This document shows positions 1 through 64,000 of a stretch of 64,000 nt of DNA, one piece after another. The translations under genes and the position numbers were made by a program. Location of the stretch: positions 1 through 64,000 of the IMG/VR virus record IMGVR_UViG_3300013094_000026; one strand, 5' to 3'. The notes beneath the pieces are model-generated. The model was not told the DNA's origin, ran no database searches, and saw only the letters and a program-made list of their open reading frames with translations. Source of the DNA: a virus. How positions within the stretch are numbered: position 1 is the first letter of the stretch; every line of letters begins with the position of its first letter.

Positions 1-2
1 AA

Positions 3-233
3 AATTTTGATGAAGTGTCAGGAATTTCTTTTCTACCAAAGTCTAACCATTCTTATGTTCAAGCTCCCTACCAAGAGATAACAAAAGAAGAATATGAAGA
101 AGCACACTCTAAAATGCCAAAAAATATTGATTGGTCAGCATTATCTTTATATGAATATGAAGACAATACAACAGGATCTCAAAATTATGCCTGTATTTCT
201 GGAGAATGCGATATTGTGGATATTGGTAAATAA
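3..233 (+). CDS. nrdJ: Ribonucleotide reductase, C-terminal fragment (class II NrdJ-like); 5' truncated by the window
   Basis: Frame is open from base 3 (NFDEVSGISFLP...QAPYQEI...); ends ACISGECDIVDIGK, the C-terminal CxxGxC redox pair of RNRs. Confidence 0.8.
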   Translation, partial: NFDEVSGISFLPKSNHSYVQAPYQEITKEEYEEAHSKMPKNIDWSALSLYEYEDNTTGSQNYACISGECDIVDIGK

Positions 234-270
234 TACTTCTGTATTCTGATAATTATGCTATAATTGTTAT

Positions 271-864
271 ATGGTAATAAAAGCATATAAAGGTAACACT
301 AAGCCTATTTACAAAGGAATAGATTATACTGGTAAAAAAATTGCTGGCTGGTTAATTCTAGGTCCAATAGAATGTGTTAAATCAAAAACTGGTAAAACAT
401 ATCATACCAAATGGTTATGTCAGTGTGATTGCGGATCTAAGCCTAAAAAGATAATTAAGGAGAATCTTTTTAGGGGTATTACATCTGGTTGTACGGAATG
501 CACAGGTTCAAGGCATAAGGGAAATAAAAATAATAACTGGAAAGGCTTTGGAGAAGTTTCTGGTTCTATTTTTAATAGAATAAGGTCTGGTGCAAAGGTA
601 AGGAATTTAAATCTATTTGTAAGTCCTGAATTTTTAAATGAATTATGGATCAAATCAAATGGAATTTGTGCCCTATCTGGTATAAAATTAGATTTAAATA
701 GTACAGCAAGTCTTGACAGAATTGATAGTTCAATTGGCTATATTGAAGGAAATGTTCAATGGGTTCATAAAGATATTAATAAGATGAAAAATGATCTTGA
801 TGAACAGTATTTTAAGGATTTATGTAGATTAGTAGCTAATGTTGTTGATATTGGTAAAAATTGA
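271..864 (+). CDS. Free-standing HNH-type homing endonuclease
   Basis: N-terminal WLCQCDCG...SGCTEC DNA-binding module; C-terminal CALSG...SLDRIDSSIGYIEGNVQWVHKDINKMK nuclease motif. Confidence 0.85.
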   Translation: MVIKAYKGNTKPIYKGIDYTGKKIAGWLILGPIECVKSKTGKTYHTKWLCQCDCGSKPKKIIKENLFRGITSGCTECTGSRHKGNKNNNWKGFGEVSGSIFNRIRSGAKVRNLNLFVSPEFLNELWIKSNGICALSGIKLDLNSTASLDRIDSSIGYIEGNVQWVHKDINKMKNDLDEQYFKDLCRLVANVVDIGKN

Positions 865-889
865 TATAATATAATTGCGAGAAAAACGC

Positions 890-925
890 TAGTAAACCCG
901 CCCTTCTCACGGGGCGGGTTTACTA
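890..925 (+). terminator. Intrinsic terminator hairpin, possibly bidirectional
   Basis: TAGTAAACCCGCCC / GGGCGGGTTTACTA inverted repeat in AT-rich intergenic DNA. Confidence 0.75.
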
Positions 926-979
926 TGTCTATTTAATTTGTATTTTGCATATTAGATGATACAATTTACCTATAAGTAG

Positions 980-1324
980 GTGACTATGAAAGAAGCAAAT
1001 TTAACAATTATTCAGGGCGATACACTCGTTCTTACTGTCTTTTATAAAGATAGTGCGGGAAATCCAATTAATATTACTGGATATACTGCAGAATTTCAGG
1101 TAAGAGATGTTCCAGGTGGAAAAGCTCTTTGTGCAACAGTTAATACAACAAATGGAATTGAAATTGATGGAGTAAATGGTAAAGTTACAGTAACTGTTTC
1201 ATCAGATTTAACTAAAAAGTTTATAGTTCCAAAATCTTCATATCAATTACAAGTAAATTCAGGAACCATTAAAACCACATTAGCAACAGGATGGTTTGAA
1301 GTTAGTAGAGGTACAATTCAATGA
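980..1324 (+). CDS. Small virion structural protein (BppU-N-like Ig fold)
   Basis: LTIIQGDT...[15 protein letters not shown] pattern typical of small phage structural proteins; precedes the fibre genes. Confidence 0.55.
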
Positions 1325-1728
1325 GTGATAATATTATTGTTGAGCCTATTTATTATAATATTGAAGTTGTCAAGAATGACAATGAAGTTTATATTGCTTC
1401 ATCGGGTCCCCAAGGTCCAAAGGGTGATACAGGTCCACAAGGTCCACAAGGCGAACAAGGTCCACAGGGACCAAAAGGTGACAAGGGTGATCAAGGTGAT
1501 CAGGGCATACAAGGTCCACAAGGAAATGCAGCAATACAGGCATTTACATTTGAGCAACAAAGTTTTTCAACTTCTTGGAATATAGCACATAATTTAGGTT
1601 TTAGGCCTAATGTTACAATTCAAGATTATTTTCAAAATACAATAGAGGGAGATGTGCAACATATAGATGTTAACAATTTAACTATTAGTTTTATTGAACC
1701 AATATCTGGTTATGCATATCTTTCATAG
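1321..1728 (+). CDS. Collagen-like virion protein
   Basis: Gly-X-Y run (GPQGPKGDT...) followed by a [15 protein letters not shown] domain. Confidence 0.8.
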
Positions 1729-1739
1729 GGAGATAAAAA

Positions 1740-4700
1740 ATGGCTAAAGTATATAGAGTAAATATTGATATGAAGAGTAACCAGATACTTTCTGGTTTAC
1801 TAACTTCTCCATTCTTACAGACAGGATCGGCAGATCCAACAGGTTCAAACCCAGTGGGTGGATATCAGTTCTACTATAACACCACAACGGGCAATATTAA
1901 GTTTTATAATGGATCAGCATGGGTTTCTTCAAAAGGAACTACAGTAAATGCATTAACAATTGGCTCTACTTTATCATTAAGCTCGGGAACAACATTTGAT
2001 GGTTCTTCTGCAGTAACACTTAATCTCCCGTCAGTAGTTACCGCTGGTTCAGTAGGTTCATCAAGTGCAATTCCAGTTATCACATATGATGCTTATGGTC
2101 GTATTACTGGAACATCAACTGCTTCAATCAGCTCAACTATCAACCTTGCTGGCTCAGCAACTACAGGATCTGTTTCAACAGGCGGAACACTTACTATCAC
2201 ACCTGGAAGTGGAATTACTTCTTCAGTTAGTGGCTCTACATTTACTATTGGAAACTCTGGTGTTCTTTCTGTTAATGGATCAACTGGTGCAGTTACTGGA
2301 ATTGCAACAACTGCAGGCAATTTGTCACAATTTGCTTCAACTACATCAGCACAGTTATCTGGAGTTCTTTCTGATGAGACAGGAACAGGTTATGTGGTAT
2401 TTTCTAATACACCAACACTTGTAACACCAGTATTAGGTGCTGCAACTGCAACATCTATTAACGGTTTAACATTAACTTCAAATGCAACTGGCTTTTCAAT
2501 TGCTGGTGGAACAACATCTAAGACATTAACAATTTCAAACACATTAACTTTGGCGGGAACAGATTCATCAACACTTAATATTGGTTCTGGTGGAACTTTG
2601 GGTTCTGCAGCATTTACTGCATCTACAGCATATTTAGCAGCAGGTGTGACAAGCTTACCATCAGTAACATCTGTAAATGGAACTACAATCCCTTCTTCTG
2701 CAACACTTTTGACTTCTACATCAACAGCATCTTCTCTTACTAGCGTAGGAACATTAACATCACTTACTGTTGGTTCTTCAGGAATAGCAATAAATGGTTC
2801 TACTTCAGGTTCTATTACACTAAAAGTACCATCCACTGCGGGAACAAACACAATTACATTCCCAGCAACAACAGGTAACGTAGTTACAACTGGAGACAGC
2901 GGTACTGTAACAGGCACAATGATTGGTTCAGGAACAATTACTGATTCAAATATAAGTTCTTCTGCTGCTATCCAAGTTTCAAAGTTAGCTGCCTCTACAA
3001 TTTCAGGTGTAACACTTGGAAATAACTTGAATGCATTAACAATTGGAACAGGTTTGTCAGGAACATCCTATAATGGTTCGGCGGGTGTTACAATTGCAAA
3101 TACTGGTGTTTTAAGTATCACTGGAACATCAAATCAAGTAATAGCATCAGGTTCAACTGGAGCTATTACCTTAAGTCTTCCACAGTCAATAGGTTTAACA
3201 TCAACACCAACATTTAGCCAAATTACAATTAATACAATACCTGTAAATGCTACAGATGTTGCAACAAAATCTTATGTTGATAGCTTAGCTGCTGGATACA
3301 ATCAACATGCAGCGGTTGAAATTGCAACTGTAGTAGATCTGGGAAGTATTGGAACAGGAACTGTAACATATACAGCAGGTGGAGGTACAACATCTTCAGT
3401 TACAGGAACATCTGGAACAAATACACTTACTGTAACATCTCCAGGATTTAACCTTGCCCCTAACCAGATAGTTACAGGAACAGGAGTTACAGGCACTGTA
3501 ACAGTTACTAACGTTTCAGGAACTGGTCCTTATACAGTAACACTATCTCAAAACCTTACATCTAATGCTTCAGGTTCCTATAGTTTCTTGGGTGCAGATG
3601 GTGGAACTGGTGTAGGTGCTACACTTTCTGCTGGCAGTAACGGTACATTTATAATTGATAACTATTCACCAGATACAAATGATCGTGTTTTAGTAAAGAA
3701 TCAAACTACACAAACACAAAACGGTGTTTATGTAGTAACAAACACTGGTTCTGGATCAACTAAATGGGTACTTACTCGTGCTACAGATTATGATAATCAC
3801 GTACTAGGTGAAGTTACAGCAGGAGATCTACTTTATGTTGCATCTTATTCATCAGAATATTCTGGTGGAACCCCAACAACTGTAAATACTTCATGGGTAA
3901 TGAATAATGATCAAGGTTCTGTAAGTAATCAATCAATTAAAATTGGAACAGACCCTGTAACATTCGTACAATTTTCAGGTGCTGGTTCTGTAACTGCAGG
4001 AACTGGAATTACTGTAACAGGTAACTCAGTAGCAATTACAGCTATTAATCCAACCTCTACAACTCAAACAACTGGAAATGGAATTGTTGCATCTGTAACT
4101 ACAAATACATCAGGACAAGTTACAGCACAAACAACTGCGACACTCGGAACTGAATTTACAAATACTTCAGGAACAATTTCTCTAACATCTGCGGGAATTG
4201 GAAACAGTAAACTTACTAACTCAAGTGTTACAATTGGTACTACATCAATATCACTTGGAAGTAGTTCTACAACACTTGCAGGATTAACATCTGTAACATC
4301 AACAGGATTTATAGGTGCTCTTACAGGTAATGCTTCTACTGCAACAACACTTGCAACTTCACGTAATATTAACGGTGTAGCATTTAATGGTTCAGCAGAT
4401 ATCACAGTAACTGCAGCAGCAGGAACTTTAACTGGAGCTACACTTAATTCAACAGTAACTGCTTCATCCCTTACAAGTGTGGGAACATTAGCAGGACTTA
4501 CTGTAACATCTGCAGGAATCGTTATAAATGGATCAACATCAGGAACAATTACATTAAAGGTTCCAGCAACTGCAGGAACAAACACAATTACATTCCCAGC
4601 AACAACAGGTAACGTAGTTACAACTGGAGACAGCGGTACTGTAACAGGCACAATGATTGCTGGAACAACAATAACTGATTCAAATATTAGTGCAACAGCA

Positions 4701-5174
4701 AATATAGCAATTGCAAAGCTTGCTGCATCAACAATATCTGGAGTTTCATTAGGTGGAACATTAAATGCTCTATCTTATGGAACTGGTTTAACAAATACTT
4801 CAGGTTCTTCAACTTATACAGGTGCAGCAACCTCTACAATTGGATTTGCTTCTGGAACAGTAGCATCAGGAGGAAGTGCTCCATCTGGTGCAGCATCATC
4901 ATATACATATGCTATACAGAAAGCTGTAGGAGCAATTAGTGGAAATGGTTCAGCAACATCATTTACGTTTAACACTCCATTCAGTACAACAGCACCTGCT
5001 TGTTATGACTATGTAGTAAGAGTTGTTCAAACATCGGCATCACCAGATGCCATAGGTACTGATATTGAAGTTGATATTACTAGAGCAGTTAACTCAACTT
5101 ATAATCAATGCACAGTAACATTTGCTTCCCCCCCACTCTCTGGAGCAACATATGATGTAATTATGGTTGGTTAA
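1740..5174 (+). CDS. Long Ser/Thr/Gly-rich fibre protein
   Basis: 1144 aa of T/S/G-rich repeats, with DVATKSYVD and DRVLVKNQT..QNGVY..WVLTRATD fibre motifs. Confidence 0.8.
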   Translation: MAKVYRVNIDMKSNQILSGLLTSPFLQTGSADPTGSNPVGGYQFYYNTTTGNIKFYNGSAWVSSKGTTVNALTIGSTLSLSSGTTFDGSSAVTLNLPSVVTAGSVGSSSAIPVITYDAYGRITGTSTASISSTINLAGSATTGSVSTGGTLTITPGSGITSSVSGSTFTIGNSGVLSVNGSTGAVTGIATTAGNLSQFASTTSAQLSGVLSDETGTGYVVFSNTPTLVTPVLGAATATSINGLTLTSNATGFSIAGGTTSKTLTISNTLTLAGTDSSTLNIGSGGTLGSAAFTASTAYLAAGVTSLPSVTSVNGTTIPSSATLLTSTSTASSLTSVGTLTSLTVGSSGIAINGSTSGSITLKVPSTAGTNTITFPATTGNVVTTGDSGTVTGTMIGSGTITDSNISSSAAIQVSKLAASTISGVTLGNNLNALTIGTGLSGTSYNGSAGVTIANTGVLSITGTSNQVIASGSTGAITLSLPQSIGLTSTPTFSQITINTIPVNATDVATKSYVDSLAAGYNQHAAVEIATVVDLGSIGTGTVTYTAGGGTTSSVTGTSGTNTLTVTSPGFNLAPNQIVTGTGVTGTVTVTNVSGTGPYTVTLSQNLTSNASGSYSFLGADGGTGVGATLSAGSNGTFIIDNYSPDTNDRVLVKNQTTQTQNGVYVVTNTGSGSTKWVLTRATDYDNHVLGEVTAGDLLYVASYSSEYSGGTPTTVNTSWVMNNDQGSVSNQSIKIGTDPVTFVQFSGAGSVTAGTGITVTGNSVAITAINPTSTTQTTGNGIVASVTTNTSGQVTAQTTATLGTEFTNTSGTISLTSAGIGNSKLTNSSVTIGTTSISLGSSSTTLAGLTSVTSTGFIGALTGNASTATTLATSRNINGVAFNGSADITVTAAAGTLTGATLNSTVTASSLTSVGTLAGLTVTSAGIVINGSTSGTITLKVPATAGTNTITFPATTGNVVTTGDSGTVTGTMIAGTTITDSNISATANIAIAKLAASTISGVSLGGTLNALSYGTGLTNTSGSSTYTGAATSTIGFASGTVASGGSAPSGAASSYTYAIQKAVGAISGNGSATSFTFNTPFSTTAPACYDYVVRVVQTSASPDAIGTDIEVDITRAVNSTYNQCTVTFASPPLSGATYDVIMVG
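2841..2925 (+). repeat. 85 bp perfect direct repeat, copy 1
   Basis: Identical to 4575-4659 (GGAACAAACACAATTAC...CACAATGATTG). Confidence 0.9.
4575..4659 (+). repeat. 85 bp perfect direct repeat, copy 2
   Basis: Identical to 2841-2925; 1734 bp apart, in frame. Confidence 0.9.
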
Positions 5175-5197
5175 TTAATTATATAGCTTAAAATTTC

Positions 5198-5228
5198 GGG
5201 GGCTAGGGAAAACATCCCTAACCCCTTT
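5198..5228 (+). terminator. Intrinsic terminator-like hairpin
   Basis: GGGGCTAGGGA-AAACA-TCCCTAACCCC then TTT, after the fibre gene. Confidence 0.65.
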
Positions 5229-5248
5229 AATGATATAATAGGAGTAAT

Positions 5249-7276
5249 ATGACAAAGAGTTTTCAAGTACCCATAAAATTAGCCAATATATCAACAGATC
5301 CTACAGGGGTCAATGGTGCTCTATACTATAACACTACCTCAAATTCATTAAAATATTATAATGGGACATCATGGGTTTCATTAAGTGCTAGTAGTGGTGG
5401 CGGAACAACCACAAATGCATTAACTTTAGGAACAGGACTTACTGGCGGAAGTTTTAATGGATTTTCTGCAGTTACTGCTACTGTAGATTCATCAGTTATT
5501 CCATATTTAGCAAATGCTAATACATTTACTACAACTCAAACAATTACACAGCCTTCAGCAGGTACTAAACCATTAATTGTTCAAGCTGCAGCATCTGGAC
5601 TTACAGCAACTATTACGGCTGCTTCACAAAGTGCAGGAACAGTTACATATACTGCTTCAAATACATTTTCGGCGGGACAACAAGTAACAGTTACAGGTAT
5701 TACACCTACAACACTTAACGTAACCAATGCTAAAATTGTAAGTGCCAGCTCAAGTCAGTTTACAATAGTAAACCCCTCTGTTTTTGGAACATACTCATCA
5801 GGTGGAACTGCAACAGCATACTCAGATTTGCAGCAATGGCAAACAAATGCGGGAACTGTACAATTATCAGTTAACCAAGCAGGATATGTAACAACATCAA
5901 ACGTTGAACTTGTTTTAGAATCAACAGGAGATGGATACGGACCTACAAGATTAAGATTGCAAAATAGAAATGGTCAAAATGGACCTTTGTTTGATACGTC
6001 ATCAAGTACCGTAGACTTAGTTGACTTTGGATTTAAATCTATAACTTCTCAAGGAAACATTAGGTATGAAAATAGATATGGAAATGGTCAAGTAGGTATT
6101 TATGCAATTACCTCCACAAATGGACCTGAATTTCAAATAGGAAATACTGTAGGTTTTACTGTACAGTCATATGCTTCACAAGTTCAATTTCCTCTTATTG
6201 TAGGAAATAGCTTAAATGACCGACGTGTTCAAGTAAACTCAACAACTGGAAATACAGTGCCTTTAACAGTTAAAGCAAAACCTACTGTTACAGCAACAAT
6301 TACTGGTGCAACAGTAACTACTTTTGCTAATAAAACTGGAACAATAAGTGCTGCTCAAGCTGCAGCGATATATACATATAGAATTACTGGATTATCCTCA
6401 ACTACAGGACTTTTGCCAGGAATGATTTTGACATATGTTTCTGGTACAGGAACATTTGGAACTGGCGGTACAGGAGTTATTGTATCTGTTGATTCATCTA
6501 CTGCTATAACTGTTTATACAACAGGATCAACATCACCTGTTTCAGGATCAATTACATTTTCAATACAAAACTCTGTCACATATACTTCAACAAACACATT
6601 TAATCAAACAGATTCTGTAACCATCACTGGTATTACCCCATCAACCCTTAATGATACAAACGTAACTATAGGTGCTGTAGCAGGATCCAGCTTTACAACA
6701 ATTAATACAGTTGCTTCTGGAACTTATACTTCAGGCGGTACTGCGACAGTTACACAAAATGCTGGATTATTTAATCTAATTGGAAGTTCTGGCTCATCTG
6801 TAGCATCAATTGATGCTTCTGGTAATATTACGGCAGGAACACATAATGGAGTAACTATTTCTGGTACTGGAACTGTTCTTACATCAACATCAACAACATC
6901 AGCACTAACATCTTTTGGTTCATCTCCTACCATATCATCTCCAACATTAACTGGAACAATAACGGCATCTGGAAATTTAATTGAAAATGTTAACACAACT
7001 GCAAAAACTGCAGCATATACACTTGCAACAACTGATTATAATACATTAATACAAATGAATGGTGCTTTTGCATTTACTGTAGGAACTACTCTTTCTGCAG
7101 CACCAGTCGGAACCAAAATTAACCTGTTGGCATTAACTGCGGGAGTTTCAGTAACAGCTTCAGGAACAACAATATATGCGACACCAGGATTAAAATTAAG
7201 AGCACAATATTCTGCAGCGACACTAATTTGTTTAGCTTCAAATGTTTGGCTCCTAACTGGAGATTTGAGTGCATAA
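5249..7276 (+). CDS. Fibre / virion surface protein
   Basis: N-terminus shares YYNTT..lKyYNGt.WVS with the 1740 fibre; two internal TYTasNTF..G..VTvTGITP modules; C-terminal LRAQYSAATL...WLLTGDL domain. Confidence 0.7.
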   Translation: MTKSFQVPIKLANISTDPTGVNGALYYNTTSNSLKYYNGTSWVSLSASSGGGTTTNALTLGTGLTGGSFNGFSAVTATVDSSVIPYLANANTFTTTQTITQPSAGTKPLIVQAAASGLTATITAASQSAGTVTYTASNTFSAGQQVTVTGITPTTLNVTNAKIVSASSSQFTIVNPSVFGTYSSGGTATAYSDLQQWQTNAGTVQLSVNQAGYVTTSNVELVLESTGDGYGPTRLRLQNRNGQNGPLFDTSSSTVDLVDFGFKSITSQGNIRYENRYGNGQVGIYAITSTNGPEFQIGNTVGFTVQSYASQVQFPLIVGNSLNDRRVQVNSTTGNTVPLTVKAKPTVTATITGATVTTFANKTGTISAAQAAAIYTYRITGLSSTTGLLPGMILTYVSGTGTFGTGGTGVIVSVDSSTAITVYTTGSTSPVSGSITFSIQNSVTYTSTNTFNQTDSVTITGITPSTLNDTNVTIGAVAGSSFTTINTVASGTYTSGGTATVTQNAGLFNLIGSSGSSVASIDASGNITAGTHNGVTISGTGTVLTSTSTTSALTSFGSSPTISSPTLTGTITASGNLIENVNTTAKTAAYTLATTDYNTLIQMNGAFAFTVGTTLSAAPVGTKINLLALTAGVSVTASGTTIYATPGLKLRAQYSAATLICLASNVWLLTGDLSA

Positions 7277-9342
7277 TGCCAATAGTTGGAATTGTTGCCT
7301 CATCTGATGGAAAATATCCAGGAACACCTACTATTACAAATGCTTTTGATGTAGGATCTGGTAGAACTTATAATGGGGGTATAAATTCAATAACATTTAC
7401 AGGAGTAAATACTGGTAAGTTCTCTCCAACATCTTATACAATTACTTCAACACCAGGATCTTTAACTTCAACAGTTTCAACAACATTATCCAGAACTAAT
7501 CTTGTAACAAACCCATCTTTTGAAACGAACCTTACAGGATGGTCTGCTGTAGGAACTATTGGAACACGTAGTACTGCACAGTCAAAAGTAGGAACAGCTT
7601 CTTGTCTTATAGCTTTTCCTGGAGGAACAAGTACTAATGGAGTCACATATAACTTATCAAATGGAGTTGCTGTAACTGCAGGAGATGTCCTTACATTTTC
7701 TTTTTACTTATTAAGATCTGCAGATATTGGTCAAGTAACATTTAACTTTATGTTTTATGCTTCAAATGGAACTACGCTTATAGCAGATAATGCACATGTT
7801 AACGTACCTGCATCACAATCAACAACTGGATGGTATAGAGCTTCACAAACAGTAATAGTCCCTTATGGAGCAGCATTTGCTCAGCCAAGAATTTATATTA
7901 CAAATGCTGAAGGTAGTGGTACTACAGCATTTAATGCATATATTGATGCAGTTTTAATTGAAAAAAGTTCTGTGCTTGGAGATTATTTTGATGGATCAAA
8001 TACTATATTAACTCATCAATACTCTGGAACTCCATCAGTAGCATGGACAGGAACTGCAAATGCTTCTACAAGTACTTTTTCTGGAGTAGATCTTTCAGGT
8101 CCATATAGTGGTCAAGTAACAGGTCTAACTTCGGGTACATCGTACACCTATACAGTTTCAGAAACAAATTCAATAACTACTGGATCAAACTCCTCTTCAT
8201 CTTCATCAGTTACAGCAACCACAGTTCCATCAGCTCCAGCATCAGCTTCTGCAGTTGCTGCCAGTACAACATCAGTAACTATAACTTATGGTGCAATCAG
8301 TACAGGAGGCTCAGCACTGACAGCTCTAGTGGGAAGTGGTACAAGTACTGGAGATATTGTAAGTTCACCAGCAATTAACCTAACATATTCTGGAACTTTA
8401 AATTCTGCAGGAGGAACTATAACTGTTACGGGAACATTTGCAGCTTCAACTGCATATACATTTAGTATTGTTGCAAGAAATGCAAATGGTATTAGCACTA
8501 CTACAACAACTAATTCGCTTGCACCTAATGGACCTAAAGTTACTTATACTAATGGAACACTATACTCTGATGCAACTTATTATTATGTCGCATATAAAAC
8601 TGCTGGAACATTTACAAATGACTTTGTAGTGGCAAACCAAACACTAACTGCTGATATATTAGCAGTAGCAGGAGGCGGTGGCGGTAACTATGGCGGTGGC
8701 GGTGCAGGAGGATATGTAAACTCTACTTCTCAAGCATTAACCGTAGGATCTTATACAGTAATTATGGGTGCTGGAGGAGCTACGGGAGCTAACGGAGGAA
8801 ACTCACAATTTGGATCACTTACTGCTGCAGTTGGTGGCGGTGGCGGTGGTACTTCTAGTGCAGCAGGACTTAATGGTGGTTCTGGTGGCGGTTCATCTTC
8901 TAGTTCTGCTGGAGGATTGTCAGGTGGAACAGGAGTTTCAGGACAAGGATTTGCAGGTGGTGTAGGAGCAGCTGGAACAACTTCTGGCGGTGGCGGTGGC
9001 GGTGGTGCTACTGCAGTTGGAGGCAATGGTACTGCTGGAGCTACAAGTCCAGGAGGAAATGGTGGGGCAGGAACTTCAGCATTTAGTGCTTGGGGTGCTG
9101 CAACAGGTACTGGACAAAATGTTTCTGGAACATATTATTATTGTGGTGGTGGTGGTGCTTCTGGATTTGTTGGTGGAACAGGCGGTAATGGTGGAGGAAG
9201 TAACGGAGGAGCTTTTGGAGCAGCAGGTGCTGGTCAAACTAACACAGGCGGTGGATCTGGTGGTGGAGGTCTTGGTACTAAATATGGCGGTGGTTCTGGT
9301 GTTGTTATTATTCGTTATACTCGTGCACAAGTTGGCGGATAA
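7276..9342 (+). CDS. Fibre protein with FN3-like, carbohydrate-binding-like and glycine-rich domains
   Basis: Start taken at ATG 7276 (TAATG overlap). RTNLVTNPSFET CBM-like insert, FN3-like YTFSIVARNANG, Gly-rich C-terminus ending GGSGVVIIRY. Confidence 0.75.
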   Translation: MPIVGIVASSDGKYPGTPTITNAFDVGSGRTYNGGINSITFTGVNTGKFSPTSYTITSTPGSLTSTVSTTLSRTNLVTNPSFETNLTGWSAVGTIGTRSTAQSKVGTASCLIAFPGGTSTNGVTYNLSNGVAVTAGDVLTFSFYLLRSADIGQVTFNFMFYASNGTTLIADNAHVNVPASQSTTGWYRASQTVIVPYGAAFAQPRIYITNAEGSGTTAFNAYIDAVLIEKSSVLGDYFDGSNTILTHQYSGTPSVAWTGTANASTSTFSGVDLSGPYSGQVTGLTSGTSYTYTVSETNSITTGSNSSSSSSVTATTVPSAPASASAVAASTTSVTITYGAISTGGSALTALVGSGTSTGDIVSSPAINLTYSGTLNSAGGTITVTGTFAASTAYTFSIVARNANGISTTTTTNSLAPNGPKVTYTNGTLYSDATYYYVAYKTAGTFTNDFVVANQTLTADILAVAGGGGGNYGGGGAGGYVNSTSQALTVGSYTVIMGAGGATGANGGNSQFGSLTAAVGGGGGGTSSAAGLNGGSGGGSSSSSAGGLSGGTGVSGQGFAGGVGAAGTTSGGGGGGGATAVGGNGTAGATSPGGNGGAGTSAFSAWGAATGTGQNVSGTYYYCGGGGASGFVGGTGGNGGGSNGGAFGAAGAGQTNTGGGSGGGGLGTKYGGGSGVVIIRYTRAQVGG

Positions 9343-9363
9343 ATATAAAACTTTTATTGTAAA

Positions 9364-9393
9364 TTGACATAAAATATTAACTTATGCTACTAT
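9364..9393 (+). promoter_or_regulatory. sigma70/SigA-type promoter
   Basis: TTGACA-18 nt-TACTAT with TG extension, upstream of 9413. Confidence 0.6.
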
Positions 9394-9412
9394 TAATAAA
9401 ATAGAAAGTTAA

Positions 9413-10417
9413 ATGATGACAAATTTAGTTCAAAAAGCCGTATCACAAGGCGGTAAATTGGCCCCATTAGTTATTCCAAATGGATTAACATCTGGGACGG
9501 GTTTAATGAATCCTTCCATTTTTATAGACGATGATGGAGATATATTAGTTAATCTTAGACATGTAAATTACACACTTTATCATTCAGAAGGCAATCAAAT
9601 GTTTCCCTCTCGCTGGGGACCATTGTCATATTTGCATCCAGAAAAAGATATGAGGCTTGTAACAGAAAATTATATTTGCAGGTTAGATAAAGATCTTCAT
9701 ATGACAAATTTTGCACATGTTGAGATGTTAAATTTGCATAAACCAATTTGGGAATTTGTCGGACTAGAAGATTGCAGACTTATGCAATGGGATGGACAAT
9801 ATTATTTAGTTGGAGTAAGAAGAGATACTACGAATAATGGTGTAGGAAGAATGGAATATACCCACATATCAATAGATAAAGAAAATTGGGTTGTAAAAGA
9901 AACAAAAAGAGTTCGCATACCTACCCCGAATGACTCTGAGTCATATTGTGAAAAAAACTGGGTTCCAATTATTGATAAACCATATCACTTTGTTAAATGG
10001 ACTAATCCAGTAGAGATAGTAAAAGCAGATCCAGATGAACCTATGTGCGATCAAATTTCTGTCAGGCAAAATTTAATTCCACCAATGGATCAAAGAGGTA
10101 GTTCTCAAGTTATTAAGTGGAAAAATAATTTTATATCTATATCTCATGATGTTTTATTATTTAATAACTATTTAAAGCAAAAAGATGGTAACTACAGTCA
10201 TAGAGTTTTAGTATGGGATGAAGATATGAATTTGATTGGAATATCTGATCAGTTTAAATTTTTAGATGGATACATAGAGTTTTGTGTGGGTGCTGCAAAA
10301 TACGAGGATGACTTATTAATATCTTTTGGTTTTCAAGATAATGCTGCATTTGTTTTAAGAACACCTGGTACTATTATAGATGAGTTAGTTGAGGAGGCTC
10401 TTGCATATGCTAATTGA
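9413..10417 (+). CDS. Beta-propeller glycoside hydrolase/phosphorylase-like protein (GH130-like)
   Basis: NPSI, GLEDCRL, CEKNW and IEFCVG motifs typical of 5-bladed propeller glycoside enzymes. Confidence 0.6.
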   Translation: MMTNLVQKAVSQGGKLAPLVIPNGLTSGTGLMNPSIFIDDDGDILVNLRHVNYTLYHSEGNQMFPSRWGPLSYLHPEKDMRLVTENYICRLDKDLHMTNFAHVEMLNLHKPIWEFVGLEDCRLMQWDGQYYLVGVRRDTTNNGVGRMEYTHISIDKENWVVKETKRVRIPTPNDSESYCEKNWVPIIDKPYHFVKWTNPVEIVKADPDEPMCDQISVRQNLIPPMDQRGSSQVIKWKNNFISISHDVLLFNNYLKQKDGNYSHRVLVWDEDMNLIGISDQFKFLDGYIEFCVGAAKYEDDLLISFGFQDNAAFVLRTPGTIIDELVEEALAYAN

Positions 10418-10970
10418 AGATTTAATTATAGAGTTATCTAATGATCCATTTAATCCTGAAAAAAATTTTGCTGCAGCTGTAGAGTATGAAAAGAACAATC
10501 AAACTGCTTCAGCAGTTTCATTTTATTTAAGATCAGCAGAATATGGTTTTGAAACTCACAGAGATATTGTTTATACATCATTATTAAAAATGGCAAAGTG
10601 TTTTAATGATCAAAAAGGGCGGGAACACAGTGTAACAAAATCTCTTTTGCAGGCTTTACAATATAATCCAGATAGACCAGAAGCATATTTTTTTATGTCA
10701 AATTATTATGAATCAATCGCTGAATGGCAAGAATGTTACACCTGGGCAGAATTAGGTTTAAACAAGATTAATAATTCTTTTGATGAGTTACCTGCTGATG
10801 TTGATTATTCTGGAGAATATTGTCTCATTTTTGAAAAAGCTGTAAGTGGTTGGTGGATCGGGCGGAAGGAAGAGTCAATAATTTTATTTAATAACTTACT
10901 AGATAACTATGATATGAAAGAAGATTATGTTCAAGCCTGCATTAATAATTTAAATAGTATATTAAATTGA
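10407..10970 (+). CDS. TPR-repeat protein
   Basis: GAGGAGG SD supports ATG 10407; helical repeats (ALQYNPDRPEAYFF). Confidence 0.7.
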   Translation: MLIEDLIIELSNDPFNPEKNFAAAVEYEKNNQTASAVSFYLRSAEYGFETHRDIVYTSLLKMAKCFNDQKGREHSVTKSLLQALQYNPDRPEAYFFMSNYYESIAEWQECYTWAELGLNKINNSFDELPADVDYSGEYCLIFEKAVSGWWIGRKEESIILFNNLLDNYDMKEDYVQACINNLNSILN

Positions 10971-11056
10971 GTGGTTTATATCATTATTTTTAATAAAAAT
11001 GGCAGTCATATGTTCATTTTTTAGGCTTTAGCACACTATAGTGGTATTATGTCTAT

Positions 11057-11395
11057 ATGGGTAAAATGAAAATAACACCAATTGATGAAGTAAATTGGGG
11101 GCTATATGCCTGGCAGATGCCAGATGGATCTTTAGTTATGGATGAAGAGGGAGGATATTTAAGTATTTCCTCCTTAAAAGGTGACATTCGTCAAATTAAA
11201 AAATTAAAAGATGCTGCTAAACATTATGGTCTTGAAGGAGGAAAACCAATATTTTTTGCAGGACATCGTGCAGTTACAGACGAAGAATTAGCTGAACAAA
11301 AGCAGAGGCTTGAAATGGGGCTAGTACCAGATACTCAAGATATGCCTGCAATGATGGATTATGTTAAAGAGATGAGGGACATGAAAATTGGCTAA
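11057..11395 (+). CDS. Hypothetical protein upstream of portal
   Basis: ORF overlapping the portal start; TGGTATTAT 6 nt upstream of ATG. Confidence 0.7.
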   Translation: MGKMKITPIDEVNWGLYAWQMPDGSLVMDEEGGYLSISSLKGDIRQIKKLKDAAKHYGLEGGKPIFFAGHRAVTDEELAEQKQRLEMGLVPDTQDMPAMMDYVKEMRDMKIG

Positions 11396-12962
11396 TTTAA
11401 ATATTGCTGATGAAGATGATTTTAATGAAGAAGGTATTGCTGTAAAAATTGGAACTCAGCATACTACTGAACAAGAGTTTGATGACCCATTTAATTCATC
11501 ATGGGAAGATATTAAAAAGGCTGATGGCTTAAGTCCTAATTTCCGTCGTCAAGTAAATAGAATGGAAAAATCATTTACTGGTATTGGTGATGCAAAATCA
11601 AAGAAACTTGATCCACTTGATCTTACAGGATATTCATTATTTCAGATTGTACAGCCACCATACAATGTATTGTATCTAGCACAACTTTACGACATTTCTC
11701 CATATCATCATTCAGCAGTAAATGCTAAAGCAGCTAACGTTGTTGGACTGGGGTATAAGTTTGAAGAGACTTGGGCAACAATTCAAAAAGTTGAAGCAAG
11801 CATGGATAACCCAAAAAGACTTGATAAGTTACGTTCAAATATTGAAAAAGCAAAAGTTGAATTACGTGAATTTCTTGAATCATTAAATTCAGATGATTCA
11901 TTTATTGAAAATATGAAAAAAGTTTTTATTGATCTAGAGTCAACAGGAAATGCTTATCTTGAAGTTGGTCGCACATCAACTGGCAAGATTGGTTACATTG
12001 GTCATATTCCTACAACAACTATGAGAATTCGCCGTCACCGTGATGGTTTTGTTCAAGTTGTATATAACCGCTATACATTTTTTAGAAACTTCGGTGATAC
12101 CGAGACCCCAGATCAGATAGGTACTGATCCCCAGCCGAACGAAGTAATTCACTTTAAAGTATTTACTCCGTCAAATACCTACTATGGAGTTCCAGATATT
12201 TTATCAGCAAAAAATGCCGTTGCTGGTGATGAATTTGCACAACGTTTCAATTTAGATTATTTTGAGAATAAAGCTGTTCCACGTTATATTATTACAGTAA
12301 AGGGTGCTAAACTTACTGCTGATTCAGAGCGTAAATTGCTTGAATTTTTTCAAACAGGTTTGCGTGGAAGAAACCATAGAACACTTTACATACCTTTGCC
12401 ATCAGATGGTGAGCAAGGACGTGTAGAGTTTGATATGAAGCCTGTTGAGGCGGGGGTTCAAGATTCTTCATTTAAGAATTATGCAGTAGAAAATAGAGAC
12501 CGTATTCTTATCTCTCATAGAGTACCTATTAGTAAAATTGGTATGCCACAAGGTGTTTCACTAGCAAATGCTAAAGATGCAGATAAAACATTTAAAGAGC
12601 AGGTATGTCGTCCAAGACAAGAGGAACTTGAAAACAAAATCAATAGAATTATTGCTGAATTTACTGATGCATTTGTTTTAAGATTCAATGAACTTGCACT
12701 TACAGATGAAGAGACACAATCAAGAATTGATGATCGTTATCTTAAAGATCAAGTTATTACTCCAAATGAAGTTCGTTCACGTAAAGGCCTTGCACCGTTG
12801 TCTGGAGGAGATCAAGTTCTTATCATTAATCCTAAAGCTGCACAAGATGCAGCATCAGATGCAAGTGGTAATAAAACTAGAAGTCAAGAACGCACACTAG
12901 GTGCAAACGATAAAATGGGACAAGCAAGAAATGCTAAAGGTGAAGGAAGATCACAGGCATAA
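11388..12962 (+). CDS. Portal protein
   Basis: TGNAYLEV, EVIHFK..YYGVP and ITPNEVRSRKGLAPL portal motifs; TTG start. Confidence 0.92.
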   Translation: MANLNIADEDDFNEEGIAVKIGTQHTTEQEFDDPFNSSWEDIKKADGLSPNFRRQVNRMEKSFTGIGDAKSKKLDPLDLTGYSLFQIVQPPYNVLYLAQLYDISPYHHSAVNAKAANVVGLGYKFEETWATIQKVEASMDNPKRLDKLRSNIEKAKVELREFLESLNSDDSFIENMKKVFIDLESTGNAYLEVGRTSTGKIGYIGHIPTTTMRIRRHRDGFVQVVYNRYTFFRNFGDTETPDQIGTDPQPNEVIHFKVFTPSNTYYGVPDILSAKNAVAGDEFAQRFNLDYFENKAVPRYIITVKGAKLTADSERKLLEFFQTGLRGRNHRTLYIPLPSDGEQGRVEFDMKPVEAGVQDSSFKNYAVENRDRILISHRVPISKIGMPQGVSLANAKDADKTFKEQVCRPRQEELENKINRIIAEFTDAFVLRFNELALTDEETQSRIDDRYLKDQVITPNEVRSRKGLAPLSGGDQVLIINPKAAQDAASDASGNKTRSQERTLGANDKMGQARNAKGEGRSQA

Positions 12963-12965
12963 AAA

Positions 12966-13817
12966 ATGTTTTCAGCATTAGATGTTATAAATGTAGCTCG
13001 TAGTCAAATAGGTTTTTATGAAGGGCCTAATAATGAAAATCCATACGGAATTTGGTATAACGTGCCAAATGCTCCGTACTGTGCGATAGGAATTAGTTGG
13101 TGTTTCGGTCAACTTGGGTTATCACATTTAATTGCTGCACAAACTCCAAAAGGTTTTCATTATAATCCTACAGCTTTGCATTGGTTTCAAATGCAAGGAC
13201 TTATTGTAAATAAAATGCAAATGCAACCAGGCGACTTAGTTATGTTTGACTGGAATGGTGATGGTGTTGCAGATCATGTTGAGTTGTGTGAAGCAGCAAG
13301 CCCTGGAGGATTTACTACAATTGGTTTTAATACTGGAAATCCAAATGATCCAACTAGAGAAGGCTGTTGGAGAGTACATAGAAATTATCTATTTGTTATA
13401 GCAGTAATTAGACCTAGATATCCAGTTATTGTTAAACCAACAGTTGCAGTAAATAATACTAAAAAAGCAACAGCAGGAGTTGCAGCAACAGGAGCAGCAG
13501 TTGCGGGAGCAACAGGAGCAGTCCATACAGGAGTTAATACAACTACACCAGTAACAACTAAGCCAAGTACAGTATTTATTGCACCTCCATTTCCTGCAAG
13601 TCAATCTAAATTTAATATAGGTCAAAAAAATGATGCAGTTATGACTGTACAAAAAGCACTTGTTAAAAAAGGTTTGCTTGCTTCAAAATATGCAACAGGT
13701 ACAATGAATAAACAGACAAAGGCAGCATTAGTTAAATTTGATCAAAAGCTTGGAATTATAGTTCAAGGTGGAGCAGTTCCACAAATTGTTTACGATAATT
13801 TAAAGGGGGCATTATGA
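12966..13817 (+). CDS. Endolysin (CHAP amidase + peptidoglycan-binding domain)
   Basis: PYCAIGISW catalytic Cys, PGDLVMFDW..ADHV, Thr/Ala linker, C-terminal VQKAL...TG.MNKQTKAALVKF PG-binding-like domain. Confidence 0.85.
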   Translation: MFSALDVINVARSQIGFYEGPNNENPYGIWYNVPNAPYCAIGISWCFGQLGLSHLIAAQTPKGFHYNPTALHWFQMQGLIVNKMQMQPGDLVMFDWNGDGVADHVELCEAASPGGFTTIGFNTGNPNDPTREGCWRVHRNYLFVIAVIRPRYPVIVKPTVAVNNTKKATAGVAATGAAVAGATGAVHTGVNTTTPVTTKPSTVFIAPPFPASQSKFNIGQKNDAVMTVQKALVKKGLLASKYATGTMNKQTKAALVKFDQKLGIIVQGGAVPQIVYDNLKGAL

Positions 13818-14155
13818 GTTTAAAACACCATTTTAAATTTAATATTTCAGATGCTAAGCAGCTTGGTATAGCTCTTATAAGCTCATATGGAATGTGGGCA
13901 GCGACGGGATTTCAAAAGAATATTACAGGCCTTCTATACCCCGTTATGGGCTTTATAACAGGGGGTCTAGCATCTCACAACTCAATGTCATCTCCAAATG
14001 TAATGCCAGATTCTCATATTCAAACACCCTATGTTAACAATATAGATGATGGAAATAAGGGTGTTCCAGAACCAATATCAGAAGTAAAAATTTATAAACC
14101 AGAAGGGACGGATGTAAAAAAAGTCATCCAAATTAATAGCAACATTATAAAATAG
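13814..14155 (+). CDS. Holin-like membrane protein
   Basis: Two N-terminal hydrophobic segments; directly follows the endolysin. Confidence 0.5.
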   Translation: MSLKHHFKFNISDAKQLGIALISSYGMWAATGFQKNITGLLYPVMGFITGGLASHNSMSSPNVMPDSHIQTPYVNNIDDGNKGVPEPISEVKIYKPEGTDVKKVIQINSNIIK

Positions 14156-14206
14156 TTTTTTCCAAATTATGCGTTATTTATAATAAATGCTATTATTTAT
14201 TTACAT

Positions 14207-15634
14207 ATGGAACTACAAAAAACTTATTGGCAGAATAGCGAGTCATCTACGGCTCTTCATTTTCCTATTACTAAAGTTGATAAGGAAAAGAGACTAGTAT
14301 CTGGTTTCGCATCCTTAGACAATGTTGACCGTCATGGCGATATTGTTACCGCAGATGCAAACAAGAAAGCCTTTGAAAGATTCAGAGGAAACATTCGTGA
14401 GATGCATGGACCAACAGCAGTTGGCAAAATGGTTAAATTTAAACATGATAAATTTTTTGATCCAGAAACACAAAAGAGTTATAACGGAGTATATGTAACT
14501 GCATATATTTCAAAAGGTGCACAAGATGCATGGGAAAAGTGCTTAGATGGTACTTATTCAGGATTCTCCATTGGCGGAAATATTAATGATGCTAAGATGG
14601 AAAAAGTGGACGGGGATAATGAAACCCGCCGAGTTATTCATGACTATGATCTACATGAATTGTCATTAGTAGATTCACCAGCAAATCAGTTAGCTAATTT
14701 TTTCTCTATTGAAAAGAATACAGATGGAAGTACATTTGTAAAAGGTATGATTGAAGGAATTACATTGGAAAATGTATTCTGGTGCAAGAATGATGAAATT
14801 GCATCAACATCAGAAGCAACAACAAAAGATTGTGTTGTATGTGATGCACAAATGGAAAATATTGGTTGGGTTGAACAAGCAGATCTTGAAAAATTTGAAG
14901 CAATTGAAAAAGTGATTGATTCTTATTTTAAGAAAGATGATGCTCCAACATCAGCACATGAAGCAACGGAGACAGCAGCTCCAGGTTTGGCGGGGAATGT
15001 TATTGATAGCAATGCTTCAATTAATCTTTATCCTGATCAAAATACAAAACAAAAAGTTACGTTTGAAGACGGACTTAAAAAGAGCGATGAAATTTTGCTC
15101 ACAGAAGGAGGTAACAAAATGGCAGAAGATACAGATACAACAATTGAGAAGTCAATTGATGTAGAGACTCCAGCCGAAGAGGTTACAAGCACTGAATCAG
15201 TTTCAGATGTTGCAGTTGAAAAATCTGCAGAAGTTTCTGAAGTTGAAGATGTACTTGATTTTACAAAGATGGTCACTGACCTCAAGACCTTCTTTGGTGA
15301 GTCTATTGAAAAGAACTATTCTCTACAGTCAGCTACTATTGCAGATCTCAAGAAAGTTGTTGATGCAACTAATACTGAGCTTGCAAAAGTTAATTCTTCA
15401 TATGAGGATTTGAAGAAAGCACATACAGAGCTTGTAGAAAAGCATGATGCAATCATGAAGACAGTTGAAGATCTTGGTGGCAAGATTGAATATGTTGACC
15501 ATCAACTTAAGGGATTTGAATCCGCAACTGCAGTACAGAAGTCCGTTGGTGTTTCGGCTCCAATCGGAGTAACAAAAAATCAAAAAAGTATATGGCAAGG
15601 ACACTTCCTCGGTGTTAATACCCTAACTAACTAA
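14207..15634 (+). CDS. Prohead protease fused to scaffold
   Basis: GNIREMH, GFSIGG and ELSLVDSPAN HK97-type protease motifs; acidic, coiled-coil C-terminal half. Confidence 0.9.
   Translation: MELQKTYWQNSESSTALHFPITKVDKEKRLVSGFASLDNVDRHGDIVTADANKKAFERFRGNIREMHGPTAVGKMVKFKHDKFFDPETQKSYNGVYVTAYISKGAQDAWEKCLDGTYSGFSIGGNINDAKMEKVDGDNETRRVIHDYDLHELSLVDSPANQLANFFSIEKNTDGSTFVKGMIEGITLENVFWCKNDEIASTSEATTKDCVVCDAQMENIGWVEQADLEKFEAIEKVIDSYFKKDDAPTSAHEATETAAPGLAGNVIDSNASINLYPDQNTKQKVTFEDGLKKSDEILLTEGGNKMAEDTDTTIEKSIDVETPAEEVTSTESVSDVAVEKSAEVSEVEDVLDFTKMVTDLKTFFGESIEKNYSLQSATIADLKKVVDATNTELAKVNSSYEDLKKAHTELVEKHDAIMKTVEDLGGKIEYVDHQLKGFESATAVQKSVGVSAPIGVTKNQKSIWQGHFLGVNTLTN
15119..15634 (+). CDS. Putative nested scaffold protein (internal in-frame start)
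   Basis: AAGGAGGT at 15105-15112 precedes in-frame ATG 15119 (MAEDTDTTIEKS...). Confidence 0.65.
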   Translation: MAEDTDTTIEKSIDVETPAEEVTSTESVSDVAVEKSAEVSEVEDVLDFTKMVTDLKTFFGESIEKNYSLQSATIADLKKVVDATNTELAKVNSSYEDLKKAHTELVEKHDAIMKTVEDLGGKIEYVDHQLKGFESATAVQKSVGVSAPIGVTKNQKSIWQGHFLGVNTLTN

Positions 15635-15665
15635 ACTAAAAAAAATAAGGTGGTGAAATAAATAA

Positions 15666-16817
15666 ATGAGTAATGAACTTCTACAAAAAGTAATTGATAC
15701 TACGGACCTCGGTTCTTCAGCAGTTAATGCATCTGGAGACGCTTCTAACTTATCTGGTAATGGTTTACTATATCCAGATCAGGCTAATCGTTTCTTGGAT
15801 TACATGTGGGATGCAACAATCCTAGCTAAGGCAGCTCGTACAATCCGTATGCGTTCAAATACAACCGAAATTGATCGTGTTGCTATTGGACAACGTATCA
15901 TGACAGTTGCACAAGAGGACAACCCTCGTAATTTTGTTGCTAGTGGAGATAGCTATACAAACGCTAATTCAACAACTTTCTCAGCACAAAATGCAACATT
16001 CAATAAGGTTTCGCTTACAACACGTAAGCTTCGCCTTGACTGGGAACTTTCAGCAGAGTCTCTTGAAGACAATATTGAAGGTCCAGATCTAGAAGATCAC
16101 ATTGCAAGACTTATGGCTACCCAGGCTGGTAACGATATTGAGGATACCCTTATTAACGGTACAGGCACAGGATCTGGTCTTATGTCAGCATTCGCAGGTT
16201 TCCGCACATTGGCTCTTAACAACGCACACGTTGTTGATGCAGCAGGTGCAGGACTAGACAAAAACGTATTTAATAACGCAATCAAAGCATTGCCACGTAA
16301 GTACAAGCAACGTCGTAACCAACTCCGATTCTTCACTGGATCTAACTTGGTACAAGATTACCTATACAACCTCACAGCTATGACTTCAACGGGATTCAAT
16401 CCATTTGATATCGCTTCAGGCATCATTCGTGGTGACGTAGCAGCTAACGATGGTGGTCCAGGTTCTGTAACACCATACGCATTTGGTATCCCAGTTATCA
16501 ACGTTCCGTTGATGGTTGAGACACAAACAGGTGACTATAGTGGTGCAGCAGGTTTACATGGAGATGTACATCTTACATTCCCACAAAACTTCATCATTGG
16601 TATTAAGCGTGACGTAACAGTCTATCGTCTTTTCCAGCCAAAGAAAGACACAATTGAATACACACTATTCATTCGTGTTGGTTGCGTAATGGAAAACTAC
16701 GATGCACACGTTATCGTTAAGAATATCAAGGTTGCAGGAACAGCTGGCGGAACAGGATCTTTGGCAGTAACAAATGGTCCAAATGTAACTGGCGGTCAAA
16801 ACGGAAATACATACTAA
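15666..16817 (+). CDS. Major capsid protein (HK97 fold)
   Basis: Follows protease; GLLYPDQANRF, ELSAESLEDNIEG and TIEYTLFIR; strong SD; terminator downstream. Confidence 0.92.
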   Translation: MSNELLQKVIDTTDLGSSAVNASGDASNLSGNGLLYPDQANRFLDYMWDATILAKAARTIRMRSNTTEIDRVAIGQRIMTVAQEDNPRNFVASGDSYTNANSTTFSAQNATFNKVSLTTRKLRLDWELSAESLEDNIEGPDLEDHIARLMATQAGNDIEDTLINGTGTGSGLMSAFAGFRTLALNNAHVVDAAGAGLDKNVFNNAIKALPRKYKQRRNQLRFFTGSNLVQDYLYNLTAMTSTGFNPFDIASGIIRGDVAANDGGPGSVTPYAFGIPVINVPLMVETQTGDYSGAAGLHGDVHLTFPQNFIIGIKRDVTVYRLFQPKKDTIEYTLFIRVGCVMENYDAHVIVKNIKVAGTAGGTGSLAVTNGPNVTGGQNGNTY

Positions 16818-16833
16818 TATTTATTAGTTGCAA

Positions 16834-16869
16834 GGCGGGGGATTACTTAGGTAGTCCCCTTAGCCATTT
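16834..16869 (+). terminator. Terminator hairpin after major capsid gene
   Basis: GGGGGATTAC-TTAG-GTAGTCCCCT stem-loop. Confidence 0.7.
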
Positions 16870-16902
16870 AATGGTATAATTAACAATGACGAAAGGATAT
16901 AA

Positions 16903-17301
16903 ATGTCATTCTCAGATTTAAAACTTACAGATTTAAGAAAAGTAGCAGACTCTTTTGGAGTTGATGCTGCACAATCTAAAACAAAACAAGAAGTCATTGC
17001 ACTTCTTGAAGAAGAAGGTATTACATACCAAATGTATGCTAAATTTACAGAATCAGAAAAAGAAGAGATTAAGATTACTGAATTTGAAAAAAAGGCAAGA
17101 GAAAAAAAGATTTTAAAGACAACTAATTCAGTTTTAGTAAAAATGGAAAGAAATAATCATTCTTTTCAAGTAGATGGATATACTTTTTCACAAGAGCATC
17201 CATTTGTAGCAATGCCAGAATCTGATGCTCAAAGAATTTTTGATACTCAGACTGGTTTCCGCCTTGCGACTCCACGAGAGGCTCAAGAGTACTACGCATA
17301 A
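16903..17301 (+). CDS. Head-associated hypothetical protein with HeH/Rho-N-like N-terminus
   Basis: LKLTDLRKVADSFGV...TKQEVIALL; own TGGTATAAT and SD. Confidence 0.6.
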   Translation: MSFSDLKLTDLRKVADSFGVDAAQSKTKQEVIALLEEEGITYQMYAKFTESEKEEIKITEFEKKAREKKILKTTNSVLVKMERNNHSFQVDGYTFSQEHPFVAMPESDAQRIFDTQTGFRLATPREAQEYYA

Positions 17302-17315
17302 AGGGGGTGCTTTGA

Positions 17316-18266
17316 TTGCAAACAATCAACACCAATAGTCAGGAAAAAATAGAATTACAGGTTTATATTGAAGGGGTTTTATCTCAAGCTGATTCAACCC
17401 CAACATTATCAATTTATGATGCAGATAATGATGCTTCACCAATTTCTGGATTTGATAACATAACATCTTATGATGAAGATCCAGCAGGTATTTATTCTTT
17501 TCTCTTGACCCCATTAATTACTAATATTAATCGTGTTTTAGAAGTAAAGTGGAATTATACAGTAAATGGTGTTCCAGTAGTTCAGACAGATTTTTATCAA
17601 GTTGAAACTCCTTATGCTACAGTTTCAGAAACTGTAGATTTTCTACAATTTGGCTCGGAACCATTTGAACCAAATTTTGTTGATCCAAAAGCAATTGTAA
17701 GTGCTGAAAAAGTAGCAAGAACAATTATTGAAGGTTATACTGGTATTAATTTTTACACATACTACGGTTTTCAAGAAGTATATGGAATTGGTGCTAATAC
17801 TGTTCAACTAACAGAAAAAATGTTAAATGTTGACCAGATCTGGGAAAATCAAATTTTGGTTTATGATGGCACACAGGATCCTATCTATAATACTTTTGGC
17901 TATAATACAGAGCTAAGTCCTTCAGGATACCAACTCCGTATATGGTATCCAGCTTTTCCAGATGGTTGGAATAATGAAATGGATCCAGTTGTTTATGAAT
18001 CAGGTCGCTTTAGAGATCAGTACCTATATCGCTTTGTAGGACAAATTGGATACAAATATGTTCCAGAAGATATTAAATTAGCATCTATGCTATTAATCAA
18101 TGACATTCTATCAAATGACTATAACTGGAGGAACAAGTATTTGTCTCAAGTTGAACTTAGCGAAATTTCGTTTAAGATGGCTGGCGGGGCATTTAATGGT
18201 ACAGGTAATATTACAGTAGATAATATTCTTGATCAATACCGTAAGACAAATATTGTTATTATATAA
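17316..18266 (+). CDS. Head-to-tail adaptor
   Basis: PYATVSE, ARTIIEGYTG and VPEDIKLASMLL motifs; position after capsid genes. Confidence 0.75.
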   Translation: MQTINTNSQEKIELQVYIEGVLSQADSTPTLSIYDADNDASPISGFDNITSYDEDPAGIYSFLLTPLITNINRVLEVKWNYTVNGVPVVQTDFYQVETPYATVSETVDFLQFGSEPFEPNFVDPKAIVSAEKVARTIIEGYTGINFYTYYGFQEVYGIGANTVQLTEKMLNVDQIWENQILVYDGTQDPIYNTFGYNTELSPSGYQLRIWYPAFPDGWNNEMDPVVYESGRFRDQYLYRFVGQIGYKYVPEDIKLASMLLINDILSNDYNWRNKYLSQVELSEISFKMAGGAFNGTGNITVDNILDQYRKTNIVII

Positions 18267-18724
18267 TGTTTAATAAAAACTTAGCAAACTCATTTATAGG
18301 CTCAGTCATGAATATGTCTGCAGATATTTATACACAACAAAATATTCAAGATACTGATACGGGTGCTATTAAACGTGAATGGGTTTACACTAAAACCATT
18401 CAATGTAAAATAGAACCAGTTAAAATGAAAGGTGCTTCAACCAGAACAGATAACAAGTCTTTTGCAAAAACTTCTGACATGAATTACGATGAAAAAATGC
18501 AATTAAAGATGTATTGTTTTGAACTGATGAGTAAGCGTTGGCGTGTTGAAAATATAAGATCAAGTGATAATCAACAAATATTTATTGAAATTGATAAAAT
18601 TGATCATCCAGATACAAAATTTGAGGTTACTGCAGCACACGCAATACTAGACCCATTTGGAAAAGTTGCTTACTATGAGGCAGTTCTGTTAAGAACCGAG
18701 GTTCAAGATGACAGTCAAGCTTGA
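18266..18724 (+). CDS. Head-to-tail stopper / head closure
   Basis: Size, beta-rich sequence and synteny. Confidence 0.6.
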   Translation: MFNKNLANSFIGSVMNMSADIYTQQNIQDTDTGAIKREWVYTKTIQCKIEPVKMKGASTRTDNKSFAKTSDMNYDEKMQLKMYCFELMSKRWRVENIRSSDNQQIFIEIDKIDHPDTKFEVTAAHAILDPFGKVAYYEAVLLRTEVQDDSQA

Positions 18725-19433
18725 AATTGATGGAGCACAAATAGGTTCAGAGCTCTCTGCTTGGATGGGCGGAATTGAAGAATTAACAAAGTCATCAGTA
18801 TTAACACAACTAGTTAGACCTGTGTTTACAATTACAGGAAAACGCTTTGTTATTGATGTTGATAATTATTCAAGAATGAATCCAAAAAAAATGCACCATG
18901 TTTATGAATGGGGTAAGATTGGTCAGTCAGATGGAAGACTTTTTGTAATTGAAAGAGGCCAAATATTAAGTGGAAACCTTGTAATTAATACAAAATTCTT
19001 GCCATCAAAAATGCCAGTTCCAATTAATCCAGAGTTACTGCAGCCAGGCAAAACAGGTAAATCTGTTTCAAAGCAAAGCATTTTTGCAAATAAAGCAGAA
19101 GTCATGGAGTCAGGTAGATCAGTTTCATTCTCTGCACAAAAAGTTTTAGCATTTATGGGTAGTAATGGAATTGTTTTTATAAAGCCTGGGACACAAGTAA
19201 ATATCTTGCATCCAGGTGGCATACAGACTAATAATTCTTTTGGGTCATATATGTTGGAATGGTATACTTCAAATGCAAATGCAGTTATGGATAGTTCTGG
19301 TTTTTATGATCAGATGGCTATTGATGTGGCTGCAGCAATGGAATCAAGTAATGGAAGAGCAAGTATTTCTGCAGTTAGATCAGCAATGTCAAAATTAGCA
19401 GATAGAGTAGATGCGGGGGAGATGATTGTATGA
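18708..19433 (+). CDS. Neck/tail completion protein
   Basis: Synteny between stopper and terminator. Confidence 0.5.
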   Translation: MTVKLEIDGAQIGSELSAWMGGIEELTKSSVLTQLVRPVFTITGKRFVIDVDNYSRMNPKKMHHVYEWGKIGQSDGRLFVIERGQILSGNLVINTKFLPSKMPVPINPELLQPGKTGKSVSKQSIFANKAEVMESGRSVSFSAQKVLAFMGSNGIVFIKPGTQVNILHPGGIQTNNSFGSYMLEWYTSNANAVMDSSGFYDQMAIDVAAAMESSNGRASISAVRSAMSKLADRVDAGEMIV

Positions 19434-19957
19434 CAGTTGATTATTCAAGGATTGCAGCATACGATATAAGAAACTTTATATGGCAACAGCTACAGGACTC
19501 AGGTATTTTTAATCCATATGATTACGTGGCAGATGGATTCAATGCTCCTTTAACCCCAATAATTCCTTCACAGCAAATTCCAGAATTTAATAATTTGCTT
19601 CCAGGAAAATCATATATTACCTATGACATTATTCAGAAAAATTATGGAACTCAGTGGTGGATGTCTAATGAATCTATGGTATTACAGGTAGTTTCAAGAA
19701 GTAATGCTCAGATTGTAACTGTAATAAATTTCTTAACCGACCTATTTAGGAGATATGAGTTTTCAGCAGGAGACATCAATGTTTCAGCCAAAGCCTCTGG
19801 AAGTCCATTTAAATTCCTTTATTGTAGGCTAGAAAGTGCTAACCCAATTCAACCATTTATGGATGAGGGCGGGTTCATGAGCGGAGATTTTTCTATAAAT
19901 TATGTCTATACCAGAGAAGTGGATGAGTCAGCTTCAAATTCTGGAAGATATATCTAA
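19430..19957 (+). CDS. Tail terminator
   Basis: Size and position immediately before the tail tube. Confidence 0.6.
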   Translation: MTVDYSRIAAYDIRNFIWQQLQDSGIFNPYDYVADGFNAPLTPIIPSQQIPEFNNLLPGKSYITYDIIQKNYGTQWWMSNESMVLQVVSRSNAQIVTVINFLTDLFRRYEFSAGDINVSAKASGSPFKFLYCRLESANPIQPFMDEGGFMSGDFSINYVYTREVDESASNSGRYI

Positions 19958-20060
19958 ATTTGAATTATTTTAATTTAATGCTATGCTTTTCTATGAGGAA
20001 GTAAATTGTCATCTTTATTTTTTTTAAATTTAAATAAAATAAGGTGGTGAAATAAAAAAT

Positions 20061-20870
20061 ATGGCTACAAGTACAAAAAACGTAATCGTCGGTGCAGCAT
20101 CATTGTTCACTAGTGTTGGTAACAGCTCTAATACATTTGGTCGTCCAGCAACAGATTCAACAACTCTTAATAGTCTTTTTTCTTCAGGTACTCCAGCACG
20201 TCAAAGCCTTCTTGCATCAGCAGGAGCAGCTAACGGCGGATATCGTGAAGTAGGATATACAAGCACAGGACTTGAGGTTTCATACGAGCCAGTATATGGT
20301 GAAGTTATGGTTGATCAACTTCTTGATGCAGCTCGTCTTTTCAAGCAAACACTTAAGGTTATGCTTAAGACAGAGCTTTCAGAGGCAACTCTTGAAAACC
20401 TACAGTTCTCATGGGGACAAATGGACTCATACTATGTTGCAAATAGTGCAAGCACAGTAACATCAGTACCTTCATTGATTCCAAATGATTCAACAATTAG
20501 CTCATCTGATTCTCCAGCAGCAACACTAAACATGGCTGCAGGTGCTCTTGGAGATGCTCCAGTAGAGCGTGTTCTAATTGCCGTTGGACAAGCTCCAGCA
20601 CAAATCGGATCATCTGTAACACTTGATGTACCAACAGGTGCAAGTGGTTCCACAGTTCTTAGCCCAAATGCAACAACATCAGCTTTGCGTAGCAAAGAGC
20701 GTGTTTATGTAGCACGTCGTGTTGTTTCAATTGATACAACAATGCATGCACTTAAGCGTGATGCAGCAACAGTATTCCCAGTGAATTTCCGTTGCTTACC
20801 AGATTCTGACTACAAGTATGCAGGTGCAGAATATGGCGTTGTTATTGACCGTGTATTCGGTACAAACTAA
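20061..20870 (+). CDS. Major tail tube protein
   Basis: VGYTSTGLEVSYEP..EVMVDQ, TELSEATLENL and FPVNFRCL siphovirus tube motifs. Confidence 0.88.
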   Translation: MATSTKNVIVGAASLFTSVGNSSNTFGRPATDSTTLNSLFSSGTPARQSLLASAGAANGGYREVGYTSTGLEVSYEPVYGEVMVDQLLDAARLFKQTLKVMLKTELSEATLENLQFSWGQMDSYYVANSASTVTSVPSLIPNDSTISSSDSPAATLNMAAGALGDAPVERVLIAVGQAPAQIGSSVTLDVPTGASGSTVLSPNATTSALRSKERVYVARRVVSIDTTMHALKRDAATVFPVNFRCLPDSDYKYAGAEYGVVIDRVFGTN

Positions 20871-20910
20871 TAACTAAATACAATTAAATAAAAATTTAAT
20901 ATAGATTCAA

Positions 20911-20932
20911 GCCCCGTCATAAATGGCGGGGC
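20911..20932 (+). terminator. Terminator hairpin after tail tube gene
   Basis: GCCCCGTCAT-AA-ATGGCGGGGC. Confidence 0.7.
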
Positions 20933-20995
20933 CTCTGAATTTGTCTATATAGATATTCTTGGTATAATTTAACTAACTAATAAAGGAGCAATAAA

Positions 20996-21331
20996 TTGGC
21001 AACAACAGTGTATGATATTTTAGATATTGAACTAAGTGATGGATCATCCATTACTCTAAAGCCATTGCCTATTAAGCAATTAAGAAAATTTATGGAAGTT
21101 ATTAATAGCATGCAAGAATCAGAAAATGAAGATCCAGATGCTGCAATGGATGTATTTATTAAAGCAGCAATGATCTGTCTTAAAAACATTAGACCAGATT
21201 TATCAGAAGATCAAGATAAATTTGAGGATATTGTTGAAGTGCCAACCATGATGAAAATTCTTGAAGTTGTAGGGGGTCTTAAGCTAACAGACCCAAACCT
21301 TCTGGGAGCGGCTCTAGTTGGGACGAACTAG
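20996..21331 (+). CDS. Tail assembly chaperone (gpG-like)
   Basis: Between tube and tape measure; AAGGAG SD, TTG start. Confidence 0.85.
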   Translation: MATTVYDILDIELSDGSSITLKPLPIKQLRKFMEVINSMQESENEDPDAAMDVFIKAAMICLKNIRPDLSEDQDKFEDIVEVPTMMKILEVVGGLKLTDPNLLGAALVGTN

Positions 21332-21615
21332 ATCTACGCTCCTTAGAGTCTGAAGTATTCTTACTCGGTCATTGGAAAAACTTTGATGAGTTGGAAGAAA
21401 ATCTTTCACTAGAAGAACTAACAGCGGTGTTAGAAGCTTCAAGAAAGAAAGATTATGAAGATAAAAAGTTTGCAGCATCTATTCAAGGTATAGATCTTGA
21501 TGAAGAGGTTGAGGAAAAAGAAGTGGAAGATATCTCTACTTTAAACTCAAGATATGTTGCACAAAAAGAAGGTTTTGGTCCAGGAGAAGGATTGGGATTT
21601 TTGACTTTAGAATAA
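21292..21615 (+). CDS. Tail assembly chaperone -1 frameshift extension (gpGT-like)
   Basis: In-frame slippery heptamer C CCA AAC at 21292-21298; -1 frame open to 21615 (..SWDELDLRSLESEVFLLGHWKNFDELEENLSLEEL..). Confidence 0.85.
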   Translation, partial: PKPSGSGSSWDELDLRSLESEVFLLGHWKNFDELEENLSLEELTAVLEASRKKDYEDKKFAASIQGIDLDEEVEEKEVEDISTLNSRYVAQKEGFGPGEGLGFLTLE

Positions 21616-21634
21616 AAAATGGGGGTGCAAATAA

Positions 21635-24600
21635 TTGGCTAATATTGAATTAAATATTGTTGCACTTGGAGACTTTAGTGCGGTAAACGCAGAAATAAAA
21701 AAGTTACAAGCCCAAGTTGCAGCATTAAATAATGGTCTTGGAATAAACCCAATTACCCCTCAATTATCTTCAAGTTTAAAAACTACTACAAATGATTTTA
21801 GTAATGCACTTCTTGCAAGTAATGGTTTTACAAAACAAACAGTTCAACTTACTTCTGAAACACAAAAATTTGGAAAAGCACTTGAAAGTGGAAAGTTAAG
21901 CCTAGGTCAATATTTTCAAATTATTAATAGTAGATCTGGTGCAGCAACAGATTCAGTTAAACAGCTAGCATTAGAGCAAACAAAACTTCAGAATTCTGTA
22001 ATTATGGCAGACCCTACAAAACAGGGTTTTTATTCTGTATTTACACCAACTACTATTGATGCTACTGCAAATGCTACAAAAATTGCTGCAAATGAAGCAA
22101 ATATCTATGCACTTGCAGTTCAAAAGGGTTCCCAGAAGTTAATTGATTTTGGTAAAAATACACAATGGGCTGGCCGTCAGTTAACTGTTGGTCTGGGTAT
22201 TCCAATATTATTATTTGGATCACAGGCTGTTAAATCATTTGATGATGTAAATAAAGCACTTACACAGTTACAAAAAGTATATGGTGAAGGATTAACTCCT
22301 CCAAGCCAAGACCAGGTTAATAAAATTTCTCAAGATGTTCTTAATTTAGGAAGAAATCTTGCTCAAACTACAGGTATATCTCAGCAATTTACTGTTCAGG
22401 TAGCAGCACAATTTGCTGCTATGGGTAAAATGGGAGATAACCTAACTAATGCTACAGAGCAAACTGTCAGGCTTGCCAAGCTTGGAAACCTTGATCAACA
22501 AACTGCAACAAATGCTGTTATTGCTTTGCAAAATGTTTATAAATTAAATACAACACAATTGGGTGATGCAGTAAATTATTTTGGAGCAATTCAGAAGCAA
22601 ACCTCGCTTTCCATGAACGACTTAGTTTCTGCAGAAAGTAAAGTTGGTCCAATTATTGATCAATTGGGCGGAAGCTATAAAGATACATCTATTATGCTTC
22701 TTGCTATGAAAGAAGCAGGTGTTCCAGCAGCACAAGCAGCAAACGCTCTTAAGTCAGCATTTGGATCTATCATTGCACCAACATCTGCAGCAGTAAAAGA
22801 GTTTAAGTCATTTGGAATAAATTTAGAGGCAATCAAGACAGCTGGTGGTCCAGTTCAGATGATACAGCAGCTTCAAGCTTCATTACAGAATTTGTCCCCA
22901 TTAGTAAAAGAACAGTTGATTGAAAAGCTTTTTGGCAAGTATCAATTTTCAAGAATGTCAGCACTTATTGACAACTTTGGAAAAGTAGGAAGTCAAACAG
23001 TAAATGCTATTAAAGTAGCTGGAGCATCATCATCTCAGTTGGCAGATCTTGCTAACCAAGAAATGAAACAAGCAACATCATCTCCATCTGCACAATGGCA
23101 GATTGCACTTAATACATTTAAAGCAGATTTGTACCCAGTTGGACAAATGATTATTAAAATTGGTACAGATGTTATGAAGTTTGCTAATGGTGTAGCAAAA
23201 GCATTTCAGGGACTACCTGGCCCAGTAAAATTAGTTTTAGGAATACTAGTTGGCTTCGTCGCTATATCTGGACCAGTTATTATGTTAACTGGTTTGCTTG
23301 CAAACTTTGCGGGTAACATTCTTAAGGGTGTCTTTAACTTAAAACAACTTGTTACTGGTGGTAAGACGTTAGGTCAATTACTAACACCAGAACTAATTGC
23401 AGCACAAAATGCATCTGACTTATTTAGCCAAGGTGTCTTAGGAGATGCCGATGCAATTAAAGTTCTCAATGAACAAATTGTTATTTTAACTAATAATTTA
23501 AATAATCTTGTAAACAATATGGGTCAAGGTGCGGGTCTTCCTGCAATTACTGATTCTTTAAAAACAGACGTGGGAGCATTAGTAACAAAAGAAGCAACTA
23601 TTGCAGAGCAACTAGTTTTACCAGGATTTGCGACTGGAGGATTTGTTCCAGGCTCGGGTAATTCAGATTCATTCCCAGCAATGCTAACCCCTGGAGAGGC
23701 AGTTATACCAAAGGGACCTGCAAAACAATATTCTTCATTTATTGGTGCAATGATTGGCGGTAATTTAAAGGGGTATGCTGAAGGTACTATAAGAGCTTAT
23801 CCTGAATATGCATTAAGATTACAAAATAGATCTGAAAATATGGCAAGAAGAGCTGGAACAACATCTGAAGAAAGCGTTATGGCTCCTCTTGCAATGAGAA
23901 TTGGTGAATCAAGAAATATTACTCCAAGTGCATCTCAAGTACAAAAAGGTTCATTTGACCCAATTGTTTCGCAATACAAAGATATTGTCAAGAATTTTAC
24001 ACAAAAATTAAATGAACATTTTAATACTACTTATAGTAACATTGTTGATAGTGATGAAAGATTTTCAAAAGCATGGACAGAAGCTGGAAAATCTGTTGAA
24101 TCAGAAGTTAATAAAATACAGAGTGATGTAGAAAAAGGGATAGTAAGAAAAACATTTGGTTTGGATGAAGATGTATATGGAACAATTCCTACTATGTCAA
24201 GAAGACCTGGCGGAAATGTTCCTGAAAGAGCAAGAAAAGCTATTCAATCAGTAAGAGCAACTGGCAGAAGATCTTATGTATCAATATCTGGCGGAGCTAA
24301 AGCTTTGTATGAAAAAATGACTGATTCTTCAGCATCAGAAATGCAGATGGGCCATGTATACGGTCCACAACAAATTGCTGTTGATGAATTAAAACAGCTT
24401 CCAAACCAAACAAAAGCATTGTCAAAAGCAATGGAAGTTATGGGGCAGAATGTCACAGAAGGATATTCAACTGGCATAAAAAATTCTTCCACTAAAGTTG
24501 AAAAGTCTGCAGAAGAACTCGCAAAAATTCCACTAGAAACTGTGCAAAAAGAATTAGATATAAATTCTCCATCAGGTTCATTTGCAGATAATGTTGGAAA

Positions 24601-26764
24601 ACCGATTGTTCAAGGTATTCAACAAGGATTCCAAGAAGCACTTCCAGGTTTTGAAAATATTGTTACCTCATCTATGAATGAAACTGCAGGTAAGTTGTCG
24701 TCAGGTGTCAACGGAGAACCTTGGTGGATGGCTGGAGAAAATTATGTAACGCAAACTGCTAAAGGAATTACTGAAAATTCTGCTGTAGTTGTAGATGCTG
24801 CAAATGAAGTTGCAGATAAAGCATCGGTTTCTATGGTGGAAAGAGTAAAGGGAACACTTTCTGGCAAAGTAGGTAAAACTGGTGGCATGGGTCTTGCAAT
24901 GGCACTACCTATGTTAAGTGGAATGTTGCCACAAAGTATAGGTGGTGTAAATATTTCTGGTGCTACAAGCATCGCATCATCTGGATTATCAGGCGGTTTA
25001 GCTGCAAGCATGATAGGTATGAATGCAGAAGAAGGAACTTTTGCTGCAAAAATAGGTAGTTTAGCACCAGCTATAGGTGGAGCTGTTGCAGCATTTTCAT
25101 TATTGAAAATGGCAATTGATAATACAACAGCTGCAAACCGTGAAGCTAAAAATGTAATGCAGGAAACTTATGGTAAGTCAAATGTAGCCACACAATATTT
25201 TGGTTTATCTGCAAGCAATATAAGCCAGTTTGATTTTTCAGGACTGATCTCTGGGGTTAAATCTTCAACAACATCTTTACAAGAAAATAAGGCTGCTATT
25301 GATGCACTTACTGCAGCATATCAAAATGCAACAGATCAACAAACAAAAGATTATTTGAAGCAAGTAGGTGCTGCAAGTGGTTCTGCATTAACAGATCTTA
25401 TGAAAGCAAGATACAATACTGATCTTGCACAAGGGGCAACTGCAAAACAAGCTCTACAGGATATAACATCTATAATGAAAGCATCTGGGCAAGGAACACT
25501 TGCAAGACAATATGCTTTAAATAATATTGGTGCTAAATCAACTGATAATGCTGCCAAAGGATTTCAAGATGCTTTAAGGACAGCTCTTGCTCCATATGAA
25601 GAATATGCAACAAAAGCCAAAAAAGAAAAATTTGCATTACAAGGTAGAGGTGCTCCAACTGATGCAGAAAGAGCACAAAATGTTAAAGCAGAAGATATAG
25701 CTGCTGTAGCAACAGAGCTTTTAAATGTCGCACAAACTACCCCTAAGAACTTAAAAACAATTATTGATGGACTTACAGGTGCATCAGGTAAGGCAGCTAA
25801 AGATTTAGTTAATACAGAAGGTGTATTTAAAAGTTTACAAGATACTGTTTCCAAAGTAAATCCAGATATGGCTACATGGATGCAAAAACAAAGAGATCTT
25901 TATGATGCAGGTAAGAAAAATGCATTAACTACTGTTGATATGGCAAAAGCAGTATCACTACTAAATTCAAATTTAATTCAATCTCCATCTGACTTACAAA
26001 AAATGGCAGATGCTGCTAAAAGAACCATTGCTGAAGAAATAGACTTTTTATTTAATTCTGCAAAAGCACAAAGTACAAAACCTGGCGGAGGTTCAAGCAC
26101 TACTACACCTCCTCCTTTACCACCAATAGTAGATACATCAATACCTAAGCCATTTACTGGAACTGCACAAGAAAAAGCATTAGAAAAAGCATTACAGGGT
26201 AATTTAACCGCCCAAAATGCACAATTAAAAATTGCAAAAGATGAATTAACTGTTCAAAATAAAATTGCTCAAGAAGCAAAAGCACAACTTCAATATCAGC
26301 AACAGATTACTTCCTTGCAAAATGATATGAAAACTGCTATGATAAGTGGTAATTACTTACAGGCAGCAAGTTTGAAACAACAAATTTCTGGTGCAGCAGT
26401 AGATTTTAATGCAACCAGTGTACAAACAAAAATGCAGGATCAGGTTGATACTTTGCAAAATAATGCTGATCAAATTAATCAAGCATTATCAGATTTAAAG
26501 GATGCTATAGCAAATGGAGCAACTAAAATTGATGCAAGTATATTGGCAGCTAAAAAGATTAAACCAATTGATGCTAAATCAATTGTATCGGGGGTTGCGG
26601 GGAATGGTGTTACTGTAGAGGTTAATATTACTTCAACTGGAGAAGTAACACATACTTCAACAACATCAAGTCATCCAAAAACTAAAACAACAGTTTCGCA
26701 TAAGAATCCAAAAGTAGTTCCAAGTGGTAGTAAGATAAATAATGTAAGAGGAAGTGTAAGATAA
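21635..26764 (+). CDS. Tape measure protein
   Basis: 1709 aa helical Ala/Gln-rich; GKNTQWAGRQLTVG core, hydrophobic segments, FATGGFVPG..DSFPAMLTPGE motif. Confidence 0.93.
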   Translation: MANIELNIVALGDFSAVNAEIKKLQAQVAALNNGLGINPITPQLSSSLKTTTNDFSNALLASNGFTKQTVQLTSETQKFGKALESGKLSLGQYFQIINSRSGAATDSVKQLALEQTKLQNSVIMADPTKQGFYSVFTPTTIDATANATKIAANEANIYALAVQKGSQKLIDFGKNTQWAGRQLTVGLGIPILLFGSQAVKSFDDVNKALTQLQKVYGEGLTPPSQDQVNKISQDVLNLGRNLAQTTGISQQFTVQVAAQFAAMGKMGDNLTNATEQTVRLAKLGNLDQQTATNAVIALQNVYKLNTTQLGDAVNYFGAIQKQTSLSMNDLVSAESKVGPIIDQLGGSYKDTSIMLLAMKEAGVPAAQAANALKSAFGSIIAPTSAAVKEFKSFGINLEAIKTAGGPVQMIQQLQASLQNLSPLVKEQLIEKLFGKYQFSRMSALIDNFGKVGSQTVNAIKVAGASSSQLADLANQEMKQATSSPSAQWQIALNTFKADLYPVGQMIIKIGTDVMKFANGVAKAFQGLPGPVKLVLGILVGFVAISGPVIMLTGLLANFAGNILKGVFNLKQLVTGGKTLGQLLTPELIAAQNASDLFSQGVLGDADAIKVLNEQIVILTNNLNNLVNNMGQGAGLPAITDSLKTDVGALVTKEATIAEQLVLPGFATGGFVPGSGNSDSFPAMLTPGEAVIPKGPAKQYSSFIGAMIGGNLKGYAEGTIRAYPEYALRLQNRSENMARRAGTTSEESVMAPLAMRIGESRNITPSASQVQKGSFDPIVSQYKDIVKNFTQKLNEHFNTTYSNIVDSDERFSKAWTEAGKSVESEVNKIQSDVEKGIVRKTFGLDEDVYGTIPTMSRRPGGNVPERARKAIQSVRATGRRSYVSISGGAKALYEKMTDSSASEMQMGHVYGPQQIAVDELKQLPNQTKALSKAMEVMGQNVTEGYSTGIKNSSTKVEKSAEELAKIPLETVQKELDINSPSGSFADNVGKPIVQGIQQGFQEALPGFENIVTSSMNETAGKLSSGVNGEPWWMAGENYVTQTAKGITENSAVVVDAANEVADKASVSMVERVKGTLSGKVGKTGGMGLAMALPMLSGMLPQSIGGVNISGATSIASSGLSGGLAASMIGMNAEEGTFAAKIGSLAPAIGGAVAAFSLLKMAIDNTTAANREAKNVMQETYGKSNVATQYFGLSASNISQFDFSGLISGVKSSTTSLQENKAAIDALTAAYQNATDQQTKDYLKQVGAASGSALTDLMKARYNTDLAQGATAKQALQDITSIMKASGQGTLARQYALNNIGAKSTDNAAKGFQDALRTALAPYEEYATKAKKEKFALQGRGAPTDAERAQNVKAEDIAAVATELLNVAQTTPKNLKTIIDGLTGASGKAAKDLVNTEGVFKSLQDTVSKVNPDMATWMQKQRDLYDAGKKNALTTVDMAKAVSLLNSNLIQSPSDLQKMADAAKRTIAEEIDFLFNSAKAQSTKPGGGSSTTTPPPLPPIVDTSIPKPFTGTAQEKALEKALQGNLTAQNAQLKIAKDELTVQNKIAQEAKAQLQYQQQITSLQNDMKTAMISGNYLQAASLKQQISGAAVDFNATSVQTKMQDQVDTLQNNADQINQALSDLKDAIANGATKIDASILAAKKIKPIDAKSIVSGVAGNGVTVEVNITSTGEVTHTSTTSSHPKTKTTVSHKNPKVVPSGSKINNVRGSVR

Positions 26765-27307
26765 ATGACATATTCAATTGCTCAGGGAGTACAAGTATCT
26801 TTAGATAATTCTACTTGGTATCCCCTTACAGATCATAACCGTCAACCTATTGATATTACATATACCCTTGTAGAGCAAGCAGATAGAATGGCAAATGGCA
26901 CTATGCGTAAATATGTAATTGCCAGAAAATTTGTTCATAAAATTACATGGAAAGATGTTCCCACATATGATCCATATTTAGTTGATTATAATGGAGCTGG
27001 GGGAACTTCCTGTGGTCCTGCCTGGATCAAAGCTTTTTATGAAGGTAATTATAATGCTCCAGTGTTTGTAAAGTTTCAGTTTGCACAAGATACTCCAGTT
27101 ATTAATGGAATTCCAAATGCTTCAACATATACTTCTTCCCGACAAAATCCGACGGGTACAAACCCAGAAGGTTTACCTTGGAATGTTTATGAAGCTTTTA
27201 TGACAACATTTGATTATCATATTACAAAAAGAACTGTAGGAAATAATTCTACAAGAGGAATTGGTTACGACCAAGTTGATCTGACACTAGAATTTACGGA
27301 GGTATAA
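26765..27307 (+). CDS. Distal tail (Dit-like) minor tail protein
   Basis: Follows TMP; RMANGTMRKY motif; ends LTLEFTEV. Confidence 0.7.
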   Translation: MTYSIAQGVQVSLDNSTWYPLTDHNRQPIDITYTLVEQADRMANGTMRKYVIARKFVHKITWKDVPTYDPYLVDYNGAGGTSCGPAWIKAFYEGNYNAPVFVKFQFAQDTPVINGIPNASTYTSSRQNPTGTNPEGLPWNVYEAFMTTFDYHITKRTVGNNSTRGIGYDQVDLTLEFTEV

Positions 27308-30300
27308 TGATAACTTCACCAAATGTTATTAGTGGTAATGTTACTACTAGCACTTTTCAAAATTCAAATTCTATTGAAATGGTTCCAATTGTTTCAGCAG
27401 AATGGAACATGAATTTATTTAATCAACCTTATATAACTGTTGCTGGGACGGGAAGTCCAGAAACTATTACATTAAGTAATGGATCTTTAAGCAGTGCAAG
27501 TAGTAACGATGCAATGCAAAATGTTACAACATATACATTTGCAATGTCAGGAAATCAAAAACAAATTGGTTATACAGTTAATACACAGTCTCCATATTCA
27601 CAAGCGTATAAAATTGTAACTTATATGAAAACTGATTCTGACTTGCCTATTATGGTAAATGCATATGCACAAGGCGGGTTACCTGGAGAGTATGGTTCAA
27701 CTACTGTTGACATTAATGCATTTGGTTATACTAAGATAGTCACATATTTAGGATCTAGTGCAACTCTTGGTGCTATATCCTATTTTACATATACAATTAA
27801 TTTGTCTAGTTATGGAGCAGATAATTTAACTGGAGTCAATGTTTTCTTAACACAACCAGAGGTTTATGCAACAACATTTTTTGATTATCAAAATAATTCA
27901 TTGTGGCCCACAGATAGTGTATTTAATTACTTTAGACCTGGAGAGTCGTATGTTACCAGTGGAAATTCTTATTGTGCACTTAAATCAAATAGAATAATTA
28001 ACACAAGTTTAACAAATAATCCAATTAACAATTCGTCAGTCACAAGAACAAATTTAATTACAAACCCTTCATTTGAAGACGGAACTACAAATGGTTATTC
28101 TTCAGCAAATTCATTGACAACCAGCACTAACTATTCTTATGTAGGGGTTTATTCTTCTTTGTCTACAGCTGTTTCATCAAATGATACAAATATGATTTAT
28201 CAAGCAACAACAATACCTACATCAGGAACTTATACTGCATCTGCTTATTTTTATGTTCCAGCAGGATCAAATTTAGCAGGACAACAAGTAGTTCTAAGCC
28301 CTGAATCAGGTCAAACATCAATAGTTGAGCATCCAACAACTTTAATTGCGGGGCAGTGGGTAAGAACGTATACAACTTTTAATTCTGATGCAGGTTCTGT
28401 ACCTGTAGTAGCGAGAATAAACGTTAACATACTTCAGCATAATGGAGATCAATTATACTCTGATGCATGGCTTCTTGAGTCAGGTTCAACTTTAGGTAGT
28501 TATTTTGAAGGAACTTCAACCTCACCTTTAGCAGGATCATACTATCCTCCAGCTACATCAATTATACAAAACCCGCAGTTTTTAATGGTTAATCCACCTG
28601 TACCAATGTATAAAAATGTTGCAGCAAGTGATATGGCTCCATACAAATATTTTGTTTCAGACACTTCAGCAAATATAGGCTACCCAAGCATTTCAGCGGT
28701 GTATCATACAGGATGTAGTGCAAATAAAATTGTATTAAAGTTTAATACAATTGTAACTAATCCGAACATAAGTGTTTCTCTTGATAACAACACTATTTGG
28801 GCAGGATCTGTAAATGATTCAACTGAATCAGGTGTTTTAACTTTGTATTATGACGGATCTTCTTGGTCAACAAATAGTTGGACAACAATGCCATCATTTA
28901 TTGAAACTAAAGGCTCTACTACAGGCAATATATCAATCTATCAAACATTTAATCAAATTACTGTTACGCAAACAGATGCAGCAATTAATTCTACATTTTC
29001 ATCATATTCAAATTCATACTTATCTGATGATGCAACAAGAATGCATTTGATTGAAATATCTCCCAGAATAGAGATAGATATATCTAAGTATGTTATGGAA
29101 TTAGATATTAATAAACAGCTTGATTCAAAAAATAATTATATTCCAATTTCATCAATTAACCCAAATGATGCCGAATTAACTCTTTCTTCAATACCAATTG
29201 CTGGAGTAAATAATGCTCCAATTCCTATATTTTCAAGTCAAAATAATTTATCATCAAATATTTTGTATAACATGATGAGAAAAAATATTAAGTTTTATTT
29301 TAGTTGGAAATTAATTAGTTATTCAAGTATTACAGGAACTACTTTTGTTAATTATTCAGACAATAACCCTACTAATCAAACTTATATACCCGCTGGAGTT
29401 TATTGGTCAAACTCATGGGATGAAACTGACATTCAAACAGTCAAAGTTGCATGTTATGATGTTGTAAATTATTTACAAATGGTTCCAGTTCCAGATTATG
29501 TTGCAAGCAATAAACCTATATTTGAAATTATAACCGATATCATGGATTTGGCGGGCTATACAGACTATGACGTTGATTCATTATTTAAAGTTTGTAATGA
29601 TACCTCTAAGCCAATGGATATGTATTATTATTTCTGTAATTCACAAAGTGGTACAGTTTATGATGCTTTATCAGAACTTTTCTTAGCACATCAAATTGGT
29701 GCATATATTGATGAATTTGGTGTTATGCGTTTCTTGAGTCTTGCAGATATTATGAGAAATCAAACTTCAGTTGCAACATTTGATGATTCTTCAATTATTC
29801 AAGGTGGTTATTCAATTACAAATAAAGCTAAGCCAGGAATGATTACTGTAAGTTACCAAGAACCTAAAGTACTTCAATCATTAGCATTGCAAAATGCAAC
29901 AAGTGTTGGCATTGAAAACTCACCATCATTTATATACACTACATCAAATGATGTTGTTTGGAGTCAGAAAAATGCAGATTCTGTAGGATATAATTATTTA
30001 TCTACAAGTATGTTGCAAAATGATAATTTCTTTACTATGAATAAAAATGATCTGCTTGATATATTCCATACATATTTATTAAATAATGATGGATATGCAG
30101 TTATTGAAGGTGAAATTGTTTCTTTCTTGTATAAAGAATATACTTTAACTCAAACATCTAATCCTTCAAATACTGTTACTGTTTATCCTAAAACAGACAT
30201 TGAATTAGCTGCATATATTGATTCTTTTGTAAAACAAAATAATGTAGGGTTTTTAAATAATAGTGCAACATTAACTGGAGCATCTATAACTACATCAACA

Positions 30301-32385
30301 AAAACTGTAAATATTGCAAATAATGATGGCGGTAGTTCAACTACAGAAACTATAAATTATGTTTCAGGTATTACGTATACGGCATCAAGTGCTTTTACGG
30401 CGGGTCAATTTCAAGTAGGACAAAGAGTATCCGTTGTTGGATTTGTTCCCGATCAATACAACATATCTGGAGTAATTACTGCAAGTGATTCCACAACATT
30501 TACTCTAGCAGCCAATATTAATTTGGGCACTTCATCATTCCCATCTGTTTCAGATGCAACAAATGCATTTGCAATCTTTACAAGCGATAATAGTTTTGAT
30601 GTAACAATAACTCCAACAGGAAAAATAGCTAATGTTCAGAGAGGTATGTTTGGAACTGTTGCTAATGACCATTTAATAATTAGTGGCTCAACAGTTAATG
30701 GATCAAATAAAAACTTAGCTGAATTATCTCTTGATTTATCAAGCTATAATCTATCTACTACGACAACTACTACAATAGCAAATGATCATCTAGCAAGTCC
30801 AGATAACCCCACAATTGAGTTTATAAATGTGCAGCCATCATCAAATTCTCAAACATTAATTCTAAATGTAGGTATTGTAGGTCTTAATTACTGTACATAT
30901 TCTGCAAGATTTAGTTTAAATGCTAATGACGTTTGTTCAGGCGGAGTTTTCTTTGGGTTAGATCCCGCCACATCAACTAGTGAAGGAATGTATTTTGTTG
31001 AATTAATAAAATTGCATGATTATACATTAAGTGGTACTACCGTAACATTCTCAAGTAAAAACAACTATAATTATTATCTTGTCTTTTATCAGATTGTCAG
31101 TGGTACACCAAATATAATTTCATGGACAGATGTTACAGGCACAGTAGGATATATTCAAAGTAATTTTGAAAAAGTTTTGTATAAGAGTTCTGGTAAAGGA
31201 ACTTCAAACTATCAATATTCTTATGCAACTGATCAGAATTATAATTTAAGGGTTGCAATCTCTACTTCAAATGGAACTGACGGGGAAACAGCTGGTCAGC
31301 TTTTAAATGTATTTTTAAATAATATTGAAATAACAGGATGGCAAATCCCCATAGTTGCATCTTCAGTTGATACAGATAATACATCTATAATGTATTGGAC
31401 ATCTGGAGGATCAACTTATACTTGGAGTTCAACACCAATAAATAAAATGACTGGTTTAAGGCAGAAAGTTCCATTTAGCCTTGATCCAACAAATTTGTTA
31501 TACTCAACATACTCTGGTTATTCTTCTTCACTATCCCCAGTTTTTCCATATGGCATGTTTCCTTCAGGAACTCAAGTAGCGGGTGCAGCGGGAACTGCAA
31601 GCTACGTTAGAGAAGTTCATTGTTGTGAAAAACCATTGATTGAAAGAAGTGTAAATTACTATTATCAAGATAGAGAATTTTTGAATGGCATGGTACAAAA
31701 TAGAAATGTTTATAATCAATATCAATCATGTATTGTTCAGACAAATCCAGATGTAGTTGGAATTAATTACTATGATGTTCAATATCAGACACCTGCAGCA
31801 ACCAGTGTAGATGTATTGCCAATTGAATATTTGTGGTATTATTTCCCAGGAACTCAACCTATTGATCAACAATTTTATCAACAACAAGTTGTTGATGAGT
31901 ATTCGCTATCATATTCAACCCCAATTAATACTGGATTTAGAGCACGTATGGCTATTGTTAATAACTGTGGTCACATGGTTTATTTAAATAAACAGTCAGA
32001 TAGTTTAAATGCTTTTACAGTTGTACTTAATCTTTGGACACATGAAGTTATTGCTCCATCAGATCCAGAAGTAATACAAAAAATTCTTGATCCTGCCAAC
32101 ATATCTGAAGTAATTCAAGTAGACAGTCCTTGGATTCAATCAAAAGCATCTGCAAATAAGCTTATTGATGTTATTAAAATTGGAAATGACGGGTTTTCAA
32201 AAGATACAGCAGTTCAAATATTTGGTAATCCTATGGTACAAGTTGGAGATGTAATTACAATTAATTACAGTTTGGCGGGAATTACTGGAGAAAAGTATCT
32301 AGTTCATGAAGTAGCCCATGTATTTAATAAAGGTCTAAAGACTACATTAACTCTAAATTCACTTAGACCTGGCATAGGTTACTAA
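27307..32385 (+). CDS. Large tail tip/hub protein with inserted carbohydrate-binding-like domain
   Basis: YIDEFGVMRF and C-terminal FGNPMVQVGDVITI hub motifs; RTNLITNPSFEDG insert. Confidence 0.75.
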   Translation: MITSPNVISGNVTTSTFQNSNSIEMVPIVSAEWNMNLFNQPYITVAGTGSPETITLSNGSLSSASSNDAMQNVTTYTFAMSGNQKQIGYTVNTQSPYSQAYKIVTYMKTDSDLPIMVNAYAQGGLPGEYGSTTVDINAFGYTKIVTYLGSSATLGAISYFTYTINLSSYGADNLTGVNVFLTQPEVYATTFFDYQNNSLWPTDSVFNYFRPGESYVTSGNSYCALKSNRIINTSLTNNPINNSSVTRTNLITNPSFEDGTTNGYSSANSLTTSTNYSYVGVYSSLSTAVSSNDTNMIYQATTIPTSGTYTASAYFYVPAGSNLAGQQVVLSPESGQTSIVEHPTTLIAGQWVRTYTTFNSDAGSVPVVARINVNILQHNGDQLYSDAWLLESGSTLGSYFEGTSTSPLAGSYYPPATSIIQNPQFLMVNPPVPMYKNVAASDMAPYKYFVSDTSANIGYPSISAVYHTGCSANKIVLKFNTIVTNPNISVSLDNNTIWAGSVNDSTESGVLTLYYDGSSWSTNSWTTMPSFIETKGSTTGNISIYQTFNQITVTQTDAAINSTFSSYSNSYLSDDATRMHLIEISPRIEIDISKYVMELDINKQLDSKNNYIPISSINPNDAELTLSSIPIAGVNNAPIPIFSSQNNLSSNILYNMMRKNIKFYFSWKLISYSSITGTTFVNYSDNNPTNQTYIPAGVYWSNSWDETDIQTVKVACYDVVNYLQMVPVPDYVASNKPIFEIITDIMDLAGYTDYDVDSLFKVCNDTSKPMDMYYYFCNSQSGTVYDALSELFLAHQIGAYIDEFGVMRFLSLADIMRNQTSVATFDDSSIIQGGYSITNKAKPGMITVSYQEPKVLQSLALQNATSVGIENSPSFIYTTSNDVVWSQKNADSVGYNYLSTSMLQNDNFFTMNKNDLLDIFHTYLLNNDGYAVIEGEIVSFLYKEYTLTQTSNPSNTVTVYPKTDIELAAYIDSFVKQNNVGFLNNSATLTGASITTSTKTVNIANNDGGSSTTETINYVSGITYTASSAFTAGQFQVGQRVSVVGFVPDQYNISGVITASDSTTFTLAANINLGTSSFPSVSDATNAFAIFTSDNSFDVTITPTGKIANVQRGMFGTVANDHLIISGSTVNGSNKNLAELSLDLSSYNLSTTTTTTIANDHLASPDNPTIEFINVQPSSNSQTLILNVGIVGLNYCTYSARFSLNANDVCSGGVFFGLDPATSTSEGMYFVELIKLHDYTLSGTTVTFSSKNNYNYYLVFYQIVSGTPNIISWTDVTGTVGYIQSNFEKVLYKSSGKGTSNYQYSYATDQNYNLRVAISTSNGTDGETAGQLLNVFLNNIEITGWQIPIVASSVDTDNTSIMYWTSGGSTYTWSSTPINKMTGLRQKVPFSLDPTNLLYSTYSGYSSSLSPVFPYGMFPSGTQVAGAAGTASYVREVHCCEKPLIERSVNYYYQDREFLNGMVQNRNVYNQYQSCIVQTNPDVVGINYYDVQYQTPAATSVDVLPIEYLWYYFPGTQPIDQQFYQQQVVDEYSLSYSTPINTGFRARMAIVNNCGHMVYLNKQSDSLNAFTVVLNLWTHEVIAPSDPEVIQKILDPANISEVIQVDSPWIQSKASANKLIDVIKIGNDGFSKDTAVQIFGNPMVQVGDVITINYSLAGITGEKYLVHEVAHVFNKGLKTTLTLNSLRPGIGY

Positions 32386-32434
32386 AATATCAAAAAACTG
32401 GTATAATTATTACTAGCACCTATAAGGAGACAAA

Positions 32435-32998
32435 ATGGCGTATGTAAAGATATCTGACCCAAATATTATAGATATATCTGCTTGGCAACAATTAATTAAT
32501 GTTGTAAATCAACATAGTGATAGTATTACTGCTTTGAGCAATAATTTTAATGGGGTAGGTTCTTCTCAGGTAGACTGGTCTTCAGCTACATGGTCACACG
32601 TATGGGATCCAGGCTCTCAGGCACTAGTTTATGGAAAAATTCAAGTTGTTACATCAAGTGCAACATATGTAAATAAAAGTGCTTCAGGTTCAGGCACACA
32701 AGGTATACAAGGAACAAATTCATCTACAAGTAAAGTTTTCTATGGTACAGCTTCATTTTCAGACCCAACAGTTTCATCTATTTTTCAATTTAGTTCTATA
32801 CCAATTGTAACTGCTACACTGTATAGCGGTCATAATTCTTCAGGTCCAGTAAGTGTAGTTAATTCAAGTTGCATAGTAACTATTTATAATATCACTACTT
32901 CAGGATTTAACTGGAGAATATCAAGTGCATCAGGTAGTTCAGCAGATACACCTACAGGTACTTTTTACATAATGTGGACAGCAGCAGGTCCAAGATAA
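32435..32998 (+). CDS. Minor tail protein (H-type lectin/gp53-like C-terminus)
   Basis: FSSIPIVTAT...ITTSGF...IMWTAAG pattern. Confidence 0.55.
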   Translation: MAYVKISDPNIIDISAWQQLINVVNQHSDSITALSNNFNGVGSSQVDWSSATWSHVWDPGSQALVYGKIQVVTSSATYVNKSASGSGTQGIQGTNSSTSKVFYGTASFSDPTVSSIFQFSSIPIVTATLYSGHNSSGPVSVVNSSCIVTIYNITTSGFNWRISSASGSSADTPTGTFYIMWTAAGPR

Positions 32999-33010
32999 AC
33001 AGGGGGTATT

Positions 33011-36000
33011 GTGGTACAAGGACAAGAACCACCAAAGTATAAATCGCCAACGTCGGTAGGAAAAAGACAAACAATTCCTGTTGACGTAAATGATCGTCGT
33101 GCCAAAAAAAATAACCCAAATAACCCAAGAGGCCGTAGTGGTGCAGAATTTGAGATTATTGATTTAACTGGCAGTGCTTCTTTAATAGAAGGTGGTGACG
33201 GAAGCGGTACTGCAGTTGCAAATGGCGGTTCAGGTAATAATGGTGGAACTCCAGATGTAATTATCCCTGGAAGTGGGGGTAATCCTCCAGTATATTATCC
33301 AGGAGGCAGTGGTCCTTATGTAATTGGTTTAACAGATCCTTCAGATATATCTGCAGTGTGGAATGGTGATGAACTAGATATAACATTTACTTGGGATATT
33401 GGTAATGCTGCAAATGGAACTGCATCTCAATTTGTTGTTGATTTAACATCTGATGGAATAACTCAGTCAACACCATTTGATACATTTTCTCCAATATCTG
33501 CTTATAGTGTTGGCACTAATCAATTTATGCTTCCAATAAGTAAGCAATTGAATGAACAAATGTTTGGTATTTTTACAACAAACATTACTAAGGTTTGTAT
33601 CGAAGTTGCAGATCCACTTGCCAACACAAATGTTAGTGGTGCAGTATGCACTACAAATGTTGGTTCTCATATATTTGATGTAAATCCTCCAACAATACTT
33701 GTAACTTCAATTAATAATGGTTATAATGTTTCTTACGGTGAAAGTGCGGGAACTCCAAAAGGCTCCACTGTATATAAGGCTGGAACATCTTTAGGGGTAA
33801 CACCAGTTGGTATTGATTCAATTGATGTTTGGGAAATAGAGAGCAATTCTTCAGTTGCACCAACTATCACTCTAGACAGTTCAAATAACCCTACAGGATG
33901 GTCAAGAACTTACCTTGGATTGTTTAATCCAGTAAATGTAATTTCTCCAGATTTAAATTCTAGATGGGTGGCAGCTAGATTTAATTCAAGTAGTGCTGAG
34001 CATACAGACTTTTGTGCACCACAATTTGTAACACCTACAGCACCAGTATCTATTAATACTACAAAACCTACAGATCCCACAGTTACAGCAGCCTGGTCAG
34101 GCAATGATATTGTTTTAAGTTATACACTTCCGTCATCTAATGCTGGATCTTCTTTTATTGTTAGACTTACTGCACCAAATAATCAAGTTGGTTTTTTTTA
34201 CTTCACTCTGACGGGTACAGTAACTACAGGTACTTTTACAATAACATCAACTGATTTATTGAATCAGTTTGGATTACCAGTACCTTCAACTTTTGACATT
34301 TTCTTCCAAAGCGTTTCTGGTGTAGGAATAAAAAGTGATGGAATAACTGTAAATTGGACAGGATCTTCAACAAGAACTACTGGTCTATCTACACAAATTC
34401 CATCGCCAACATTTACAGCAATAATAGATGGTGTTGTAGGAACATTTGATTTTTCACAGTATAATGCTTCATATGGCGAAGTTTATATGTCTTATGAAGA
34501 CTGTTGGACTCCACTGTCAACATCAACCTCAACACATTATTCATTTGATATAATAGATTATTTTAATGCACAATATGTTTCTGGTGGAGCAGTTGGAACA
34601 AACACAATTACTTTAAATAATTTTATTAATGAAGATGGTGTGTTTACAGATCCTACCGTCTACCTAGGAGTTCCGTTTCATGGAACGGGAGTACCAGATT
34701 ATACATTTATTTCAGCAATATCTTTAGTTAGCACAGGAACTTATCAATTAACATTAAGTACATATAATTTAACAACAAACTCTAATGTTGCATCTAACTT
34801 TACTACACAAGCATCAGGTCAATATACAATGCAGATGCTTGCATATAGTGGTTCTTCTCCAGCAACAATCTATAATACACTATATGCACCACTATACTTT
34901 ACGGTTAGATATGTAGATCAATTTGGAACAGAATCATATTTTTGTCCAACAAAAAGTAAAACACCGTTAAATATAACAACATCACTTATTAATACTGCAA
35001 TTTCAGTTACAAAAGGTGCGGGTGCTATATATCTAGGAGATACAGCAACTTCACTTCCAAACGTAATTATTGGAACAAGTAATAATGAGTCTGGAATATT
35101 TGTTTGGGGTCCAAATTCAGTTCAAGGAACACAGGGAACTCAGTATACAACATTAAATACACAGCCAACAACATCAATTATTGGTGATACAGCATCACCG
35201 TACACATTCATTACCACTGATGCAAAAATTGCAGACTGGTCAATAACTGCACAGCATATTCAAAATGATTTGACAGGTGGATCATATTCAACAGGATATG
35301 TAGGTCTTTCTGGATCAAATTCAAATTATTCATTTTGGGCTGGAGCAAGTGCATCAGACAATTCTGCACAAGATGCTAAATTTAGTGTAACCCCAGCAGG
35401 TTTAGTCACTGCTAAAAATATACAAATAGTTGGCGGTAATTTAGATATTGGTGCTTCTTCATACAAATATTCAGCACAAGGAACAACATCTTCTTCTACC
35501 TTAACAGTAAATACTACAAATCTTTCATCTGGAATGTATGTAGTTGGTACAGGTATCCCAGATGGCACTATTATTAATAGTGTTGGTTCAGGTTCTATTG
35601 TATTAAGTAATAATCCAACTTCAAACATAACAAATGGACTTATAACTTTTATTTCTCCAAATGGTGCACATATAACAACAGCAGGTCAATTATTTGCAAC
35701 AGATGCATATATAAATGGAAATATCACTGCAACAGGTGGTAAATTTACTGGAAATGTACAATTAGTTGGAGGTTCATTGTATGCACTAGGTGCTCAAGGA
35801 ACTACAAACTCGGGTATAAGAACAATATTTAATGCACAAGGAATTGCTGCTTATAATGCTGGCGGAGGTTACGCAGAGCTTCTTACAACCCCACTAGCAG
35901 ATGGTTCAGTGTTTGCTACAACAGCAGCTAATATTGGTGGATGGTCAGTAAGCACACAACAAATTTATAAAACCAGTCGTTCAGGAAAAGGCAATATAGT

Positions 36001-37762
36001 CCTTGATTCTCAAAATGGATATATTTATGTTTCTGATACAAATGTATCTCAATTTACAGCAGGAATAAATAGTGTAATTGATACAAATGGTGTGGCGTTT
36101 TGGGCGGGAACAGCATCATTAGCTGTTCAAAGTACACAAAGTACACAAGGTTTACAAACTTCACTTCCTGTTATTGCAGACCCAGCATTACAAAGTCCTT
36201 CATATAGTTCATATTTGCAAAGTCATAATGGATCATTACCGCAAGATGCATTTGGCAATTTAATTATGAGTCCATATTCAAATCCGTTTATAGTAAGAAA
36301 TGATGGAACTCTATTTGCAAGAGGCGGTAATTTCTTTGGAAATGTAATGTCAAGTGGTTCTTTAGGAACTATTACTATGGACAGCAGAAATGATATGTTA
36401 GTATTTGACACAAATCCAGTAGCATCTCAAGAAGTTAATGGATATGATGCTACACAAAGAGTTTATTCATTTTTAGTTCCCAGAAACAACAATATATATT
36501 TAATTAGTCCTGGACCTGAACTGCCTTGGGGTAGTGCACATGTTAATCCCAAAGAGGGTTACGTGGGAACTCAAAACACACATGGTGTGATAACTGGACC
36601 ACCTACAAGCAAACCATATTTTTCGGCTGGATCAAGTTTTTATAATTCATGGGGATTTCAAGCAGATGGAATCGGCATGTATACGGGTGAATGGGATTAT
36701 TTCAATAATGCTCAACATACAAGTAAGCCATTTATAACTGTCACAAGTGGCTTATTAGACCCTACTTCACAATCAAGTGGTGGAATTTCTGGAACTAATT
36801 TTGAGAATAGTCAGCTTGATGGAAGCGGAGTTCAAATATCTGGAAGTCCAGATCTTGGAATGTTGTTTGAATCAACTCAGCATTGGACAGGAGACTTTAA
36901 TTCAATTCCAAGAGGTGGAATTCTTATATATACTTCACAAGAAGATCCAACTCAGTCAGATTCAATACATCCATCTTATTCTCCTTCAACTAAATATGGT
37001 CCATATGTTGAGATTTTAAGAGATATGGATCCAAACTCCCCAACTATCCCTGTTAGTACAGGATTATTAGTAGGTGCAGGAGTTTATAATCCAGGAGATG
37101 TTGTGACATCGGCAAGAATACAAATAGGTGTTGGAAGTGCTCAGGATGTGAATAATACTTCAACACAGGGTATTTATTCACCTCCATATATTGAATTGAT
37201 TAAAGATATAAATTATTCTTCATTAGGATATCAAAGTAATACAGGTAAAATAACTCTTTTTGCAGCTACTAATGCATATATGCAAATTGCTGATGGAAAT
37301 AGTACTCTGTACGGACAAGGCGGGGACAGGCCCTTAGCCTATCAAGGAGGATCTAGAATTGATCTCTATGCAGAAAATAATGGAGTTAATATATATGGAT
37401 TGCCAATTCAAAAAGATGTAGATATAAGAGCTTGGCCATCCGATGGTTCATCAATTGTTCCATTACAGTATACTACTTATTTTGAAACAGCACAGCATAA
37501 TGCAACTATTGAGTATGCAACACCTACTTCATTAGTGTATCCTGATTTGAGTATAGATAATAAAGCACACTATAGGAATGCATACCCACTAGGAAATTAT
37601 GCAAGACAAAGATTGTTGGTTGAAGACCCAGTAACTGGTATGGCAATGTTGGGAATGGCGGTATACTATAGAGATACTTCAGACCCAATAGTTATTGCAG
37701 AAGGAATAGATACACCTTCTACCAGCAGTGGCTATGTTGGTGATTTATGGATAGATTATTAA
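33011..37762 (+). CDS. Large tail fibre / central spike with FN3-like repeats
   Basis: 1583 aa beta-rich; FWAG..AKFSVTPAG and IGGW repeats; ends PSTSSGYVGDLWIDY. Confidence 0.7.
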   Translation: MVQGQEPPKYKSPTSVGKRQTIPVDVNDRRAKKNNPNNPRGRSGAEFEIIDLTGSASLIEGGDGSGTAVANGGSGNNGGTPDVIIPGSGGNPPVYYPGGSGPYVIGLTDPSDISAVWNGDELDITFTWDIGNAANGTASQFVVDLTSDGITQSTPFDTFSPISAYSVGTNQFMLPISKQLNEQMFGIFTTNITKVCIEVADPLANTNVSGAVCTTNVGSHIFDVNPPTILVTSINNGYNVSYGESAGTPKGSTVYKAGTSLGVTPVGIDSIDVWEIESNSSVAPTITLDSSNNPTGWSRTYLGLFNPVNVISPDLNSRWVAARFNSSSAEHTDFCAPQFVTPTAPVSINTTKPTDPTVTAAWSGNDIVLSYTLPSSNAGSSFIVRLTAPNNQVGFFYFTLTGTVTTGTFTITSTDLLNQFGLPVPSTFDIFFQSVSGVGIKSDGITVNWTGSSTRTTGLSTQIPSPTFTAIIDGVVGTFDFSQYNASYGEVYMSYEDCWTPLSTSTSTHYSFDIIDYFNAQYVSGGAVGTNTITLNNFINEDGVFTDPTVYLGVPFHGTGVPDYTFISAISLVSTGTYQLTLSTYNLTTNSNVASNFTTQASGQYTMQMLAYSGSSPATIYNTLYAPLYFTVRYVDQFGTESYFCPTKSKTPLNITTSLINTAISVTKGAGAIYLGDTATSLPNVIIGTSNNESGIFVWGPNSVQGTQGTQYTTLNTQPTTSIIGDTASPYTFITTDAKIADWSITAQHIQNDLTGGSYSTGYVGLSGSNSNYSFWAGASASDNSAQDAKFSVTPAGLVTAKNIQIVGGNLDIGASSYKYSAQGTTSSSTLTVNTTNLSSGMYVVGTGIPDGTIINSVGSGSIVLSNNPTSNITNGLITFISPNGAHITTAGQLFATDAYINGNITATGGKFTGNVQLVGGSLYALGAQGTTNSGIRTIFNAQGIAAYNAGGGYAELLTTPLADGSVFATTAANIGGWSVSTQQIYKTSRSGKGNIVLDSQNGYIYVSDTNVSQFTAGINSVIDTNGVAFWAGTASLAVQSTQSTQGLQTSLPVIADPALQSPSYSSYLQSHNGSLPQDAFGNLIMSPYSNPFIVRNDGTLFARGGNFFGNVMSSGSLGTITMDSRNDMLVFDTNPVASQEVNGYDATQRVYSFLVPRNNNIYLISPGPELPWGSAHVNPKEGYVGTQNTHGVITGPPTSKPYFSAGSSFYNSWGFQADGIGMYTGEWDYFNNAQHTSKPFITVTSGLLDPTSQSSGGISGTNFENSQLDGSGVQISGSPDLGMLFESTQHWTGDFNSIPRGGILIYTSQEDPTQSDSIHPSYSPSTKYGPYVEILRDMDPNSPTIPVSTGLLVGAGVYNPGDVVTSARIQIGVGSAQDVNNTSTQGIYSPPYIELIKDINYSSLGYQSNTGKITLFAATNAYMQIADGNSTLYGQGGDRPLAYQGGSRIDLYAENNGVNIYGLPIQKDVDIRAWPSDGSSIVPLQYTTYFETAQHNATIEYATPTSLVYPDLSIDNKAHYRNAYPLGNYARQRLLVEDPVTGMAMLGMAVYYRDTSDPIVIAEGIDTPSTSSGYVGDLWIDY

Positions 37763-37769
37763 ATATAAA

Positions 37770-37798
37770 TTGACAAAATTTTATAGTTAATATATAAT
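37770..37798 (+). promoter_or_regulatory. Consensus sigma70/SigA promoter
   Basis: TTGACA-17 nt-TATAAT. Confidence 0.75.
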
Positions 37799-37823
37799 AA
37801 AAATATAGAGAAAAAGGTTTAAG

Positions 37824-37994
37824 ATGGATAATTTAGAGTTAATTGTAACAGCATTGCAGCAAAGAATTGGTGAGATTGTTTCACAATATGAAGGTCAGGT
37901 TGCTTATTTAAGAGCACAAATTACTCAGCTTACAAATCAGCAAAATAATATAACTAATGCTCCAACGGGCATAAAGAGCAATTCAAAAGAATAA
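37824..37994 (+). CDS. 56 aa coiled-coil protein (not in ORF track)
   Basis: MDNLELIVTALQQRIGEIVSQYEGQVAYLRAQITQL..., AAGG SD and promoter upstream. Confidence 0.7.
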   Translation: MDNLELIVTALQQRIGEIVSQYEGQVAYLRAQITQLTNQQNNITNAPTGIKSNSKE

Positions 37995-38011
37995 ATTATA
38001 GGTAATAATAC

Positions 38012-39361
38012 ATGACTTCAAGTACCCCAAATTTTTGGTTAAAAGGTGGTGATGCCACATGGAAAAATCCTGCAGATTTTTGGGTAAAAGCTGCAGATGG
38101 TACTTGGAAAGAAGTAAAAGCTGCATGGGTAAAAGGCTCAGATAAAACTTGGAAACAATTTTGGCCATCAGGAGGAAAAATTATTGTAGTTATAAGTAAT
38201 AATAGTGTGCCATTCGAAACTGGTACTGGAGCACTTTCTCAAGAGACTGTAACTTCAGGATTATCTTTAGGTGACGGAGAACATTCTTTTGGACAATTAG
38301 TGGGTATTAATAATATACCAACAGGTACATATACATTTGATGGTTCAAGTGGTGATATTCAATATTCATATTCATCTGACATTATGTTTAGAGATCTCTC
38401 TAGTATGCATACTTTACCATATGACGACGATCATGCATGGGCAGTAACTTTGCCATTTGCTGTATCAGTAGGCACTTATACTGGAAATATAATTAATATT
38501 ACTACTAATGGTGGAGTAATATTTGGAAATTATTTTGGTTATATAGGGTCAAGTAATCAAGAAAGAAATGGCATAAATGGTAATACAACATGGATACCAG
38601 AAAATTTAAATTTATTGAATGCACCATCAATTTGGGGCTTATGGTATGATATTGATACTTATTATGGTGGAAATATATACTATGGTGTTAAAACTGATGA
38701 TAATGGAAAAGAATTTTTTCAAGTATCATGGGTAGATGTCGGTTACTATGCAACTTACGATTCTTCACATTTTACTTCATTTGATATATATATATATCCA
38801 GGAGCCTTAAACAAAGTTGCTTTTTCAAATAGTTATTATTATGATTTTGAAGGAAGTTTTTTTCAATCTAGTGGACCAGATACTACTTGGTTGAGTTATC
38901 CTTGGGGATTATTTTCATTTAATAATTCTCCTGCTTTATCATCTTTTTCTATTTCCACTGATCATGCACATACTGGTAGTAAATCTTTAAAAATAAATTG
39001 GACTACAGGCGATCAAGCTGGGGCTTATTTGATATTAGGGCCGATTAATAATTTTTCCTATGTGCCGTCATCAATAACTTTTTCTGCTTATGTTTATGTA
39101 CCTTCGGGAAGTCCAGATGTATATTTAACCATTAGCAGTGGTCAGTATTATTATCTATCTGGAGAATCTGCTTCTCCATTTACTTTTACTTCAATTAAAG
39201 ATACATGGACACTATTAACACTTACTGTACCATTTTCTGATTTTTACTATTATGCTACCTCAAATGGTGTTATTGATGATTTACAAATTCAACAAGATGC
39301 TAATAATTTATCTGGAGGTACGGTGTATATAGACACAGTAACAATTTCAGTTAATCAGTAA
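38012..39361 (+). CDS. Putative receptor-binding protein (WxK repeats + NIDO-like + CBM-like domains)
   Basis: Three W[LV]KxxDxTWK repeats; DDD...LPF...ITTNG..FG...WYDID NIDO-like segment; C-terminal HTGSKSLKI...VYIDTV jelly-roll pattern. Confidence 0.55.
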   Translation: MTSSTPNFWLKGGDATWKNPADFWVKAADGTWKEVKAAWVKGSDKTWKQFWPSGGKIIVVISNNSVPFETGTGALSQETVTSGLSLGDGEHSFGQLVGINNIPTGTYTFDGSSGDIQYSYSSDIMFRDLSSMHTLPYDDDHAWAVTLPFAVSVGTYTGNIINITTNGGVIFGNYFGYIGSSNQERNGINGNTTWIPENLNLLNAPSIWGLWYDIDTYYGGNIYYGVKTDDNGKEFFQVSWVDVGYYATYDSSHFTSFDIYIYPGALNKVAFSNSYYYDFEGSFFQSSGPDTTWLSYPWGLFSFNNSPALSSFSISTDHAHTGSKSLKINWTTGDQAGAYLILGPINNFSYVPSSITFSAYVYVPSGSPDVYLTISSGQYYYLSGESASPFTFTSIKDTWTLLTLTVPFSDFYYYATSNGVIDDLQIQQDANNLSGGTVYIDTVTISVNQ

Positions 39362-39412
39362 TTTTATGTTATAATTAATAAAAACAATAAAATATAAATA
39401 GATGGGAAAAAA

Positions 39413-39667
39413 ATGTTAACAGATCAAGATAAAATTAATTATTTATATCAACAAATTTCAAGTTTATCATTAATATTATATAATGATGAATTAACACAAA
39501 AAATGAATTTAAATTCATTACCTGCAAATGCAGTTACAAATGCACTAAATGCAAATATTGCTCCAAATTCAAATATTTCTAAAAGAATTGAGTTTTTGCA
39601 ACAAGAGTATGATGCTCTTGTTAAAGCAACGGGGCTATCACCAATTATTACTGCACCTAAATCATGA
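39413..39667 (+). CDS. Hypothetical protein
   Basis: ORF with TGTTATAAT upstream. Confidence 0.6.
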   Translation: MLTDQDKINYLYQQISSLSLILYNDELTQKMNLNSLPANAVTNALNANIAPNSNISKRIEFLQQEYDALVKATGLSPIITAPKS

Positions 39668-40068
39668 ATTTATTGAAATCTTTTAATAAAAAATCTAAAG
39701 TAGAAAATATTACTTTTACACCAGTAATCCCAAGTGGATTAATTGGTCATACTGAAAAAGGGTATTTTTATGTTAAAGGTAAAAAAAGATTTAGATTTGT
39801 TTCTGAAAGAGCAATGAAAACTTGGAATCTTCCCGTCATAAAAACTACAGAAGAAAAAATGACGGGACTACCAATAGTGGGCGTATTAGGTCTTAGAGAT
39901 GGAACAGTAGCTAAAGATATCTCAGATGGTAAGATCTATTTAATTAGTGATTCAAAAAGAAGACATATTATTAATCCAGATGTGCTTCTTTGGATAAATT
40001 CTAGTATAATAGAGGTATCTCAAAAAGATATTCTTTGTCACGATGAAGGATATGTATTAGATGAATAA
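39664..40068 (+). CDS. Hypothetical protein with two internal repeats
   Basis: G(Y/K)(F/I)Y....K(R/K)(F/R).. repeated twice. Confidence 0.65.
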   Translation: MNLLKSFNKKSKVENITFTPVIPSGLIGHTEKGYFYVKGKKRFRFVSERAMKTWNLPVIKTTEEKMTGLPIVGVLGLRDGTVAKDISDGKIYLISDSKRRHIINPDVLLWINSSIIEVSQKDILCHDEGYVLDE

Positions 40069-40088
40069 AGTTGGAATGAAAATCTAAA

Positions 40089-40349
40089 ATGTACAATCCT
40101 ATCAAAGTTTGGACAAAACGAGATAGAAGAGTTAGTCGGGAAGGCTATGTACTGATTAAAGTACCTGAGCATCCCAAAAATTTTAAAGGCTGGTATTACG
40201 AACACCGCCTAATAATTGAAAAACAATTAAATAGAATCATTGAAGATTGGGAAACTGTTCATCATATCAATGAAGATAAAACTGATAATAGATTAATTAA
40301 TCTATTTATATGTTCAAGATTAGAACATAATAAAGCACACGCTGCTTGA
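40089..40349 (+). CDS. Small HNH-domain protein
   Basis: EHRLII...ETVHHINEDKTDNRLINL. Confidence 0.85.
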   Translation: MYNPIKVWTKRDRRVSREGYVLIKVPEHPKNFKGWYYEHRLIIEKQLNRIIEDWETVHHINEDKTDNRLINLFICSRLEHNKAHAA

Positions 40350-40375
40350 CAAAATAAAACAAGATACGCTACAAT
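40346..40375 (+). promoter_or_regulatory. sigma70/SigA promoter
   Basis: TTGACA-18 nt-TACAAT. Confidence 0.65.
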
Positions 40376-40401
40376 TAACTAAACTCACAGAAAGAGATTA
40401 G

Positions 40402-41205
40402 ATGACTAATGATTTAAAATGGATGCTATCATCTGATCAGCAATTTCCATATCAAGATGATAAAGCCATTGAACTTTGGTTTAAAGTTATGAAGTGGTTT
40501 AAGCCAGATGTAGTTGACTATTTGGGGGATACTGATGATCAAGCTTGCTATAGCAAATATACAGAAGGAAGATCAGCTGAATTCTTACAGCTTCATAAAA
40601 ATGATAGTAAAGATCTAATTGTTCCGATGATGCGACATGAAGCAAAAGGTGCAAGAGATTTTTATGCTAAAACAAGAGAAATGTTGTCAAATGCACAATT
40701 ATTTTCAGCATTAGGAAATCATGACATCAGAATCTTTGATTATCTTGATAAGAAAATGCCAGAATATCTATCTGATATTACGCCAGAATCTTTGTGGGGA
40801 CTTGATAGCCTAGGGTATGACTATATTTATTATAATGAATTGCCTAGACATCGCTTTGGAGATATCCATGTCCATCATGGACTTTCAATTGCAGACACGG
40901 GGGCTGTCAGAAAAGATATTGATGATTTACAAATTTCTTTGATTAGAGGACATTCACATAGAATTGCCTCCCATTTTCAGACATATGAATTACCATTAGC
41001 AACTAATGGAAGAACAATTCGTGGATATGAAATTGGGCATATGTGTGATGAGAAAAGTGATGGTATGAAATATACGCAAAATCACAACTGGCAAAAAGGT
41101 TTCGCAATTGCACATATTGAAAATGGTAATCATCCTCATGTGCAAATTGTGGAGATTTCACCAACTTACACTTGTGTAGTTGATGGAAAATTGTTTTCTG
41201 TCTAA
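40402..41205 (+). CDS. Calcineurin-like metallophosphoesterase
   Basis: SDQQ, GDTDD, GNHD, HHG and GHSHR motifs. Confidence 0.88.
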   Translation: MTNDLKWMLSSDQQFPYQDDKAIELWFKVMKWFKPDVVDYLGDTDDQACYSKYTEGRSAEFLQLHKNDSKDLIVPMMRHEAKGARDFYAKTREMLSNAQLFSALGNHDIRIFDYLDKKMPEYLSDITPESLWGLDSLGYDYIYYNELPRHRFGDIHVHHGLSIADTGAVRKDIDDLQISLIRGHSHRIASHFQTYELPLATNGRTIRGYEIGHMCDEKSDGMKYTQNHNWQKGFAIAHIENGNHPHVQIVEISPTYTCVVDGKLFSV

Positions 41206-41229
41206 TTTTATATATGGTATAATATATGT

Positions 41230-41739
41230 ATGTTATGTGAAATAGAAAATTGTGACAGGAATAAGGTGGAAGGCGGAAAATATTGTAGAAGTCATTATAG
41301 GCGTAAACAATATATAAGCGATAAACCTATAAGGATAAATAAATACCCAGATGGAAAATTTTGTAAAATAGAGGGTTGCAAATCCCGCTCTAGAGTACTT
41401 GAGATGTGTATAAAACATTATCAAAGAGTTAAAAAATGGGCAGACCCAGAAAAAACTGCTAGGGCAACATCTGGCTCAGGATATATAGATTCAAATGGTT
41501 ATAGATTAATAACTATTGATGGAAAAAGAGTTCTTGAGCATAGGTATGTAATGTCAAAATATTTAGGTAGGGATTTATTAGCAAATGAAAATGTACATCA
41601 CAAAAATGGTGACAGATCAGATAATAGATTAGAAAACCTAGAGCTATGGTCTAAGTCCCAGCCATCTGGACAACGGGTGGAAGACAAATTAAAATGGGCA
41701 TATGAAATAATAAGTCTTTACAAAGACTATAACCTATAG
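41230..41739 (+). CDS. HNH homing endonuclease
   Basis: Two C...C....C..HY zinc-finger repeats, then EHRYVM...[20 protein letters not shown]. Confidence 0.88.
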
Positions 41740-41748
41740 GAGAAAAAA

Positions 41749-42039
41749 ATGAAAGTTACACAATCAGAAAAGGCTCTAGTAGAGCATTATGTTTATGCAA
41801 CTGCTGCATCAGCTGTGGCAATTTGGCAGACAGGAAATCACTCAATTAAGCATGTTCTTTGGTCTGCTGTAATTGGTGTAGTTGGTCCAGTTCTTGCTAA
41901 GTTTAACCCAAAGGGTGTTATAGGAGAGCTTTCTAAGAAAGAGCATCTTGATGCAGTAACTACTGCAGCACTAACATCTGTAGCAACAACAGTTGTAGCA
42001 GATGCTAATAAAGCAATCGCAGCAGACACTAAGAAGTAA
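41749..42039 (+). CDS. Holin-like membrane protein
   Basis: Two hydrophobic helices ending GPVLAKFNP; AGGAG SD. Confidence 0.55.
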   Translation: MKVTQSEKALVEHYVYATAASAVAIWQTGNHSIKHVLWSAVIGVVGPVLAKFNPKGVIGELSKKEHLDAVTTAALTSVATTVVADANKAIAADTKK

Positions 42040-42060
42040 AAATATAGAAAAAATTTAATA

Positions 42061-42246
42061 ATGTTATTTTGTAAAAAATGTACAGGACGTGTTTTTGTAG
42101 ACCGAGTTTACTCCCAGAACTTACGTCTTGAATTGTACTGTATCATGTGTGGGAAAAGATGGATGATCAAAAGAGATAATAGGTTTGGTGCATGGATAGC
42201 AAAAATAGAAGAAGAGCTTCAGTCCAATTACGGTACTTCTATCTAA
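42061..42246 (+). CDS. Zinc-ribbon protein
   Basis: CKKC...CIMC. Confidence 0.7.
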   Translation: MLFCKKCTGRVFVDRVYSQNLRLELYCIMCGKRWMIKRDNRFGAWIAKIEEELQSNYGTSI

Positions 42247-42707
42247 ATAAAAAACTTCACAAAGTTTTAAGAAGATCACGTGCAGAAAACTTATTAATTG
42301 CTTGGGATTACCAATTGGGAAAGCGTGTTGCTTATAATTTGGCGGATGTCAATAAGAATAAACAACACGCTTATTCCATCAAAGAAGTTGTAAAATTAAT
42401 TGGTAAACATGAAGATACGATTAAATTACATTTATATAGAGGGGATTTAAAATTTCCACAAAGAGTGTATTCTCTTAATGGCAATAAAACTCCAGGAAAA
42501 TATTTTTGGAGTGAAGATGATATTAGAGAAATGCATGATTTTTTTAAAACAGTCCATAGGGGCAGACCAAGAATTGATGGCGGGATTACCCCAGGTGATA
42601 TGCCATCCAGAGCAGAATTAGAGGCTATGATGAAACAAGAAAATATTTTGTATGTCAAGAATGATGACGGAGAATTTGTTCCAGTTTGGAAACAACCAGA
42701 ATGGTAA
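42192..42707 (+). CDS. HTH (MerR-like) DNA-binding protein
   Basis: YSIKEVVKLIGKHEDTIK HTH; WSEDDI wing; GRPR. Confidence 0.7.
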   Translation: MDSKNRRRASVQLRYFYLNKKLHKVLRRSRAENLLIAWDYQLGKRVAYNLADVNKNKQHAYSIKEVVKLIGKHEDTIKLHLYRGDLKFPQRVYSLNGNKTPGKYFWSEDDIREMHDFFKTVHRGRPRIDGGITPGDMPSRAELEAMMKQENILYVKNDDGEFVPVWKQPEW

Positions 42708-42934
42708 ATGAAAAATTAAATAAAGAGTCAAAACATGTACTTCATCAGGCACTGAAAGTGTTAGAATTCACAATGGAGCTGGCTGTACAAAAAGAGGATA
42801 TTGATGCTATGATAGGTATAGCAGATCGCCTTATGATGTTGTATCAGCATTTATCAGAAGGCACACCAAAAAAGTTTAAGCCAGGGTTTACTTTGGCTGA
42901 TAAAGAGGAGCCACAGAATGACAGAGATGAATAA
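42701..42934 (+). CDS. Hypothetical protein
   Basis: ORF; ATG 42701 preferred over TTG 42686. Confidence 0.6.
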   Translation: MVNEKLNKESKHVLHQALKVLEFTMELAVQKEDIDAMIGIADRLMMLYQHLSEGTPKKFKPGFTLADKEEPQNDRDE

Positions 42935-43145
42935 TTCAACTGTTGTAAAAGTTGATTTACACTTTACTAAAAATTTGGGTAATTATGAAAGTTTGAGAAT
43001 TGGTATTGGCGTAGAAGATTTTAAAAGATCTGGCGAGACAACTGATGAAGCAACTGATCGTGTTTATAAGTTTGTTGAAGATAAGTTAATGGAAAAAGTT
43101 CGTGAGATTGAAGAAGAATTGGGTAAGGGTAAAGGTAAGAAATGA
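42918..43145 (+). CDS. Hypothetical protein
   Basis: TKNLGNYESLRI motif common in phage replication regions; GAGGAG SD. Confidence 0.7.
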   Translation: MTEMNNSTVVKVDLHFTKNLGNYESLRIGIGVEDFKRSGETTDEATDRVYKFVEDKLMEKVREIEEELGKGKGKK

Positions 43146-43474
43146 CAAAAGATGAAGCAAAACTAGCTTATAGTCTAGTTTCACTTTATTGTTCTTTATA
43201 CAAAGAGTCTTACAAAAAACCTGCAGTGGTAAATAAGTATCGTGAAAAGTGGGCTATGCAAGATGTTATAGATAGTGTAGGCTATGATAGAGCAAAAGTA
43301 TTACTTGAATATTACTTTAAGTCCATGAATAATGGAAATCCAATATCTTGGTTTTTTTATAATTTTGAAAAGCTTGATTTGTCATTGCAACAATCAGAGC
43401 AAGATAAAACAAGAAGAGAATTAATTAGAGCTAAAACAAAGTCTATGGTTGAAGAAAGAGATAATGAACACTGA
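43142..43474 (+). CDS. Hypothetical protein, possibly helicase-associated
   Basis: Overlaps the helicase start. Confidence 0.6.
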   Translation: MTKDEAKLAYSLVSLYCSLYKESYKKPAVVNKYREKWAMQDVIDSVGYDRAKVLLEYYFKSMNNGNPISWFFYNFEKLDLSLQQSEQDKTRRELIRAKTKSMVEERDNEH

Positions 43475-44687
43475 ATCAGCAGTCATTACATCAGTTTGCA
43501 ATAACAAGGACATATCTGTAGTTCTTGCTGATAATATTGATGAAGTATTTACTTCTCACAGAGATGTTTGGGAAGGTCTAAAATCTTATTATCTTAAATT
43601 TAAATCTGTTCCAGATATCACAGTACTTACTGAAAAATTTAAAGATTTTGAACCTGCAAAGGTTAAAGGTGAGACAGCATATTATTTGGATCAATTAAAG
43701 AATGAGTATCTTGCTGCAAGATTACGCAACCTATTACTTACATCAGGTGCGAGTCTAAAAACAGAAGCTTCCGCAAGAGTATTGTCGCAGATGCAAGCAG
43801 AGCTTAATGGTCTTGGCAGATTGACAGGAAATGTTAGAGATGTTGACCTAACTGATTATAAAGCAGCAGAAAAGCATTTTGAGGCTGTTCGTACACGTTC
43901 TGATGCTATGGGCGGTAGTCCAGGGATTAAGACAGGTTTTAAAGCTATTGACTACGCATACCCTACTGGTATGGCTCCAGGACACCTTATAGTAATGATT
44001 GGTTGGCCAGGCAAGGGTAAGACTTGGTTTTCCTCTTATTTAGCCTGTAAAGCTTGGGAACAGGGTTTTAAACCTATGATCATATCTCTTGAAATGACAC
44101 CAGAGAATATGCGTGATCGTATCTACACAATGTTAGGTTCTGGATTATTTAAATCTTCAGATTTTTCTAGAGGCAGTATTGATTTAACACAATTTGATGA
44201 TTGGGGTAAAAAGAAGTTCTTAGATAAAAATGGATTTATTCTTGTATCAAATGAAGGCTCGGGTCAAGTGACTCCTACTACAGTTCAAGGTAAGATTGAT
44301 CAACATAAACCAGATTTAGTAATTTTAGATTATCATCAATTGTTTGCTGATTCAAATAATTCAAAAGCACCTACAGAACGCAATATGAATATTTCTCGTG
44401 AGTTTAAAATGCTTGCTATGAGAAATAATATTCCTATTATTGATATTACTGCAGCAACTGCAGAAGAAACAGCAGATCATGATTCACCACCAATGTTAAA
44501 TCAAGTTGCTTGGTCAAAGGCAATTGAATACGATGCTGATATGGCTATTGCAGTGCACAAGAATCCCGATTCTAACATAATGGAAATTGTAAGTCGTAAA
44601 AATAGACATGGCACTGAATTTGGGATGTATTTAGATTGGGATTTAAATCGTGGTATTGTTAAAGAATTATATGATGTACCTATGTAA
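43464..44687 (+). CDS. dnaB: Replicative DNA helicase
   Basis: Walker A GWPGKGKT, SLEM, LDYHQL, IEYDAD and KNRHG. Confidence 0.93.
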   Translation: MNTESAVITSVCNNKDISVVLADNIDEVFTSHRDVWEGLKSYYLKFKSVPDITVLTEKFKDFEPAKVKGETAYYLDQLKNEYLAARLRNLLLTSGASLKTEASARVLSQMQAELNGLGRLTGNVRDVDLTDYKAAEKHFEAVRTRSDAMGGSPGIKTGFKAIDYAYPTGMAPGHLIVMIGWPGKGKTWFSSYLACKAWEQGFKPMIISLEMTPENMRDRIYTMLGSGLFKSSDFSRGSIDLTQFDDWGKKKFLDKNGFILVSNEGSGQVTPTTVQGKIDQHKPDLVILDYHQLFADSNNSKAPTERNMNISREFKMLAMRNNIPIIDITAATAEETADHDSPPMLNQVAWSKAIEYDADMAIAVHKNPDSNIMEIVSRKNRHGTEFGMYLDWDLNRGIVKELYDVPM

Positions 44688-44740
44688 TTTTATGTAATCA
44701 AAGTCTATCTTGGTATAATTATCAAGAAAGATTGGTGATC

Positions 44741-45022
44741 ATGTACCCACGAAAAATACATGACTTTTGGATGAACGGTATTATTAAAGATGATGCTAAA
44801 TTCCAAAGCTCAAGGGAGAATTATGAAAGACTTTTGGTTCAGCAAATGCGGGACAAAGGTTATATTCCTGTCCTTGACATGCAGCCACAATTTAATGTAA
44901 AATATAATGAAGAGAAAGATCACTACACATTCAATCTTGTAATGTATGGGATATATTTGGGTAAAACCAAAGCTCTTAAATATGAAGGTTTCTCTGGCCA
45001 GAGCTTAGTACCTAAAGGATAA
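44741..45022 (+). CDS. Hypothetical protein
   Basis: ORF between helicase and primase; TGGTATAAT upstream. Confidence 0.65.
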   Translation: MYPRKIHDFWMNGIIKDDAKFQSSRENYERLLVQQMRDKGYIPVLDMQPQFNVKYNEEKDHYTFNLVMYGIYLGKTKALKYEGFSGQSLVPKG

Positions 45023-45025
45023 AAA

Positions 45026-45979
45026 ATGAAAGATGCATATACTAAATCGGATCTCCGATCTATTTTGCAATCTTGTGGTGTTGAAATAGTTTCTCAAACT
45101 GGAACAGATTTTCTTTGTTTATGCCCATTTCATCATAATACAGACTCTCCAGCATTTGCAGTAAGTTATTCAAAAGGTTTGTATGTTTGCTATAATCAAA
45201 ACTGCAATTCGGCGGGAACTGTACTAGATTTAGTTAAAAAGTTAACGCATAGAAATGACTTTGAAGCTATGAGATTTATATCTTCAAATAAGATGACAGA
45301 AGCAGATATGCTTGAAGAAGAATTAAAAGAATTACTTGATGATAAACCAGAATTTGAAGAATTTTCAAGTGATATATTAAAATCATTACATGAAGGATTA
45401 ACTCAGGAAGCGAGAGATTATTATGGTAATAGGCACATTAATGCTGATGCTATTGATTACTTTAATTTGGGATATTCACAGAAACAAGGAATGGTAACTG
45501 TTCCCCTCCACTCACCAGATGGAATACCTGTTGGAGTCATAGGTAGATCAATTACTGGGAAATCATTTAAGAATAGTCCCAATCTTCCACGCAATAAAAC
45601 TATGTTTAACTTGCATAGAGCAAAGCGTGAGGGTGGAACTATAATTGTAGTTGAATCTAGTTTTGATGTTATTCGTTTATGGCAGGCGGGGTATCCAAAT
45701 GCTGTAGCAACTTTAGGCGGTAGCATATCAGATACCAACATTAATCATTTGAATAAATATGCATCTACAGTTATTATTATGACTGATAATGATAAAGCTG
45801 GGCGGTCTTTAGGCATGACAATAGCTGGTAAATTAAAAAATAAAAGTGTGTTATGGGCTATGTATAGTTATGATGCTATTTATCCACATAATGCAAAAGA
45901 TGTGGGTGATATGTCCGATTTAGAAATAAAGCAATGTATAAACAATGCAATTCCACACTTTGAATTTGCTAATTTGTAG
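45026..45979 (+). CDS. dnaG: DNA primase
   Basis: CPFH...C....C zinc finger; TOPRIM VVESSFD and DNDKAG. Confidence 0.92.
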   Translation: MKDAYTKSDLRSILQSCGVEIVSQTGTDFLCLCPFHHNTDSPAFAVSYSKGLYVCYNQNCNSAGTVLDLVKKLTHRNDFEAMRFISSNKMTEADMLEEELKELLDDKPEFEEFSSDILKSLHEGLTQEARDYYGNRHINADAIDYFNLGYSQKQGMVTVPLHSPDGIPVGVIGRSITGKSFKNSPNLPRNKTMFNLHRAKREGGTIIVVESSFDVIRLWQAGYPNAVATLGGSISDTNINHLNKYASTVIIMTDNDKAGRSLGMTIAGKLKNKSVLWAMYSYDAIYPHNAKDVGDMSDLEIKQCINNAIPHFEFANL

Positions 45980-46008
45980 TAGACAAAGCATATCTAAAGT
46001 GCTATAAT
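45980..46008 (+). promoter_or_regulatory. sigma70/SigA promoter
   Basis: TAGACA-17 nt-TATAAT with TG extension. Confidence 0.65.
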
Positions 46009-46055
46009 AAAGACACAGGACAACATAAAGTCCATTATACTAAGGAGAATATATT

Positions 46056-46736
46056 ATGGGAATCATCAAAGGTCTAAATGCATTAAATCAACAAATGGAT
46101 AAGCCAGACTTTTCCAGTGAAGGTCAAAAAGGAACTTGGTTAAAGATTAATGACGGTCAATCAGTAAAAATTCGTTTTATGCAAGAGATTGATCCAGACT
46201 CAGCCAATTATAATGAAAAAGCAGGTGCTGCTTTTATTGCAGTAGAACATACAAATCCAGAGCATTATCAACGTAAGGCACTTTGTTCAATTGAAGATCA
46301 GGGTCGTTGCTTTGGATGCGAAATGCATCGTCGTGACCCTAAGTCTAAATGGGGCGGTAAGAAGCGTTTTTATGCTAATGTGATTGTAGATGATGGCGTT
46401 AAAGAGCCATATGTAGCAATTTTATCACAAGGTCTTGGTCCAAAGGCTGTTACAGAAACTGTAATTGCATGGGCGGGAGAGACAGGCAGTATTACAAACA
46501 CTATTTGGAAAGTAAAGCGTACAGGTAAGGGTGCAACTGATACAAGTTATTCAGCAATTCCTTTGCCAACAGCAACAACTGAGCCAATTGATTTTAATAA
46601 GTTTGAGCTATTTGATCTTGAAAAGACAGCAGTTCGTGATGTACCTTATGCAGAGCAAGAAGCATTTTATTTTGGTACAACATCAGATTCATCAAGTGAA
46701 AAAGAAGTTTCAACTTCATCCGCCGTTGAGTGGTAA
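46056..46736 (+). CDS. Single-stranded DNA-binding protein (gp32-like)
   Basis: VKIRF, Zn ligands H..C..C..C, KRTGKG..DTSY and acidic tail ending in W. Confidence 0.75.
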   Translation: MGIIKGLNALNQQMDKPDFSSEGQKGTWLKINDGQSVKIRFMQEIDPDSANYNEKAGAAFIAVEHTNPEHYQRKALCSIEDQGRCFGCEMHRRDPKSKWGGKKRFYANVIVDDGVKEPYVAILSQGLGPKAVTETVIAWAGETGSITNTIWKVKRTGKGATDTSYSAIPLPTATTEPIDFNKFELFDLEKTAVRDVPYAEQEAFYFGTTSDSSSEKEVSTSSAVEW

Positions 46737-46762
46737 TTAATAACTGATGTATGTATACTGAT

Positions 46763-46791
46763 TTGACAACATGGCACATTATTGCTACAAT
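46763..46791 (+). promoter_or_regulatory. Promoter for a leaderless HNH transcript
   Basis: TTGACA-17 nt-TACAAT, ATG 6 nt downstream at 46798. Confidence 0.7.
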
Positions 46792-46797
46792 AAAAAC

Positions 46798-47511
46798 ATG
46801 GCAAATCAGTATACATTAATCTTTCCAGAATCCTTTTGGAAGAAAGTTCAAAAGACCAGCTCATGCTGGCTATGGATTGGAGCAAAGGATTCTTGCGGAT
46901 ATGGAATTCATAATAAAAAATTTGATACTACAAGAGCACATAGGATCTCCTATATATTAAAGTATGGTGAATTTGATAAGAATCTAAAGGTTTTGCATAA
47001 ATGTGATAACCCAGCATGCGTAAATCCAAAACATTTATTTTTGGGGACACAGCAAGAAAATATAAAAAATATGGTTAAGAAATTTAGACATGGAAAACAA
47101 AACAGGAAAGTGCAAAGTTATTCTTCATGGCTAAAGGAGCATCCTAAAAAAACAGTATCTGATTTATGTCATTCAAAAAAACATAAGTTTAGTGATTCAA
47201 ACACTAGAATTAAGAAAATTAAGGATAGGTATACCAGAGTATGTCGTCAATGTGAATTTGATACAAATTATAAAGATATTGTTGTTTATAAAGTAAAGAA
47301 CTTTGTTAGAAAAGTTGAAAATCGTGGAGAAATAATAGATGGTTTAGTTAAAAAGATTAAAAAGATGGATTCTAAATGTTATTATTGCGATGGAAAATTT
47401 GAGCATTTGCACCACAAAATTCCAAAATCTAATGGCGGAGAAATTAGTATAAAGAATATAGTTCCAGTCTGTGAGAAATGTAATTTGACGAAAGGTAATA
47501 AAGTTGAATAA
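46798..47511 (+). CDS. Double-HNH endonuclease
   Basis: N-terminal CWLW...AHRISY...HKCDNPACVNPKHL and C-terminal CYYC...HHKIPKSNGG...CEKCNLTKGNK. Confidence 0.85.
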   Translation: MANQYTLIFPESFWKKVQKTSSCWLWIGAKDSCGYGIHNKKFDTTRAHRISYILKYGEFDKNLKVLHKCDNPACVNPKHLFLGTQQENIKNMVKKFRHGKQNRKVQSYSSWLKEHPKKTVSDLCHSKKHKFSDSNTRIKKIKDRYTRVCRQCEFDTNYKDIVVYKVKNFVRKVENRGEIIDGLVKKIKKMDSKCYYCDGKFEHLHHKIPKSNGGEISIKNIVPVCEKCNLTKGNKVE

Positions 47512-50500
47512 TAATTTTGTTCATCTTCATGTACATGATATGTATAGTGTTATGGATGGCTTAAATAAGCCTGAAGAAATGGTTATTGCTGCCAAAGAGC
47601 AAGGCCAGTTTGCAATAGCACAAACAAATCACGGGACATTGGCTGGGATGCGTGATATGCAAATTGCATGTAAAAAACATGGTATGAAACCAATTTTAGG
47701 GCTGGAAGCATATATCTCAGAAACAGATAGATTTGATAAAAGAGCAGTGGCAAAAAGAGATGATAATACCTCCCTTTATTCACATATAATTCTCCTAGCA
47801 AAGAATGATATTGGATTAAAAAATTTACAAAAACTTTCACAAATTGCTTGGACAGAGGGTTTTTATAGTAAACCTCGTATTGATATTGAAGTCCTTTTTG
47901 AATATAGTGAAGGTATAATTGTTCTATCTGGGTGTATGGGCGGTCTTATTTCAAAAGCTATTGAACGTGGTGATATGGAAGTTGCAAGAAATTTGACTAA
48001 GCAATTTAAAGAGCGTTTTGGCGAAGATTTTTACATTGAAGTTCAAGCACATAATCCTGAGACATTAAATACAAGTCTGCTTAATTTGGCAGATGAATTT
48101 AGTGTAAAGCCAGTTGCTACAGGAGATTGTCACTTTGCTAAAAAAGAAGAGCGGGATCTTGAGGAGTTACTCCTTATTATCTCTACTAAGCCAAATCAAA
48201 ACAAAGAAGCAGACTATGCAAGTGGTCGTACACACTCTAATATTATTGATCGCTTTGATCATATTTATCCCGACCGCCCTATTTCTTTCGCTGACATTAA
48301 CGTTTATATTCAATCCTATGCTGAAATTAAATCAGACTTTGAAAAAGCGGGGATTGTCAGAGAAGACATATACAAGTCTTCGCTAGAGATTTCAGATAAG
48401 ATTGAGATATATGATTTTCATGAAAACCTTGATTTACTTCCAGTACCAAAAAAGAATGCATTAAAAACACTCACAGAAATGTGTGAGCAATCCTTATTAG
48501 ATATGGGTATCAATGATCAAATATATAAAGAAAGACTTAAAGAAGAGCTTCAAGTCATCAAAGATAAAAATTTTGCTAGTTATTTTCTCGTTGTTAGTGA
48601 TATGGTTAATTGGGCGAAACAGAATGAGATACTTGTTGGACCTGGACGTGGATCTGCAGCAGGATCTTTAATATGTTATTTGCTGGGCATTACAACTGTA
48701 GACCCAGTTAAATATGATTTATTGTTCTTCCGATTTATTAATCAAGAAAGAGCAGACTGGCCCGATATTGACTGTGACTTTCAAGACACTCGTCGTGGAG
48801 AAGTTAAAGAATATTTAAAGAAAAAATTTAAGCATGTTGCATCTATTTCAACCTATCAGTATTTTAAAGATAAGGGTGTTATTCGTGACGTTGCTAGATC
48901 ATTCCTTGTTCCACTTGGAGAAGTAGATAAAGCACTTAAAGGTGTTGAAACATTTGATGAGTATGAGTCATCTCCAAGCACTGAAGAATTTAGAAAGAAG
49001 TATCCTGAAGTCACTAAATATGCTTCAATGCTTCGTGGAAAAATTCGTGGAAATGGAATGCATGCTTCAGGTGTTGTTGTTGCTAAGGACGACATTAGCA
49101 AGTATGTTCCAATTGAGACTCGTAAAGATCCAAGTGAATCAGTGTCTGGTCGCATACCAGTTGTTGCGTATGATATGGAACAAACAGCAGATTTGGGATT
49201 AATTAAACTTGACGTACTTGGATTGAAAACACTTTCAGTTATTGATGATACTTTAAAAACAATTAAAAGTATTAAAAAAGAAAATATAGACCTTAAAAAT
49301 GTTGCACTTGATGATCCAAAAGTTTTTAGCATGCTATCAAATGGATTTACAAAAGGTGTATTTCAGGCAGAAGCAACGCCATATACAAACCTATTGATGA
49401 AAATGGGTGTAAGTACGTTTGAGGATTTAGCAGCATCAAATGCTTTGGTACGTCCAGGTGCTATGAACACCGTTGGTGGGGCTTATATTCGTCGTAAAAA
49501 AGGTGAAGAGATGGTTACTTATGCTCATCCTATTATGCATCAATTTACAGAGCGTACATATGGTGTAATTATTTATCAGGAACAAGTTATGCAGGCTTGT
49601 GTATATTTGGGCGGGATGTCATGGGCAGATGCTGATAAGGTAAGAAAAATTATTGGTAAGAAAAAAGATGCAAGTGAATTTGATCAGTATAGAGAAAAAT
49701 TTATTACAGGAGCTTGTAAGCACATTACAAAAGAAGATGCTGAAAAGCTATGGCATGATTTTGAAGCACACGCTGGGTACTCTTTTAACCGTTCTCACGC
49801 TATTGCTTATTCTATGCTCAGTTATTATACTGCTTGGCTAAAGTTCTATTATCCACTTGAATTTATGTTTGCTATTCTTAAAAATGAAAAAGATAAGGAT
49901 GCTAGAACAGATTACTTGCTAGAAGCTAAGCGTTTAGGAATTAAGGTTTTGTTGCCACATGTGAATGAATCTGATATTGATTTTAGTATTCAGGGTAATT
50001 CAATTAGATTTGGACTATCTAATATTAAGTTTATTTCAGATAAACTTGGCTCAAAGATTATTAATAATAGACCATTTAAAAGCTATGAAGATTTTGTTGA
50101 AAAAACAAAGTCAAAGGGTAGCAAAGGTGATAAAATTTTGGGTATTAATAAGAGAACAACTGATGCACTCAATATGATTGGTGCAGCAGCATTTTCAGAT
50201 AACGCCAGAAAAGGAAATGAAAATGAAAACTTGTATGAGTATTTAGGTATACCTAAATTTGATACAGGTAAACTTAGTCCTAAGATCAAAGCTCAAGTTA
50301 ATCCATTGCAGGATTTTCTTGAAGAAGGATGTTTTGTTTTATTGGCTATGGTTAAATCTATTAAAAAGGGACCTACTTGGTCAAGAGTAGAGCTTGTAGA
50401 TGATACAGGCTCAGTAGGTATTTTTCATTCTGTTAATACAGAAATTGAAGCGGGAATGATGTATTTCTTTTTGGTAGGAGATAATCGTATTCATAAGTAT

Positions 50501-50800
50501 GTAACAATTAATGATGTAGTTGACAAAATAGATGATCCTTTTGTACAATGGTTATATAGAGATAAATTAAAAATTGATAGCGGAAAAAGACTTGTTTTAG
50601 ATTTTACACACTATAAGACTAAAGCAAATAAAATGATGGCTCATATTATTTTATCTGATGCAGATAAAAAATTAGAGCGAGTTATAGTTTTCCCAAAGTT
50701 ATATACAAAAGCTTTGGGTAAAATGCAGGCTGGAAAGATTTGCGACCCAGCAATTGCAGAAATGGAAGACGGAACAACATACGTAAAGGAGATTAGTTAA
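47504..50800 (+). CDS. dnaE: DNA polymerase III alpha subunit
   Basis: PHP HLHVH, GPGRGSAAGS, PDIDCDF, KLDVLGL and YSFNRSHA motifs. Confidence 0.96.
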   Translation: MNNNFVHLHVHDMYSVMDGLNKPEEMVIAAKEQGQFAIAQTNHGTLAGMRDMQIACKKHGMKPILGLEAYISETDRFDKRAVAKRDDNTSLYSHIILLAKNDIGLKNLQKLSQIAWTEGFYSKPRIDIEVLFEYSEGIIVLSGCMGGLISKAIERGDMEVARNLTKQFKERFGEDFYIEVQAHNPETLNTSLLNLADEFSVKPVATGDCHFAKKEERDLEELLLIISTKPNQNKEADYASGRTHSNIIDRFDHIYPDRPISFADINVYIQSYAEIKSDFEKAGIVREDIYKSSLEISDKIEIYDFHENLDLLPVPKKNALKTLTEMCEQSLLDMGINDQIYKERLKEELQVIKDKNFASYFLVVSDMVNWAKQNEILVGPGRGSAAGSLICYLLGITTVDPVKYDLLFFRFINQERADWPDIDCDFQDTRRGEVKEYLKKKFKHVASISTYQYFKDKGVIRDVARSFLVPLGEVDKALKGVETFDEYESSPSTEEFRKKYPEVTKYASMLRGKIRGNGMHASGVVVAKDDISKYVPIETRKDPSESVSGRIPVVAYDMEQTADLGLIKLDVLGLKTLSVIDDTLKTIKSIKKENIDLKNVALDDPKVFSMLSNGFTKGVFQAEATPYTNLLMKMGVSTFEDLAASNALVRPGAMNTVGGAYIRRKKGEEMVTYAHPIMHQFTERTYGVIIYQEQVMQACVYLGGMSWADADKVRKIIGKKKDASEFDQYREKFITGACKHITKEDAEKLWHDFEAHAGYSFNRSHAIAYSMLSYYTAWLKFYYPLEFMFAILKNEKDKDARTDYLLEAKRLGIKVLLPHVNESDIDFSIQGNSIRFGLSNIKFISDKLGSKIINNRPFKSYEDFVEKTKSKGSKGDKILGINKRTTDALNMIGAAAFSDNARKGNENENLYEYLGIPKFDTGKLSPKIKAQVNPLQDFLEEGCFVLLAMVKSIKKGPTWSRVELVDDTGSVGIFHSVNTEIEAGMMYFFLVGDNRIHKYVTINDVVDKIDDPFVQWLYRDKLKIDSGKRLVLDFTHYKTKANKMMAHIILSDADKKLERVIVFPKLYTKALGKMQAGKICDPAIAEMEDGTTYVKEIS

Positions 50801-51075
50801 TGACTAATGAAGAAGTAACAGAAACAACAGATCAACCATCAAACCAAGATGTTCAAATTTCAATTGAACAAATTTGTGCAGCAATTTTAAATACGATTGG
50901 TTCAGTAGAGGTATCTCTTGAATCACTAATGACAGACTATTCTTCAAAGAATATTTCTGTAAATCAAGATCCAGAAACAAAGGCACTAACATTTGCTTTG
51001 GCTGACCAGCCAGCAGTAGTTGATGCACCTGTTGATACAGATTCTGATGAGGAAACTAATACAGAATCAGAGTAA
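50800..51075 (+). CDS. Acidic hypothetical protein
   Basis: ORF coupled to the dnaE stop; AAGGAG SD. Confidence 0.7.
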   Translation: MTNEEVTETTDQPSNQDVQISIEQICAAILNTIGSVEVSLESLMTDYSSKNISVNQDPETKALTFALADQPAVVDAPVDTDSDEETNTESE

Positions 51076-51095
51076 ATGCTGTATAATATAAATAT

Positions 51096-51350
51096 ATGGC
51101 TCAATCTTATGTGCTCAAAGGTACGGAAAACGAATTTCTGTTAGTGATTAGAGCAGAAGATGAAAAAGCAATCTATAGCATTATAGATTTTTTAGCAACC
51201 AGTCGTAATGAACAAATTAAAGAACTGGCAATTGAATTAGAGAAGAGTATGCATGATAACGGAAGAGATTCTAGCAAAGCTGGATCCAAAAACAAGGTCA
51301 AGACTACAACTGGCAACAACAGTAAACGTAGAAAAACAAAAGACACCTAG
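51096..51350 (+). CDS. Hypothetical protein overlapping recA
   Basis: TATAAT 8 nt upstream; last ~98 nt overlap recA in another frame. Confidence 0.55.
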   Translation: MAQSYVLKGTENEFLLVIRAEDEKAIYSIIDFLATSRNEQIKELAIELEKSMHDNGRDSSKAGSKNKVKTTTGNNSKRRKTKDT

Positions 51351-52251
51351 TATTGGTTTAACAATGGCATTAAAGGGCGGTCTGGGTTTTGGTCGTCAAG
51401 TTTTAATTTGGGGAAATAAATCTGCTGGTAAATCTTCTTTTTGTTTACAGATGATTGGCGAAGCACAAAAAGCTGGAAAAACATGTGCTTGGATTGATGC
51501 AGAAGCATCTTATGATCCTGCATGGGCTGCCAGATTGGGTGTAGATTCAGAATCTCTTATTTATTCACCTGCTAAATCTATTAATGATATGGTTGATGTG
51601 GCACAACAATTAATGGAAGCGGGAGTAGATATTATCGTTGTAGATTCTATCTCAGCACTACTCCCCGCAATCTATTTTGAAAAAGATAGTTCAGATTTAA
51701 AGAAGTTAGAAGACACTAAGCAAATTGGTGCAGAAGCAAAGGATATGACACATGCAGTCAAAATGCTTAATTATGCAAACAAAAGTACGCTACTCGTTCT
51801 TATTTCTCAACAGAGAAATCAATTTGGGTCTATGCATGCTTCCCATATCCCAACAGGAGGAATGGCGGTTAAATTTTTCTCCAGTACCGTTATCAAACTC
51901 TGGGCTTCAGAGGCTGATGCGAATGCGATTAAGTCTGGAATCCAAGTTGGTGACAAAATTATTGAACAAAAAGTTGGAAGGCCAGTTAATTGGATCATTG
52001 ATTACAATAAAACGGGACCAATGGGTTTATCAGGCAGTTATGACTTCTATTTCCAAGGGGAACAAGTGGGAGTTGATTCCGTTGGAGAAATCTTAGATGT
52101 TGCTGAAATGATGGGTATTGTACAAAAGGGTGGGGCTTGGTATACAATTAAAGAAGAAAGATTCCAAGGACGTAATAAAGCTTTAGAGTATTTAAGGGAT
52201 AACCCAGGGTTGGCAAAAGAGATTATAGAGGAAATTTATGACAAGTCTTGA
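51253..52251 (+). CDS. recA: RecA/UvsX-like recombinase
   Basis: GNKSAGKS Walker A, WIDAE, VVDSI, TGGMAVKF and GGAWY. Confidence 0.93.
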   Translation: MITEEILAKLDPKTRSRLQLATTVNVEKQKTPSIGLTMALKGGLGFGRQVLIWGNKSAGKSSFCLQMIGEAQKAGKTCAWIDAEASYDPAWAARLGVDSESLIYSPAKSINDMVDVAQQLMEAGVDIIVVDSISALLPAIYFEKDSSDLKKLEDTKQIGAEAKDMTHAVKMLNYANKSTLLVLISQQRNQFGSMHASHIPTGGMAVKFFSSTVIKLWASEADANAIKSGIQVGDKIIEQKVGRPVNWIIDYNKTGPMGLSGSYDFYFQGEQVGVDSVGEILDVAEMMGIVQKGGAWYTIKEERFQGRNKALEYLRDNPGLAKEIIEEIYDKS

Positions 52252-52441
52252 AAAATTCTTAAACAAAGTTAAAGATAGCACTGATAAAAAAACAATTAAT
52301 ATCTCAGAGCCAGCAAGTGGTTCATTTAGATGTCAAAATTTAGAATGTAATGAAATTGTATATGAAGGTTATGTTGATAGAGTTAATAGCAGGATACATT
52401 GGGTATGCAGCCAAGGTCATGATTCTAGCGTGGTAATATGA
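52238..52441 (+). CDS. Zinc-ribbon protein
   Basis: CQNLEC...CSQGH. Confidence 0.65.
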   Translation: MTSLEKFLNKVKDSTDKKTINISEPASGSFRCQNLECNEIVYEGYVDRVNSRIHWVCSQGHDSSVVI

Positions 52442-52749
52442 GTGAACGTGGAGAAGTTAAGCGTGACGGTGCAAAAGCTCAAAAGAACTCTGGTCGGGGC
52501 GATTACCAAAAAGGTGATGCGGTTTGGCATGATTTTGTCGTTGATTATAAAGAGTACTCAAAGTCAATATCCATTAGTAAAGAAATTTGGGCAAAAATAT
52601 GTACTGATACTTTTAAGGTCTCACGTGAAAAGTATCCAGTCCTTAAACTTATCCTTGGTGGAGAAGGCACGAAAACAAGGTTGGCTGTAATTGAATGGGT
52701 TTTATTTGAGCAGATGGTAGAGTGTTGGAAGAAAAGTAATGATCAATGA
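52438..52749 (+). CDS. PD-(D/E)XK nuclease, Holliday resolvase-like
   Basis: E...NSGRG...KGD...VDYKE. Confidence 0.65.
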   Translation: MSERGEVKRDGAKAQKNSGRGDYQKGDAVWHDFVVDYKEYSKSISISKEIWAKICTDTFKVSREKYPVLKLILGGEGTKTRLAVIEWVLFEQMVECWKKSNDQ

Positions 52750-52921
52750 AGAAGATCAAAATGAATTTTTAATTTGGTTTAATAATGGTGTTGAGCGTGG
52801 TTGGATTAGTGATATGTTTTGCAACACACATGATGGGCCACCAATTATTAGTGAAGAAGAAGATAAAGAATGGAATGAAGGTGGAGACCCTTGTCAATTT
52901 TGCGTTAGGATTTTAGAATGA
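52739..52921 (+). CDS. Hypothetical protein
   Basis: GWIS..FCNTHDG...GGDPC motif. Confidence 0.65.
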   Translation: MINEEDQNEFLIWFNNGVERGWISDMFCNTHDGPPIISEEEDKEWNEGGDPCQFCVRILE

Positions 52922-53244
52922 CAGATAAACCAATTATTGATCTTATAAGTGAACTTACAGAATTCAATGACATGAAATCATACATGAATGATGCAGATCT
53001 TGATTATGCTCTTGATTTAATTATTAAATTAATTGCCAAGCCTGATGTGCCATCTACAAAAGCTCCTGATCTTATTGTTAAGATGCAGGCTTTGTCTGCT
53101 AAATTTGCAATAATGTCACGCTACTACACCACCTTTGAAAAAGGTGGGGAAAATGCAAAAAAGAAAAATGTATATTACACAGCAGAAGAAGCAATTAATA
53201 GATTAGTTGATGCCCTAAAGTATTCAGCTAGATATGGGGCATAA
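52918..53244 (+). CDS. Hypothetical helical protein
   Basis: Coupled ORF in the recombination operon. Confidence 0.7.
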   Translation: MTDKPIIDLISELTEFNDMKSYMNDADLDYALDLIIKLIAKPDVPSTKAPDLIVKMQALSAKFAIMSRYYTTFEKGGENAKKKNVYYTAEEAINRLVDALKYSARYGA

Positions 53245-54030
53245 ATGGGTAGAGATTTAATAGCAAATTTAAAATTTCAAAAAATGTCAAATCCATCTGG
53301 GTTTGACCCAAATGCATTTGCCAAAATGTATGAAGAAGCAGTTTTAACTGGAAAGAGACCAAATGAATTTACTCAAAAGAAAACTTTTGCTCCTAGCAGT
53401 GTTGGTTACGGTAATGGTAACTGTCCTAGATATTGGTTCATTGCTTTTACTGGGGCTGAGTTTGAAAATGAAACCGATGCTATGGGTGTCGTTAACATGG
53501 ATAATGGTACGTATGTGCATGATAGAATTCAGAAAAATTTCGCTAAAACGCCAGTATTCAAAGCAAATGAAGTTGAAATTACCCACGATGATCCACCAAT
53601 TAGAGGTTTTGCAGATACTATTATTGAATGGGATGGAAAAGAAGTAATTGGTGAAGTAAAGTCTGCTAAACAAGAGATTTTTGATATTAGACAAGCAGAA
53701 ATGCAAGGTTTGCCATATCATAAAATTCAACTTTTACATTATATGAAAATTCGTGGAGCTGAACAAGGATTTTTCTTTTATGAGAATAAGAATGATAACA
53801 GTTTTCTAGTTATTCCTATTAATATGGATGAAAGAAACAAAGAGTTGATTGATGGTGTTTGGAATTGGATGCGTAAAGTTTATGCTGCATATGAAGCAGG
53901 AACTCTTCCAGAGCGTACATTTACAAAATCACAATGGGCTTGTAAGGGTTGCCCCGTAAAGAAAGTTTGCTGGGAAGACAAGAAGGATCTCGGAGAAGTC
54001 TACATAGAACCGCTGGTACTTGAAAAATGA
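53245..54030 (+). CDS. Cas4-like exonuclease
   Basis: CPRY, G..VH, D...EVKS, QL..Y and C-terminal CKGCP...C (Fe-S ligands). Confidence 0.85.
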   Translation: MGRDLIANLKFQKMSNPSGFDPNAFAKMYEEAVLTGKRPNEFTQKKTFAPSSVGYGNGNCPRYWFIAFTGAEFENETDAMGVVNMDNGTYVHDRIQKNFAKTPVFKANEVEITHDDPPIRGFADTIIEWDGKEVIGEVKSAKQEIFDIRQAEMQGLPYHKIQLLHYMKIRGAEQGFFFYENKNDNSFLVIPINMDERNKELIDGVWNWMRKVYAAYEAGTLPERTFTKSQWACKGCPVKKVCWEDKKDLGEVYIEPLVLEK

Positions 54031-54314
54031 AATGTGCTTACGAAGAATGTAATAATGAATTTGAACCAAAAACCCACAATCAAAAATATTGTTCAGATGA
54101 GTGTTGCAGGATTGCAACAAATCAAAAGCTTAAAAAAGCTTATTATGATAAAAAAGACAGGTTGGCTGGCAAAAAAAGGATCTGTAAAACTAAAGGTTGT
54201 AATGTAATTTTAAGTAGATATCAAGATGAAGATATATGTAATAAATGTATTGGTTCTGAAAAAGAAAAAGAACGTAAAGCATTATTGGAAATGGTGAGAC
54301 GTGTCTCTGGCTAA
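54027..54314 (+). CDS. Zinc-finger protein
   Basis: C....C...F......QKYCS..C and a second C....C...C..C cluster. Confidence 0.7.
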   Translation: MKCAYEECNNEFEPKTHNQKYCSDECCRIATNQKLKKAYYDKKDRLAGKKRICKTKGCNVILSRYQDEDICNKCIGSEKEKERKALLEMVRRVSG

Positions 54315-54858
54315 ACTTGCAAAACCTCGTGCAAATAAAGTTCTTGGTATAGATGCTAGTACAAATAGTATAGCTTTTTGCCTAATGGATGATAAAACTC
54401 CAATAAAATGGGGAGAAATTGTGTTTGACGGATCAGATGTTTATGAGAGAATTCTTGATGCAAAGAAAAAAGTAAAATCATTTAAACAGTCATTAGACTA
54501 TGATTTTGTTGTAATAGAGGCAGCAATTTCAGTTAGATCTGTACATACAGGGATGAAGATGGCATACGTTTTTGGTGCTATAATGGGAGAGTTACTAAGT
54601 GATAATGTAGAAGTAGTTGAAGTTCATCCTATTACATGGCAATCATATCTTGGTAATAAAAATTTTACTAAGGCAGAAAAACAGGCGGTTAAAGATGAAT
54701 TTCCAGGAAAATCTGAAAATTGGTACAAAGGAAAAATCAGAGAAATTAGAAAATCTAGGACAATTAACTTTGTTTCAACACTTGGAATTAACACTGAAAA
54801 TGATAACGTCGCTGATTCGGCGGGGATAGCGTGGTATGCAGTAAATGAAATTGTGTGA
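54301..54858 (+). CDS. ruvC: RuvC-like Holliday junction resolvase
   Basis: LGIDAS, VVIE, P..W and DNVADS..IA. Confidence 0.8.
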   Translation: MSLAKLAKPRANKVLGIDASTNSIAFCLMDDKTPIKWGEIVFDGSDVYERILDAKKKVKSFKQSLDYDFVVIEAAISVRSVHTGMKMAYVFGAIMGELLSDNVEVVEVHPITWQSYLGNKNFTKAEKQAVKDEFPGKSENWYKGKIREIRKSRTINFVSTLGINTENDNVADSAGIAWYAVNEIV

Positions 54859-54867
54859 GGAGGTATA

Positions 54868-55041
54868 ATGGCTAAAAGTACAAAGCTTTGGGAAAGTAAA
54901 GACTGGATGTATAAAAGATATGTAGTTGAGAAGAAAACTGTTCTTCAAATGGCTATGGAAGCTAGATGCACTCATATGACAATTCAAAGAGCATTAGAAA
55001 AGTTTGATTTAATTAAAAAACCTAGAAAGTGGACTAAGTAA
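54868..55041 (+). CDS. 57 aa HTH protein (not in ORF track)
   Basis: GAGGAGGT SD; MAKSTKLWESKDWMYKRYVVEKKTVLQMAMEARCTHMTIQRALEKF. Confidence 0.75.
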   Translation: MAKSTKLWESKDWMYKRYVVEKKTVLQMAMEARCTHMTIQRALEKFDLIKKPRKWTK

Positions 55042-55568
55042 TGCCTTATTCAGATCCAGATAATAAACCTTGGACTACAGAAAAAATAAAAGAAATTAAT
55101 CCAAAAACAGTGCTTGACGTAGGTGCAGGTGCTGGAGTGTATCTAGATATTATAAAAAATAATTTGGAAAATGATGTTTCTGTAGAAGCAGTAGAAATTT
55201 GGGAACCTTATATAAAAGAGTTTAATCTTGAATCAAAATACAATATTGTATGGAACAAAGATGTTAGATTATTTAAAGAATTTTCTTATGATCTTGTTAT
55301 TTTTGGAGATATCATGGAGCATATGACCAAAGAAGATGCTGTCAAATTATGGGATAATGTTTCAAAAACTGCGGGATCAGCTATTATATCAATTCCAATT
55401 GTTCATTATCCACAAGGACATGAGCATGGTAATCCATATGAAGAACATGTTAAAGACGATTGGACAACTCAAGAGGTTCTTGATACATTTAGCAATATAA
55501 CTGAATACAAAGAATTTGATGTGACAGGCGTTTTTATAGCGAGGTTTAATAATGATATTAAGTCATAA
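55041..55568 (+). CDS. Class I SAM-dependent methyltransferase
   Basis: VLDVGAGAG and YDLVIFGDIMEH. Confidence 0.88.
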   Translation: MPYSDPDNKPWTTEKIKEINPKTVLDVGAGAGVYLDIIKNNLENDVSVEAVEIWEPYIKEFNLESKYNIVWNKDVRLFKEFSYDLVIFGDIMEHMTKEDAVKLWDNVSKTAGSAIISIPIVHYPQGHEHGNPYEEHVKDDWTTQEVLDTFSNITEYKEFDVTGVFIARFNNDIKS

Positions 55569-56247
55569 GATATTTCATTTAAAAGATGCTGTAGAGCGTG
55601 AAGAATATTTTAATAATATAAATAGCTATTTAAATAATTACTCACAGGAATTAAATTCAAAATCTATCAAAATCTCAAATGATGAAGAGCTTAATGAATT
55701 TGTTAAAAATAATCCCGATTTTAATCTTAATTTAAATGGTTATAATCTTGATAATATACAGGGATGGCGTTATGGTGAAATTGGAGTATGGGCTAGTAAC
55801 TTTTTAGCATGGAAAAAGTTCTTGACAACACAATCTGATTATGCTATTCTTATGGAAGATGATATTTTGTTTGAAGAAAACTTTATACCATTATTGAAAG
55901 AATATATGGAAGAGTTACCCCCAAACTGGGATGCTTTCTTTTTTGCAGTACCTTCAGGACAATTTCATAAATACGGCAGTCATTTAGAAATAGGTAAAAA
56001 AAATATTTGTAAAGTATATCAAGATCATTGGATGTTATGCTATGTTTTAAGCAGACAAGGTGCTGAAAAAGCATTAAATATCGTTTCTAATGGTGTAAAT
56101 TTGCCTCTAGATTGGTTCTTTTTTAGACAAAAACATATATTTAACTCTTATTCAATTAAACCAGAAGTAAAAAGTGCAGTTTCAGGATCTCCAACTGAGA
56201 CAACTTTTCAAAACCAAGAAAGAAAGATAATGAAAATTGATTCCTAA
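55552..56247 (+). CDS. Glycosyltransferase family 25-like
   Basis: GEIGVWASN, ILMEDD, YVLSRQGAEK and PLDW. Confidence 0.8.
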   Translation: MILSHKIFHLKDAVEREEYFNNINSYLNNYSQELNSKSIKISNDEELNEFVKNNPDFNLNLNGYNLDNIQGWRYGEIGVWASNFLAWKKFLTTQSDYAILMEDDILFEENFIPLLKEYMEELPPNWDAFFFAVPSGQFHKYGSHLEIGKKNICKVYQDHWMLCYVLSRQGAEKALNIVSNGVNLPLDWFFFRQKHIFNSYSIKPEVKSAVSGSPTETTFQNQERKIMKIDS

Positions 56248-56995
56248 AATTATTTGGCAAACTTATAAGGATCCACGTTTGTCTCTTGAGTCATACATGT
56301 ATGAAGCATCAGAAACATGGAAAGCTAAAAATCCAGATTATGAGTATAGATATATGGATGATGATGAAGCTGCAAAATTTGTTAAGGATGAATATGGTGA
56401 TGAAATGCATCAATTATTTATCAATGTGCCTGTAGGTGTGATGCGTGGAGATATGTGGCGTTATCTTGTTGTGTATAAGTATGGCGGGATTTATGCAGAT
56501 CTTGACACACTATGCCTTAAGCCAATTGATACTTGGATTAAAGAAGGTAAAGATTTTATAGTATGTCCAGAGCATCAAGATCATTTTTGTCAATGGACAT
56601 TTGCTGCAAGTGCAGGACATCCAATATTAAAAACAGTAATTGATCTGATGGTTGAAAGATTAAAAAATGCTGATTACACAATGCCACATTTTGTACATTA
56701 TTTGACAGGTCCAGGAATGTGGACTTCGGCTATATGTAATCATCTTGAAATTCCAAATAATGATCCTTACGGTAGAGCACAGATACAAGATAATACACAA
56801 GGATTAGTTCTTGATATGTCTGATTTTAATTTAAGTTATTCAGCAGTAATTAATAAATTTTATTGTTATGCTGGAAGTGAATGGAGAATATTCCATTATG
56901 AAGCAGTTAAACATCTATATGGTAGTCAAAATTGGAACACAGGTTATGTAAAATGGATTGAAGATCCCTTAACAAAAGGTAGTAGAAATGCTTAG
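56237..56995 (+). CDS. Glycosyltransferase family 32-like (DXD)
   Basis: IPKIIWQT, DMWRY..VYKYGGIYADLD, HP.L and TGPG. Confidence 0.88.
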   Translation: MIPKIIWQTYKDPRLSLESYMYEASETWKAKNPDYEYRYMDDDEAAKFVKDEYGDEMHQLFINVPVGVMRGDMWRYLVVYKYGGIYADLDTLCLKPIDTWIKEGKDFIVCPEHQDHFCQWTFAASAGHPILKTVIDLMVERLKNADYTMPHFVHYLTGPGMWTSAICNHLEIPNNDPYGRAQIQDNTQGLVLDMSDFNLSYSAVINKFYCYAGSEWRIFHYEAVKHLYGSQNWNTGYVKWIEDPLTKGSRNA

Positions 56996-57329
56996 ACCAG
57001 TATATAAAGATACAGATCATTTTGATTGTACAGATTTATTGATGCATTCAATTGGAGCACCATCTGGTAAAAAAATTTGGGATGCATGCCATGAGATTGC
57101 ACATCTATTAATAGATAAAAATATATCCTATGGAGATTCAGCTTTATCTCCAAATAGAATATTTGCACAATCTGATAATATTGAACAGTTAAAAGTAAGA
57201 ATTGATGATAAGTTAAATAGAGTAAAAAATAACCAAGGATATGCGGGAGACAATGATGTTGATGATTTGATTGGTTATTTAATCTTACTTAAAATTGCAA
57301 TTGACAATGATAAAGAGAAAGAGGTATAA
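56988..57329 (+). CDS. Nucleotide-modification-associated domain protein (DUF1599-like)
   Basis: KNISYGDS...RIDDKLNR...DLIGY. Confidence 0.7.
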   Translation: MLRPVYKDTDHFDCTDLLMHSIGAPSGKKIWDACHEIAHLLIDKNISYGDSALSPNRIFAQSDNIEQLKVRIDDKLNRVKNNQGYAGDNDVDDLIGYLILLKIAIDNDKEKEV

Positions 57330-57330
57330 T
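57301..57330 (+). promoter_or_regulatory. Promoter for a leaderless transcript
   Basis: TTGACA-18 nt-TATAAT, ATG 5 nt downstream. Confidence 0.7.
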
Positions 57331-57335
57331 TAAGT

Positions 57336-57512
57336 ATGCCAACTTACGGATATGCTTGTATAGAATGTGATGAATCAGTAGAGGTTAATAGAGGAATTAC
57401 TGAAAAAGAATTAATTCCCCCCTGCCCTAAATGTGGATATGCTATGTCAAAAGTTTTTGGCACTCCAGCTATACAATTTAAAGGCGGAGGATACTACAGT
57501 ACAGGTGGCTAA
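57336..57512 (+). CDS. FmdB-family zinc-ribbon protein (not in ORF track)
   Basis: MPTYGYACIEC...CPKCG...FKGGGYYST. Confidence 0.85.
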   Translation: MPTYGYACIECDESVEVNRGITEKELIPPCPKCGYAMSKVFGTPAIQFKGGGYYSTGG

Positions 57513-57513
57513 C

Positions 57514-58038
57514 ATGGGCGAAGTAGAAGTTGCTGGTCAATTTGACCAGATGAATAAAGTTATTGAAGAGCTACTTAAAGGTAGTACTCCTTCACAGATT
57601 GCCCGTTCTCTTGAGTTAACTCGTGTTCAAGTTGATAACCATATTAAAACTTGGAAAGAATTTGTTCAAGATAATAGTGCTATTAAGGCACGTGCAAAAG
57701 AAGCACTGGCAGGAGCAGATGAGCATTATAGCATGTTGATAAAAGAAGCTTGGCGTACAGTAGAGCAAGCAGATGTTCAAGATGCACTTAATGTTAAAGC
57801 ACAATCTCTTAAGTTAATTGCTGATATTGAAGCTAAACGTATTGATATGTTGAACAAGGCGGGAGTCTTGGAAAATAATGATATGGCAGATCAAATATTA
57901 GAATCAGAAAGAAAACAAGAAGTTCTTGTATCTATTCTTAGAGATGTAACATCATCATGTGATCATTGTAAATGGGAAGTAGCAAAAAGACTTCAAGAAG
58001 TAACTGGACAAGTTGAGGCTGTTGTAATAGATGAATGA
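57514..58038 (+). CDS. Terminase small subunit (putative)
   Basis: N-terminal HTH plus helices, directly upstream of TerL; ATG 57514 follows the FmdB stop. Confidence 0.65.
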   Translation: MGEVEVAGQFDQMNKVIEELLKGSTPSQIARSLELTRVQVDNHIKTWKEFVQDNSAIKARAKEALAGADEHYSMLIKEAWRTVEQADVQDALNVKAQSLKLIADIEAKRIDMLNKAGVLENNDMADQILESERKQEVLVSILRDVTSSCDHCKWEVAKRLQEVTGQVEAVVIDE

Positions 58039-59872
58039 TTTTAATGTATTTTTAGATGCATTAAGCGGGGATGAGTTTGATGAAACTCCAGCCTCTTTAG
58101 AAGATTTTGTTACAAAGAAAGAGTATCTTGGCTTACCACCATTATCTGAATTACAGTATACAATGATTAAAGCATCAACTCAAATCTATAAACGTGAAAC
58201 ATTACTTAAAATTTATGGTGAAGTTGAAGGCGAAAAAATATTTAAACAAACATGTAATGAAGTTATTCTTCAACTTGGCAAAGGTTCTGGAAAAGACTAT
58301 ACATCTACTATTGCTTGTTCTTATATGGTACATATGCTTCTATGCTTGAAAGATCCAGCAAAGTATTATGGTAAACCACCAGGAGATGCTATTGATATTA
58401 TTAACATTGCTATCAACGCTGTTCAGGCAAACCGAGTTTTCTTTAAAGGCTTTAACCAGCGTATTGAAAAGTCACCTTGGTTCCAAGGTAGATATATTGC
58501 TAAAGCAAATATGGTTGAGTTTGATAAAGGCGTAACAGTTCACTCAGGTCACTCAGAGTCAGAGGCGTGGGAAGGTTATAACGTTATTGCTGTTATTCTT
58601 GATGAAATTTCTGGCTTTGAATTGGAATCAACATCAGGCCATCAAAATGCAAAGACTGCATCATCTATTTATAAAATGTATAAGGGATCTATTACATCTC
58701 GTTTTCCAGATTTTGGAAAACTTGTTTTACTTTCATTCCCACGTTTTAAAAATGACTATATTCAGCAAAGATATAATGAATCAATTGCAGAAAAAGAAGT
58801 TGTATTAAGACATCATAAGTTTAAAGTAGATCCAGATTTGCCTGATGGAACGACTGGTAATGAATTTGAAGTTGAGTGGGAAGAAGATCATATTGTCTCA
58901 TATAAGATGCCAAAAATATTTGCATTAAAAAGACCAACGTGGGAAGTTAATCCCACAAGAAGAATTGAAGATTTTACAGAAGCATTTTATACAGATCCTA
59001 CAGATGCATTAATGCGTTTTGCATGTATGCCACCAGATGCTACAGATGCTTTCTTTAAAAATCGTGCTGTAATTGAAAAAGCATTTAGTAATCATAAATT
59101 AAATGTAGATGAATATGGAAGATTTGATGATACATTTAAACCTGATCCAGATAAAACATATTTTATGCATGTGGACTTGGCTCAAAAGCATGACCATTGT
59201 GCAGTAGCTTTAGCACATGTTGATGGCTGGGTGACAATGAAAATTGGTGAAAATTATAAACAAGCAGCACCTAGAGTTATAGTAGATGCAGTAAGATATT
59301 GGACTCCAACTGCATCAAAATCAGTTGACTTTACAGAAGTAAAAGAATATATTTTATCTATTCGTGAAAGAAATTTCAATCTTAAATTGGTTACATTTGA
59401 CCGTTGGAATTCACATGATATGATGCAACAACTTGGTGTTAATGGTATTAAGACAGAAATTTTGTCTGTTGCTAAAAAACACTATGAGGATATGTCTCTT
59501 ACTTTAACTGAAGAAAGATTACATGGTCCAAAAATTCAATTATTGATTGATGAATTACTTCAATTGCGTATTATTAAAGATAAGGTAGATCATCCAAGAA
59601 AAGGTTCTAAAGACTTATCTGATGCGGTTTGCGGGGCAGTATATAATTCCATAGCATTAACTCCACCAGATAGAGATAGAGAAGTAGAAGTGTATAGTTA
59701 TTCTGGGGTATTTGCAGATGAACTTGCACAATTAAAAAAAGAATCAGATTCAAGAATGAAAAATACTATTAAGTTACCAGAAAAGCGGGTAATGCCCACA
59801 GATTTAAGAGATTTCTTTGATGATGATGATAGTGAATACAAAGATATAGTTGACAATTTCAGACTACTCTAG
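58031..59872 (+). CDS. terL: Terminase large subunit
   Basis: LGKGSGKD Walker A, ILDE Walker B, HVDLA, TFDRW and SKDLSDA nuclease motifs. Confidence 0.93.
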   Translation: MNDFNVFLDALSGDEFDETPASLEDFVTKKEYLGLPPLSELQYTMIKASTQIYKRETLLKIYGEVEGEKIFKQTCNEVILQLGKGSGKDYTSTIACSYMVHMLLCLKDPAKYYGKPPGDAIDIINIAINAVQANRVFFKGFNQRIEKSPWFQGRYIAKANMVEFDKGVTVHSGHSESEAWEGYNVIAVILDEISGFELESTSGHQNAKTASSIYKMYKGSITSRFPDFGKLVLLSFPRFKNDYIQQRYNESIAEKEVVLRHHKFKVDPDLPDGTTGNEFEVEWEEDHIVSYKMPKIFALKRPTWEVNPTRRIEDFTEAFYTDPTDALMRFACMPPDATDAFFKNRAVIEKAFSNHKLNVDEYGRFDDTFKPDPDKTYFMHVDLAQKHDHCAVALAHVDGWVTMKIGENYKQAAPRVIVDAVRYWTPTASKSVDFTEVKEYILSIRERNFNLKLVTFDRWNSHDMMQQLGVNGIKTEILSVAKKHYEDMSLTLTEERLHGPKIQLLIDELLQLRIIKDKVDHPRKGSKDLSDAVCGAVYNSIALTPPDRDREVEVYSYSGVFADELAQLKKESDSRMKNTIKLPEKRVMPTDLRDFFDDDDSEYKDIVDNFRLL

Positions 59873-59878
59873 TAGAAT
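59850..59878 (+). promoter_or_regulatory. sigma70/SigA promoter
   Basis: TTGACA-17 nt-TAGAAT. Confidence 0.65.
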
Positions 59879-59906
59879 GTCAATTACAACAAACAAAGGA
59901 TAATAA

Positions 59907-60194
59907 ATGTTAGCAGATGGCACACTATCTACAATTGAAAATGAAGATGATATTTATATTAGTTTAACGCAACTTTGTGAATATTTCACAACTGCATCAA
60001 TTAATATTAAAAGAGAAATTAATAATGTGCATCCATCAGACAGAAAATATGCAGCAGGTATGCAGGATATGATGTTTACAATTGCACAAGAATTACTTGA
60101 ATTAGGTAAATTTGAAGCACAACGCAGAATGATTGATAGTCCAGAAGATTTATTGAAAATGATTGACAAAAGTAAAGGCAATAGTGTAGAATAA
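59907..60194 (+). CDS. Hypothetical protein
   Basis: ORF with AAAGGA SD. Confidence 0.7.
   Translation: MLADGTLSTIENEDDIYISLTQLCEYFTTASINIKREINNVHPSDRKYAAGMQDMMFTIAQELLELGKFEAQRRMIDSPEDLLKMIDKSKGNSVE
60163..60192 (+). promoter_or_regulatory. Promoter for tRNA-Asn / tRNA region
   Basis: TTGACA-18 nt-TAGAAT, 10 nt before the tRNA. Confidence 0.65.
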
Positions 60195-60202
60195 TGAAGT
60201 AG

Positions 60203-60273
60203 TCCCCGATAGTTTATTGGCAAAACCTACGACTGTTAATCGTAAGAGCTTGGATCGTTACCAGGTCGGGGAG
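60203..60273 (+). tRNA. tRNA-Asn(GTT)
   Basis: TCCCCGA/TCGGGGA acceptor; TACGA-CTGTTAA-TCGTA anticodon arm; atypical T-loop ATCGTTA; no encoded CCA. Confidence 0.8.
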
Positions 60274-60310
60274 CTAGAAATTATTAACCAACTAACAGAA
60301 AGAGTATAAT

Positions 60311-60556
60311 ATGAATATGACAGCAGAAGAATCAGTTGAAGTTGTTAAAAAAGAATATGTACTTGGTCCAATTAATCGTTGTGACTCATGTTCTGCAGAA
60401 GCACTTGTTTGGTTAAAAGGTGTTTCAGGAGAACTAATGTTCTGCGGTCATCACTATGCTAAGCATGAAGAAGCATTAAAAGATTTTGCTTATGAGATTG
60501 TTGATGAAAGAAGCAAATTAATTCAGGATAGAATCAAAGACGAAGATTACGTCTAA
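60311..60556 (+). CDS. Small zinc-binding protein
   Basis: RCDSC...LMFCGHH, a pattern I recognise from small actinobacterial proteins. Confidence 0.7.
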   Translation: MNMTAEESVEVVKKEYVLGPINRCDSCSAEALVWLKGVSGELMFCGHHYAKHEEALKDFAYEIVDERSKLIQDRIKDEDYV

Positions 60557-60563
60557 TAACAAT

Positions 60564-60640
60564 GGAGCAATAGCTCAGTTGGTTAGAGCCCCCGACTCAT
60601 AATCGGGTCGTCGTAGGTTCAAGTCCTACTTGCTCCACCA
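60564..60640 (+). tRNA. tRNA-CAT (Ile2 or elongator Met)
   Basis: GGAGCAA/TTGCTCC acceptor; CCCGA-CTCATAA-TCGGG; CCA encoded; G1:C72 paired, so not initiator. Confidence 0.9.
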
Positions 60641-60641
60641 A

Positions 60642-60715
60642 GGTTCCATAGATCAATTGGTTAGATCACTGCCCTGTCACGGCAGAGGTTACGGGTTCAA
60701 GTCCCGTTGGAATCG
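60642..60715 (+). tRNA. tRNA-Asp(GTC)
   Basis: GGTTCCA/TGGAATC acceptor; CTGCC-CTGTCAC-GGCAG; G73. Confidence 0.9.
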
Positions 60716-60718
60716 CAA

Positions 60719-60831
60719 GGGTTACACACCACATCTTAGGATGATTATAGTTACATATATACCCTGTGTGTGTTCACGTTGATGTAGAGATAGGGCAGAC
60801 CATTCTCGCAGGCGGGAATTGTGTGTAACCC
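60719..60831 (+). ncRNA. Candidate structured non-tRNA RNA
   Basis: Perfect 11 bp closing stem GGGTTACACAC/GTGTGTAACCC enclosing three hairpins; fills the gap between two tRNAs. Confidence 0.65.
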
Positions 60832-60838
60832 CCTTATT

Positions 60839-60931
60839 GGAAAAATGGCAGAGTGGTCTATTGCAGGGGATTGCTAATCCCCCGTAGAAATTATGTTTCT
60901 ACCGTAGGTTCAAATCCTACTTTTTCCGCCA
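60839..60931 (+). tRNA. tRNA-Ser(GCT)
   Basis: GGAAAAA/TTTTTCC acceptor; GGGGA-TTGCTAA-TCCCC; long variable arm; GCCA end. Confidence 0.92.
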
Positions 60932-60932
60932 A

Positions 60933-61013
60933 GCTGTATAGGTCCCAAGGTGGGGCAGGGGACTGTAAATCCTCCGTTTTATAACATGCTTGGTTCAATT
61001 CCAAGATACAGCA
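60933..61013 (+). tRNA. tRNA-Tyr(GTA)
   Basis: GCTGTAT/ATACAGC acceptor; GGGGA-CTGTAAA-TCCTC; extended variable region; A73. Confidence 0.85.
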
Positions 61014-61037
61014 CAAATAATATATAATTAATCTATA

Positions 61038-61721
61038 ATGAATAAATTAGATAATTTACCACCTATTTATATAATTAATTTACAAAGAAGATCAGATCGT
61101 CGTTCTCATATTTTGGATAATCTTTTAAAATATGGAATTCAAAGGTATGTTTTTATAAATGCTATTGATTATCAAAAAGATAATCTTGAAAATATGGTTA
61201 ATAATAAAATTTTAATAAAAAATAGTGAACTTGCTTGCACACTTTCACATTTTAAAGCTATAGAGCACTGGCTTAAAACTAGTGATTTTGAATATGCAAT
61301 AATAGCTGAAGACGATTTATGTTTTGATACTGTTGATTATTGGAATTTAACTTGGGAACAATATATAAAAAAAATAGATTTTGACTTTGATATCCTTCAG
61401 TTGGTTATATACAATATGGATAATGATTTTAAAGTGGATCTTCATAAAAGACAAAAAAATGATCAATCAACAGCAGCTTATTTAATTAAAAGAGATCATG
61501 CTGAAAAAATGTTAAATAAATTTATTATAAATAATAAATATAGTTTTCCTGATTATTGTGTTGCAGATCATTTTTTATATAATGAAGGTGAAGTTTATGC
61601 TGCGGGACTTTTTGTAATTGATGAAAGATCAATTAAATCAGATATAAATCCAGAATATGAAGAAAGACAACTTGTTATGAGGAATAAAGTGCTTGACTAT
61701 TGGAAACAAAGTGCTAAATAA
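61038..61721 (+). CDS. Glycosyltransferase family 25-like
   Basis: YIINLQRRSDRR, ELACTLSH, IAEDD and STAAYLI. Confidence 0.88.
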   Translation: MNKLDNLPPIYIINLQRRSDRRSHILDNLLKYGIQRYVFINAIDYQKDNLENMVNNKILIKNSELACTLSHFKAIEHWLKTSDFEYAIIAEDDLCFDTVDYWNLTWEQYIKKIDFDFDILQLVIYNMDNDFKVDLHKRQKNDQSTAAYLIKRDHAEKMLNKFIINNKYSFPDYCVADHFLYNEGEVYAAGLFVIDERSIKSDINPEYEERQLVMRNKVLDYWKQSAK

Positions 61722-61749
61722 ATTAATTTTAAGGTATAATTAAACTATT

Positions 61750-62271
61750 ATGACAGATGCCCATGATGTAAATATGACTTTTTCAATTCTGGCACATATT
61801 CCAGAACATGATCCACGAGAAAAAGATCCAAATTATAAATATTTCATCGCAGCTAAAAAGAAAATTAAAAAGCTGGGACTTTGGAAATGTGCTATTAGTG
61901 ATGATCTATGTGGTGGACAAATGGAATTACATCACACACATGTTGAATTTAGTCAATTGCCAAATGCTGATAAAACTAAAGTAGAACAATATTTTGGCTT
62001 ACATTTTACAGATGATGATGAATTTCAACAATGGTTGGAAAGTCCAGGAAATCTAGAAGTATTATGCACAAATCATCATAGAACACATTATGGAATTCAT
62101 ACATTGCCACATGCTCTTTGGGAGTCCCTCCGATTTAGAAAAACGGGTACTTTACCAGCAGCAGAGGTAGTCTCAAATAAACCTAAGAATATTAAGATTA
62201 GTGATATAATTAATACAGGCAATAAACAAGGAGAAAATAATGGCAATAGCACATCAAATAGTGGCTCTTAA
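61750..62271 (+). CDS. HNH-like protein with an insertion
   Basis: C......C....ELHH ... NLEVLCTNHH.....GIH. Confidence 0.5.
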   Translation: MTDAHDVNMTFSILAHIPEHDPREKDPNYKYFIAAKKKIKKLGLWKCAISDDLCGGQMELHHTHVEFSQLPNADKTKVEQYFGLHFTDDDEFQQWLESPGNLEVLCTNHHRTHYGIHTLPHALWESLRFRKTGTLPAAEVVSNKPKNIKISDIINTGNKQGENNGNSTSNSGS

Positions 62272-62527
62272 TGCTACTACACCAACATTAGTAAGTATTC
62301 CGTTAGCAAATGAAGTTGCGTATGAAAGCAAAGCTTCAATTTCTGTACAAAATTTAGACCCAGCAATTATTGTATATTTAGGGTCATCTTCAGTTACTAC
62401 ATCATCTTACGGCTTTGCTCTTTTAGCAGGTCAAACATATACAATAGATTTACTTGCTTCCGATCAACTTTACGCAATTGCAGCATCTGGAACTCCAAAC
62501 GTCGCAGTATTAGCGGCAGAGGTTTAA
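62240..62527 (+). CDS. Small beta-rich virion protein (putative)
   Basis: ISVQN.....VYLG...VT...YG..L.AG pattern; AAGGAG SD. Confidence 0.55.
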   Translation: MAIAHQIVALNATTPTLVSIPLANEVAYESKASISVQNLDPAIIVYLGSSSVTTSSYGFALLAGQTYTIDLLASDQLYAIAASGTPNVAVLAAEV

Positions 62528-62528
62528 T

Positions 62529-63026
62529 ATGAGCATTAAAGTTTCAACAGTTCCCGCTCAAATTCTTTATTACGGAAACTTTGCACTTTCAACAAGTATG
62601 CCATCTGGTGGTACAACATCAGATAACGTTATAACTTGGGACACAACAAATCTTTCAAAAGGTATGTCAATTAGCGGTACTGATGCCACAAAAATTACTT
62701 TTCAAGTTCCAGGGACATACAACCTTAACTTTTTAGGTCAATTTAACTTTACTGGTGGAGCATCTAATTACAATATTACAACTTGGTTTTCTAAAAATGG
62801 TGTACAGGTCCCATCATCTTCTTTTACATTTACAACTACAAGTGCTCAAGGTTCACAGGTATTGGCAAATATTGAATCACCAATTATTGTTAATGCAGGA
62901 GATTATATTCAATTTCATTGGTGGTCAGGTGCAGCGGGAATGTCATTATTGGCTACAGCAGCAGGAACAAATCCAACAAGACCAGCATCACCAAGTGCGA
63001 ATCTAACAATTTATAACGTAGGATAG
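62529..63026 (+). CDS. C1q/TNF-like beta-sandwich virion protein (putative)
   Basis: ITF..PGTYNL.F..QF...WF.KNG...AGDYIQF.W. Confidence 0.55.
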   Translation: MSIKVSTVPAQILYYGNFALSTSMPSGGTTSDNVITWDTTNLSKGMSISGTDATKITFQVPGTYNLNFLGQFNFTGGASNYNITTWFSKNGVQVPSSSFTFTTTSAQGSQVLANIESPIIVNAGDYIQFHWWSGAAGMSLLATAAGTNPTRPASPSANLTIYNVG

Positions 63027-63033
63027 GGAAAAT

Positions 63034-64000
63034 ATGCCATATCATATTGAACGTGAAGGTAATAAATTTAAAGTTGTTGTAGATGCAACAGGACGGGTTG
63101 TGGGAACACACCCGTCCAAAGCACAAGCACAAGCACAACTTGGAGCACTGTATGCAAATGTTCCAGATGCTAGTATTAAAAAAGAGCGTGGAACAATTGC
63201 AGGAGATTCATCAGTTAATTCTGGTCGCATAAGCGGTGGAGTTGGTTGGAAAATTGAATTCAATACACCAGATTGCCAACATGGTTGGTCAGTGATTAAA
63301 GTAGGATCAGGACAATCAATAGGTTGTTTCTTTAAAGAAGAAGATGCAAAAGCAGCATTGGAGGCATTAGCAGTGACAGAACCAGTTGTAAAAGCAGAAG
63401 GTGGATATAAGCCAACTTCAGGAATGAAATCAGCAGCAGCAAAAGCTATTAAATGGAAAGAAGAAGGTAAGGCAAATGGAGCAGGAACCAACGTAGGTTG
63501 GACTCGTGCACATCAAATTGTAAATGGTGAGTCATTATCTCTTGATACTGTTAAGCGTATGTATTCTTTCTTTTCCCGCCATGAAGTTGATAAGCAGGGT
63601 AAAGAATGGGATAAGCCATCACATGGTAAGGTAATGTGGTATGCATGGGGCGGGGATGCAGGATATTCTTGGTCTCGTGATATTGTAGAAAGAGCAAATA
63701 AAGTAGAAAAAGGTGAAGCATCATGGGATGGTGTATTTGCCCCTGTAAAATTAGAAAAGAATTATGTCCGTAAATGCATGACATGTGGATGTGATGATTT
63801 AGGTAATGATCATCATTATATCTCAGATACAGAAAAATGTATGTATTGCATGAGCAAAGGTCAAGGACCATGTTGGGACGGTTATGCATATGCTGGAACA
63901 AAAGAAGATGAAAATGGCAAGACAGTTCCTAATTGCATTCCAGTAAAAAAAGATGATGCATCTGGACAAGTTAATCAGAATAAACAAGAAGGCATTGGAG
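63034..64000 (+). CDS. Modular polyprotein-like protein, 3' truncated (not in ORF track)
   Basis: ATG 63034, open for 322 codons to the window end: MPYHIEREG...MYSFFSRHEVDK...AWGGDAG...SWDGVF...CWDGY..GTK...VPNCIP. Confidence 0.85.
   Translation, partial: MPYHIEREGNKFKVVVDATGRVVGTHPSKAQAQAQLGALYANVPDASIKKERGTIAGDSSVNSGRISGGVGWKIEFNTPDCQHGWSVIKVGSGQSIGCFFKEEDAKAALEALAVTEPVVKAEGGYKPTSGMKSAAAKAIKWKEEGKANGAGTNVGWTRAHQIVNGESLSLDTVKRMYSFFSRHEVDKQGKEWDKPSHGKVMWYAWGGDAGYSWSRDIVERANKVEKGEASWDGVFAPVKLEKNYVRKCMTCGCDDLGNDHHYISDTEKCMYCMSKGQGPCWDGYAYAGTKEDENGKTVPNCIPVKKDDASGQVNQNKQEGIG

What the first reader, a model, noticed from the sequence alone, without database searches (positions are those of the whole stretch)
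60719..60831. Unexplained ~113 nt multi-stem RNA embedded in the tRNA operon
Seen: starts 3 nt after tRNA-Asp and ends 7 nt before tRNA-Ser. A perfect 11 bp closing stem (60719-29/60821-31) encloses CATC-TTAG-GATG (60732-43), CCCTGT/ATAGGG (60762-67/60790-95) and ATTCTCG-CAGG-CGGGAAT (60802-19). There is no T-loop, anticodon arm or ORF. An internal GTTACATAT (60750-58) mimics the 5' strand and could pair alternatively with the 3' strand. Inference: a stable ncRNA released by tRNA processing, such as a tRNA-like decoy for anti-phage nucleases, a protein sponge or a switch. I cannot assign it to a known family.
Basis: partly seen in the sequence, partly recalled or inferred. Interest (0 to 1): 0.7.

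Follow-up and report, generated by a model that had tools for sequence, protein, structure and literature searches.

The report
Phage tRNA-array RNA antisense to 23S
The 113-base spacer between two phage tRNA genes is a member of a conserved, previously undescribed folded-RNA family. Its unchanging core is the exact complement of helix 69 of its likely actinobacterial host's large-subunit ribosomal RNA, so the phage probably uses it to base-pair with host ribosomal RNA.

Summary
The element is real. The closing stem (60719-29/60821-31) belongs to a family of at least 54 distinct copies in uncultured freshwater phages. All 12 stem pairs covary, and G-U pairs without A-C pairs place the RNA on the tRNA strand. 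Most copies sit flush between tRNAs of varying identity. It is not a tRNA, matches no Rfam family and shows no similarity to T4 rnaC/rnaD.

The invariant core at 60735-60754 is the reverse complement of 23S rRNA G1910-G1929, the helix 69 loop, its 3' strand and the junction. It matches the CCAUCC variant seen in many Actinomycetota, and the phage encodes WhiB. Within the paired blocks the family varies only by A-to-G or C-to-U changes, which keep pairing as wobble. A 3' block resembles antisense helix 70/71 more weakly. Unrelated phages, including cultured Vibrio phages, carry the general-bacterial version of the 20-mer on other scaffolds.

Best reading (about 0.6): a tRNA-operon-processed RNA that pairs with host 23S rRNA. 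Expression, binding and effect are untested. This scan has already noted phage RNAs antisense to helix 69 on other DNA; this copy adds a tRNA-array scaffold and a host-matched variant.

The parts
60642..60716 (+). tRNA-Asp(GUC), upstream neighbour (context)
   Evidence: ARAGORN; Rfam tRNA 68.7 bits
60717..60718 (+). AA spacer between the tRNA and the element; 31 of 37 tRNA-preceded copies have a 2-nt gap, and AA precedes the stem in 33 of 54 copies
60719..60729 (+). P1, 5' strand of the closing stem (11 bp here; 12 bp in 36 of 54 family members)
60730..60734 (+). Linker CACAT (family: CAC plus 2-4 variable nt)
   Evidence: alignments
60735..60754 (+). Invariant core CTTAGGATGATTATAGTTAC, the reverse complement of 23S rRNA about G1910-G1929 (helix 69 loop, 3' strand and junction). 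It matches the Actinomycetes-type rRNA at 19 of 20 positions. Sub-blocks: 60735-60743 (opposite 1921-1929) and 60746-60754 (opposite 1910-1918).
60753..60771 (+). Variable hairpin ACATATA/TGTGTGT, predicted for this copy only. Relatives have a hairpin of differing length here, or none.
   Evidence: MFE; family inspection of the sequences
60764..60787 (+). Degenerate counterpart of the family's P3 hairpin (CTGTGT/ATGTAG, rich in G-U pairs). It lacks the GUAAGAGU loop found in 29 of 30 close relatives.
60787..60798 (+). Conserved box GAGATAGGGCAG of unknown role
60800..60819 (+). CCATTCTCGCAGGCGGGAAT, the second conserved block. It forms a local hairpin ATTCTCG/CGGGAAT and matches the antisense of 23S helix 71 (CCATTCGTGCAGGTCGGAAC) at 15 of 20 positions. 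The link to rRNA is suggestive only.
60821..60831 (+). P1, 3' strand
60832..60838 (+). 3' tail CCTTATT before the next tRNA; the family tail usually starts CC(U)
60839..60931 (+). tRNA-Ser(GCU), downstream neighbour (context)

Best explanation
This is a phage-encoded structured RNA, about 113 nt here and 77-136 nt across the family, co-transcribed with the phage tRNA array. A terminal helix of about 12 bp clamps its two ends, so the cuts that mature the flanking tRNAs would release it as a discrete, end-protected molecule. This step is inferred. A 12-bp helix is as long as the acceptor/T-arm stack of a tRNA, which may also make it an RNase P-type substrate; this too is inferred.

Between the helix strands the RNA carries a largely unpaired 20-nt segment that is the exact complement of host 23S rRNA G1910-G1929. 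That segment is the helix 69 loop, its 3' strand and the start of helix 70, in the sequence variant seen in many Actinomycetota. The complementarity is shown. A weaker second arm next to the 3' strand resembles the antisense of the helix 70 loop and helix 71.

The RNA most likely acts by base-pairing with host large-subunit rRNA. Pairing would start at the exposed helix 69 loop of nascent 23S rRNA or of free 50S subunits, where helix 69 is not buried in the subunit interface. The consequence is unknown. Candidates are blocking subunit joining or 50S maturation, marking the rRNA for duplex-specific cleavage, or shielding the region.
For: 1. Real RNA on the + strand. All 12 P1 pairs covary, 97.7% of cells are paired and 0 of 500 shuffles reach the covariation score. 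G-U pairs are present and A-C pairs are absent. The stem is 12 bp in 36 of 54 copies.

2. Module of tRNA arrays. 37 of 54 copies have a tRNA 0-2 nt upstream and 36 of 54 have one 3-11 nt downstream, with 6 and 9 different tRNA identities respectively.

3. Complementarity to rRNA. In the two loci checked it lies inside the LSU rRNA gene on the opposite strand, and many of the other hits are on short, high-coverage contigs typical of rRNA operons. The window copy matches 19 of 20 positions (blastn E 1e-4 against one rRNA operon), and this was the only rRNA site hit consistently across the family.

4. Host match. The phage encodes WhiB. The core fits the CCAUCC form of helix 69, one of several forms found among 301 Actinomycetota genomes, and not the CGGUCC form.

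5. Substitution pattern. In 18 distinct cores, positions opposite 1910-1917, 1922-23 and 1925-29 change only A-to-G or C-to-U. These are 6 variant types at 5 of 7 A/C positions, against none at 8 G/U positions. All disruptive changes cluster opposite C1924 and A1918-C1921.

6. Convergence. The general-bacterial antisense 20-mer occurs in other viral contigs on unrelated scaffolds (hairpin loop plus terminator, seed plus terminator, after a tRNA-Val), always on the locally transcribed strand. Cultured Vibrio phages carry it with two changes, both wobble-compatible.

7. No target in the phage's own genome.

8. The core is predicted to be more unpaired than the rest of the interior in 42 of 54 copies.
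Against: There is no expression, end-mapping or binding data, so release by tRNA processing and pairing with rRNA are both inferences. The predicted accessibility of the core is only modestly higher than the rest (0.51 against 0.43). About a third of copies carry a mismatch opposite C1924 and a 1-2 nt irregularity opposite A1918-C1921, so the duplex would be two helices of 8-9 bp rather than 20 continuous pairs. The second arm's similarity to antisense helix 70/71 is patchy; its rank was 5 or better of 906 windows in only 12 of 39 copies. A free-energy scan against whole rRNA did not single out the site. In mature ribosomes helix 69 is structured, modified and buried at the interface, which limits when pairing could happen (own knowledge). 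A phage needs ribosomes, so the benefit is not obvious. Part of the family was collected with a pattern that required the core, although the substitution evidence comes from copies found through TerL neighbours or the covariance model.
Confidence: 0.6

Rival explanations
1. It is a structured RNA whose conserved core binds a protein or makes tertiary contacts, for example as a scaffold, sponge or processing signal in the tRNA operon. The complementarity to rRNA would then be incidental, or the relic of a captured antisense rDNA fragment.
For: The scaffold beyond the core is also conserved: the P3 hairpin with a GUAAGAGU loop and the GAGAUAGGGCAG box have no rRNA counterpart. The core is not fully unpaired in predictions. 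The duplex with rRNA would be interrupted.
Against: Unrelated scaffolds in other phage lineages carry the same 20-nt complement with the same boundaries. The core tracks the host group's helix 69 variant. Variation is limited to wobble-compatible changes, which protein recognition does not predict.
Confidence: 0.2
2. It is a tRNA-processing by-product or decoy: a stable minihelix RNA that occupies RNase P or other tRNA-acting enzymes, or anti-phage tRNA nucleases, with no role for pairing.
For: It is flush between tRNAs. The terminal helix of about 12 bp equals the tRNA acceptor/T stack (comparison from own knowledge). T4 likewise carries non-tRNA stable RNAs in its tRNA cluster.
Against: There is no anticodon arm, T-loop or D-arm in any of 54 copies. 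Some copies stand without an upstream tRNA, right after the terminase gene or an ORF. This reading does not explain the invariant rRNA complement.
Confidence: 0.08
3. It is a DNA-level element: a copy of the 23S rDNA site that homing endonucleases and mobile introns favour (the I-CeuI/I-PpoI region; own knowledge), serving as a homing or recombination site in the phage genome.
For: The matched rDNA stretch coincides with a known hotspot for homing endonucleases (own knowledge). Phage tRNA clusters attract such genes, for example segB in T4.
Against: The flanking 12-bp inverted repeat covaries with G-U pairs and no A-C pairs, which is a strand-specific RNA signature. Core substitutions are directional. 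The orientation is always antisense on the transcribed strand in independent lineages. No endonuclease gene is adjacent.
Confidence: 0.07
4. It is a self-cleaving ribozyme that helps process the tRNA array, like the HDV-like ribozymes found next to phage tRNAs.
For: Its position is flush with tRNAs, and it has conserved unpaired nucleotides.
Against: No Rfam ribozyme family matches at E<=10 in three copies. No copy has hammerhead core words. A simple terminal helix of 12 bp does not fit the nested pseudoknot of HDV-like ribozymes (own knowledge).
Confidence: 0.03

Closest known systems
Trans-acting antisense RNAs that present a complement in an exposed loop or single strand (CopA/CopT, RNA I/RNA II; seed-type sRNAs) - own knowledge
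   Same: A short, conserved and largely unpaired segment complementary to a target RNA, held on a stable scaffold. The target's own hairpin loop (helix 69) could start pairing as a loop contact.
   Different: The apparent target is ribosomal RNA rather than an mRNA or a replication primer. The RNA lies inside a tRNA array and is closed by a 12-bp terminal helix instead of ending in a terminator. No binding has been shown.
T4 stable RNAs rnaC and rnaD (species 1 and 2) in the T4 tRNA cluster
   Same: Non-tRNA small RNAs of 119-139 nt encoded within a phage tRNA cluster next to tRNAs. They are presumably released by tRNA-processing enzymes, and their function is unknown (own knowledge).
   Different: I saw no shared sequence or fold. 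rnaC carries a tRNA-type T arm (CCGGGTTCGAATCCCGG), and this family has none. Neither T4 RNA contains the helix 69 complement when its sequence is read.
Phage RNAs antisense to 23S helix 69 noted earlier in this scan on other genomes (unpublished AI notes)
   Same: The same rRNA target stretch and the same strand logic. I confirmed the recurrence independently on other viral contigs and in Vibrio phage PWH3a-P1.
   Different: Those copies are 3'-UTR or terminator-linked hairpin scaffolds, mostly carrying the general-bacterial sequence. This one is a tRNA-array module with a covarying 12-bp closing helix and the Actinomycetes-type variant.
Guide RNAs that pair with rRNA (box C/D and H/ACA sRNAs of archaea and eukaryotes) - own knowledge
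   Same: An RNA scaffold that presents 10-20 nt complementary to rRNA, at a heavily modified site (helix 69).
   Different: No copy has box C, box D or ACA motifs. No partner enzymes are encoded nearby. Such guides are unknown in bacteria.
Ribosome-associated small RNAs such as tRNA fragments that bind ribosomes in archaea and yeast - own knowledge
   Same: Small RNAs linked to tRNA biogenesis that are proposed to act directly on ribosomes.
   Different: Those are tRNA fragments acting mostly on the small subunit or the mRNA channel. Here there is a dedicated gene with extended Watson-Crick complementarity to 23S.

Membership tests
tRNA (Rfam RF00005) | Cloverleaf with anticodon arm, T-loop and 7-bp acceptor stem | tested here: not met
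   ARAGORN in standard, intron, mitochondrial and relaxed modes gave no consistent call on the copies tested. Rfam tRNA hits only the neighbours. No T-loop word in 54 copies.
Any Rfam 15 family | Covariance-model match | tested here: not met
   No match over the element at gathering threshold or at E<=10 in the window copy, in L166 or in L172, where the only hit was a chance-level miRNA at E 5.8.
T4 rnaC/rnaD stable RNAs | Location inside a phage tRNA cluster, adjacent to tRNAs | tested here: met
T4 rnaC/rnaD stable RNAs | Shared sequence or fold with rnaC or rnaD | tested here: not met
   Reading the T4 sequences shows no core motif, and rnaC has a T arm that this family lacks. The predicted folds differ. 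The covariance model was not run on the T4 locus.
Y RNA-like (YrlA) | tRNA-like module with a T arm, plus a Ro-binding stem | tested here: not met
   The only YrlA hit (21 bits against a gathering score of 69) lies over the tRNAs at 60607-60669, not over the element. There is no T-loop.
Self-cleaving ribozymes (hammerhead, HDV-like, twister, pistol, hatchet, hairpin) | Match to the family models or core words | tested here: not met
   Catalysis itself cannot be tested with these tools.
Box C/D or H/ACA guide RNAs | Box C (RUGAUGA) with box D (CUGA), or an ACA box 3' of the hairpin | tested here: not met
   0 of 54 copies
Base-pairing antisense RNA against 23S rRNA helix 69 (class seen in this scan) | Conserved segment exactly complementary to 23S about 1910-1929, on the transcribed strand | tested here: met
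   strand
Base-pairing antisense RNA against 23S rRNA helix 69 (class seen in this scan) | Variation compatible with pairing, and a match to the host's rRNA variant | tested here: met
   Only wobble-compatible changes in the paired blocks. Actinomycetes-type variant in a phage that encodes WhiB. Vibrio phages carry the general-bacterial type.
Base-pairing antisense RNA against 23S rRNA helix 69 (class seen in this scan) | The RNA is made and binds 23S rRNA or the 50S subunit in infected cells | not testable with these tools
   Needs RNA from infected cells, or binding assays.

The most novel reading that the evidence does not exclude
Phages of many lineages make small RNAs that seize helix 69 of host 23S rRNA. 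This family does so from inside the tRNA operon, using tRNA-processing enzymes to release an end-clamped RNA. That RNA would take free or nascent large subunits out of service, or mark them for cleavage, and its sequence tracks the host phylum's helix 69 variant. If so, this is an RNA-based, sequence-programmed attack on, or control of, the ribosome by a virus.
Probability: 0.35. Interest if true: 0.9.

Novelty: new variant of a known kind. Interest (0 to 1): 0.8.

Why it matters
Phages are known to act on ribosomes through proteins. In the paper searches I ran, I found no described phage RNA that pairs with ribosomal RNA. Helix 69 forms the central bridge between the ribosomal subunits and touches tRNAs and release and recycling factors (own knowledge).

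A virus-encoded RNA aimed at helix 69 would be a new mode of host takeover. It would also give a possible function to non-tRNA RNAs in phage tRNA clusters, an open question since T4 rnaC and rnaD were found. The family offers a clear, cheap test, because the core can be mutated and the rRNA compensated. The core's match to the host group's helix 69 variant could also serve as a host-prediction marker for uncultured phages.

Tried and rejected
- **Rfam:** scans at gathering threshold and at E<=10 on three copies found nothing.
- **tRNA detection:** relaxed, intron and mitochondrial ARAGORN modes gave only inconsistent low-score calls.
- **Cultured phages:** blastn of the element against 50,697 phage records gave no homologue. 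A 30-nt Actino-type core query gave only chance-level hits inside unrelated CDSs.
- **T4 rnaC/rnaD:** fetched, read and folded; I saw no shared sequence or fold.
- **Duplex energy scan:** RNAduplex of whole interiors against whole rRNA was not discriminating, because GC-rich rRNA gives low energies everywhere. I set it aside in favour of match-based tests.
not conserved.
- **CsrA-type GGA sponge:** considered and dropped, because GGA in the core is replaced by GUA, GAA or GCA in about a third of copies.
- **Mini-ORF in the core (AUG..UAG):** the frame is not conserved.
- **Target inside the phage genome:** none within 2 mismatches.
- **Expression:** no RNA holder is listed among public runs; the holders are DNA runs labelled lake, pond or freshwater metagenomes, most with only a small share of the words. 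I did not lay reads.
- **ICP1 lead from an earlier scan note:** the ICP1 paper confirms an abundant ~800-nt non-coding transcript (PMC7567579). However, NC_015157 holds neither the 20-mer within 3 mismatches nor TTATAGTTAC, so I could not reproduce the link with these patterns.
- **Other short rRNA matches** (GGUGCUGGAA sense, GGGCAG-CGUCA antisense): treated as chance.

Full report
**Context.** The window is the first 64 kb of a 96.5-kb IMG/VR virus record, about 34% G+C and estimated 90% complete. The finding lies in a + strand tRNA array just downstream of the large terminase gene at 58031-59872. The tRNAs are Asn 60203-74, Met 60564-640, Asp 60642-716, Ser 60839-931 and Tyr 60933-61014. 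A small DUF7455 gene (60311-60556) sits inside the array and glycosyltransferase genes flank it. The phage encodes a WhiB-family protein outside the window (G000 68727-68900, E 5e-12; among 14 control genomes this family appears only in Corynebacterium). This points to an actinobacterial host. The public runs that hold most of this DNA are labelled lake-water metagenomes and may be its source.

**The observation.** The 113-nt stretch 60719-60831 starts 2 nt after tRNA-Asp and ends 7 nt before tRNA-Ser. Its ends form an 11-bp helix. It folds better than shuffled sequence, though only modestly (z -2.55 to -2.86). ARAGORN does not call it a tRNA in any mode, and Rfam 15 has no match even at E<=10.

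**A conserved family.**
- Loci around TerL relatives show gaps of 114-135 nt inside their tRNA arrays that hold homologues.
- A pattern scan of viral contigs and a covariance-model search of the TerL loci raised the set to 54 distinct copies with a clear closing helix, plus further variants.
- The closing helix P1 is strongly supported. All 12 pairs show compensatory changes and 97.7% of 606 cells are paired. The covariation score is 0.726, against 0.315 for shuffles (0 of 500 reach it) and at most 0.17 when one strand is slid.
- G-U and U-G pairs occur at six of the twelve positions and A-C pairs never occur, so the functional strand is the + strand, the same as the tRNAs.
- P1 is 12 bp in 36 of 54 copies, 13 in 10, 14 in 5 and 11 in 3.
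- 37 of 54 copies have a tRNA ending 0-2 nt upstream and 36 have one starting 3-11 nt downstream (29 have both). The neighbours have 6 and 9 different identities, so the element is a module of the arrays rather than an appendage of one tRNA.
- Some copies have no upstream tRNA and follow the terminase gene or an ORF directly.
- Short forms of 77-80 nt lack most of the 3' domain.

**Interior structure.** In the subfamily closest to the window, 29 of 30 copies have a hairpin (P3) with a GUAAGAGU-type loop. It appears with 17 different stems, including compensatory ones such as CCGTG/CATGG, CCGTA/TGCGG and CCCGA/TCGGG. The window copy is divergent here, with only a weak, G-U-rich counterpart. I could not settle the rest of the interior fold, because sequence-based alignments are not reliable there.

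**The key result.** The most conserved part of the family is CUUAG(G)AUG, then 1-2 nt, then UAUAGUUAC. In the window this is 60735-60754.
Every listed hit was in Actinomycetota, and many lay on short, high-coverage contigs of the kind rRNA operons give.
- In the two loci I checked with Rfam, the match lies inside the LSU rRNA gene on the opposite strand. The core is therefore the reverse complement of 23S rRNA GUAACUAUAACCAUCCUAAG.
- By my knowledge of E. coli numbering this is about G1910-G1929: the loop of helix 69, its 3' strand and the junction to helix 70.
- The window copy matches 19 of 20 positions (blastn E 1e-4 against one rRNA operon). This was the only rRNA site hit consistently by all family members.
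- The phage genome has no other sequence complementary to the core.

**Evidence that the complementarity is functional.**
1. *Host match.* Among 301 Actinomycetota genomes, this part of helix 69 reads AACCAUCC, AACGGUCC, AACCGUCC, AACGAUCC or AACGGUGC. The family's core fits only the CCAUCC form. Two genomes in that sample are flagged as unpublished (G051, G091); they add only one row each to this tally.
2. *Direction of variation.* In 18 distinct cores, positions opposite 1910-1917, 1922-1923 and 1925-1929 change only A-to-G or C-to-U, which keeps pairing as G-U. These are six variant types at 5 of the 7 A/C positions, against none at the 8 G/U positions (my Fisher estimate is about 0.007). 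All disruptive substitutions and indels sit opposite C1924 and A1918-C1921. This suggests two helices of 8-9 bp with the rRNA, separated by a small internal loop. The informative variants came from copies found through TerL neighbours or the covariance model, not through the motif pattern.
3. *Convergence.* The general-bacterial form of the antisense 20-mer, CTTAGGACCGTTATAGTTAC, occurs in eight viral contigs. One is true rDNA. The other seven represent at least three unrelated scaffolds: a hairpin loop followed by a terminator between ORFs, a seed followed by a terminator, and a stem-loop 68 nt after a tRNA-Val. All are on the locally transcribed strand. Cultured Vibrio phages (PWH3a-P1, qdvp001 and relatives) carry CTTGGGACCGTTATAGTTAT in an intergenic region on the gene strand. 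Both differences from the perfect complement are wobble-compatible.
4. *Accessibility.* The core is predicted to be somewhat more unpaired than the rest of the interior (0.51 against 0.43; higher in 42 of 54 copies).

**A weaker second arm.** The conserved 3' block, CAUU(C)-GUGCW...GGAAU in the family and CCATTCTCGCAGGCGGGAAT at 60800-60819 in the window, resembles the antisense of helix 71 (CCAUUCGUGCAGGUCGGAAC). The window matches at 15 of 20 positions. In other subfamilies the strand next to P1 reads AAGGAAAUCG(C) or GAAUUUGGCGC, close to the antisense of the helix 70 loop (GGAAUUUCGC). The order of blocks on the RNA is then a circular permutation of antisense 23S about 1910-1962, with P1 inserted between blocks. 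In a window-rank test, the antisense helix 70/71 region ranked 5 or better of 906 rRNA windows in 12 of 39 copies and first in 5. That is more than chance but far from uniform. I treat this arm as suggestive.

**Mechanism.** Shown: a conserved, strand-specific RNA structure; its placement in tRNA arrays; and the complementarity with its pattern of variation. Inferred:
- Co-transcription with the tRNAs.
- Release by the cuts that mature the neighbouring tRNAs, with the ~12-bp terminal helix (the length of a tRNA acceptor/T stack) protecting the ends and perhaps being recognised by RNase P.
- Pairing with host 23S rRNA, started at the helix 69 loop.
- An effect on free or nascent large subunits.

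Helix 69 is buried at the subunit interface in 70S ribosomes and carries modifications, including an N3-methylated pseudouridine at 1915 that cannot pair (own knowledge). Nascent rRNA, pre-50S particles or free 50S subunits are therefore the plausible targets. I cannot tell whether the outcome is blocked subunit joining, blocked maturation, duplex-directed cleavage or protection from a host nuclease. As a lead only: from my own knowledge, mycobacterial MazF toxins cut the neighbouring helix 70 loop.

**Comparison with known systems.**
- It works most like loop- or seed-presenting antisense RNAs, but with rRNA as the apparent target.
- It shares its genomic niche with T4 rnaC and rnaD, but I saw no shared sequence or fold.
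- It has no box C/D, ACA, T-loop or hammerhead words in any of 54 copies.
- My paper searches found no description of a phage RNA complementary to 23S rRNA.
- Cultured phage records hold no copy of this family.

**Earlier notes of this scan.** After I had reached the antisense reading, a word search of the scan's notes showed about 30 earlier AI findings of phage RNAs antisense to helix 69 on other genomes and scaffolds. They are not independent evidence. I re-derived the recurrence myself. One of their leads, a link to the abundant non-coding RNA of phage ICP1, I could not reproduce with the loop complement or the 20-mer.

This copy adds three things. It is a distinct scaffold embedded in tRNA arrays with a covarying 12-bp closing helix. 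It carries an Actinomycetes-type core in a WhiB-encoding phage, which ties the core to the host group's rRNA variant. And it shows a substitution pattern that favours RNA-RNA pairing.

**Verdict.** The best explanation is a tRNA-operon-borne antisense RNA against 23S helix 69 (confidence 0.6). The existence of the conserved RNA family itself is near certain.

Noticed in passing
window 60311-60556 (+): A small Cys-rich DUF7455 protein gene (81 aa; Pfam E 5.6e-17) sits inside the tRNA array, between tRNA-Asn and the other tRNAs. Relatives show a gap of similar size after tRNA-Asn, so the gene may be kept there. It could be a partner of the array's RNAs.
   Followed up: partly
L297:1902-1921, L298:4192-4211, L299:1882-1901(-), L302:1489-1508: Other viral contigs carry the general-bacterial antisense helix 69 20-mer on unrelated scaffolds (hairpin loop plus terminator, seed plus terminator, stem-loop after tRNA-Val), always on the transcribed strand.
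   Followed up: partly
L306:1501-1524 (Vibrio phage PWH3a-P1, HQ634156 80887-80910): Cultured Vibrio phages (PWH3a-P1, qdvp001, R16F, 10AMN, P018-4) have CCTTGGGACCGTTATAGTTATGG in an unannotated intergenic region on the gene strand. Both differences from the perfect 23S complement are wobble-compatible. This offers a tractable system for experiments.
   Followed up: partly
G000:C1:68727-68900 (outside the window): A WhiB-family gene in the same phage genome, which suggests an actinobacterial host.
   Followed up: yes
L010:7270-7346, L090:1771-1849, L109:765-844, L118:2605-2683, L114:5065-5141: Short 77-80 nt forms of the family keep P1 and the core but lack P3 and most of the 3' domain. In the four L010-type copies the strand next to P1 reads UCGCU, complementary to 23S AGCGA just 3' of the core's target.
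   Followed up: partly
window 55552-56995 and 61038-61721: Two GT25-family and one GT32-like glycosyltransferase genes flank the terminase and tRNA region (Pfam and PHROG hits).
   Followed up: no
window 60933-61014: tRNA-Tyr is found by ARAGORN and by Rfam in the 1-kb scan (37.5 bits), but it was not listed in the whole-window Rfam gathering scan. This looks like a filter effect, not a defect of the gene.
   Followed up: no
NC_015157 (Vibrio phage ICP1): An earlier scan note links ICP1's abundant ~800-nt non-coding RNA to the helix 69 antisense module. The record lacks the 20-mer (within 3 mismatches) and the 10-mer TTATAGTTAC, so I could not reproduce the link with these patterns.
   Followed up: partly
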